This document shows positions 1 through 32,000 of a DNA stretch of 32,000 bases, in pieces. The translations under genes and the position numbers were made by a program. The notes under the pieces are model-generated. The model did no database searches, was not told the origin of the DNA, and saw nothing but the letters and a program-made list of their open reading frames with translations. The first letter of the stretch is position 1. Every line of letters starts with the position of its first letter. Source of the DNA: Schaalia odontolytica (GTDB lineage Bacteria; Actinomycetota; Actinomycetes; Actinomycetales; Actinomycetaceae); NCBI RefSeq assembly GCF_005696695.1, contig NZ_CP040006.1:2250001-2282000 (forward strand), in the 5' to 3' direction.

Positions 1-657
1 CTTATCAGAGCCCGTCGTCACCTGACGGAAAATCAACGGGTTCCTCTGCTTATTCGCGTCGAACGCGTCAACTATCGTTACCCGAGAGAACAACTCCTCG
101 GGCTCAGGAAAACGAAGACGCTGAGACATTCCGTCAGGCTGCGCCGCGGGCAGGCACCCTGAATCAAAGAAGACAGAGATCGTATCGTCCTCCAAGTGGT
201 AGAAACTGAGCACATTACCATCTTGGTCACCAACATCGACGCTACGCTTCTTTTCCTTGTCCCGAGGAACAGGATCAGTCGAATAGCTGAACCCGTAGCG
301 CTGAGCACCGTCTGCGACAACCCGGGTCAGATCCTCATAATCCATCAACGGGATGTAATAGCGGGCCAAACGAATCTCAAACCCATTCGACGTGGGACCG
401 CAGCTCCATACGTAAGGCTTCTCACCGACTCCGAGTGTTCCTCCCGCTTCCACCGCGACATCCTCAACGATGCTCATGTACCGAGGCACGGTCTCGTCGA
501 TGAATACCTCCATCGTCTGACGCTCAGAGTTAGACTCACCCTCGTCACCGCGCCCAAAATACTGACTCGCATCATTGGAAAGCCCCGGCACGCACGCCGC
601 CAGAAGCAACGAGGCACAGCCGGCGCCCAGCAGCGTGACCAGCCGTTTCCGGCTCAT
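1..657 (-). CDS. Lipoprotein of unknown function; 3' end truncated by the window edge (absent from the supplied ORF track because no stop is reached)
   Basis: Manual minus-strand translation from ATG at 655-657 runs 219 codons to position 1 without a stop: MSRKRLVTLLGAGCASLLLAACVPGLSNDASQYFGRGDEGE... It has a basic n-region, a hydrophobic core and a lipobox LLAAC. A GAAGGAGAGG Shine-Dalgarno lies just upstream. ATGA start/stop overlap with the upstream hydrolase gene. Confidence 0.6.
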   Translation of the reverse strand, partial: MSRKRLVTLLGAGCASLLLAACVPGLSNDASQYFGRGDEGESNSERQTMEVFIDETVPRYMSIVEDVAVEAGGTLGVGEKPYVWSCGPTSNGFEIRLARYYIPLMDYEDLTRVVADGAQRYGFSYSTDPVPRDKEKKRSVDVGDQDGNVLSFYHLEDDTISVFFDSGCLPAAQPDGMSQRLRFPEPEELFSRVTIVDAFDANKQRNPLIFRQVTTGSDK

Positions 658-2339
658 TGCCTCTCCTTCTTACCCACGATGACCTTACCGATATCTTCGA
701 GGGCATAGTTATGTTTGCCTTCCTTGTCCGGTTTATGGAAATACGAGGAGTGATTCCCATCAGGCCTGTGCCATATGCCGTGTTTGTATCCTTCTCCCCC
801 ACTCGTATCTCCCGAGAGGTGCCCGATTCCTTCCAGGTGCTCGGGGTTGCGCCCAAAGGTACTGTCAGGCCCAATTCCCCGAACCGGATCAAGGTGTGGG
901 GTCGCCGAGACCCACGTGTGGTCTGCGTCCACCCCCAACGTCCCGACGGCGCTCACCCCTGCGCCCGGGGAACCCGTGTACACAAGCTCATCGACGACGC
1001 CCTCTCCGATGTCGCGCATCGCAATGCCCGCAGTCGTCGACCCGTATGAATGCGGAATGATGCTCTGGTGCACGTCCAGTCCCCGCTCTGAGCGCCACGA
1101 GTGGATTCCCGTCACGAAGCCGTTCAGCTTCTCAGCTCCAGCCTCGGCTTTGTCGATCGACGTGACAGACGTGTCCCACGTCTTCACTATGTCCGGCGGA
1201 GCTTCGTAGCCTATCCAGGCGATGGTAGCCACGCTCCCATCGGTAGGAGCTCCATATGTGTCCGCCGCCCACTTGAGATTCTTCGCGAACTCGACATTGA
1301 GCCTGCCATTATCGCGAAAATTCGAGCCCATCCCCGGCACGAACGTCGCCACGTGCTGCGCGTTGTCGACGTCACCGATGGCGATTGCGGCACGGACGTT
1401 TTCACCAAGATTCCCCGGTTCAAGGACAAGGAGCGTCGCCCCAGCATTGCTACCGAGCTGCTCCGAAATAGCGTTCAGATCCGCCAAGCGATTCTGGAGA
1501 TTCTCCTGCTTGTCGAGAAGGTCCGATGAGACCTCCTGTCCATTTTCACGCATACGGTCTATCTCTTGGTTCAGTTCGTCAAGTTCGTTCTGGGTCTTTT
1601 CAATCAGACCCGTTCCCGGAATACGATTTCCCGCGGCATCTACGTGTCCGTTCAACGCAAGCTCATTTGCCCTCGCCCGCGAGGCCATGTCGATTCCATT
1701 GAGATTGCCGTACTTTTCGGGATCCTTGTTGATGAGCGCCTCGCGCTCGGACTCCGACAGGAGTGCCCACCACACGGAGACCTCCTCGGGACTCCACGCG
1801 GGGTCGGCGTCGTCGGCCAAGCCCGCAGACGCCGAGTGGCGCCCCTCAGCTAGGACATACCGACCGTCGGCCAACGCCTGATAACGTGGCCCCACCGTTT
1901 CCTCGGCTTCCGTCGCAATTCTCACTGCATCGTCAATACAATCGCGCAGCTCGTCGAACTTACGCGGCACCGGCTCAAACCTCTTGTCAAGCGCATCTGG
2001 TTCAATGAGGCCACTCTCCGGAATGTCATACCCAACTTCTGCCGCGACCTCCCACGCGGACTTCCGCTTCGCCACGACCCGGCTCACGTACCCGTGCAGC
2101 TCCGCGGTCGCCAGCGCGTATTCAGTGAGTTCATTGAGGCACGAGTCCAGCTTGTCCTGGATCTCGGTGAGCCGCTCACGCATCCGGTCGGGACCCTCGC
2201 CCTGAGATCGGATATCGTTCGCAGCATGCTCGAGGTCAGCGATGATCTCGCGCGCCTCGCGCACCTCGGCCTCGATGAGGTCCTCGGCCTCCTCCACGTA
2301 GCTGAGTTCCCAGCTCTGAATGTCCGCCCAGGTCGCCAT
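654..2339 (-). CDS. Two-domain protein: ~330-aa helical, coiled-coil-like N-terminal region fused to a DUF1023 (Abhydrolase_8)-type alpha/beta hydrolase
   Basis: 561-aa ORF. The C-terminal half carries the family-typical string ATFVPGMGS...IAWIGYEAP...IPHSYGSTTAG...VYTGSPGAG (nucleophile elbow HSYGS). The N-terminus is charged and heptad-like with no visible Sec signal. A GGGAGGAG SD lies upstream, and the start overlaps the upstream stop by 1 nt (TAATG). Confidence 0.8.
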   Translation of the reverse strand: MATWADIQSWELSYVEEAEDLIEAEVREAREIIADLEHAANDIRSQGEGPDRMRERLTEIQDKLDSCLNELTEYALATAELHGYVSRVVAKRKSAWEVAAEVGYDIPESGLIEPDALDKRFEPVPRKFDELRDCIDDAVRIATEAEETVGPRYQALADGRYVLAEGRHSASAGLADDADPAWSPEEVSVWWALLSESEREALINKDPEKYGNLNGIDMASRARANELALNGHVDAAGNRIPGTGLIEKTQNELDELNQEIDRMRENGQEVSSDLLDKQENLQNRLADLNAISEQLGSNAGATLLVLEPGNLGENVRAAIAIGDVDNAQHVATFVPGMGSNFRDNGRLNVEFAKNLKWAADTYGAPTDGSVATIAWIGYEAPPDIVKTWDTSVTSIDKAEAGAEKLNGFVTGIHSWRSERGLDVHQSIIPHSYGSTTAGIAMRDIGEGVVDELVYTGSPGAGVSAVGTLGVDADHTWVSATPHLDPVRGIGPDSTFGRNPEHLEGIGHLSGDTSGGEGYKHGIWHRPDGNHSSYFHKPDKEGKHNYALEDIGKVIVGKKERQ

Positions 2340-2689
2340 TACTGCTCCTCCCTCATGCGCAGCAGGTCGTCCATCGTCATCGCCGGGCCGCCGTGGTCGG
2401 TGTGCTGGAAGCTCACCGCAGCTTTATTTTCGGTTGCGTTATAGGCGTTGATCGAGTCGTTCACGGACTGGGAGAAATCGTCCAGGTCACGCGTCAGTGC
2501 GATGACCGCCTCGTCGATCGTCTCGCCGGCGCCGCGTCCCTGCCCCGCGAGCGGACTCCCGCCCACTGCGGATGAAATGTAGTCGCCCGCCGTCGCGACG
2601 GTCACCGACTGCAGTCTGCTGGACAGGTCTCTCGTGCGGTCGCGCAGGGCTTCGAGGTCCCCCTCTTCGATGACAAGATCGCCGGCCAT
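2339..2689 (-). CDS. Small helix-turn-helix hairpin protein, WXG100/Esx-like, with YxxxE motif
   Basis: 116 aa. Two predicted helical segments are separated by a Gly-rich turn, GGSPLAGQGRGAG. YNATE (Y83..E87, nt 2429-2443) follows the second helix. AAGGAG SD lies 5 nt upstream of the ATG. Translationally coupled to the downstream hydrolase gene. Confidence 0.55.
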   Translation of the reverse strand: MAGDLVIEEGDLEALRDRTRDLSSRLQSVTVATAGDYISSAVGGSPLAGQGRGAGETIDEAVIALTRDLDDFSQSVNDSINAYNATENKAAVSFQHTDHGGPAMTMDDLLRMREEQ

Positions 2690-2771
2690 GATGCTCCTTC
2701 GACGTCACTTCGGTGCTGTTAAGCCAGACCCTACCAAACGGTCATAAGGCGAACAACAGCGCCCCCCAAGG

Positions 2772-2804
2772 GGCGGGACACCCCGCCTCGTCAAAGGAAC
2801 GAGG
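2772..2804 (-). terminator. Overlapping GC-rich hairpins downstream of the 213-aa gene (candidate terminator and island boundary)
   Basis: GGCGGG-acac-CCCGCC (2772-2787) and CCTCGT-caaagga-ACGAGG (2786-2804) lie just after the stop at 2823 on the minus strand. The following tract is only moderately U-rich. Confidence 0.4.
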
Positions 2805-2822
2805 CCGACTCTCGCTGGCCGG

Positions 2823-3464
2823 TCACGGCCTCCAGGCGGGGTCGCACTCGGGCGCACCGTAGCGGTCGTAAAGCTCGTCGGGGCGCGCGATCTCGTCGGC
2901 GAAGCCGAGGGCGCTCATGTCGACAACGGTGTCGGTCTGCGCGCCAGGGGCCTCGAGATCGCCAGCCTCGTCGTGGGCGACGAGGACTCGTGCGCGCACG
3001 CTGACCGGCGCCATTTCGGGATTGTTCCAGGTTGCGCGGGTGATCGCGCCGAGGGCGCGCGTGGCAGCCTCGTGCTCCGACAGTGCGTCCGAGGAGGCCA
3101 CGACCACGTCGATGGACACGAGAGAGGGACGCCCGAAGCCCTCGCCAACCTCGACGTGAACGACGCGGCGCGGCGCGCGGGACTCACCCGCACCGGCCTC
3201 GTGCGTGCGCACAGGGAAGCCGGAGTCGAGCGCCGAGGTCGCCAGGTCCACGAAACGCTGCGTGCGCCCAGTGCCCCTCGTCGAAGACAGGGCGCGCCAC
3301 GCGATGCCCGCACCCAGGGCGCCCACGCCGAGCGCGCCGATCATGAGCGGCCCGGCGATCTGCGGGAGCCGACCGCGCAGGCCCGCGGAGGCCGCCTTGT
3401 TGACGGGGGTCGAGACGCGCATCCATCGGCGCACCTCGCGCAGGGGGGCGTTGGGGTCGGTCAT
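2823..3464 (-). CDS. Single-pass membrane protein of unknown function
   Basis: 213-aa ORF with one hydrophobic helix (IAGPLMIGALGVGALGAGIAW) near the N-terminus. ATGA overlap (3461-3464) with the upstream hydrolase gene. No recognisable catalytic motif. Confidence 0.6.
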   Translation of the reverse strand: MTDPNAPLREVRRWMRVSTPVNKAASAGLRGRLPQIAGPLMIGALGVGALGAGIAWRALSSTRGTGRTQRFVDLATSALDSGFPVRTHEAGAGESRAPRRVVHVEVGEGFGRPSLVSIDVVVASSDALSEHEAATRALGAITRATWNNPEMAPVSVRARVLVAHDEAGDLEAPGAQTDTVVDMSALGFADEIARPDELYDRYGAPECDPAWRP

Positions 3465-4942
3465 GACCTGTCCTTTCTGAGGGAGGAGAGGGCGGAAACG
3501 ATGCGCGCCGGGAGGGCCGCGCGACGCCTGGCTCGGGCGATACGCGGCAGGCGGGGGGCCGTGACCGCGTAGTCGATCGGGTAGGTGGCGGGTTCGAAGG
3601 AGCCCCCGCGTTCAAGCGCGGCGACCGTGTCCCACGTGCTCTCGGAGGTGGGGGTCAGGATGTCCTGCCAGATCTCGTAGTGCATGACGCGGGTGTCCTC
3701 GCCCGGCGCGGGTAGGAAATCCTGCAGGGCCGCCATCGCCGAGGCCAGCCGGCCCCACGGGGTCACGCGAACCTTCCGCTCAAGGAGGCGGACGGTCTCG
3801 GTGTAGGTCGAGGAGGAGTGCGCGTAGTAGAGGGGACGGGTCCGAGGCCTCACGAGGCTGCGTCCGACGGTGACGCGCCGGTCGGGGGCACGGTCGGGCG
3901 AGCCGTCGAGGCTCGGCATGACGTCTTGGTCGTGGTAGACGGCGACAGTCACCACGTCGGGGCGCACGCGGATGCGGCGGTTCGGGCCGCCCGTGGACAG
4001 GATGCCGGCGACGTTGACCCCGGCCTCGCGCGGAGGGACGGAGGCGAGGGCGGCGGCGACGATCCCGCCCTGGGAGTGGCCGCAGATGAGGACGGGCTCG
4101 CGCGGCCACCGCTCGGTGGGCACGCCGTCGCGTTCCATCGCGGCGTGGAGGGCGCGCACGACGCCGACGCTCATCGCGCTTTCCAGGCCAAGCATGAGTC
4201 GGATGTTCGTCTCGGCGTCGGCCGGGTTGTTCGTGGAGCGCCACGTCATGGACTCGGTGCCGACCAGCGAGAGGAGCCAGCGGCGGGCCTCGCCCTCGCC
4301 GACACGGGTGATCTTGACGGCGGGGCCGATCGTGCGCGACCAGTAGAGCTCGTCGATATCGGCGCACATGTCGGAGAGGAGCGCGGGGGCGTCAACGCGG
4401 CGGATCTGGGCCTCGGGGTGGCCGGGCAGCGGGTCCTGGAAGGCGGGGTCTGCGTCGGAGTCGCGCAGGAGCGCGACGTGGACTTCTCCGCCGCGCAGGG
4501 CGCCCACTGCCGTGCCGATCGTCAGCATGCCGGTCATGAGGGCGTCGTATGCGCGCCTGGGGATGAGGGGCAGCATGCGGGCCAGGCGGCCGTCCTTGTC
4601 CGCGCCGACGGCGACGACCGCTCGCGCCCAGGCGCGCCCCACGGTCGCGGTGCGCCGCGCGACGTGTGAGAGGGAGCGGATGAGGAGGGTGTCGAGGCCG
4701 GGGTTATCGAAGAAGATGCGCTGCGATTTTTCGCTGATCGCGGTACCCATGTCATCGGAGAGGGATCGCGCGCGGGTGCGAACGTCCTCGGGCAGGGCGG
4801 AGATTTCCGCGAGCGCACCGACGGCGACCGTGGCCGCGAGGGCGGGGACGATGGGTGCGACTTTGAGGCGCAGGTAGAGACCGGGGTAGGCCTGGGGGAC
4901 GCGGCGGATCGCGCGGTAGCGCCGACGCGGGCGTCGCTTCAT
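3461..4942 (-). CDS. Alpha/beta-fold hydrolase, lipase/esterase-like, with N-terminal hydrophobic segment
   Basis: Nucleophile elbow ICGHSQGG. The N-terminus MKRRPRRRYRAIRR is followed by a hydrophobic stretch, VAPIVPALAATVAVGALA. The start is set at ATG 4940-4942 because GGAAGGAGG lies immediately upstream. The track start at 5059 would run through the csoR promoter. Confidence 0.75.
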   Translation of the reverse strand: MKRRPRRRYRAIRRVPQAYPGLYLRLKVAPIVPALAATVAVGALAEISALPEDVRTRARSLSDDMGTAISEKSQRIFFDNPGLDTLLIRSLSHVARRTATVGRAWARAVVAVGADKDGRLARMLPLIPRRAYDALMTGMLTIGTAVGALRGGEVHVALLRDSDADPAFQDPLPGHPEAQIRRVDAPALLSDMCADIDELYWSRTIGPAVKITRVGEGEARRWLLSLVGTESMTWRSTNNPADAETNIRLMLGLESAMSVGVVRALHAAMERDGVPTERWPREPVLICGHSQGGIVAAALASVPPREAGVNVAGILSTGGPNRRIRVRPDVVTVAVYHDQDVMPSLDGSPDRAPDRRVTVGRSLVRPRTRPLYYAHSSSTYTETVRLLERKVRVTPWGRLASAMAALQDFLPAPGEDTRVMHYEIWQDILTPTSESTWDTVAALERGGSFEPATYPIDYAVTAPRLPRIARARRRAALPARIVSALSSLRKDRS

Positions 4943-5052
4943 GTCCCCTCCTTCCCTGTGTGCTGCCTCCACCCTACGGCGGGCCGGGGCTGGGCGCGCC
5001 GCATTGGGGGATGCGTGTCGCCACCCCCACAGCGCTCGTTGACGACACCCCC

Positions 5053-5081
5053 TTGACACCCATACCCCCTAGGGGTACCAT
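5053..5081 (+). promoter_or_regulatory. Candidate csoR promoter, TTGACA-N17-TACCAT, predicting a leaderless transcript
   Basis: TTGACA at 5053-5058 and TACCAT at 5076-5081 with a 17-nt spacer. The csoR ATG at 5089 lies 7 nt after the -10 element and has no SD. Confidence 0.5.
5063..5077. promoter_or_regulatory. CsoR-type operator, box 1
   Basis: TACCCCCTAGGGGTA is a TACCC-N5-GGGTA inverted repeat lying between the -35 and -10 elements. It resembles the GC-rich pseudo-palindromes described for CsoR regulators. Confidence 0.6.
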
Positions 5082-5088
5082 CATTTCC

Positions 5089-5379
5089 ATGAGCAACGAG
5101 CATGGCTATCACGGCAACACCGAGAATCATCTCGCGCGCCTACGCCGCATCGAGGGCCAGGTGCGCGGCCTGCAGCGCATGATCTCGCAGGGTGACTACT
5201 GCATCGACATCCTCACGCAGGTTTCGGCCGTCCAGTCCGCGCTCGATTCGGTCGCGGTCAACCTGCTCAAAGACCACATGAATCACTGCGTCGTCACGGC
5301 GGCGCGCGAATCCGACGAGGCCGCGCAGGCCAAAGTCGACGAGGCGGCCGCGGCCATCGCGCGCCTCATCAAGTCCTAA
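5089..5379 (+). CDS. csoR: CsoR-family copper-sensing transcriptional repressor
   Basis: 96 aa: MSNEHGYHGNTENHLARLRRIEGQVRGLQRMI..DYCIDILTQVSAVQSALD..LLKDHMNHCV. It shows the typical DUF156/CsoR layout with Cys-His-Cys ligand positions, and it precedes copZ-copA. Confidence 0.9.
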   Translation: MSNEHGYHGNTENHLARLRRIEGQVRGLQRMISQGDYCIDILTQVSAVQSALDSVAVNLLKDHMNHCVVTAARESDEAAQAKVDEAAAAIARLIKS

Positions 5380-5394
5380 CCCCAAGGAGAAATC

Positions 5395-5640
5395 ATGACC
5401 ACCGAGATCGATCGCACCATTGAGCTGTCCGTCGACGGCATGACCTGCGGCCACTGCGTGATGAGCGTCAGCGAAGAGCTGAGCGAGATCCCCGGCGTGA
5501 AGAACGTCGACGTGATCCTCAACTCGGGCGCCACCTCCAAGGTGACGGTCCTGACCGACACCCCCCTGGACGACGCGGCGCTGAGCGACGCAGTGTCCGA
5601 GGCCGGCTTCAAGCTGGTCGGCATCTCGCGCGACTTCTGA
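5395..5640 (+). CDS. copZ: Copper chaperone, HMA domain
   Basis: 81 aa with a GMTCGHC metal-binding motif and an HMA-domain sequence pattern. AAGGAGA SD upstream. Confidence 0.9.
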   Translation: MTTEIDRTIELSVDGMTCGHCVMSVSEELSEIPGVKNVDVILNSGATSKVTVLTDTPLDDAALSDAVSEAGFKLVGISRDF

Positions 5641-5706
5641 GGTTTTCCGCACCTCACCGACGAGGTCGGGGCACTTTCCCGGCCTCGTTTCCTTTCACCC
5701 GATACA

Positions 5707-5721
5707 TACCCCCGGAGGGTA
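5707..5721. promoter_or_regulatory. CsoR-type operator, box 2, overlapping the copA ribosome-binding region
   Basis: TACCCCCGGAGGGTA has the same TACCC-N5-GGGTA architecture as box 1. It ends 3 nt before the copA ATG, and its GGAGGG doubles as the SD. Confidence 0.5.
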
Positions 5722-5724
5722 CCC

Positions 5725-8280
5725 ATGTCCACTGACTCTGTGACGACCACTCCCGCGGCCGCCCCTTCTTCCCCTGAGGCCACCCCGGCCTCGGCCCCGG
5801 CCCCCCAGGTCGGCGAGAGCACCCACGCCCACGCCGCCGACATGCTCCGACGCCTCATCGTCTCTGCGCCACTGGGCATCCTCGCGGCAATTCTGTCGAT
5901 GGTGCCCGCCTGGCAGTTCACGGGGTGGCAGTGGGTCGTCGCGGCGATCACGATCCCGGTCGTCACGTGGGGCGCGTGGCCCTTCCACCGGGCGGCCTTC
6001 TCGGCGGGTCGCCACGGGTCGACGACGATGGACACGCTGGTCTCCCTCGGCGTCATCGCCTCGACGCTGTGGAGCTGGTGGGCGCTGCTGTGGGGCGGCG
6101 CCGGGATGCTCGGCATGCGCATGCAGATGAGCCTGATCCCGCGCGCGGCGCACGCCGGCCACGCGGAGATCTACTTCGAGGTCGCGTCCACGATCGTCGT
6201 CTTCCTGCTGACGGGACGCTACCTGGAGGCGCGCGCACGCTACCGCGCGGGCGACGCGCTGCGTTCGCTGTTGAGCATGGGCGCGAAGGAGGCGACGCTC
6301 GTGAGCGTCGACCCCGCGACCGGCGAGCGCTCCGAGAGCATCGTGCCCGCCTCGTCCCTGCAGGTCGGCGACCTGTTCACGGTGCGCCCGGGCGAGAAGG
6401 TGGCAACCGACGGCGTCATCGTCGAGGGTTCCTCCGCCCTGGACACCTCGCTCCTGACGGGCGAGTCCGTGCCCGTGGACGCCGCCCCCGGCGACGCGGT
6501 GACGGGTGCGACCGTCAACACGTGGGGATCCCTGCTGGTGCGCGCCACACGCGTCGGTTCGGACACGACGCTCGCGCAGATGGGGCGCATGGTCGCCGAG
6601 GCCCAGGCCGGAAAGGCTCCCGTCCAGCGACTCGCGGACCAGATCTCCGGTGTGTTCGTGCCGATCGTCATCCTCGTTGCCCTGCTGACGCTCGGGGGCT
6701 GGCTGCTCGCCGGCGGCAGCGTGCAGGCCGCGTTCACGGCTGCCGTCGCCGTTCTAGTCGTCGCGTGCCCATGCGCGCTCGGCCTGGCCACGCCAACCGC
6801 GATCCTCGTCGGGTCGGGGCGCGCCTCGCAGCTGGGCATCCTCATCAAGAACGCAGAAATTCTCGAGCAGACGCGCTCGATCGACACGATGCTGCTGGAC
6901 AAGACGGGCACGGTCACCACGGGCGTCATGTCCCTCGAGTCGGTCGCCGTCGCGCCCGGCGCGGGCGAGGCCTCGGCCCTGTCCCTGGCTGCCTCCGTTG
7001 AGTCCCTCTCCGAGCACCCGGTCGCCCGCGCCATCACGTTGGGTGCCGCAGACCGCGGCCTGTCACTCGTCCCCGTGACGGCATTCGCGAACCAGCCCGG
7101 GCTCGGCGTCGTCGGCATCACCGCGCAGGGCGGCGTGCTGGTCGGCCGCCCGTCGTGGCTGGCTTCCCTGGGCATCGACGTGCCCTCCTCCCTCCTCGAT
7201 GCCGTGCGCGAGGCCGAGGCCTCGGGCGCCTCCGCCGTCGTCGCGGCCCTCGCGCCGCAGCTCGGCCAAGTGGCGACCACCGAGGCCGTCACCCCCGTGC
7301 CCGAGGCCCACACGCACGTTGTCCTGCCCGGCCCCGACGCCAAGCTGCCCCTCACAACCCTCACCATGAGCGTGGGCGGCATGACCTGCGCATCCTGCGT
7401 GGGCCGCGTCGAGCGCAAGCTCGGCAAGCTCGACGGCGTGAAGGCCGAGGTCAACCTCGCCACCGAGTCCGCTCGCATCACGCTCACCGTCCCTCACAGC
7501 AACGAGGAGCTTGAGGCCGCCGTCAACGCCGCCGGGTACTCCGGCACCGTCACCTCCCGTTCTGAGGCCGCGACCGCCGACGCTGCACCCGCGGCTGGCG
7601 GCAGCGCGGGTGGGGATACCGGTACCCCCACCCAGCCGGACACCACCCCGGGCGCGGGCGAGCGGGAGGGGGCCCAGGCCTCGTCCCTGGTGATCCCCGA
7701 GCGCGTCGAAGGCAGTGCGATCGCCGCGCTGATCGTGCGCGACACGGTCAAGGAGTCCTCCGCGGATGCGATCGCTCAGCTGCGCGAGCTCGGCATCGAG
7801 CCGATCCTGCTGACCGGCGACAACGAGGCGGCGGCGCGCCACGTGGCAGACCAGGTCGGGATCAAGCGCGTCATCGCGGGAGTCCTGCCCGACGGCAAGC
7901 GCAACACCGTCGCCGATCTACAGGCCGAGGGCCGCACGGTCGCGATGGTGGGCGACGGCGTGAACGACGCGGCCGCCCTGGCGCAGGCGAGCACGAAGGG
8001 CCTGGGCATCGCGATGGGCTCGGGCACAGACGTGGCGATCGAGGTCGCGGACATGACGCTCATGAACTCGTCGCTCACCTCGGCGGCGACCGCGATCCGA
8101 GTGTCGCGTCGGACGCTGCGCATCATCAAAGAGAACCTCTTCTGGGCGTTCTTCTACAACGTGCTGATGGTGCCGCTCGCGATCGCTGGGCTCCTCTCCC
8201 CCATGCTGGCCAGCGCCGCGATGGCGTGCTCATCCGTGTTCGTAGTCCTCAACTCGCTGCGCCTGCGTGCCGCGAAGTAG
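5725..8280 (+). CDS. copA: P1B-type copper-translocating ATPase with an internal rather than N-terminal HMA domain
   Basis: 851 aa with motifs in canonical order: TGES, CPC (ACPCALGLATP), DKTGT, SEHPVA, GDGVNDA, YN in TM5 and MACSS in TM6. There is no MxCxxC motif in the N-terminal 90 aa. Confidence 0.95.
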   Translation: MSTDSVTTTPAAAPSSPEATPASAPAPQVGESTHAHAADMLRRLIVSAPLGILAAILSMVPAWQFTGWQWVVAAITIPVVTWGAWPFHRAAFSAGRHGSTTMDTLVSLGVIASTLWSWWALLWGGAGMLGMRMQMSLIPRAAHAGHAEIYFEVASTIVVFLLTGRYLEARARYRAGDALRSLLSMGAKEATLVSVDPATGERSESIVPASSLQVGDLFTVRPGEKVATDGVIVEGSSALDTSLLTGESVPVDAAPGDAVTGATVNTWGSLLVRATRVGSDTTLAQMGRMVAEAQAGKAPVQRLADQISGVFVPIVILVALLTLGGWLLAGGSVQAAFTAAVAVLVVACPCALGLATPTAILVGSGRASQLGILIKNAEILEQTRSIDTMLLDKTGTVTTGVMSLESVAVAPGAGEASALSLAASVESLSEHPVARAITLGAADRGLSLVPVTAFANQPGLGVVGITAQGGVLVGRPSWLASLGIDVPSSLLDAVREAEASGASAVVAALAPQLGQVATTEAVTPVPEAHTHVVLPGPDAKLPLTTLTMSVGGMTCASCVGRVERKLGKLDGVKAEVNLATESARITLTVPHSNEELEAAVNAAGYSGTVTSRSEAATADAAPAAGGSAGGDTGTPTQPDTTPGAGEREGAQASSLVIPERVEGSAIAALIVRDTVKESSADAIAQLRELGIEPILLTGDNEAAARHVADQVGIKRVIAGVLPDGKRNTVADLQAEGRTVAMVGDGVNDAAALAQASTKGLGIAMGSGTDVAIEVADMTLMNSSLTSAATAIRVSRRTLRIIKENLFWAFFYNVLMVPLAIAGLLSPMLASAAMACSSVFVVLNSLRLRAAK
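7351..7557 (+). other. HMA metal-binding domain embedded in the copA cytoplasmic ATP-binding region
   Basis: LTTLTMSVGGMTCASCVGRVERKLGKLDGVKAEVNLATESARITLTV...AAGYSGTV is encoded in frame between DKTGT and GDGVNDA, followed by a Pro/Ala/Gly/Thr-rich linker. Confidence 0.85.
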
Positions 8281-8296
8281 CCGCACAAACGGCACG

Positions 8297-8353
8297 AGTG
8301 CCGCGTGGCCGGACATCCGGCTGCGCGGCACTTGTCGCATTACGAGGTGCGTC
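8297..8353 (+). repeat. 57-nt hairpin-containing repeat, copy 1
   Basis: agtgccgcgtggccggacatccggctgcgcggcacttgtcgcattacgaggtgcgtc matches 10713-10769 at 50 of 57 positions in the same orientation. It contains a 16-bp stem (AGTGCCGCGTGGCCGG / CCGGCTGCGCGGCACT, two G-U-type pairs). Confidence 0.8.
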
Positions 8354-8364
8354 AAGCGATACGC

Positions 8365-8398
8365 CCCGTTCTCTCCTCACGGGGAAGGGAGAACGGGA
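8365..8398. terminator. Hairpin between convergent copA and the S8 protease gene (candidate bidirectional terminator)
   Basis: CCCGTTCTC (8365-8373) pairs with GAGAACGGG (8390-8398). It sits between the stops at 8280 (+) and 8434 (-). Confidence 0.45.
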
Positions 8399-8433
8399 CG
8401 CAGGCTGCGCGCTCGATCGCGCGGGTGTCATGG

Positions 8434-9672
8434 TCACTTCCGGTGGTAGCGCGGGCTAGTTCCCAGGTGGACGGTGATTGTCTTGTTGTCATTCAAGACG
8501 ACCCCTTCGTCCGTTCCACGATAGACGTAGGACGACGGGAATGAGTCCGTCAGTGTGTCCCCTGCGATCCCATCCATGTAGTCCTGCATCTCCTGGACAC
8601 TGGGGGAAGAGCCATTGGGCTTTGGAATAATGGGGTTCTCATCCGGGTACTGCGACGGATCCGTGTTAACCAAAGACCCCAGAGCCGCCGCACCATAGCC
8701 GGTGTACTTATCCCAGTTATGAGTGGGGTTCAGGCCCGTGCGAACCAGGAGCTGGAGGATCTGGTTGGTAGTGGCCTCGGGCCACCGCTGGCGCGCTAAA
8801 GCCAGCATGCCTGCCACAAGCGGCGCAGACACAGATGTCCCATTGACCGTTTGCGGTTGGTTTGTCGCAGGGTCGAAAGTGTTGAAGGGTCCGCCAAAAG
8901 CAGCTGTGACTACGCCGTCGCCCCAGGACGAGTAGGACGCGAACGTACCGTCGGCGTTAATCGCGGACACACCAACGACGCCAGAGAACCTGCTCAGGTG
9001 CGTCACATTGTCGTCACTGGCGCCATTTCCGGCGGAGGCGACGATGATGACGCCCTTGCTGATCGCGTTGGCGATCGCCCACTTCAGCTCAGGACTCTCC
9101 TCCGAGACACTTTGCGAGACGGAAATGATCTGAGCACCGTCCTCAACGGCCTGGTTGATGAGGCTGGCGAAAGTGTTGAGCCGACCGCCATCGGAGCTGC
9201 AGGTTCCATTCGACGTTGTCGATGCCGTCGACGACTGGTAGGTGTATAGAGTCGCATCGGGTGCCACGCCGGTCTTGGGGGAAACCAAGATGATCGCCAT
9301 ATCGGTGCCATGACGCTTCCCCTCGGGGGTCGCCTCCACCGTACAGCGGCTCTTGTCGGTGACCTTAGCCCCCTTGAGCGCAGGGTCACTCGTATCAACC
9401 GGACCGCCAATGGCAGCGATCGTGACGCCCTTACCGGTGTATCCCTTGGCGCGTACGGTATCGAGAGGATAGTAGGAGAAATAATCCTGTGAAGGCACCG
9501 CGTCGTCCGCTTGCGTGGGGGCAGGGGCCACTGTTAGGACCCCGACGGCAAGCGCAAGGGCCGAGACGGCGGTGGTCAGGGCGCGCGCGGCGCGCCCCGC
9601 CCTCCCCGCGAAAGCGAAGGGAGAACGAGGCGCAACGTGAGAAGAAATGCTCACCACTGGCGGGGGTCCCAT
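8434..9672 (-). CDS. Secreted subtilisin-like (S8) serine protease, mycosin-like core, with a degenerate Asp box
   Basis: His box KRHGTDMA, oxyanion ASAGNG and Ser box NGTSVSAPLVAGMLAL are present. Signal-peptide-like ALTTAVSALALAVGVLTVAPAPTQA. There is no C-terminal TM helix. An alternative start, GTG 9652-9654, forms a GTGA overlap with the upstream small ORF. Confidence 0.8.
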   Translation of the reverse strand: MGPPPVVSISSHVAPRSPFAFAGRAGRAARALTTAVSALALAVGVLTVAPAPTQADDAVPSQDYFSYYPLDTVRAKGYTGKGVTIAAIGGPVDTSDPALKGAKVTDKSRCTVEATPEGKRHGTDMAIILVSPKTGVAPDATLYTYQSSTASTTSNGTCSSDGGRLNTFASLINQAVEDGAQIISVSQSVSEESPELKWAIANAISKGVIIVASAGNGASDDNVTHLSRFSGVVGVSAINADGTFASYSSWGDGVVTAAFGGPFNTFDPATNQPQTVNGTSVSAPLVAGMLALARQRWPEATTNQILQLLVRTGLNPTHNWDKYTGYGAAALGSLVNTDPSQYPDENPIIPKPNGSSPSVQEMQDYMDGIAGDTLTDSFPSSYVYRGTDEGVVLNDNKTITVHLGTSPRYHRK

Positions 9673-9977
9673 CCGTCGTCCGTACGCCTGGCCGGCGCGA
9701 TGTCCTTGTCTGTGCCGTAAGTCTGGGACATGGGATTCACGTAGCCCGCGGGCAGCTCGTCCTCGTCATCCTCAAACTTGAAGGCCATGTACTGGCGCCT
9801 GCGGCCCTTCTTGTCTTCTTTGCCCGCTCCAGCGCCAGCGCCGGCTCCGGCCCCCATGAAGCCGCCGGAGCCCTCGTGGGCCGCGCCGCGCACGCCGGCT
9901 CGGCCCACGACACTTGCGCCACAGGGCGCTGCTGTCTGCCGGTAGTTGCCATACCAGGCGTCGGGTTCTCCAGCCAT
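9651..9977 (-). CDS. Small acidic, Gly/Ala-rich protein of unknown function
   Basis: The start is taken at ATG 9975-9977 (MAGEPDAWYGNYRQ...) because GAGGAG lies 6 nt upstream. It contains a GAGAGAGAGAG run, a KKGRRR patch and FEDDEDE. The stop overlaps the candidate GTG start of the protease. No recognisable family. Confidence 0.5.
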   Translation of the reverse strand: MAGEPDAWYGNYRQTAAPCGASVVGRAGVRGAAHEGSGGFMGAGAGAGAGAGKEDKKGRRRQYMAFKFEDDEDELPAGYVNPMSQTYGTDKDIAPARRTDDGWDPRQW

Positions 9978-10033
9978 TGCGGGCTCCTCAAGTGTCAATG
10001 AAAGAAGATGAGTGCGCCGATGCGCCCGGTTGC

Positions 10034-10576
10034 TTACTTGGCGACCTTGAAGCGGCGGACCAGCGGCTTATCAGGCTGGTCAGAACCCTCAATCTTCAGG
10101 GTCCACACGTAGGTCAGGTCAGAGCCGGAGCCCTCCACGTCCACGGTCCAGGACGAGTAGTACTCGCAGTTCTGCTCCACGCACAGGTCGTAGGTGTCAT
10201 TGCCCAGCCGCCAGAAATCAGTCGCCGACATCATCTGGTAGATCGTCTCATTCTTATTGACGACCGTCTGGCCCTTGGGATCAAGCTTGAAGGTCTGCTG
10301 GGCGATCGTCACGGGGGCCTCGGCCACCAGCTGCGCGCCAACCATATTGTTCAAGGCGACGGCCTTCGCAGCGATCTGCTTCTTCTGATCGCCCGACGCG
10401 GACTGCATCTGCTGCACCAGCTGCTGCTTCTGCCCCTGAGGAATATTGGGCAGCTTGCTGATATCGGTGGCCTTAGAGCCACCCCCACCGAAGAGGGAGC
10501 AACCCGACAGTGCGACGGCAGCGAGCAACACGGAAGCGGTCGCCGCACCGGCGCGACGAGATACGAGAGAGAACAT
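10034..10576 (-). CDS. Lipoprotein of unknown function
   Basis: The start is set at ATG 10574-10576 (MFSLVSRRAGAATASVLLAAVALSGC) with an AGGAG SD 6 nt upstream. Lipobox LSGC. The mature part is Gln/Lys-rich, followed by a region that looks beta-strand-rich. Confidence 0.7.
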   Translation of the reverse strand: MFSLVSRRAGAATASVLLAAVALSGCSLFGGGGSKATDISKLPNIPQGQKQQLVQQMQSASGDQKKQIAAKAVALNNMVGAQLVAEAPVTIAQQTFKLDPKGQTVVNKNETIYQMMSATDFWRLGNDTYDLCVEQNCEYYSSWTVDVEGSGSDLTYVWTLKIEGSDQPDKPLVRRFKVAK

Positions 10577-10712
10577 ATTTTCTCCTACCTTCAGACGAAG
10601 CAATCATATGCGAGAAAGAGGACGCCGTGGCGCTATGCACACTCGATACTCACTCAGCGCAATAAAGCTGTTATTCGTCTTATGAAGCCAGCCGCATTGC
10701 ACGAACGTCGTC

Positions 10713-10769
10713 AGTGCCGCGCGGCCGGGTGTCCGGCTGCGCGGCACTCGTCGTTTTACGAGGTGCGTC
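10713..10769 (+). repeat. 57-nt hairpin-containing repeat, copy 2 (overlaps the last codons and stop of the DUF2079 gene)
   Basis: agtgccgcgcggccgggtgtccggctgcgcggcactcgtcgttttacgaggtgcgtc matches 8297-8353 at 50 of 57 positions in direct orientation. Confidence 0.8.
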
Positions 10770-12258
10770 GCGCGACGCGGAAGCCCTGCTTGGCGTAGAC
10801 GGTCTCGTAGGAGTGTCCCGGGTGGGCAGCGCTCCCCCACGACTCGGCATCGACCTCCTGGCCGCCCCACGCGTAGGATCGCGCGTCGATGACGACATAC
10901 TCCGGCGGGGTATCCATCTTCCCCGTCGTGCCTACCCAGTAGACCTCGCGACCGGGCACGAGGCGCGCAAGCAGCGTCGTGTCGGTTTCGACGCTCACCC
11001 CTTCGGGCACCGCGTCGAGCGCGCCGAGGGCGGCGGCCATGCGCGGATCCTCCTTGAGGTCGGACAGGTGCCACAGCGGAAGGGACGAGGCCGTGAGAGC
11101 CAGGGACACAGCGGGCACGCACGCGGCCGCCCAGGCCGCGACGCGCCAGCCCAGGTTCGACGAGGCCAGGGCCTCGTCCTCAGCGTCCGCGTCGGTCCCG
11201 AGGCCGGCGCGCTCGGGCGCGAGCCACTGGTCGATGACATCGAGCAGCGAGCACGCCGCAATAGGAACGAGCACGGCGTTGTAGTGCCACGAGTCCCAGC
11301 CGTAGTAGGCCTCGACGGAGCCCGCGAAGCGCCACGCGAGCGTCGGGGCCACCAGCGCGAACCACGGGGAGGCCGTGCCCACAAAACCGGCCCCGGCGGC
11401 CAGGACGATGAGGGTCACGAGCTTGACAGAAGGGGTCGTCAGGATGTCCCACAGGGAGGGGATTGCGCGCGCGGCGGTGGTTCCACCGGTCGGCGTGCCC
11501 GCCCCTGTCGCGGCCCCGTCAAGCGAGTATGCCCATGTGCCCGCCGGGTTCATCGCCGGGAGCAGCACCTTCACCGTCAACACAAACGCGACGATGCCGA
11601 ACAGCGCGTACGCTATCGACCGCAGGACAGCAGACCGCCCTTCACCTCGGCGACGCCATGCGAGAGCCAGGCCGGCGACGAAGACCGTCAGGCCCAGATC
11701 CTCCTTGACAAAGACGAGGGGCACCAGCCACGCCATGCACGCACCCCAGCGCCGCTCAACGAAGGCGACGCCTCCGAAAGCCAGCAGCGGGACGGCCACG
11801 CAGACCTCGTGAAACTGGGCGCCAACCGCACCCTGCAGCCCCCACCCCAGGCCGTAGGCAAGACCGACGAGGAGCGCGCCGCCTCGACCGAGGAGACGCT
11901 GCGCGAGGCGCGCGATCGGCGCCGCCGACGCCGCGATCAGCACGTCTTGGACGACGAGAAGGGTCAGCGCGGAGGGGAAGAGACGAAAGATCGGACCGAG
12001 CAGCGCCAGGATCGGGTGGAAGTGATCACCCAGCAGGTTGTAGCCGGGCCCCTTGATGGGGACGATGGGCGCCTCGAAGCGCGAGTAGGCCTGGACGGCC
12101 TCGGCGAAGATGCCCAGGTCCCAGGAGGGGGCGACAAGTGCGCGCCACTGCGCCACCGAGTAGCAGACGTAGAGCGCGCCGACTGCGCAGGCGATGAGGG
12201 TGGGCAGCCACCAGGTCGCCACCAGGCGAGCGACGGCTAATCGATCCGGGCCCTTCAC
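10756..12258 (-). CDS. DUF2079-family polytopic membrane protein (GT-C-like; envelope glycan assembly suspected)
   Basis: 500 aa, multi-TM. The N-terminal string SWDLGIFAEAVQ...LLGDHFHPILALLGPIFRLFPSALTLLVVQ matches my recollection of the DUF2079 signature. GTG start with a GTGA overlap onto the upstream GT2 gene. Confidence 0.7.
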   Translation of the reverse strand: MKGPDRLAVARLVATWWLPTLIACAVGALYVCYSVAQWRALVAPSWDLGIFAEAVQAYSRFEAPIVPIKGPGYNLLGDHFHPILALLGPIFRLFPSALTLLVVQDVLIAASAAPIARLAQRLLGRGGALLVGLAYGLGWGLQGAVGAQFHEVCVAVPLLAFGGVAFVERRWGACMAWLVPLVFVKEDLGLTVFVAGLALAWRRRGEGRSAVLRSIAYALFGIVAFVLTVKVLLPAMNPAGTWAYSLDGAATGAGTPTGGTTAARAIPSLWDILTTPSVKLVTLIVLAAGAGFVGTASPWFALVAPTLAWRFAGSVEAYYGWDSWHYNAVLVPIAACSLLDVIDQWLAPERAGLGTDADAEDEALASSNLGWRVAAWAAACVPAVSLALTASSLPLWHLSDLKEDPRMAAALGALDAVPEGVSVETDTTLLARLVPGREVYWVGTTGKMDTPPEYVVIDARSYAWGGQEVDAESWGSAAHPGHSYETVYAKQGFRVARRTS

Positions 12259-13103
12259 CCGACCATCTCCGAACGGCGCGCGTCAGAAGAATCAGATTCT
12301 TCCGCCTCGTCTCGGGCCGAGGCCGGAGCCGGGTAGGGCACGCCGATCCCCTGTTCGTGGTCGGCGCGGCGCTTCGAGCGCGCGTCGGAGTGGAAGAGCT
12401 GGCTGACCGTGGCGCGCACAGCGTCGAACATGCGCGCCGGGCGGTTGAGCGAGCCGAGCGAACGGTCCGCGCCCGAGTGCGCGAAGTTGCAGGGGACCTC
12501 CATGACGGACAGGCCCGCGCGCAGCACGCTGATAGTCATGGCGGCTTCGAGCACGTAGCGGCCCGCGAAGGGCATGGCCGCATCAATGGCCTCGCGCGTC
12601 AGGCAGCGCTGGTAGCTAAGGGGGTAGTGGCAGTTCCAGCCGGTCTTGCGACGGATGAGCCGGCGGGCGACGCCCGGCCCGTAGCCGGAGTACTCGCGTC
12701 CCGCCGCCGGGACGGCGATCGCCATGTCGGCCTGGCGGGCGAAGACGGCCTCGACGAGGGCGGTGGCCTCGACCGCAGATTCGCCGAGATCGGGAGAGAG
12801 CAGCAGGATGTGGCGGGGCGGCCCGTCGGGGCGGTCGCGCATGGCGGCGACCTTCACGCCGGTCTCGATCGCCGAGGCGCGCCCGCGCTCGACGGAGTGG
12901 CGCACGACGACGGCGCCTGCGGCACGGGCGGCACGCCCGGTGTCATCCGTGGAACCATCGTCGACGACAATGAGGAGGTCAACGCTGGGTATGGCGCGGC
13001 ACGCGCGCACGGTGGCCGCGACGGCGCGTCCGACGTTGTGCGCAGCGATGACGGCGGCGACGCGCTGCGGCTGGGAACCTCGAGATCCGGCGGGATAGTT
13101 CAC
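12255..13103 (-). CDS. Family 2 glycosyltransferase
   Basis: VAAVIAAHNVGRAVAATV...LLIVVDDGSTDDTGRAA is a GT-A/GT2 N-terminal fold with a DxD-like DDGSTDDT. The start is uncertain. GTG 13101-13103 is preferred because a 12-bp GC hairpin lies just upstream, but the frame stays open to TTG 13166. Confidence 0.75.
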   Translation of the reverse strand: MNYPAGSRGSQPQRVAAVIAAHNVGRAVAATVRACRAIPSVDLLIVVDDGSTDDTGRAARAAGAVVVRHSVERGRASAIETGVKVAAMRDRPDGPPRHILLLSPDLGESAVEATALVEAVFARQADMAIAVPAAGREYSGYGPGVARRLIRRKTGWNCHYPLSYQRCLTREAIDAAMPFAGRYVLEAAMTISVLRAGLSVMEVPCNFAHSGADRSLGSLNRPARMFDAVRATVSQLFHSDARSKRRADHEQGIGVPYPAPASARDEAEESDSSDARRSEMVG

Positions 13104-13115
13104 GAATAACAGTGT

Positions 13116-13152
13116 ACGGGCGGCGGGGGCGCAATCGCGTCCCGCCGCCCGT
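13116..13152 (-). terminator. Perfect 12-bp GC-rich hairpin downstream of the 293-aa gene
   Basis: ACGGGCGGCGGG-N13-CCCGCCGCCCGT. On the minus strand it follows the stop at 13196 and is followed by a UGUUAUU tract. Confidence 0.5.
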
Positions 13153-13195
13153 AATGTGAGCGACAAGCCTATCTAAACGACAGGCAAAATTGTGC

Positions 13196-14077
13196 CTAGC
13201 GGATCGTCACAGCTCGGGAGACGAGGCCCTGGCGTGCGCGGCGTTCCTTGTCATCCAGGCGCTCAGTGACCTTCAGGGCCTCCTCGAGAGCCTTGGCAAG
13301 GGCCTGCGTGCCGGGCGCGACGTCGGCCGCGCTGGCACCCTCGGGCAGCTCGAAGACCGGGACGATCAGGCCGCACGCACGGAAGGAACCCACGTAGCGC
13401 GAGCCCTCACCGACGTTGGCCTCGCCGCGCACGGCCAGGCGGGCGAGCGCATCGAAGAGCTTGGCTTCGTCGTTGTCCGTCAGGAAACGCACGAAGTTAC
13501 GGTTCATCTCGCACCAGTACGCGCCGGGGACGCCGGGGACGGGCTCGGTCGGGATGATCTCGTCGCGGTTCTGCTCGAGGGCGCGACGCGTCGACTCGTC
13601 GATCTCCTCGGCCGGGTCGAACCAGAAGGAGAAGTCCTCCTCGAGCTTCATGTCCGTGAAGCTGTCGACGTCGACGATGTCCTGGAGACGCTCGGAGGGC
13701 TCGCGCACGTCGATCGAGATGACGCCTTCGTCGCCGGCTTCCTTCGCGGCGATGGCCGCGAGCAGCGCGGCGCCCGCGTCGTGGCTGAGGTCCGCGGAGT
13801 TCGAGCGGGTCTGCAGCGCAACGAGGATACGGCCGTCGGGGCGCACCATCGCGGGGTGGCCCTCGGGCAGGAGAGTGACGAAGTCGAATTCGACGGCGCC
13901 GTGGTCGGCGTCGGTGCGTGCGGTCAGCGTGGCCGCCGGGATGAGCTCGCGCATGGCGACCAGCTCGATCTCCTTCGGCAGACCCTCGTAGGGGCGCGCG
14001 ACGAAGGGGATCGGCGGGCGATACGCCTTGAGCTTGGCGGGATCGGTGACCTTCTTACGGCGGCTAGCTTTACCCAT
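13196..14077 (-). CDS. Conserved actinobacterial hypothetical protein (possibly DUF5926-like)
   Basis: 293-aa ORF with a basic N-terminus (MGKASRRKKV), an acidic middle and high-GC third-position codon bias. The family name is from memory only. Confidence 0.6.
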   Translation of the reverse strand: MGKASRRKKVTDPAKLKAYRPPIPFVARPYEGLPKEIELVAMRELIPAATLTARTDADHGAVEFDFVTLLPEGHPAMVRPDGRILVALQTRSNSADLSHDAGAALLAAIAAKEAGDEGVISIDVREPSERLQDIVDVDSFTDMKLEEDFSFWFDPAEEIDESTRRALEQNRDEIIPTEPVPGVPGAYWCEMNRNFVRFLTDNDEAKLFDALARLAVRGEANVGEGSRYVGSFRACGLIVPVFELPEGASAADVAPGTQALAKALEEALKVTERLDDKERRARQGLVSRAVTIR

Positions 14078-14158
14078 GGGTGTAATCGTAGCGGTTTTCG
14101 CCCAATCGACGAGGTGGGGGCTGGGCGAGCCGGTCCACTCACCCCGGCCCGTGCCTCG

Positions 14159-15763
14159 TCAGCGGGCGGCGCCTCGGGCGATAACCTCCACGCCGGGCAG
14201 GGCCGCGCGGTAGGCGTCGAGGAAGCGTTCGTAGCCGGCCACGCCCTCGGGGGTGGGTTCCAGAGTCGAGACCGCAGTGCCCGCGAAGACCCGCTCGGAG
14301 AGGTAGTCCGGCAGGGCGGGTGCGGCCTCGTCCCCTGCGAGGACCGTACGGTAGCGCGCGAGCACCGCGATGCCCCACGCGCCACCCTCGCCCGCGGTAT
14401 CACCAACGGAGACGGGGATGTTCAGCGCGTCCGCGAGGATCTGCTGGGCGACGCCCGGGGTCTTGAAGAGGCCACCGTGTGCGAAGAGCGAGTCGAGGTG
14501 CACGCCCTCGCCGCTCAGGATGTCGACGCCGATGCGCACGGCGGCGAAGATGCTCATAAGCTGGGCGCGCACGGCGTTGGCGAGGCTCACGCGCGCGTCG
14601 GCGGTGTGAGTGAAGACCGGCTGCGCCGCCTCCTGGCCAACGAGGGGCTCGGCAGACAGCGTGTTGTAGGCCATGACGCCGCCCGCATCGGCCGCGCCCG
14701 TGAGCGCGTGGTTGTAGAGGGCCTCGTAGATTGCGGGCACGGACACGTCGACACCGACGAGGCGCGCGAAGTCGGCGAACCAGCCCACCCACGCGTCGAG
14801 CTCGGACGCGCCGTTGTTCGAGTGCACCATCGCGACGGGCGAGCCGTCGGGCGTGGTCACCATGTCGATCTCGGTGTGCAGCTCGGTGAGCGAGCGCTCG
14901 AGGACGGCCATCAGGAAGACGGAGGTGCCGCACGAGATGTTGCCCGTGCGCTGGGCGATCGCGTTCGTGGCGATCATGCCAGTGCCCGCGTCACCCTCCG
15001 GCGGGCACAGCGCGATCCCGGCCTGAAGCGTGCCGGTCGGGTCGATGAGCGCGGCGCCCTCGGGGGTCAGCGTCCCCGCGTCCTCGCCCGCGCTCAACAC
15101 GGTCGGGAGGACGTCGCGCAGGCGCCACGGGACCCGGGCCTCGACCAGGGCCTCGTACTGATCGAGGTAGGACTCCACGTAGGTACCGGCTTCCGAGTCG
15201 ATCGGGAACATGCCCGAGGCATCGCCGACGCCCAGGACGTGGCGGCCCGTTAGCTGGTGGTGGACCCAGCCGGCCAGCGTCGTGAGGCGGGCGACGCGCG
15301 GCGCGTGCTCCTCGGAGTCGAGGACCGCCTGGTGCAGGTGCGCGATCGACCAGCGCAGGGGGATGTTGAAGCCGAAGAGGCGGGTGAGCTCATCCGCCGC
15401 GCGACCCGTGTTGGTGTTGCGCCACGTGCGGAACGGCGCGAGCAGGTTGTCGTCGGCGTCAAAAGCAAGGTAGCCGTGCATCATCGCGGAGATGCCGAGC
15501 GAGCCGTACGACGTGGGGGTCACGTCGTAGCGCTCGCGCACGTCAGCCACCAGGGAGGCGTAGGCGCTTTGCAGGCCGGCGACAACCTCGTCGAGGGTGT
15601 AGGACCACAGGCCGCCCTCCAGATGGTTCTCCCACCCGTGGCCACCGGTGGCGAGCACCTCGTGATCGGGGCCGATCAGGACGGCTTTGATACGGGTCGA
15701 GCCGAACTCGATGCCGAGCGCGGTATCAGCGGCGGCGATGGCGGCGCGGGGGTCGGTGCTCAT
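14159..15763 (-). CDS. FGGY-family carbohydrate kinase (pentulose/xylulokinase-like)
   Basis: LGIEFGSTRIKAVL phosphate-1-like N-terminus, AMMHGYLAFD, and a GGLFKTPGVAQQILADAL C-terminal FGGY signature region. The start is set at ATG 15761-15763 with an AAGGAG SD 6 nt upstream. Confidence 0.8.
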   Translation of the reverse strand: MSTDPRAAIAAADTALGIEFGSTRIKAVLIGPDHEVLATGGHGWENHLEGGLWSYTLDEVVAGLQSAYASLVADVRERYDVTPTSYGSLGISAMMHGYLAFDADDNLLAPFRTWRNTNTGRAADELTRLFGFNIPLRWSIAHLHQAVLDSEEHAPRVARLTTLAGWVHHQLTGRHVLGVGDASGMFPIDSEAGTYVESYLDQYEALVEARVPWRLRDVLPTVLSAGEDAGTLTPEGAALIDPTGTLQAGIALCPPEGDAGTGMIATNAIAQRTGNISCGTSVFLMAVLERSLTELHTEIDMVTTPDGSPVAMVHSNNGASELDAWVGWFADFARLVGVDVSVPAIYEALYNHALTGAADAGGVMAYNTLSAEPLVGQEAAQPVFTHTADARVSLANAVRAQLMSIFAAVRIGVDILSGEGVHLDSLFAHGGLFKTPGVAQQILADALNIPVSVGDTAGEGGAWGIAVLARYRTVLAGDEAAPALPDYLSERVFAGTAVSTLEPTPEGVAGYERFLDAYRAALPGVEVIARGAAR

Positions 15764-15921
15764 GTGTGCTCCTTGGGTCTTCATTGACGAGGCCGGGGCC
15801 GGGGTTGCGTTAACGGTAACACTTTCGCGCATGACCCGACGGGGACCTGAGACCCCTTATCGAACGAGCTGCACGATATCGATGAGCAACGTATCAAATC
15901 TCAACAGTACAAGGTGCCGAA

Positions 15922-16521
15922 TTACTCAGCACCAAAGCCCTCGATGAAGAGCTCACGCGCGCGGTCGATGGCGGCGAGTTCCTTGTCGGTGAGTGGCTTG
16001 GTGGCGCTGCGCTCGATGAAGGTCATGACGACGGACGCGTAGACATCCGCGGCCAGCGGGAGCACCTCGTCATCCATGCGACCACGCGCCCAATCGGTAA
16101 ATACCGAACAGCACGTGCGATAAAGCTGCTCATGCAGATCCCCCTCGCCGCCCACGCGGATTGCCAGCAGGGTTGTCAGGGCCTGTCCATTGCGCGAATA
16201 CACGTCGGCGAGGTGTCGGGCGATGGCGCGGGCGTCGCGTCCCTCGCCGAACCATAGGCCCTCGAGGGCAGGGGTGATCTCCTCGAGGAGGAAGGACACG
16301 ACCTCAGCCAGGAGCGCGTCCTTGTCGGTGTAGTGGTCGTAAAAGGTCGTGCGCGAGACCATCGAGGCGGCGCAGATGTCGGTGACGCTCACGTGCGCGT
16401 AGAGCTTTGCCTGGCACGCCTTGACGAGGCCCGAGCGGATCGCCCGACGCGTCTTCCGGATCCGCAGATCCAGGTTCTTCTCAGCCTCACGCCCGTGCTT
16501 ATCCGCACTCCGCAGGAACAT
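15922..16521 (-). CDS. TetR/AcrR-family transcriptional regulator
   Basis: The N-terminal HTH reads RKTRRAIRSGLVKACQAKLYAHVSVTDICAASMVSRTTFYDHYTDKDALL. Divergent from the hydrolase gene at 16649. Confidence 0.85.
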   Translation of the reverse strand: MFLRSADKHGREAEKNLDLRIRKTRRAIRSGLVKACQAKLYAHVSVTDICAASMVSRTTFYDHYTDKDALLAEVVSFLLEEITPALEGLWFGEGRDARAIARHLADVYSRNGQALTTLLAIRVGGEGDLHEQLYRTCCSVFTDWARGRMDDEVLPLAADVYASVVMTFIERSATKPLTDKELAAIDRARELFIEGFGAE

Positions 16522-16648
16522 GTCTCTCCGATCATTTTTCCACTATCAATATGCTTATCCTACGCATAGCGGTCGCACCGTCCGGTATCCAACACTCCGT
16601 TTGCTATTGTGCGCCCCGCCGCACGCTCAGCGGCGATACGGTCGATGC

Positions 16649-17821
16649 ATGTTCACCGAGTACACCGGCAATCGCCAATTCAACCTCCAGCTCAACCGGA
16701 CCTTCGTACCGATCCTCGACCGCCCTGGCATAGACAAGATCGCAGCCACCACACTCCCCCGCCTGCGGACGACGACGCAGATCACGACGCTGGCCCAGCA
16801 CCTCGCCGAGCGCTTCGAAAAGCAAGGGGATGCGGATGCCGCGTGGCGCCTCTACGAGCTCGCTGCCTTCTACCTCGGGGCCGACGACCCCCGCAAGCAT
16901 CGCTTCATCGACGCAATGTCACGCACTTTCGACGAGGCCCACCGAGGCCTCGCGCTCACCCGGCACTCGGTCCCCTATCGCGGCGGGGAGCTCACCGCGA
17001 TGCGCTGGGAGGCGGACCCGGCGGACCAAGCTCAGGCACCGTCGGGCACCCCGACCACGCTCGTCATGATGAACGGCTTCGACGGGTACGCGGAGGAAAT
17101 CATCGACTTCGCGTCCCACTTCCCGGCCCGCCCCTTCGACATCATCACCTTCGACGGTCCCGGTCAGGGGCACACGGCGGCAGCGGGCATGCCCCTCGAG
17201 CCCGAGTGGGAGCACCCGACGGAGGCGGTCTTGGATTACTTCGGGGTGACCAGCGCGGCCGCGCTCGGCGTCTCCTTTGGCGGCTACCTTGTCACGCGCG
17301 CGGCCGCCCACTGCCCGCGCATCACGCACGTGATCGCCTTCGACATGATGTATCGGCTCCTTGACGGCCTGACGGTGCCACTGCCTCGTCCTCTGCGCCC
17401 CATCGCGAACGCGCTTATCGAGAACCCGCGGCCCGCGCGGCTCATCGATGCCGCGCTGGGGATGGCCTCGCGACTCAGCGCGGACCTGTCATGGAAGCTC
17501 CAGCAGGCGCGGCACCTCACGGGACTGCGCCGGCCCAGCCAGGTGCTGCGAGCCTTCGGCGACTACACGATGGAAGCTTTCGAGGGGCGCATCACCCAGC
17601 CATGCCTCGTCCTCGCCGGGGACGCGGATCAATACGTGCCCTTCGAGCGCCTGGGCGACGTGCGCTGCGCCCTGAGAAACGCTAAGTCGCTGGAGGTACG
17701 CGCGTTCCATGACGCGCAGGACCCGGATATGGCGCAGCACTGCCAGATCGGGGACCTTGACCGCGCCTTCGCGATCATGGGCGACTGGCTCAGCGGGCCG
17801 CAACCCCGCAGCGGCGCATGA
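16649..17821 (+). CDS. Alpha/beta hydrolase
   Basis: Nucleophile elbow GVSFGGYL and alpha/beta-fold spacing, with LAGDADQYVP near the acid position and a late His. The start is taken at ATG 16649 (MFTEYTGNRQ). The longer track ORF overlaps the TetR gene and promoter region. Confidence 0.7.
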   Translation: MFTEYTGNRQFNLQLNRTFVPILDRPGIDKIAATTLPRLRTTTQITTLAQHLAERFEKQGDADAAWRLYELAAFYLGADDPRKHRFIDAMSRTFDEAHRGLALTRHSVPYRGGELTAMRWEADPADQAQAPSGTPTTLVMMNGFDGYAEEIIDFASHFPARPFDIITFDGPGQGHTAAAGMPLEPEWEHPTEAVLDYFGVTSAAALGVSFGGYLVTRAAAHCPRITHVIAFDMMYRLLDGLTVPLPRPLRPIANALIENPRPARLIDAALGMASRLSADLSWKLQQARHLTGLRRPSQVLRAFGDYTMEAFEGRITQPCLVLAGDADQYVPFERLGDVRCALRNAKSLEVRAFHDAQDPDMAQHCQIGDLDRAFAIMGDWLSGPQPRSGA

Positions 17822-18707
17822 TGCCGTGCATGACCGCGGCGGCGCCATCGTTTTCGACGGCGGCCGTCACATGGTCGGCGTGGGCGCGCACCTCGTCGGA
17901 GGCCCCACCCATGGCGACGCCGAAAGCCGCCCACTCGATCATCGCAATGTCGTTCGTTCCGTCACCAACGGCGACGGTCCCGCACGCGGGAAGTCCGAGA
18001 CGCTGACGGAGAGACTCCAGGCCACTGGCCTTGGTCACGCCGAGGGGCTCGATGTCCGCCCAGGACGTCCAGCCGACGAACACCTCGTGCGTGCGTGACA
18101 CGTCCAGGGACGACAGGATCCGATCGAACTCCTCGCGATCCATGTCGGCGGCGCGCACGACGATCTTCGGCGTGGGCGTGGAGGCAAGCTCCTCCATCGA
18201 CACGATGCGATGATCGCTCCCCTCGATCTCGTTGTTCGGGAAGGGAGCGGACAGCAGGATGTCGGGGTGCGGCATCGATGCGAACACCGAGCCGGGCACG
18301 GCCGCGGCGATCTCCTCCAGGATCGGACCGGGCACGAAGGTGCGCTCCTCGACGATCTCGCACGCCCCGCCGCTCACGCGCACGAGGGTCGCGCCGTTAT
18401 TGCACAGCGCCCACCCGTCCGTGAACTCCAGGGCATCGAGAACGGGAATCACGCCCTCGAGCGCGCGGCCCGAGGCGATGAGCACCTGGGCACCCGCGGC
18501 GGCGAGGCCGTGGATCCCCTCGAGCACGCGCGGAGTCGCCCCCGCGGGGGTGAGGATCGTGCCGTCGATGTCGAGCGCGACCAGGACCTGGCCCGCCGAC
18601 GTCGGAAAGTCGGCGGGCAGGGCGGCCGAGGCCTCGTCGAGAAGATCCTCGAAGGGGCGAGCGACTTCCCCGGTGGAGGGGACCGTCAGGAAGCGCTCTT
18701 GGCTCAT
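17790..18707 (-). CDS. Cof-type HAD-IIB phosphatase
   Basis: HAD motifs [11 protein letters not shown] (DxD), IASGR and [12 protein letters not shown]. The ATG at 18705-18707 forms an ATGA overlap with the serS stop. The track N-terminal extension lies out of frame inside serS. Confidence 0.85.
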
Positions 18708-19981
18708 CGAGCGACCGGGCTCAGAACCTCGAGTCCACCCAGGTAGGGACGCAGGGCCTCGGGCACGTAAATCGAGCCGTCCGCCTGCTGGTGATTCTCC
18801 AGGAAGGCGACGATCCAGCGGGTCGTGGCCAGGGTGCCGTTGAGGGTGGCGACCGCGGTCATGCCGTCCTCGCGACGCTCGCGAATGCCGAGGCGGCGCG
18901 CCTGGAACGTCGTGCAGTTCGAGGTCGAGGTGACCTCCATGTAGCGCTCCTGGGTGGGCAGCCACGCCTCGCAGTCGAACTTGCGGGCGGCGGAGGTTCC
19001 CAGGTCGCCGGCGGCCGTGTCAATGACGCGGTAGGGCAGCTCGACCTTGGCGAGCATCTCCTCTTCCCACGCGAGGAAGCGCTGGTGCTCCTCGGCGGCG
19101 TCCTCGGGGCGGCAGTAGCTGAACATCTCGGCCTTGTTGAACTGGTGGACGCGAATGATGCCGCGCGTGTCCTTGCCCGCGGAGCCGGCCTCGCGGCGGT
19201 AGCAGGTGGACCAGCCCATGTAGCGCTTGGGGCCATCCGACAGGTCGAGGATCTCGTCGGCGTGGTAGCCGGCGAGGGCCACCTCGGACGTGCCCGTCAG
19301 GTACAGGTCGTCGGCGGGCAGGTAGTAGATCTCGTCGGAGTGCTCGTTGAGGAAGCCGGTGCCACCCATGACCTGCGGGGTCACGAGGGTCGGGGTCATC
19401 ATCGGGACGAAGCCATTGGCGAGCGCCTGGTCCATGGCCATCGTCATGAGGGCCAGCTCGAGGCGGGCGCCGATGCCCTTGAGGTAGTAGAAGCGCGCGC
19501 CGGAAACCTTCGCGCCGCGCTTGGTGTCGATCGCGTCCAGGCCCTCGCCGAGCGCGAGGTGGTCCTGGGGCTCGAAACCCTCGGCCGCGAAGTCGCGGGG
19601 CGCGGGGCCCTCGTGGCGCAGAACCACGAAGTCGTCCTCGCCACCGACGGGCACGCCGTCGACGACCAGGTTGGGCAGGAGGCGCGCGAGGCGGTCGGCC
19701 TCGGCGTCGGCGGCGTTCGCGGCGGCCTCAGCGGCCTTCACCTGCTCGGCAAGCTCCTTGGCCTGAGCCAGGATCGCCGGCCGCTCCTCCTTGGAGGCGC
19801 GGCCCACGGACTTGGAGACCTCTTTTTGGGTGGCTCGCAGCGTCTCGAAAGCCTGCAGGGCCTCGCGGCGGGCGGCATCGGCCGCGATGATCTCATCGAC
19901 GAGGCCGGGGTTCGCTCCGCGGGCACGCTGGGAGGCGCGGGCGGGTTCGGGGTTTTCACGCAGGGCACGCACATCAATCAT
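18704..19981 (-). CDS. serS: Seryl-tRNA synthetase
   Basis: N-terminal coiled-coil arm beginning [12 protein letters not shown]. Class II motifs include [14 protein letters not shown] and [11 protein letters not shown]. The start is taken at MIDVRAL, the usual SerS N-terminus; the frame is open three codons further, to 19990. Confidence 0.95.
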
Positions 19982-20235
19982 GCCTCCCATCCTATGCCAG
20001 GTGGGCGCGCTGTGTCCCCTACCGACCCGACTTTGAATTCAACACGGCAGGTCAGGGTTATGCACAAACTACATCCCTAGGGTCTTCAAAACCCTGAAAG
20101 TTATCCACCTTTGGTGCATAACCGTGTGGACAACATGACGGCAAGCACACGTCAGCTCGTCTCTGATGACACGAAGTGCAACGAAAAGCCACTTCACAAC
20201 CCGTCCACAGGCATAAAGCGGGATACGCTAGGCAT

Positions 20236-21555
20236 ATGGACGCAATTTACTGGGCACTCGCAGCCTCCGCCGGAGCCGGAGCCATCGGAGTCGCGCGTCT
20301 GGCAACCGCCATCACCCGCCGGCATCGTCGCCGCAAGGCCCTCGACGTCCCCGCGTCGGTGGACGACCCGACGCGCGGACGGCCGCGTCCCTGGATCATC
20401 ATGAATCCCTCCAAGCACGAGAATCCACAGGCCTTCAAGGACCGCATCAACCGCAAGGCCAAGGAACTCGGCATCGACCACGTGCACTGGCGTGAAACCA
20501 CCCGCGAAGACCCGGGCACCGGGCAGGCCGTGCGTGCCCTCGAGGAAGGCGCCACCGTCGTGATCGCCGCAGGCGGAGACGGGACCGTGCGCGCCGTCGC
20601 AGCCGGCATGGCAGGATCCGGCGTCCGCATGGGCATCATCCCCGTGGGCACCGGCAACGTCCTGGCCGGAAACCTCTCCGTCCCCGATGACCCCGAAGAG
20701 GCCCTCGCCGTCGCGCTCGACCGCAACCACCGCGCCGTCGACCTGGCGTGGGTACGCGTCGAAGACGTCACCCAGGAGTCCACTCAGCCCGCCGAGGGCG
20801 GACTGCGCCTCGCCGCACGCACCGCGCTACACCCCGAAGCCAGCGCTGCGGACCAGGGCGCCCCGGCCTCGTCGATGGAGCCGCGCGCGGACGAGTACGC
20901 GTGCCTCGTCGTCGCGGGCATGGGCTACGACGGCGCAACGATGGCGGACACGAACCCCGAACTGAAGAAGCGCATCGGATGGATCGCCTACGTGTGGGCC
21001 GGCCTGGGCGCGATGGGCGTTCCGCGCATGAAGGCGCGCCTGACCCTGCGCTCCCCCGCCGCTCGAGTGGCAGACCCCCTCGGCGTCGGCGACCAAATCG
21101 CGGGAGAAGCCCTGGACGAGGCCGCCTCGGAGAGCCCGGAACCCCTGCGCTCACCCGCGGATGAGATCACCCGCGTCGAAGCCCGGTCCGTCATGTTCGC
21201 GAACGCCGGAGAGATGAAGATGCTGGTCCTCGCGCCCGACGCGGAGCTGTCGGACGGCCTCATCGACGTCATCGCGGTCGACGCGCACGCCGGCCTACTC
21301 GGCTGGGCGGACGTGACCTGGAAGATGCTCGGCCAGCTCATCGGCCTGCGCCCCATCAACCTGCCCGTATCGACCGGCAAGGTCGCGTTCCGCCAGGCGA
21401 AGGGAGCGTCCGTCACGGCCGAACAGGCCCAGGTGTGCCAGGTGGATGGCGACGCGATCGGCCTCGCCCACACCATGCACATTCGCATGCAGGCGGGCGC
21501 CCTCGACATCGCCGTGCCCGTGGAGCGCACGTGGATGGAGCTGCTGCCCGGCTGA
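20236..21555 (+). CDS. Diacylglycerol-kinase-family lipid kinase with N-terminal membrane helix
   Basis: DAGK catalytic-domain motifs IIMNPSK...VVIAAGGDGTVRAVAAGM...IIPVGTGNVLAGNL. The N-terminal AIYWALAASAGAGAIGVARLA is hydrophobic. Start at ATG 20236. Confidence 0.8.
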   Translation: MDAIYWALAASAGAGAIGVARLATAITRRHRRRKALDVPASVDDPTRGRPRPWIIMNPSKHENPQAFKDRINRKAKELGIDHVHWRETTREDPGTGQAVRALEEGATVVIAAGGDGTVRAVAAGMAGSGVRMGIIPVGTGNVLAGNLSVPDDPEEALAVALDRNHRAVDLAWVRVEDVTQESTQPAEGGLRLAARTALHPEASAADQGAPASSMEPRADEYACLVVAGMGYDGATMADTNPELKKRIGWIAYVWAGLGAMGVPRMKARLTLRSPAARVADPLGVGDQIAGEALDEAASESPEPLRSPADEITRVEARSVMFANAGEMKMLVLAPDAELSDGLIDVIAVDAHAGLLGWADVTWKMLGQLIGLRPINLPVSTGKVAFRQAKGASVTAEQAQVCQVDGDAIGLAHTMHIRMQAGALDIAVPVERTWMELLPG

Positions 21556-21605
21556 GCTCGCTTCCTTACGCGACGCGCGCCGCGCACGAGCTTGTCGCTG
21601 AGTAG

Positions 21606-21700
21606 CAGTGCACTACTTAGCGCGGCATTGCACCAGATATCAGGCAGTGCAATGCCCCCACAACTAGTGCATTGCTCCCGCATCTAGTGCAGTACTGCAG
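21606..21700 (+). repeat. ~95-nt noncoding repeat, unit A
   Basis: It aligns by eye at roughly 70% with 22000-22094 in direct orientation (shared ACTTAGCG, ATTxCACCAG, GTGCAxTGCTCCC, CTxGTGCAG). It contains a 10-bp hairpin, 21624-21633 / 21647-21656, with a 13-nt loop. Confidence 0.7.
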
Positions 21701-21780
21701 AGTCTGCGCCCATTGAACGCCGACAGGAGGCACTGTCGGCGACAAATTCCACGACGACGCTTGTTACCGATGAGGTGTTA

Positions 21781-21846
21781 CACCCGATCAGGAAGATTCA
21801 ACCCCTTCTGATCGGGTGGAATGTTCCCGATCAGGTTGAATCTTCC
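21781..21846. other. Cluster of strong, mutually exclusive hairpins (structured RNA or DNA element)
   Basis: An 11-bp stem forms between 21781-21791 and 21808-21818. Alternatively, a 21-bp interrupted stem forms: 21791-21802 with 21835-21846, and 21808-21816 with 21826-21834. The segment CTGATCGGG is shared by both folds. Confidence 0.6.
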
Positions 21847-21999
21847 CTAACGGGTTGAATCCCGACGATGGGATGCTAGGTTTCTCGTTGCACCTCGAGC
21901 AGGTATCTAGTGACACCTCGATGCGGAGCCTCGAGGCTAAGGCTCGCACATCTCCAACACCAACCCACTGCACATCTCCACGATCTGCCTTGTTACTAA

Positions 22000-22094
22000 G
22001 TGGTGTTACACCACTTAGCGGGGTATTACACCAGCTCGGAGGTGGTGTAACACCCCCTCACTGGTGCAATGCTCCCTAACTGGTGCAGACCTGC
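22000..22094 (+). repeat. ~95-nt noncoding repeat, unit B
   Basis: Counterpart of unit A. The homologous hairpin is 22022-22031 / 22045-22054 with the same 13-nt loop length. It contains the palindromic box GGTGT-N-ACACC at 22002-22012 and 22044-22054. Confidence 0.7.
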
Positions 22095-22195
22095 CCAATA
22101 CAGCTCGGGTGGCAGTTCGTTGGAGCAGGAGATGCCGTGACCCGGCTTATCCCTACCGGGGCGACGCCTATTGACTCAGCGCGGCAACGCGGGCG

Positions 22196-23203
22196 TCAGG
22201 CCAGCGGCCAGGACGGGGCGTTGCCCGCAGCCTCGCCCGTTCCATCCCCGCCGTGCAGCAGGTCCGCGACCCACGCGCGACCCGCACGGAAGGCCTCGTC
22301 CGTCGTGCCAGGGGCAACCGACGCGCGCACGCCATCGACGCGCGGGTAGGAACCCATGAAGCGAACATCCGGCGAGTAACGGTGCAGGCCGACGAGGGCT
22401 GCCTGAACGCGCTCCTCGCGGATGTGGCCAACGATGTCGATGCTGAACGTGTAATTGCCGAGGCCGTCGCCGCTCGGGCGAGACTCGATGCGGGACAGGT
22501 CGACGCCGCGCGCCGAGAACTGCTCGAGGAGGGTCAGCAGAGCGCCCGACTCGTTGACCGGCAGGGCGACCTGGATGGTCGTCTTATCCGCACCGGTCGG
22601 AGGAGGCACCACGCCGGGGCGGGCCACCAGCACGAAGCGGGTGATCGCGCCCGGGTTGTCGGCGACGTCGGTGAACAGGGCCTCCAGGCCGTAGGTGTTG
22701 ACCGAGACCGCGTTGCACAGGGCGGCATCGAAGGACGCGTCTCCGTCCGAGAGGAGCTCGGCGGCGGCGGCCGTCGACGTGGCGGGCACGTGGATCGCGC
22801 CGGGGAAGGTCTCCTCGACCCAGCCGCGGCACTGCGCCCACGCGTGCGGGTGGGTGCCGATACGGCGAATATCCTCGGGGCGCGTGCCCGGCAGGACAGC
22901 CAGCTGGAAGACAACGTGCACGTGCATCTCGGCGACGATGACGAGGGGGTCGCCGTGCGAGAGCGAATCGAGCGTCGCGTTGACGCCGCCCTCGATGGAG
23001 TTTTCGATCGGGACGACGGCACGGTCGGCCTCGCCGCGACGCACGGCCGCGAGCGCCTGCGGGGCGCTCGTCATCGGCATGAGGATCGCGCCGGCGGGAG
23101 CGACCTGGTGGACAGCCTGCTCGGTAAACGTGCCGAACGGGCCGAGGAAGGCGATACGAAGCTTGTCACCGAGGGGCGCGGGGCCGGGAATGTTCGTCGT
23201 CAT
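22196..23203 (-). CDS. pheA: Prephenate dehydratase with ACT domain
   Basis: LRIAFLGPFGTFTEQAV, VVPIENSIEGGV and an ACT region LSRIESRPSGDGLGNYTFSIDIVGH. The start is taken at ATG 23201-23203 (MTTNIPGP). The longer track ORF overlaps the upstream gene. Confidence 0.9.
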   Translation of the reverse strand: MTTNIPGPAPLGDKLRIAFLGPFGTFTEQAVHQVAPAGAILMPMTSAPQALAAVRRGEADRAVVPIENSIEGGVNATLDSLSHGDPLVIVAEMHVHVVFQLAVLPGTRPEDIRRIGTHPHAWAQCRGWVEETFPGAIHVPATSTAAAAELLSDGDASFDAALCNAVSVNTYGLEALFTDVADNPGAITRFVLVARPGVVPPPTGADKTTIQVALPVNESGALLTLLEQFSARGVDLSRIESRPSGDGLGNYTFSIDIVGHIREERVQAALVGLHRYSPDVRFMGSYPRVDGVRASVAPGTTDEAFRAGRAWVADLLHGGDGTGEAAGNAPSWPLA

Positions 23204-23301
23204 GGTGTCAAGGGTAACGAGAGCGAAGGGAGTGGCGCGGCCTCGTTTCGAGGACGGGGCGCATTGTGGCCAATCGCGCGGGTTCCGAGGCCGGGCGAGC
23301 G

Positions 23302-25578
23302 TCAGTCGCGGGAGCCGGTCACGCCGGTCGCGAAGGCCTCGCGTCCGCCGCCCGGCGTCACGTCGCCGCACGCGGTGATCTTCCACAGCTTCGCGGTGCC
23401 GCCCGCGTCGACCAGCTCGAAGCCGGTGGACGTGTCCACGTTGTAGAGGCCGGGGTGACGGGAGGATCGCATGAAGTTGTAGTAGGCGCCGTCTTCCTCT
23501 TCGTAGAAGTGGGTGATGCCGAGCCTGCGCACGACCTCGCACACCTCGGGATCGGTCGCGATGTCGTGGAAACGCTGGATGAGGATCTTCTGCGAGGCCA
23601 CATCCTTGTTAGCGGTGTTCAGCTGCGGGAATACCGCCTTACGACCGCCGATCATCTCGGAGTACGCCGCGCCCGCGATCGGGTCGCCCAAAATGAGCGC
23701 GTCGGGGGCGGTCGTGTACGGCATGCGGCGCAGCATGGCGAGCTCGCCAATCGTGGCCATACCCGGCTTGCCCAGGCGATTCGGATCGTACACCTGGGCG
23801 ACCGCCGCGTTTCGCGCGTCGATGGCACCAAAGCTGGACAGGACCAGCACGAGCAGGCCGACAGCGAATTGGATTGGCCAGCGCGGCGCCTCAATGTTGT
23901 CGTCGGCTCCGCGTTCGGCGAGGATCCGCTGCAGCGACCTCGTCCAGACGGTGTGAATAAGGCGAACGATGGCGGCGACGCCGACCGCCATGAGGATCGT
24001 CAGCGCGATGTCTTCGACGCCCATGATGCGGCGGGCGTCCTTGTACCAGGGGGCCAGCAGGTACGTGCGCAGCGCCGAGTTAGGCGAATACGCCAGGCCG
24101 GTGAGAGCCGCGAGGACCGCGTAGGAGGCCAGCGGCCAGCACGGCAGGGGCTGCGCCTCCTCTTCGGACTCCTCGATCTCTTGGGCCGAGGCCAGGGTGC
24201 CCTCCTCCGCGTCCACGTCCGCATCATCGGTGAGACCAGCGCGCTCGGCAGCACGCTCGAGGGGGTCCCTGCGACGGAACAGCAAGTAGAGGCGCGCGGT
24301 CGCCGCAATGCCGACGATCAGGAGAATGAACTGGACGATCGTCCACTGAATGTTGCCGGATGTGTTCGAGAAGGGCGGGTAGGGCAGGAAGGCGTGCATG
24401 AAGGCTTCGCCCCAGTTACTGCCGTCGCGCCGGTAGCTGCCCATGGCCCGGATCTTTGACGACGACAGCGCGAGGAGCGGCGCGGCGATGACGACAAGCG
24501 CGAGGGCAGCCCACGCGAGGGCGACGAGCTGGCCTCGTCCACCGCGACCGTAGGCGCGTCGTGCGAGGGACGCGATGGAGGCGAGGAGCGGCGCGATCAG
24601 GAACGCGAGGATCGAGAAGGCTGCGCTCGGGTGCGCGCCGACGAGGCCGATGGCACCGATGAGGAGGAACACCGCCTGCGGGATACGGCGCAGGAAAGCA
24701 CGCATCCCATCACCCGCACGCAGGTCGGCGACCAGCCTGCGCCCCGCGACGATCGCAATGGCCGCCAGGCCCGGCACCAGGGCGGTGCCCGTCGAGTTGG
24801 GCCACTGGTTGTACATAGTGAGTGCGTCGGCGGGCATATTGAGCAGCATGCCGCCGATGATGGGTGCCGACATGATCGCGGTGCGCGAGGCGGTCAGGAC
24901 CGAGACGAGGGCCGCCAGTCCGATGACCCACACGGCCATGAGCGCCAGCGAGGACACGTTCGAGGCCTGGACGACCGAGTCGTAGCGCGCGAACAGCGAG
25001 ACGAAGGCGTGCCAGCCCGTCGGATAGTAGACGTTGCGGCCGCCGTACAGCTCGTGGAGGCCGCCGAAGGGACTGGCGTTCTTGCCGTACAGGATCGCGT
25101 GCACGCCGTTCTGATGGAACGTCGGATCCCACTGCTGGACAGGGTTCGCTGGGGCAGCGCCCATCACGAGGGGCAGCGCCGCGAGGATGAATCCCACGAG
25201 GATCGCTCCCCACGTGGCCGCGCGGATCGCGGCCTGGCGTCCGCCGATCGGCTTGCGCACGCCGATCGCCTCGCGCAGGGGAACTCCCCGCAGGGAGAAT
25301 CCGTCGTTGCTGCGGCGGAAGAAGCTCAGGCTCCACGCGCCGGCGCCTCCCAGGGCGCTCATGCCGAGGATCGGCAGCGCCGTCGAGGGCTCCCACTCGA
25401 TATCGAGCGCCGGGTAAGCGACCGACAGGATCGTGATCAGGCCAAAGGTGAACGCGGGTGCCGCACCGATCGCGACGAGCGACGAACGACCTCCCGCCCG
25501 CAGCCACATGAAGCCCGGCAGTACCAGGGCGACCATCATGGCCAGCAGGGTCGGGAGCAGCATCCACCAGGCCAGCAT
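23302..25578 (-). CDS. Large polytopic membrane protein (GT-C / arabinosyltransferase-like architecture; possibly DUF6541-like)
   Basis: 758 aa with many hydrophobic helices in the first ~550 aa and a soluble C-terminal domain. The ATG lies 3 nt after the dedA stop, with an AAGGAG SD inside the dedA 3' end. The family name is from memory only. Confidence 0.7.
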   Translation of the reverse strand: MLAWWMLLPTLLAMMVALVLPGFMWLRAGGRSSLVAIGAAPAFTFGLITILSVAYPALDIEWEPSTALPILGMSALGGAGAWSLSFFRRSNDGFSLRGVPLREAIGVRKPIGGRQAAIRAATWGAILVGFILAALPLVMGAAPANPVQQWDPTFHQNGVHAILYGKNASPFGGLHELYGGRNVYYPTGWHAFVSLFARYDSVVQASNVSSLALMAVWVIGLAALVSVLTASRTAIMSAPIIGGMLLNMPADALTMYNQWPNSTGTALVPGLAAIAIVAGRRLVADLRAGDGMRAFLRRIPQAVFLLIGAIGLVGAHPSAAFSILAFLIAPLLASIASLARRAYGRGGRGQLVALAWAALALVVIAAPLLALSSSKIRAMGSYRRDGSNWGEAFMHAFLPYPPFSNTSGNIQWTIVQFILLIVGIAATARLYLLFRRRDPLERAAERAGLTDDADVDAEEGTLASAQEIEESEEEAQPLPCWPLASYAVLAALTGLAYSPNSALRTYLLAPWYKDARRIMGVEDIALTILMAVGVAAIVRLIHTVWTRSLQRILAERGADDNIEAPRWPIQFAVGLLVLVLSSFGAIDARNAAVAQVYDPNRLGKPGMATIGELAMLRRMPYTTAPDALILGDPIAGAAYSEMIGGRKAVFPQLNTANKDVASQKILIQRFHDIATDPEVCEVVRRLGITHFYEEEDGAYYNFMRSSRHPGLYNVDTSTGFELVDAGGTAKLWKITACGDVTPGGGREAFATGVTGSRD

Positions 25579-25581
25579 GGA

Positions 25582-26247
25582 TTACTCCTTGTCGGAAGCG
25601 GCGCGGCGCTTGCCCACGATCTCAATGATGACGGGCAGGACCGACGCGAGGATGATGACGCCGAGGATGAGCGTCAGGTTGTCGTGCACGAAGGGCACGT
25701 TGCCCAGGAGCGCGCCGACGAGGATGAAGCCCGCGCCCCACACGATGGCACCCAGCGTGTTGAAGGCCAGGAACTTCGGGTAGGGGTAGCGGGCCATGCC
25801 CGCTGCGATCGGAATGAAGGTGCGCACGAAGGGGATGAATCGTCCGATGACCAGCGAGCGGCCACCGTAGTTCGTGAAGTAGTGCTCCGCCTTCTCCAGG
25901 TGCGCGGTCTTGAGGATGCGAGCGTCGGGCTTGAAGAAGCGACGCCCCCACTTGGCGCCCAGGAAGTAGCCGATCTGCGCTCCGATGAAGGCCGCGACGA
26001 CGACGAGGAGGATGAGCGTCGGCAGGTGCAGGCCGAGGCGATCATGGAGCAGGCCGGCGGTGAACAGCAGGGATTCACCGGGCAGCACCGGGAACAGGAC
26101 ACCCGACTCGATGAGGACGATGAGCATCGTTCCCCACAGCACCCACGGCCCCATGGCGACGAGCAAAGTCTCGGGATTTTTAAACCACTCGATAACGGTG
26201 TGCAGCATCGACGGATCTGATGCGGTCACGAGTGTCGACCAGGTCAC
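25582..26247 (-). CDS. DedA-family (SNARE-associated) membrane protein
   Basis: IESGVLFPVLPGESLLFTAGLL and GRFIPFVRTFIPIAAGMARYPYPKFLAFNTLGAIVWG are typical DedA strings. The start is uncertain (GTG 26247 or ATG 26208). Confidence 0.85.
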   Translation of the reverse strand: MTWSTLVTASDPSMLHTVIEWFKNPETLLVAMGPWVLWGTMLIVLIESGVLFPVLPGESLLFTAGLLHDRLGLHLPTLILLVVVAAFIGAQIGYFLGAKWGRRFFKPDARILKTAHLEKAEHYFTNYGGRSLVIGRFIPFVRTFIPIAAGMARYPYPKFLAFNTLGAIVWGAGFILVGALLGNVPFVHDNLTLILGVIILASVLPVIIEIVGKRRAASDKE

Positions 26248-26321
26248 GATAGGGCCCTTTTCTGCCGGGAATGTATCACCCTAACCCTACCTTTGTTGAC
26301 CGCGATTATAGGATAGGCGGC

Positions 26322-29300
26322 ATGAGGAAGCGCAAGGATTCACACGACGGTTCTCCGGTCGGGGACACGAACATCCTCTTCGTCCCCGATTCCTCCGCCG
26401 ACCCCTCGACATCCGGGGTGGATGCCCTCATGGGGATGATCGACGAGGCCGGGGCACCCCCGCAGGCTCCCCCGCCCCTGGAGGTCCCCTCCTCGGAAGC
26501 GCGCACCGAGGTCATGGAGCCCGTCGTCACGCCGGACACGACGACCGCGCCCGTAGCCATGCCGCCCAGCATTCCTCCCAGCCACGCGGACGCCGACCAG
26601 AGCGCCCAGGCCTCGTCGTCAAATGACGAGAGTGCAGCGGATCCCCTGCTTCCCCCGCCCGCGCCCACGGCCGATAACGCCGCCGCCATCCCCGAGGAAC
26701 CCACCGATGAGGCCGAGGCCAGCGCGCCAGAGGCCACCACGGAGACCGAGGCAGAGGCCAGCAGCGGCGACAAGGACGCGGACATTGAATCCGCCGCGCC
26801 CCCGGCTACCGACGAAATCGCCGCAAACCTGCCCGTGCGCCGCATGCGCCTGCCCCGCCCCGTCTACATCGCTGACCGCATCCTGCCCGTTCGCCGCCGC
26901 CGCGAAGACCTCGTCGACGTCGTCATCTCCCTCATCGCGATTCTCTTTATCTGGACGATCGGAGCGCTGGCCAGCGCGACCACGCGCGGCGTCACCATGG
27001 ATGTCCTGAGCTTCCAGCTCGTCCGCCAGATCCTCATCCTGCCGGTGAGCATCACCGAGGGCCTCATCATTTTGACCACGCCGATCCTCGTGATCGTCTC
27101 GCTCGCGCTGCGCAAACGCCTCCAGGCGATCATCCAGGTCCTCGTGACGAGCCTCGTGGCCGCGGTCGGCGGCTGGATCATCATCCTGCTGACGGGCCTG
27201 CTGCCCTCCGAACTGACTGCGCCGTTGAGCGTGGACCGCGCACTTGCCACGCAGGGCTCCCAGACCGGCATCGCAATCGCCATCAACCTGGTCATCGTCA
27301 CCCTGTGCGCGCTGTTCACCTCCGCCGGCGAGGCCCAGTCGATGAAGGCCATCAAGTGGGGATGGACGGGCCTGTGGATCATTCTCATCCTCGGCGTGCT
27401 GCGCTCGTCCATGACCCTGCCCGTCGCTTTCATCTCCGTCTTCTTGGGCCGCGCTTTCGGCTCGGGTTCGCGGTGGATCATGGGCTACGACGACCAGCGG
27501 GCGAAGGGCGCCAAACTCGTCGAGGCGCTCCTCAACATCGGGATTACGCCCTCGCGGATCGTGCGCACCGACCTCGACACGACCGACGAGCCCCTGGCTA
27601 CGTGGGCCGTCGCTGAGAACTCGCGCGGCCGCCTCACCCAGATGCCCGCCGACCTGGGCGACATGGGCGTCACGGTGACGCGCCGCCCGACCCAAGACCA
27701 TCACCGCCACTACCAGGCGTGGAGCGACACGGGCCTCGCCTACGAGATCATCGCCATGGACCCCGGCCAGGAACTGACCGGCACCCTCCTCGAGATGTGG
27801 AACAACCTGCGCCTGCGCGGCATCAGCCGCTGGGTGTCGCCCTCGCTCAAGGCTCAGGCCGAGCGTTCCTCCTTCACGACGCTGCAGGCGCTGCGCGCCG
27901 GCGTGTTCACCCAGGAGCCGATCGGCATCGCCTCGGCCTCCGACTCGATCATCCTGGTCATGTCCGCCCTGCCCCCCACGACTCCGCTCACGGAGCTCGG
28001 CGAGGACGCATCGGACGAGGTCCTGGACCGCGCGTGGGAGCAGCTGCACTTCGCGCACTCGCGCGGCATCTCGCACCGCGCTCTCACCCCCGAGGCCGTG
28101 GTCGTCGACTCGTCCTCGGACGTGTGGCTGCTGGACTGGGATTCCGGCGAGGTCGCGACCACCGAGCTGAACCAGTCCATCGACATCGCGCAGATGCTGG
28201 TCCTGACCGCGTTGGCCGTGGGCCCCGAGCGCGCGCTCGAGGCCGGCCGACGCTGCGTCGGTGAGGAGACGCTGATCGCGTGCGCCCCCGTCATCCAGAA
28301 GCCTGTCCTTCCTGCGGAGATCAATCAGCGCCTGCGCCGTTCCGACCTGCTGGGCGAGCTGCGTGCCGCCCTCGTGGGAGACTCCGAGGCCGAGACCGCG
28401 CCCACCGCTGACCTGCAGCGTTTCCGTCCGCGCACGATCTTCACGATCGCGGTGGCGTTCATCGCCGTCTTCATCGTCGTCGGTTCGCTGAACTTCAACG
28501 ACATCGTGACCACGGTCAAGAGCGCGAACCTGTGGTGGATGCTCGCTTCCGCCGTGCTCGCCTGCCTCATCTGGGTCGGTTCCGCGGTCCCGCTTGTTGC
28601 CCTGTCGCCCGAGAAGCTGAGCCTACGTGAGACGCTCATCGCCCAGGTCGCTGCCTCGATCATTACGATCGTGGCACCCGCCGGCGTAGGACCCGCGGCT
28701 CTCAACCTGCGCTACCTGCGCAAGCGCCGCGTCCCGACCGCCATGGCGGTGACGACGGTGACTCTCATGCAGATTTCGCAGGCGCTCATCACGATCGTCC
28801 TACTACTCCTCGTCATGGTGATCGCCGGATCGTCACTGTCCGTGTCGGTCCCCTACGGCACCATCCTGGGTGTCGTCGCGGTCGTCATGGTCGCGGTCGG
28901 CATCATCGTCGCCGTGCCAAAGGTGCGACGCTGGATCTGGTCGAAGATTCAGCCGACCTGGCAGCAGGTCTACCCGCGCCTCCTGTGGATCATCGGCCAG
29001 CCCCGTCGCCTCGCCGCGGTCGTGGGCGGCAACCTGCTGATGAACATCGGCTACGTGGGCTCGTTCTGGACGGCCCTGCTCGCCATGGGCGGTTCGCTCA
29101 ACTTCTCCACAGTGTCGATCACCTACCTGACGGCGAACGCGGCCGGCTCCTTCATCCCCTCGCCGGGCGGTATCGGTACTGTTGAAACGGCCCTCACCTC
29201 GGGCCTGACGGTCGCGGGCATCTCCTCGTCGGTCGCCATCGCGACGGCTCTGCTCTACCGTCTCGTCACCTTCTACGGCCGCATCCCGTTCGGCTGGTTG

Positions 29301-29336
29301 GCCATGAAGTACATGGAGAAGAAGGACATGATCTAG
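26322..29336 (+). CDS. Multi-domain membrane protein: disordered acidic/Pro-rich N-terminus, TM bundle, degenerate kinase-like domain, C-terminal MprF/LPG-synthase-TM (flippase-like) domain
   Basis: The C-terminal ~300 aa (LNFNDIVTTVKSANLWWMLASAVLAC...APAGVGPAALNLRYLRK...PSPGGIGTVETAL) resemble the TIGR00374 / LPG_synthase_TM family. The start is taken at ATG 26322 (MRKRKDSHDG); the frame is open from 26271. Confidence 0.75.
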   Translation: MRKRKDSHDGSPVGDTNILFVPDSSADPSTSGVDALMGMIDEAGAPPQAPPPLEVPSSEARTEVMEPVVTPDTTTAPVAMPPSIPPSHADADQSAQASSSNDESAADPLLPPPAPTADNAAAIPEEPTDEAEASAPEATTETEAEASSGDKDADIESAAPPATDEIAANLPVRRMRLPRPVYIADRILPVRRRREDLVDVVISLIAILFIWTIGALASATTRGVTMDVLSFQLVRQILILPVSITEGLIILTTPILVIVSLALRKRLQAIIQVLVTSLVAAVGGWIIILLTGLLPSELTAPLSVDRALATQGSQTGIAIAINLVIVTLCALFTSAGEAQSMKAIKWGWTGLWIILILGVLRSSMTLPVAFISVFLGRAFGSGSRWIMGYDDQRAKGAKLVEALLNIGITPSRIVRTDLDTTDEPLATWAVAENSRGRLTQMPADLGDMGVTVTRRPTQDHHRHYQAWSDTGLAYEIIAMDPGQELTGTLLEMWNNLRLRGISRWVSPSLKAQAERSSFTTLQALRAGVFTQEPIGIASASDSIILVMSALPPTTPLTELGEDASDEVLDRAWEQLHFAHSRGISHRALTPEAVVVDSSSDVWLLDWDSGEVATTELNQSIDIAQMLVLTALAVGPERALEAGRRCVGEETLIACAPVIQKPVLPAEINQRLRRSDLLGELRAALVGDSEAETAPTADLQRFRPRTIFTIAVAFIAVFIVVGSLNFNDIVTTVKSANLWWMLASAVLACLIWVGSAVPLVALSPEKLSLRETLIAQVAASIITIVAPAGVGPAALNLRYLRKRRVPTAMAVTTVTLMQISQALITIVLLLLVMVIAGSSLSVSVPYGTILGVVAVVMVAVGIIVAVPKVRRWIWSKIQPTWQQVYPRLLWIIGQPRRLAAVVGGNLLMNIGYVGSFWTALLAMGGSLNFSTVSITYLTANAAGSFIPSPGGIGTVETALTSGLTVAGISSSVAIATALLYRLVTFYGRIPFGWLAMKYMEKKDMI
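27480..28380 (+). other. Kinase-like domain with substituted catalytic residues inside the MprF-like protein
   Basis: LHFAHSRGISHRALTPEAVVVDSSSDVWLLDWDSGE has the spacing of the kinase catalytic loop and DFG region. It reads HRALTPEA (nt 28074-28097) instead of HRDLKPEN, and DWD instead of DFG. Confidence 0.4.
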
Positions 29337-29355
29337 GTTCCCTCTGAGCGCATCC

Positions 29356-29397
29356 ACATCCGGCTGTCACGCGTCCCGGCGCGAGGCAGCCGGATGT
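29356..29397. terminator. 11-bp perfect inverted repeat between convergent genes (candidate bidirectional terminator)
   Basis: ACATCCGGCTG (29356-29366) and CAGCCGGATGT (29387-29397) with a 20-nt GC-rich loop. It lies between the stops at 29336 (+) and 29402 (-). Confidence 0.5.
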
Positions 29398-29401
29398 TGC
29401 T

Positions 29402-29866
29402 TTACTGGAGGCTGTTGTTGCCGTCCGGGTATGCCGCCTGGACGCCGCTCACCGCTCGAATGACGTCAATCGACCCGGCGGGCACGCGCAGCGCGTAGCC
29501 GCGCAGGGCGTTGCGATACTCGCGTTCCACGGACACGGAGGCGCCCGGGAAAGCGCCGGCCACGGCCTCGTTGATCGAGGCGAGGATGGTTTCTCCGTCG
29601 GCGCCTTCCGCGAGCTGGACGATGACGACGACGGAGCTATCGGAGTCCTGGCCGGACTGCGCGCTCGGGCCGCTGCGCCCGTTCTTGGACGTCAGTGCGG
29701 TGTCGGGGTTGACCGTCGGCGAGGCCGTGGCACCCGGCGCAGACTGGGCGGAGTCCACGGGAGCGGCGGACTGCGACGCGGGTGTCGGCGACGTCGCGGT
29801 AGAACAGCTGGCGACCGCAAGCGCGCACGTGCCCACCCCGGCCAGGAAAACGGCTGGTTTCTTCAT
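29402..29866 (-). CDS. Lipoprotein consisting of a subtilase-propeptide-like (inhibitor I9) domain
   Basis: The start is set at ATG 29864-29866 (MKKPAVFLAGVGTCALAVASC, lipobox VASC) with an AAGGAG SD 9 nt upstream. A Ser/Pro/Ala linker is followed by VVVIVQLAEGADGETILASINEAV...VEREYRNALRGYALRVPAGSIDVIRAVSGVQAAYPD, which matches the I9 propeptide pattern. Confidence 0.65.
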   Translation of the reverse strand: MKKPAVFLAGVGTCALAVASCSTATSPTPASQSAAPVDSAQSAPGATASPTVNPDTALTSKNGRSGPSAQSGQDSDSSVVVIVQLAEGADGETILASINEAVAGAFPGASVSVEREYRNALRGYALRVPAGSIDVIRAVSGVQAAYPDGNNSLQ

Positions 29867-30068
29867 GGTTATCTGCTCCTTGCTGTGGGCATGCACCGTC
29901 GCGCTGACGCCTCCAACATACCCCAGCGGCCATCGACGTTGCGGCGTTAGTACGTGCATGCAGACACCCATGGGCGCGCATGAGAAGGGGCCCGGGAGCG
30001 CTCGCAGTGAGCGTTCCCGGGCCCCGGCCTCGTGAATCATCGAATTACCGATTCAGAAGAGACGCGCA

Positions 30069-32000
30069 TCAGTGCACCCAGACTCCGTTCGCGTCGAACA
30101 CGTAGGTGCGTCCGTTGATCACGTGAGTGCCGGTGAACATTGCCCCATCGGGTCCCAGGTAGTACCAGGTACCGTCGAGGTTCAACCATCCGGTGTGCAT
30201 CGCGCCCGAATCCTTCAGGTAGTACCAGGAGCCGCCATCGCGCACCCATCCGGTGGCCATCGCGCCACTACCGGTGAGGTAGTACCAGGAGCCACCGTCG
30301 GCGACCCACCCGGTCTTCATGACCTTCGTGGCCGGATCCAGGTAGTACCAGTAAGCACCGCCGAAGCTCTCGTCGAACACCCAGCCGCCAACCAGGGCGC
30401 CCTCGGAATTTGCGTACACCCACGCACCGTCATCGCGCCGGAGCCAGCCGGTCATCATGTACCCGTCGGAGTCGAAACGGTAGTCCCTGCCGCCAATCGT
30501 GAACCAGCCGTTCTTGAGGTACTCCTTCCCATTCGCGCACTGGTACCACCAGCCAAACAAGTCCTTCGCCCAGTGGCCGCCGTCAGCCGTGATGCACACG
30601 CCCGGGTTATCCGACGGCAGGTCAAGGGTCGCGGCCTTGGAGTGGTTGAGGCCGTAATCCCATGCGAGCACGTAGGGGTGGGCGATGACCTCGCCGGAGC
30701 CACCCTGATCGGCCCACCCCTGCGAGATGGCCGACATGGGAACCTCGACGTGGTACGTGTAGGTTCCGTCAGCCCCGACCGTTCCTTCGTTGTCCGCGAA
30801 CACGTGGCGGTAGAACCACAGGCCGTCGGCCGGGTCATGCAGGTCGAACGCGGCCAGCGGGGACGCGTCGGTGACGTCAAAGGACACGACCGTGTCAGGA
30901 CCCTCCCCGCTGTACGTCACTGCGGAGACGACGGGGGCGGTGGTGTCGAGGCGGAACTCGTATGAGATTGACTGCTCGGTCTGCGAGGGGCCGTCGTTGT
31001 GCGCGGACAGCGTCAGCTTGTACACACCGTCGGGAAGATTCTTGTACTCGTCGGCGCTCGAATCAAGAGCCAGCGGCTCATGTCCCCGCTCGACCCACGT
31101 CATCCTTCCGGACGAATCCAGCGCGGACTTCCAGTTCTGGTAGCGCATGAAGGACGCGATCGTCTCTCCTGCGGCGTTCGTGTACGCGGCGTTGATCGTG
31201 TGGACGCTGCGCAGCGTGCCCGTGCGCGGCTCCAGGACCGTGGGAGCACCCGAGGCGTCCGAGCGAGAGATGACGTTCTTGCTCGAGGTGGGCAGACCGA
31301 TACGATCAGCATCCTTGACCAGGGGGTTGTATCCCAGCTGCTGGCCCGTGTTGCCGTTGTAGACCCAGGAAGCGAGCGTGTGGGCGCCGTCCTCGGAGGC
31401 TAGGGCGTCGAAGATGGGCGCCTTGCCCCAGTTGCCGTAGAAGCCCAGGTAGGGCACGGTCAGGTTGGGCTGGGACGCGGTCTTCGAGGTGAAGCGCACG
31501 AAGCCGTCGAGGAAGGTGCCGTTGGGCGTGTTCTGCGCGACGGAGGCATCGAAGTCGGCGCCGGGCTTGACGTCCACACCCACGGTCGCCTCGCCGTTCG
31601 CGGGAACGGTGATGATCGCGCCCTCATCGGTGCCGCTCACGGCCGCACCGGAGTAGGCGATATCCACGCCCTTGCCTCGCCAATCGGCGGACTTGCCGGT
31701 GAAGAACCCGCCCTCAACGATCTCCGACAGCGCCTGGGAGCTCAGCTCGTAGGAGGCCTCGGTGCCGGACAGGTTGTGCAGTGTGACGTCAAAGTGCCAG
31801 CCCGTTGTGCCGTCCCCCAGGTCCGCCTTGGGGCGAGACTGCTCGGGGGCGCCGACCACGGTCGGGTACACGGACGAGGTCGTGGCCGCCAGGACGTTCG
31901 TCAGTCCAGAGCCCTGCTTGCGTGGGGAGTACGGGGCGCCAGTGTCCTGGAGGGGGTCGACGACGGGAGACGCCGTGCCCATGATGAGGTTCTGGACGAC
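30069..32000 (-). CDS. C-terminal part of a large secreted S8 subtilase (lactocepin / C5a-peptidase-like) with Fn3-like region and cell-wall-binding repeats; 5' end lies outside the window
   Basis: The frame stays open to position 32000 (VVQNLIMGTASPVV...). YSPRKQGSGLTNVLAA resembles the post-catalytic SPRxQGAG string of cell-envelope subtilases. The C-terminus carries repeats of the GWVxDGGSWYYLxxSGAMxTGW type. Confidence 0.75.
   Translation of the reverse strand, partial: VVQNLIMGTASPVVDPLQDTGAPYSPRKQGSGLTNVLAATTSSVYPTVVGAPEQSRPKADLGDGTTGWHFDVTLHNLSGTEASYELSSQALSEIVEGGFFTGKSADWRGKGVDIAYSGAAVSGTDEGAIITVPANGEATVGVDVKPGADFDASVAQNTPNGTFLDGFVRFTSKTASQPNLTVPYLGFYGNWGKAPIFDALASEDGAHTLASWVYNGNTGQQLGYNPLVKDADRIGLPTSSKNVISRSDASGAPTVLEPRTGTLRSVHTINAAYTNAAGETIASFMRYQNWKSALDSSGRMTWVERGHEPLALDSSADEYKNLPDGVYKLTLSAHNDGPSQTEQSISYEFRLDTTAPVVSAVTYSGEGPDTVVSFDVTDASPLAAFDLHDPADGLWFYRHVFADNEGTVGADGTYTYHVEVPMSAISQGWADQGGSGEVIAHPYVLAWDYGLNHSKAATLDLPSDNPGVCITADGGHWAKDLFGWWYQCANGKEYLKNGWFTIGGRDYRFDSDGYMMTGWLRRDDGAWVYANSEGALVGGWVFDESFGGAYWYYLDPATKVMKTGWVADGGSWYYLTGSGAMATGWVRDGGSWYYLKDSGAMHTGWLNLDGTWYYLGPDGAMFTGTHVINGRTYVFDANGVWVH
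30072..30510 (-). repeat. Tandem ~20-aa cell-wall-binding (choline-binding-type) repeats, coding
   Basis: Seven or so units, for example GWVADGGSWYYLTGSGAMATGWVRDGGSWYYLKDSGAMHTGWLNLDGTWYYLGPDGAMFTG. They are visible at the nucleotide level as recurring ggtagtaccaggagcc tracts. Confidence 0.8.

Follow-up and report, generated by a model that had tools for sequence, protein, structure and literature searches.

Integrase-borne genomic islands and the integrase-less CIMEs of streptococci are bracketed by direct repeats of tens of nucleotides that take in a gene 3′ end; their empty sites carry one copy of the repeat. The locus described here, between a copA-type ATPase gene and a DUF2079 membrane protein gene of Schaalia odontolytica, resembles them in that its cassette lies between repeats including a gene 3′ end and that empty sites have a single copy. 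It differs in that no recombinase is present in any allele, no attP-bearing element was found, and one end of the cassette, which differs from species to species, lies within a gene. The cargo is also comparable with ESX/type VII secretion system (T7SS) loci encoding mycosin (MycP) and with duplicated ESX modules in Actinobacteria, being paralogous to genes that adjoin EccC and EccB; unlike in those loci, the cassette genes are also dispersed through the genome as at least 12 paralogues. A further parallel is offered by the minimal mobile elements (MMEs) of Neisseria, in which a single syntenic position flanked by conserved genes is occupied by alternative gene cassettes (Saunders and Snyder 2002, via PMC1797815; PMC3787668). 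The copA/DUF2079 site is similar in its conserved flanks, in having four or more different contents in closely related species, in inserts devoid of mobility genes, and in interspersed states with mosaic flanks. A duplicated target does not belong to the definition of MMEs, whereas the Schaalia insert has a copy of a 77-nt duplicated sequence on each side.

In the window, that is, the whole stretch of 32,000 nucleotides analysed, the locus comprises the following features.

5725–8280, plus strand: copA-type P1B ATPase gene, the left flank (Pfam E1-E2_ATPase, HMA and Hydrolase), a conserved flank in all relatives
8283–8359, plus strand: repeat copy 1, with spacer, hairpin (8297–8332), 7 nt and pseudo-tail (8340–8359)
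8361–8431, minus strand: 5′ part (~24 codons) of another, truncated S8 paralogue (MTPARSSAQPASRSPFPVRRE...), with a second hairpin at 8362–8400, from alignment to genome G013
8434–9672, minus strand: mycosin-like S8 subtilase homologue lacking the catalytic Asp (Pfam PF00082, 1e-26)
9651–9998, minus strand: remnant ORF for the C-terminal ~94 residues of a 547–565-residue Gly/Ala-rich putative T7SS substrate (tblastn)
9873–9968, no strand assigned: scar of a 1.8–2.0-kb internal deletion, breakpoints mapped against G013, G081, G059, G058 and G083
10034–10576, minus strand: lipoprotein of 180 residues with lipobox LSGC, a paralogue of the lipoprotein adjoining EccC
10577–10698, minus strand: upstream (promoter) region of the lipoprotein gene, of which 10630–10698 is unique to the cassette
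10699–10775, plus strand: repeat copy 2, with spacer, hairpin (10713–10748) and the real DUF2079 end (10756–10775)
10756–12258, minus strand: DUF2079 membrane protein gene, the right flank (Pfam PF09852, 4e-51)

The repeat search identified one direct-repeat family, whose two 77-nt copies are 82% identical. With blastn-short we recovered the two same-orientation 57-nt copies reported by the first-pass annotation (8297–8353 and 10713–10769), which form the core of the repeat and are identical at 50 of 57 positions (87.7%). Gapped local alignment of the pair scored 84, against a maximum of 28 over 500 shuffles. Each copy consists, in order, of a 14-nt spacer, a 36-nt hairpin with a 16-bp stem and 4-nt loop, 7 nt, and a final 20 nt. 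In copy 2 these last 20 nt are the stop codon and final 17 coding nucleotides of DUF2079; their counterpart in copy 1 (TTACGAGGTGCGTCAAGCGA) is an orphan DUF2079 pseudo-tail. The coordinates agree with the initial description of copy 2 as a gene end plus a 16-bp hairpin and of copy 1 as the same sequence without its gene. The repeats enclose the minus-strand S8 gene, the ORF at 9651–9998 and the lipoprotein gene with its upstream region, as had been noted; they do not enclose exactly that cluster, since the S8 remnant at 8361–8431 lies between them as well. Aligned with the 5′ end of the intact S8 paralogue in G013, this remnant scored 78 (shuffle maximum 27).

The G+C-rich hairpin at gene ends is what might be expected of a family of REP-like elements or generic terminators spread over the genome and represented here twice by coincidence, the alternative that the first-pass annotation had offered. 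This possibility is negligible: whole-genome blastn-short found the repeat only twice in 2.36 Mb, the best remaining matches being chance ones of 12–18 nt, the likeness runs on into the non-palindromic flanks and the DUF2079 coding tail, and an Rfam search with the repeat returned no family. Because the genome holds only these two copies, a REP/BIME-like family was rejected. The hairpins are very stable (~−48 kcal/mol), and copy 1 is probably the copA terminator, as its plus-strand RNA fold reaches −48.6 kcal/mol. We infer that the repeats today probably act as terminators only: copy 1 would terminate copA, and copy 2 would terminate DUF2079 and shield the lipoprotein–S8 operon from read-through.

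Clean empty sites with one repeat copy, which the first-pass annotation had proposed to look for in related strains, were found in seven congeneric species (G004, G071, G073, G046, G056, G061 and G084). Their layout is the copA stop codon, one hairpin and the DUF2079 stop codon, with 59–66 nt between the stop codons. These sites give the event its polarity, namely insertion into an empty-type spacer with duplication of the target, and because both repeat copies contain the whole empty-type spacer, the target was an empty-type allele. Among relatives, the space between copA and DUF2079 is empty or contains the T7SS cassette, an MFS transporter (PF07690), a “type-2” element of 0.4–1.2 kb or a 240-nt spacer; the site is a multi-allelic hotspot. 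In an rpoB tree, a single-gene tree poorly resolved within the crown group, the occupied and empty states are interspersed. The flanks of the site are mosaic: over 10 kb on each side, compared with 12 relatives, the nearest relative shifts from window to window, and no clear recombination breakpoints were resolved in these regions.

By sequence likeness, the cargo is a satellite copy of a T7SS accessory module with a lipoprotein, two putative substrates and mycosin-like S8 proteins. The main T7SS locus of the same genome contains EccC (807 and 764 bits), EccB (148 bits) and genes for a lipoprotein, a 199-residue protein, a 565-residue protein and S8. There, the S8 paralogue at 388,626–389,864 adjoins EccC and EccB; the cassette S8 is instead localised between copA and DUF2079. 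Likeness of the cassette to the main locus stops at 10629, and the right-end 89 nt of the cassette occur only at the copA/DUF2079 site, in 8 of 75 genus genomes. The earlier observation that the S8 and lipoprotein genes are less GC-rich holds (GC 0.61 for the cassette, 0.70–0.72 for the flanks and 0.659 for the genome). It does not hold as a mark of foreign origin; that inference was rejected because the S8/lipoprotein family normally has a GC of 0.57–0.66 in the same genome.

The S8 protein encoded at 8434–9672 has the mycosin family TIGR03921 as its best NCBIfam match, and in this it is similar to T7SS mycosins. It differs from them in its score, which at 147.4 bits is below the cut-off of 278.75, in the absence of a hydrophobic C-terminal anchor from its sequence, and in its catalytic residues. 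The Asp box reads IAAIGGP where IALIDGP is expected, so that the catalytic Asp is replaced by Gly, and the His (HGT) and Ser (GTS) are retained. This replacement is present in all eight orthologues examined and in none of 11 paralogues, and dN/dS for the gene is 0.08–0.18. Based on these comparisons, the S8 at the copA/DUF2079 site is a conserved, Asp-less predicted pseudo-protease. Across eight species its orthologues show 90–98% DNA identity, dS of 0.25–0.39 and dN/dS of about 0.1, a divergence which indicates that the insertion is older than these species.

The lipoprotein is 89% identical in amino acid sequence and 88% in nucleotide sequence to its paralogue at G000:C1:392184-392723, with dN/dS of 0.11–0.24. 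It had no match in Pfam or NCBIfam. Its AF2 model is a beta-rich barrel (pLDDT 77), for which a fold search against the PDB gave nothing significant (top match the protease inhibitor 6iy4, E 0.14); a PDB sequence search with the lipoprotein and the 565-residue protein likewise returned no match.

The repeats invite comparison with attL and attR, and a decayed integrase-borne islet would account for several of the observations. A site-specific recombinase would have inserted a circle with an attP matching the terminator and DUF2079 3′ end, and the recombinase gene would later have been lost, leaving a cis-mobilisable remnant. The 77-nt repeats that include a gene 3′ end, the exactly one copy at empty sites, the interspersion of occupied and empty states among close relatives, and another element abutting the same hairpin arm in G017 and G086 would all follow. 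We nevertheless consider this origin unlikely. The absence of an integrase from the cassette, already remarked in the first-pass annotation, was confirmed by the lack of any recombinase ORF between the repeats and extends to more than 40 occupied loci, among them 11 species loci of up to 6.7 kb and ~30 metagenome contigs, and to conspecific contigs; the genes present are S8, the 547-residue gene, the 176-residue gene and the lipoprotein only. Phage, plasmid and viral collections contained no attP-like copy of the repeat, save one chance 43-nt match in Streptomyces. None of 21 conspecific contigs encoding an identical DUF2079 protein is empty, all 21 being occupied; the cargo copies a chromosomal T7SS module; and the other S8 satellite loci (at about 100 kb, 446 kb and 2.22 Mb) have no flanking repeats. 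The left end of the insert is moreover a truncated S8 gene with a species-dependent junction, the pseudo-tail measuring 7–20 nt and the S8 remnant 6–24 codons; because a discrete element would have fixed ends, these varying lengths disfavour an attL/attR origin. A transposon or insertion sequence was also rejected: no transposase domain is present, and apart from the hairpins of the duplicated target itself the ends share no inverted repeats.

The right junction varies as well. The left repeat copy is equally present in all T7SS-occupied relatives, whereas the right copy is degenerate in three ways: a short junction without the hairpin in five species and 21 metagenome contigs, a form in G081 that retains more of the right arm, and another degenerate form in G013. 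No long right junction was found in the metagenome scan, all 21 matches being of the short form. Most simply, the three kinds each derive from a complete right copy. The prevalence of the short junction could instead mean that the ancestral insertion duplicated only about 25–40 nt (right hairpin arm plus tail) and that the complete second hairpin is secondary, gained from an empty-site allele by exchange anchored in DUF2079 and in microhomology near AGCCGCA. In keeping with this, the right copy is 95–98% identical to the single copy of the empty-site genomes G046 and G073, the left copy resembles the left copies of other occupied genomes, and the copA stop region has marginal similarity to the cassette right end (p about 0.05). 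The longer arm in G081 and the distinct form in G013 point instead to independent erosion of a once-complete copy, and the genome studied here (G000) and G081 have GCATTGCACG in common at the cassette end. In addition, the complete right copy is fixed, at 100% identity, in at least 10 conspecific contigs with a full-length cassette, and the flanks show no clear breakpoint; a secondary origin of the hairpin is thus distinctly improbable. Because the right copy is nearly identical to the empty-site copies, it may have been renewed by recombination instead of plainly retained.

The explanation we favour, with somewhat more belief than doubt, is that a single old insertion, not site-specific, duplicated its target and so gave rise to the two repeats. 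The initial proposal that a duplicated gene end and hairpin mark an insertion thus stands as regards target duplication and lacks support as regards a site-specific attL/attR origin. The target would have been the empty copA/DUF2079 spacer of ~60 nt, with one strong terminator hairpin between converging genes. A donor fragment would have been cut or copied from a tandem array of T7SS accessory genes, spanning the opening codons of an S8 gene, then one or two S8 genes, two putative substrates and the lipoprotein gene with its upstream region. We infer that joining took place by illegitimate recombination, possibly through template switching at the hairpin or break repair, or through duplication followed by deletion, in an event that would have copied the whole spacer and 20 nt of the DUF2079 tail onto both sides. 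Several observations count against this insertion: no donor locus for the 89-nt cassette right end was found in 75 genus genomes, and break repair rarely leaves target duplications as long as 77 nt, a length that att repeats of integrase-borne islands do show. The second insert in the G017 hairpin (described below), the possible renewal of the right copy and the limits of the rpoB tree also weigh against it. Thereafter the insert would have been inherited vertically and, through homologous recombination in its flanks, exchanged among species of the Schaalia odontolytica complex; natural transformation is, to our knowledge, not known for Schaalia.

The locus is a case of ordinary genome evolution at a variable hotspot, an old and probably now immobile insertion rather than a recent or active island. 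A long repeat with a gene 3′ end, together with empty sites, resembles attL/attR and can be the scar of an illegitimate insertion at a recombination hotspot. The locus opens no long-standing question; it serves mainly as a worked example of an att-like repeat of other probable origin, and it documents the multiplication and decay of T7SS accessory modules in oral Schaalia.

In G017, an unrelated type-2 element lies inside the same hairpin with a duplication of 12–14 nt, a hint that some specific mechanism may draw insertions to the hairpin, and the type-2 element of G086 has the same right-hand junction. Together with the long duplication at the T7SS cassette, the hairpin-arm duplication in G017 and the shared junction in G086 hint that hairpin and gene tail may genuinely serve as the attachment site of a trans-acting Schaalia recombination system not yet recognised. 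Such a system, which we regard as very improbable, may load varied cassettes (T7SS modules, the type-2 element) into terminator hairpins in the manner of an integron without a linked integrase.

On the favoured reading of a single old insertion, lineage-specific erosion would have removed the right-hand hairpin in most species and spared it in S. odontolytica. The strain studied has lost about 1.9 kb of the cassette internally. The ORF at 9651–9998 is a product of this loss. Its N-terminal codons are unrelated to the 547–565-residue gene, its remainder is 73% identical to residues 472–565 of the 565-residue paralogue (tblastn), and relatives and conspecific strains have the full 547–565-residue gene at this position. 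The “small acidic protein” of the first-pass annotation is accordingly a deletion remnant and not a gene with a family of its own. The three genes, whose joint occurrence in other taxa the first-pass annotation had proposed to check, are what a deletion left of a five-gene module, itself a partial copy of the genome’s own T7SS locus. The deletion took most of the 547-residue gene and nearly all of the 176–199-residue gene. Conspecific strains carry the cassette in its full 5.4-kb form, and the identical deleted cassette occurs elsewhere only in GCA_001462375.1.

The interval between a copA-type ATPase gene and a DUF2079 gene carries a 77-nt direct repeat (8283–8359, copy 1; 10699–10775, copy 2; 82% identity), the sole direct-repeat family found in the window. 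Gapped local alignment of the two copies scored 84, whereas 500 shuffles reached 28 at most, and the 57-nt two-copy element described in the first-pass annotation is its core (50/57 identical). Each copy runs through a spacer (14 nt), a hairpin (36 nt, 16-bp stem), 7 further nt and a last 20 nt reading TTACGAGGTGCGTC..GCGA. In copy 2, where the last codons and stop of the DUF2079 gene had been recognised earlier, these 20 nt are the stop codon and final 17 coding nt of that gene, and the equivalent 20 nt of copy 1, then described as a tail with no attached gene, are an orphan pseudo-tail. Our analysis identifies the repeats as a true duplication of the target, flanking a fragment of type VII secretion (T7SS) accessory genes that was inserted long ago into a multi-allelic hotspot.

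Features of the interval and its flanks
5725–8280, plus strand: copA-type ATPase gene, left flank
8297–8332: hairpin of copy 1
8361–8431, minus strand: truncated S8 remnant, ATG and about 24 codons, directly after the S8 stop
8434–9672, minus strand: S8 subtilase homologue, between the repeats
9651–9998, minus strand: ORF, between the repeats
10034–10576, minus strand: lipoprotein gene, between the repeats
10713–10748: hairpin of copy 2
10756–12258, minus strand: DUF2079 gene, right flank; the right flank also has a GT2 glycosyltransferase gene

Searching the whole 2.36-Mb genome with the repeat returned only these two copies, the remaining matches being 12–18-nt chance matches, which refutes the earlier alternative of a REP-like terminator family. 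No Rfam family matched the repeat. Both hairpins fold as plus-strand RNA at about −48 kcal/mol. The right hairpin is invariant within the species, unlike the left one, whose loop reads GTGT or ACAT on conspecific contigs (L158 vs L160) with identical stems. The two loops are near reverse complements of each other, which suggests loop inversion via template switching.

Across the genus, the site was surveyed in 75 species genomes, using the flanks alone as query and dissecting the junctions.

Contents of the copA–DUF2079 site (G000, the window's own genome; other G numbers, relatives)
Empty, 59–66 nt from copA stop to DUF2079 stop: G004, G071, G073, G046, G056, G061, G084
T7SS-type cassette, 1.5 to 6.7 kb, one to three S8 genes: G000, G059, G058, G083, G081, G055, G019, G013, G086, G014, G053
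MFS transporter gene (396 aa, PF07690), rpoB outgroups included: G041, G050, G024, G008, G042
Unrelated "type-2" element, 0.4–1.2 kb: G016, G017, G045, G051, G069
240-nt spacer: G015

Empty sites, which the first-pass annotation had proposed looking for, thus exist in seven species, each with one spacer-hairpin-tail unit. In the rpoB tree, crown-group genomes (at least 97.5% identical in rpoB) with an empty site are intermingled with those carrying the cassette, and the 10-kb flanks are mosaic, the nearest relative not being constant. G086 combines the cassette with a piece of the type-2 element. At the MFS loci (L034 in G041, L041, L024, L028 and L044) the hairpin is absent between copA and DUF2079, an arrangement that is probably the older one here. 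The type-2 element (L006 in G017, 2534–3170; also L040, L039, L008, L042 and L048) contains an 87–89-aa ORF (MSDSLPTKGDQELAVRDWLNRASEEQD...) together with iteron-like repeats (GCGCTACACCCGAT...) and an inverted repeat, and in G017 is bounded by a 12–14-nt duplication of the right hairpin arm. Among described concepts, the one closest to the whole site is the minimal mobile element of Neisseria, in which alternative cassettes lie between conserved genes (PMC1797815; PMC3787668).

Because the complete empty-type spacer is present in both repeat copies, the insertion entered an empty-type allele. Its left end falls inside a gene, since the remnant at 8361–8431 aligns to the 5′ end of a further S8 gene that is intact in G013 (score 78; shuffles reached 27 at most). 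This junction differs by species, with an S8 remnant of 6 to 24 codons and a pseudo-tail of 7 to 20 nt, variation that looks like later nibbling of an illegitimate junction. A second hairpin, at 8362–8400 downstream of the S8 gene, consists of the 5′ coding end of the remnant and an inverted copy; its right arm resembles 9616–9634 within the S8 gene. Based on a dS of 0.25–0.39 among S8 orthologues of eight species and 12–18% divergence between the repeat copies, the insertion dates back roughly as far as the species complex itself and is not recent.

The full right hairpin is kept only in the window's species. A short right junction without the hairpin core occurs in five species and 21 metagenome contigs, and G081 and G013 show other degenerate forms. 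The window's right copy is 95–98% identical to the single copy of the empty-site genomes G046 and G073, so recombination with an empty-site allele may have renewed it or even given rise to it. However, the three distinct degenerate forms derive most simply from a complete copy, and a full-length ancestral duplication is therefore favoured. In G053 (L032, about 7640–7690) the right junction carries two tandem copies of the DUF2079 tail (CATCACGAGGTGYGCCG).

The target duplication and the empty sites agree with the decayed, att-flanked islet proposed earlier. However, a recombinase is absent from every occupied locus examined (species genomes, conspecific and metagenome contigs), and phage, plasmid and viral-contig collections held no attP-like copy of the repeat except one chance partial match; an integrase-borne origin is thus unlikely. 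With moderate confidence, we take illegitimate joining as the likeliest way in which the T7SS accessory gene fragment entered the empty-type spacer and duplicated the target; break repair, template switching at the hairpin, or duplication then deletion could each have brought it about. No repeats flank the genome's other S8 satellite loci. Within the genus, the cassette's unique right-end sequence occurs solely at the copA–DUF2079 site, so the search gave no donor locus.

The reduced GC content reported for the S8 and lipoprotein genes was borne out for the cassette (0.61, against 0.70–0.72 in the flanks and 0.659 in the genome), but it is the usual GC of the S8/lipoprotein gene family in this genome (0.57–0.66). 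At least 12 S8 paralogues are spread across six loci, among them, on the window's contig, 99,722–102,313, 386,066–408,879, 445,636–448,319 and 2,218,669–2,223,212. The 386–409-kb locus is a T7SS locus, with EccC (TIGR03924, 807 bits; TIGR03925, 764 bits) and an EccB-like protein (148 bits vs a cut-off of 154). The lipoprotein gene directly 3′ of EccC shares 88% DNA identity with that of the window, and the locus also encodes 199-aa, 565-aa and S8 proteins, the last with 66% protein identity to the window S8. The 565-aa protein, in which no membrane segment was predicted, is helical in its N-terminal part, rich in Gly, Ala and Ser over a long middle stretch and conserved in its C-terminal tail; we infer that it is a probable T7SS substrate. 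S8 paralogues often lie directly 3′ of such a 500–565-aa Gly/Ala-rich protein (tail ...DELPAGYVNP...DDGWDPRQW), and these pairs could be substrate–protease modules of the type VII system.

The best family match of the window S8 was mycosin, at 147 bits under a cut-off of 279. Where the catalytic Asp is expected it has Gly (IAAIGGP; Asp box 9406–9408), as in 8/8 orthologues examined (loci listed for the Asp box: L002, L023, L029–L033, L046 and L048) and 0/11 paralogues. Judging from dN/dS (S8 gene 0.08–0.18; lipoprotein gene 0.11–0.24), selection maintains both genes. With the catalytic Asp gone yet purifying selection evident (dN/dS about 0.1), the S8 at this site is a conserved pseudo-protease. 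In its AF2 model (pLDDT 77) the lipoprotein has two helices ahead of a beta-barrel-like sheet, and comparison with PDB gave a single hint, a match to the protease inhibitor 6iy4 that was weak and not significant (E 0.14).

Contigs 100% identical to the window over the lipoprotein gene, its upstream region, copy 2 and DUF2079 were present in at least 10 metagenome samples and show the complete 5.4-kb arrangement, in the order copA, copy 1, Asp-less S8, second S8, 547-aa gene, 176-aa gene, lipoprotein gene, complete copy 2, DUF2079. Among contigs encoding an identical DUF2079 protein, the DUF2079 stop is followed 179 nt downstream by the lipoprotein gene in 21 of 21, and none has an empty site. 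The window's 2.4-kb form, shared by one assembly only (GCA_001462375.1), carries a 1.8–2.0-kb internal deletion with a scar at ~9873–9968, as is evident from the 9651–9998 ORF, which matches only residues 472–565 of the 565-aa protein (73% identity), where relatives have a full-length substrate-like gene plus a 176–199-aa gene. The "small acidic protein" of the first-pass annotation is thus a deletion remnant. Another short remnant of this C-terminal tail, at 102,116–102,313 of the window's contig (G000:C1), adjoins two S8 genes. Judging from the two remnants, deletions tend to spare the 3′ end of the probable substrate gene, perhaps owing to its overlap with the S8 start.
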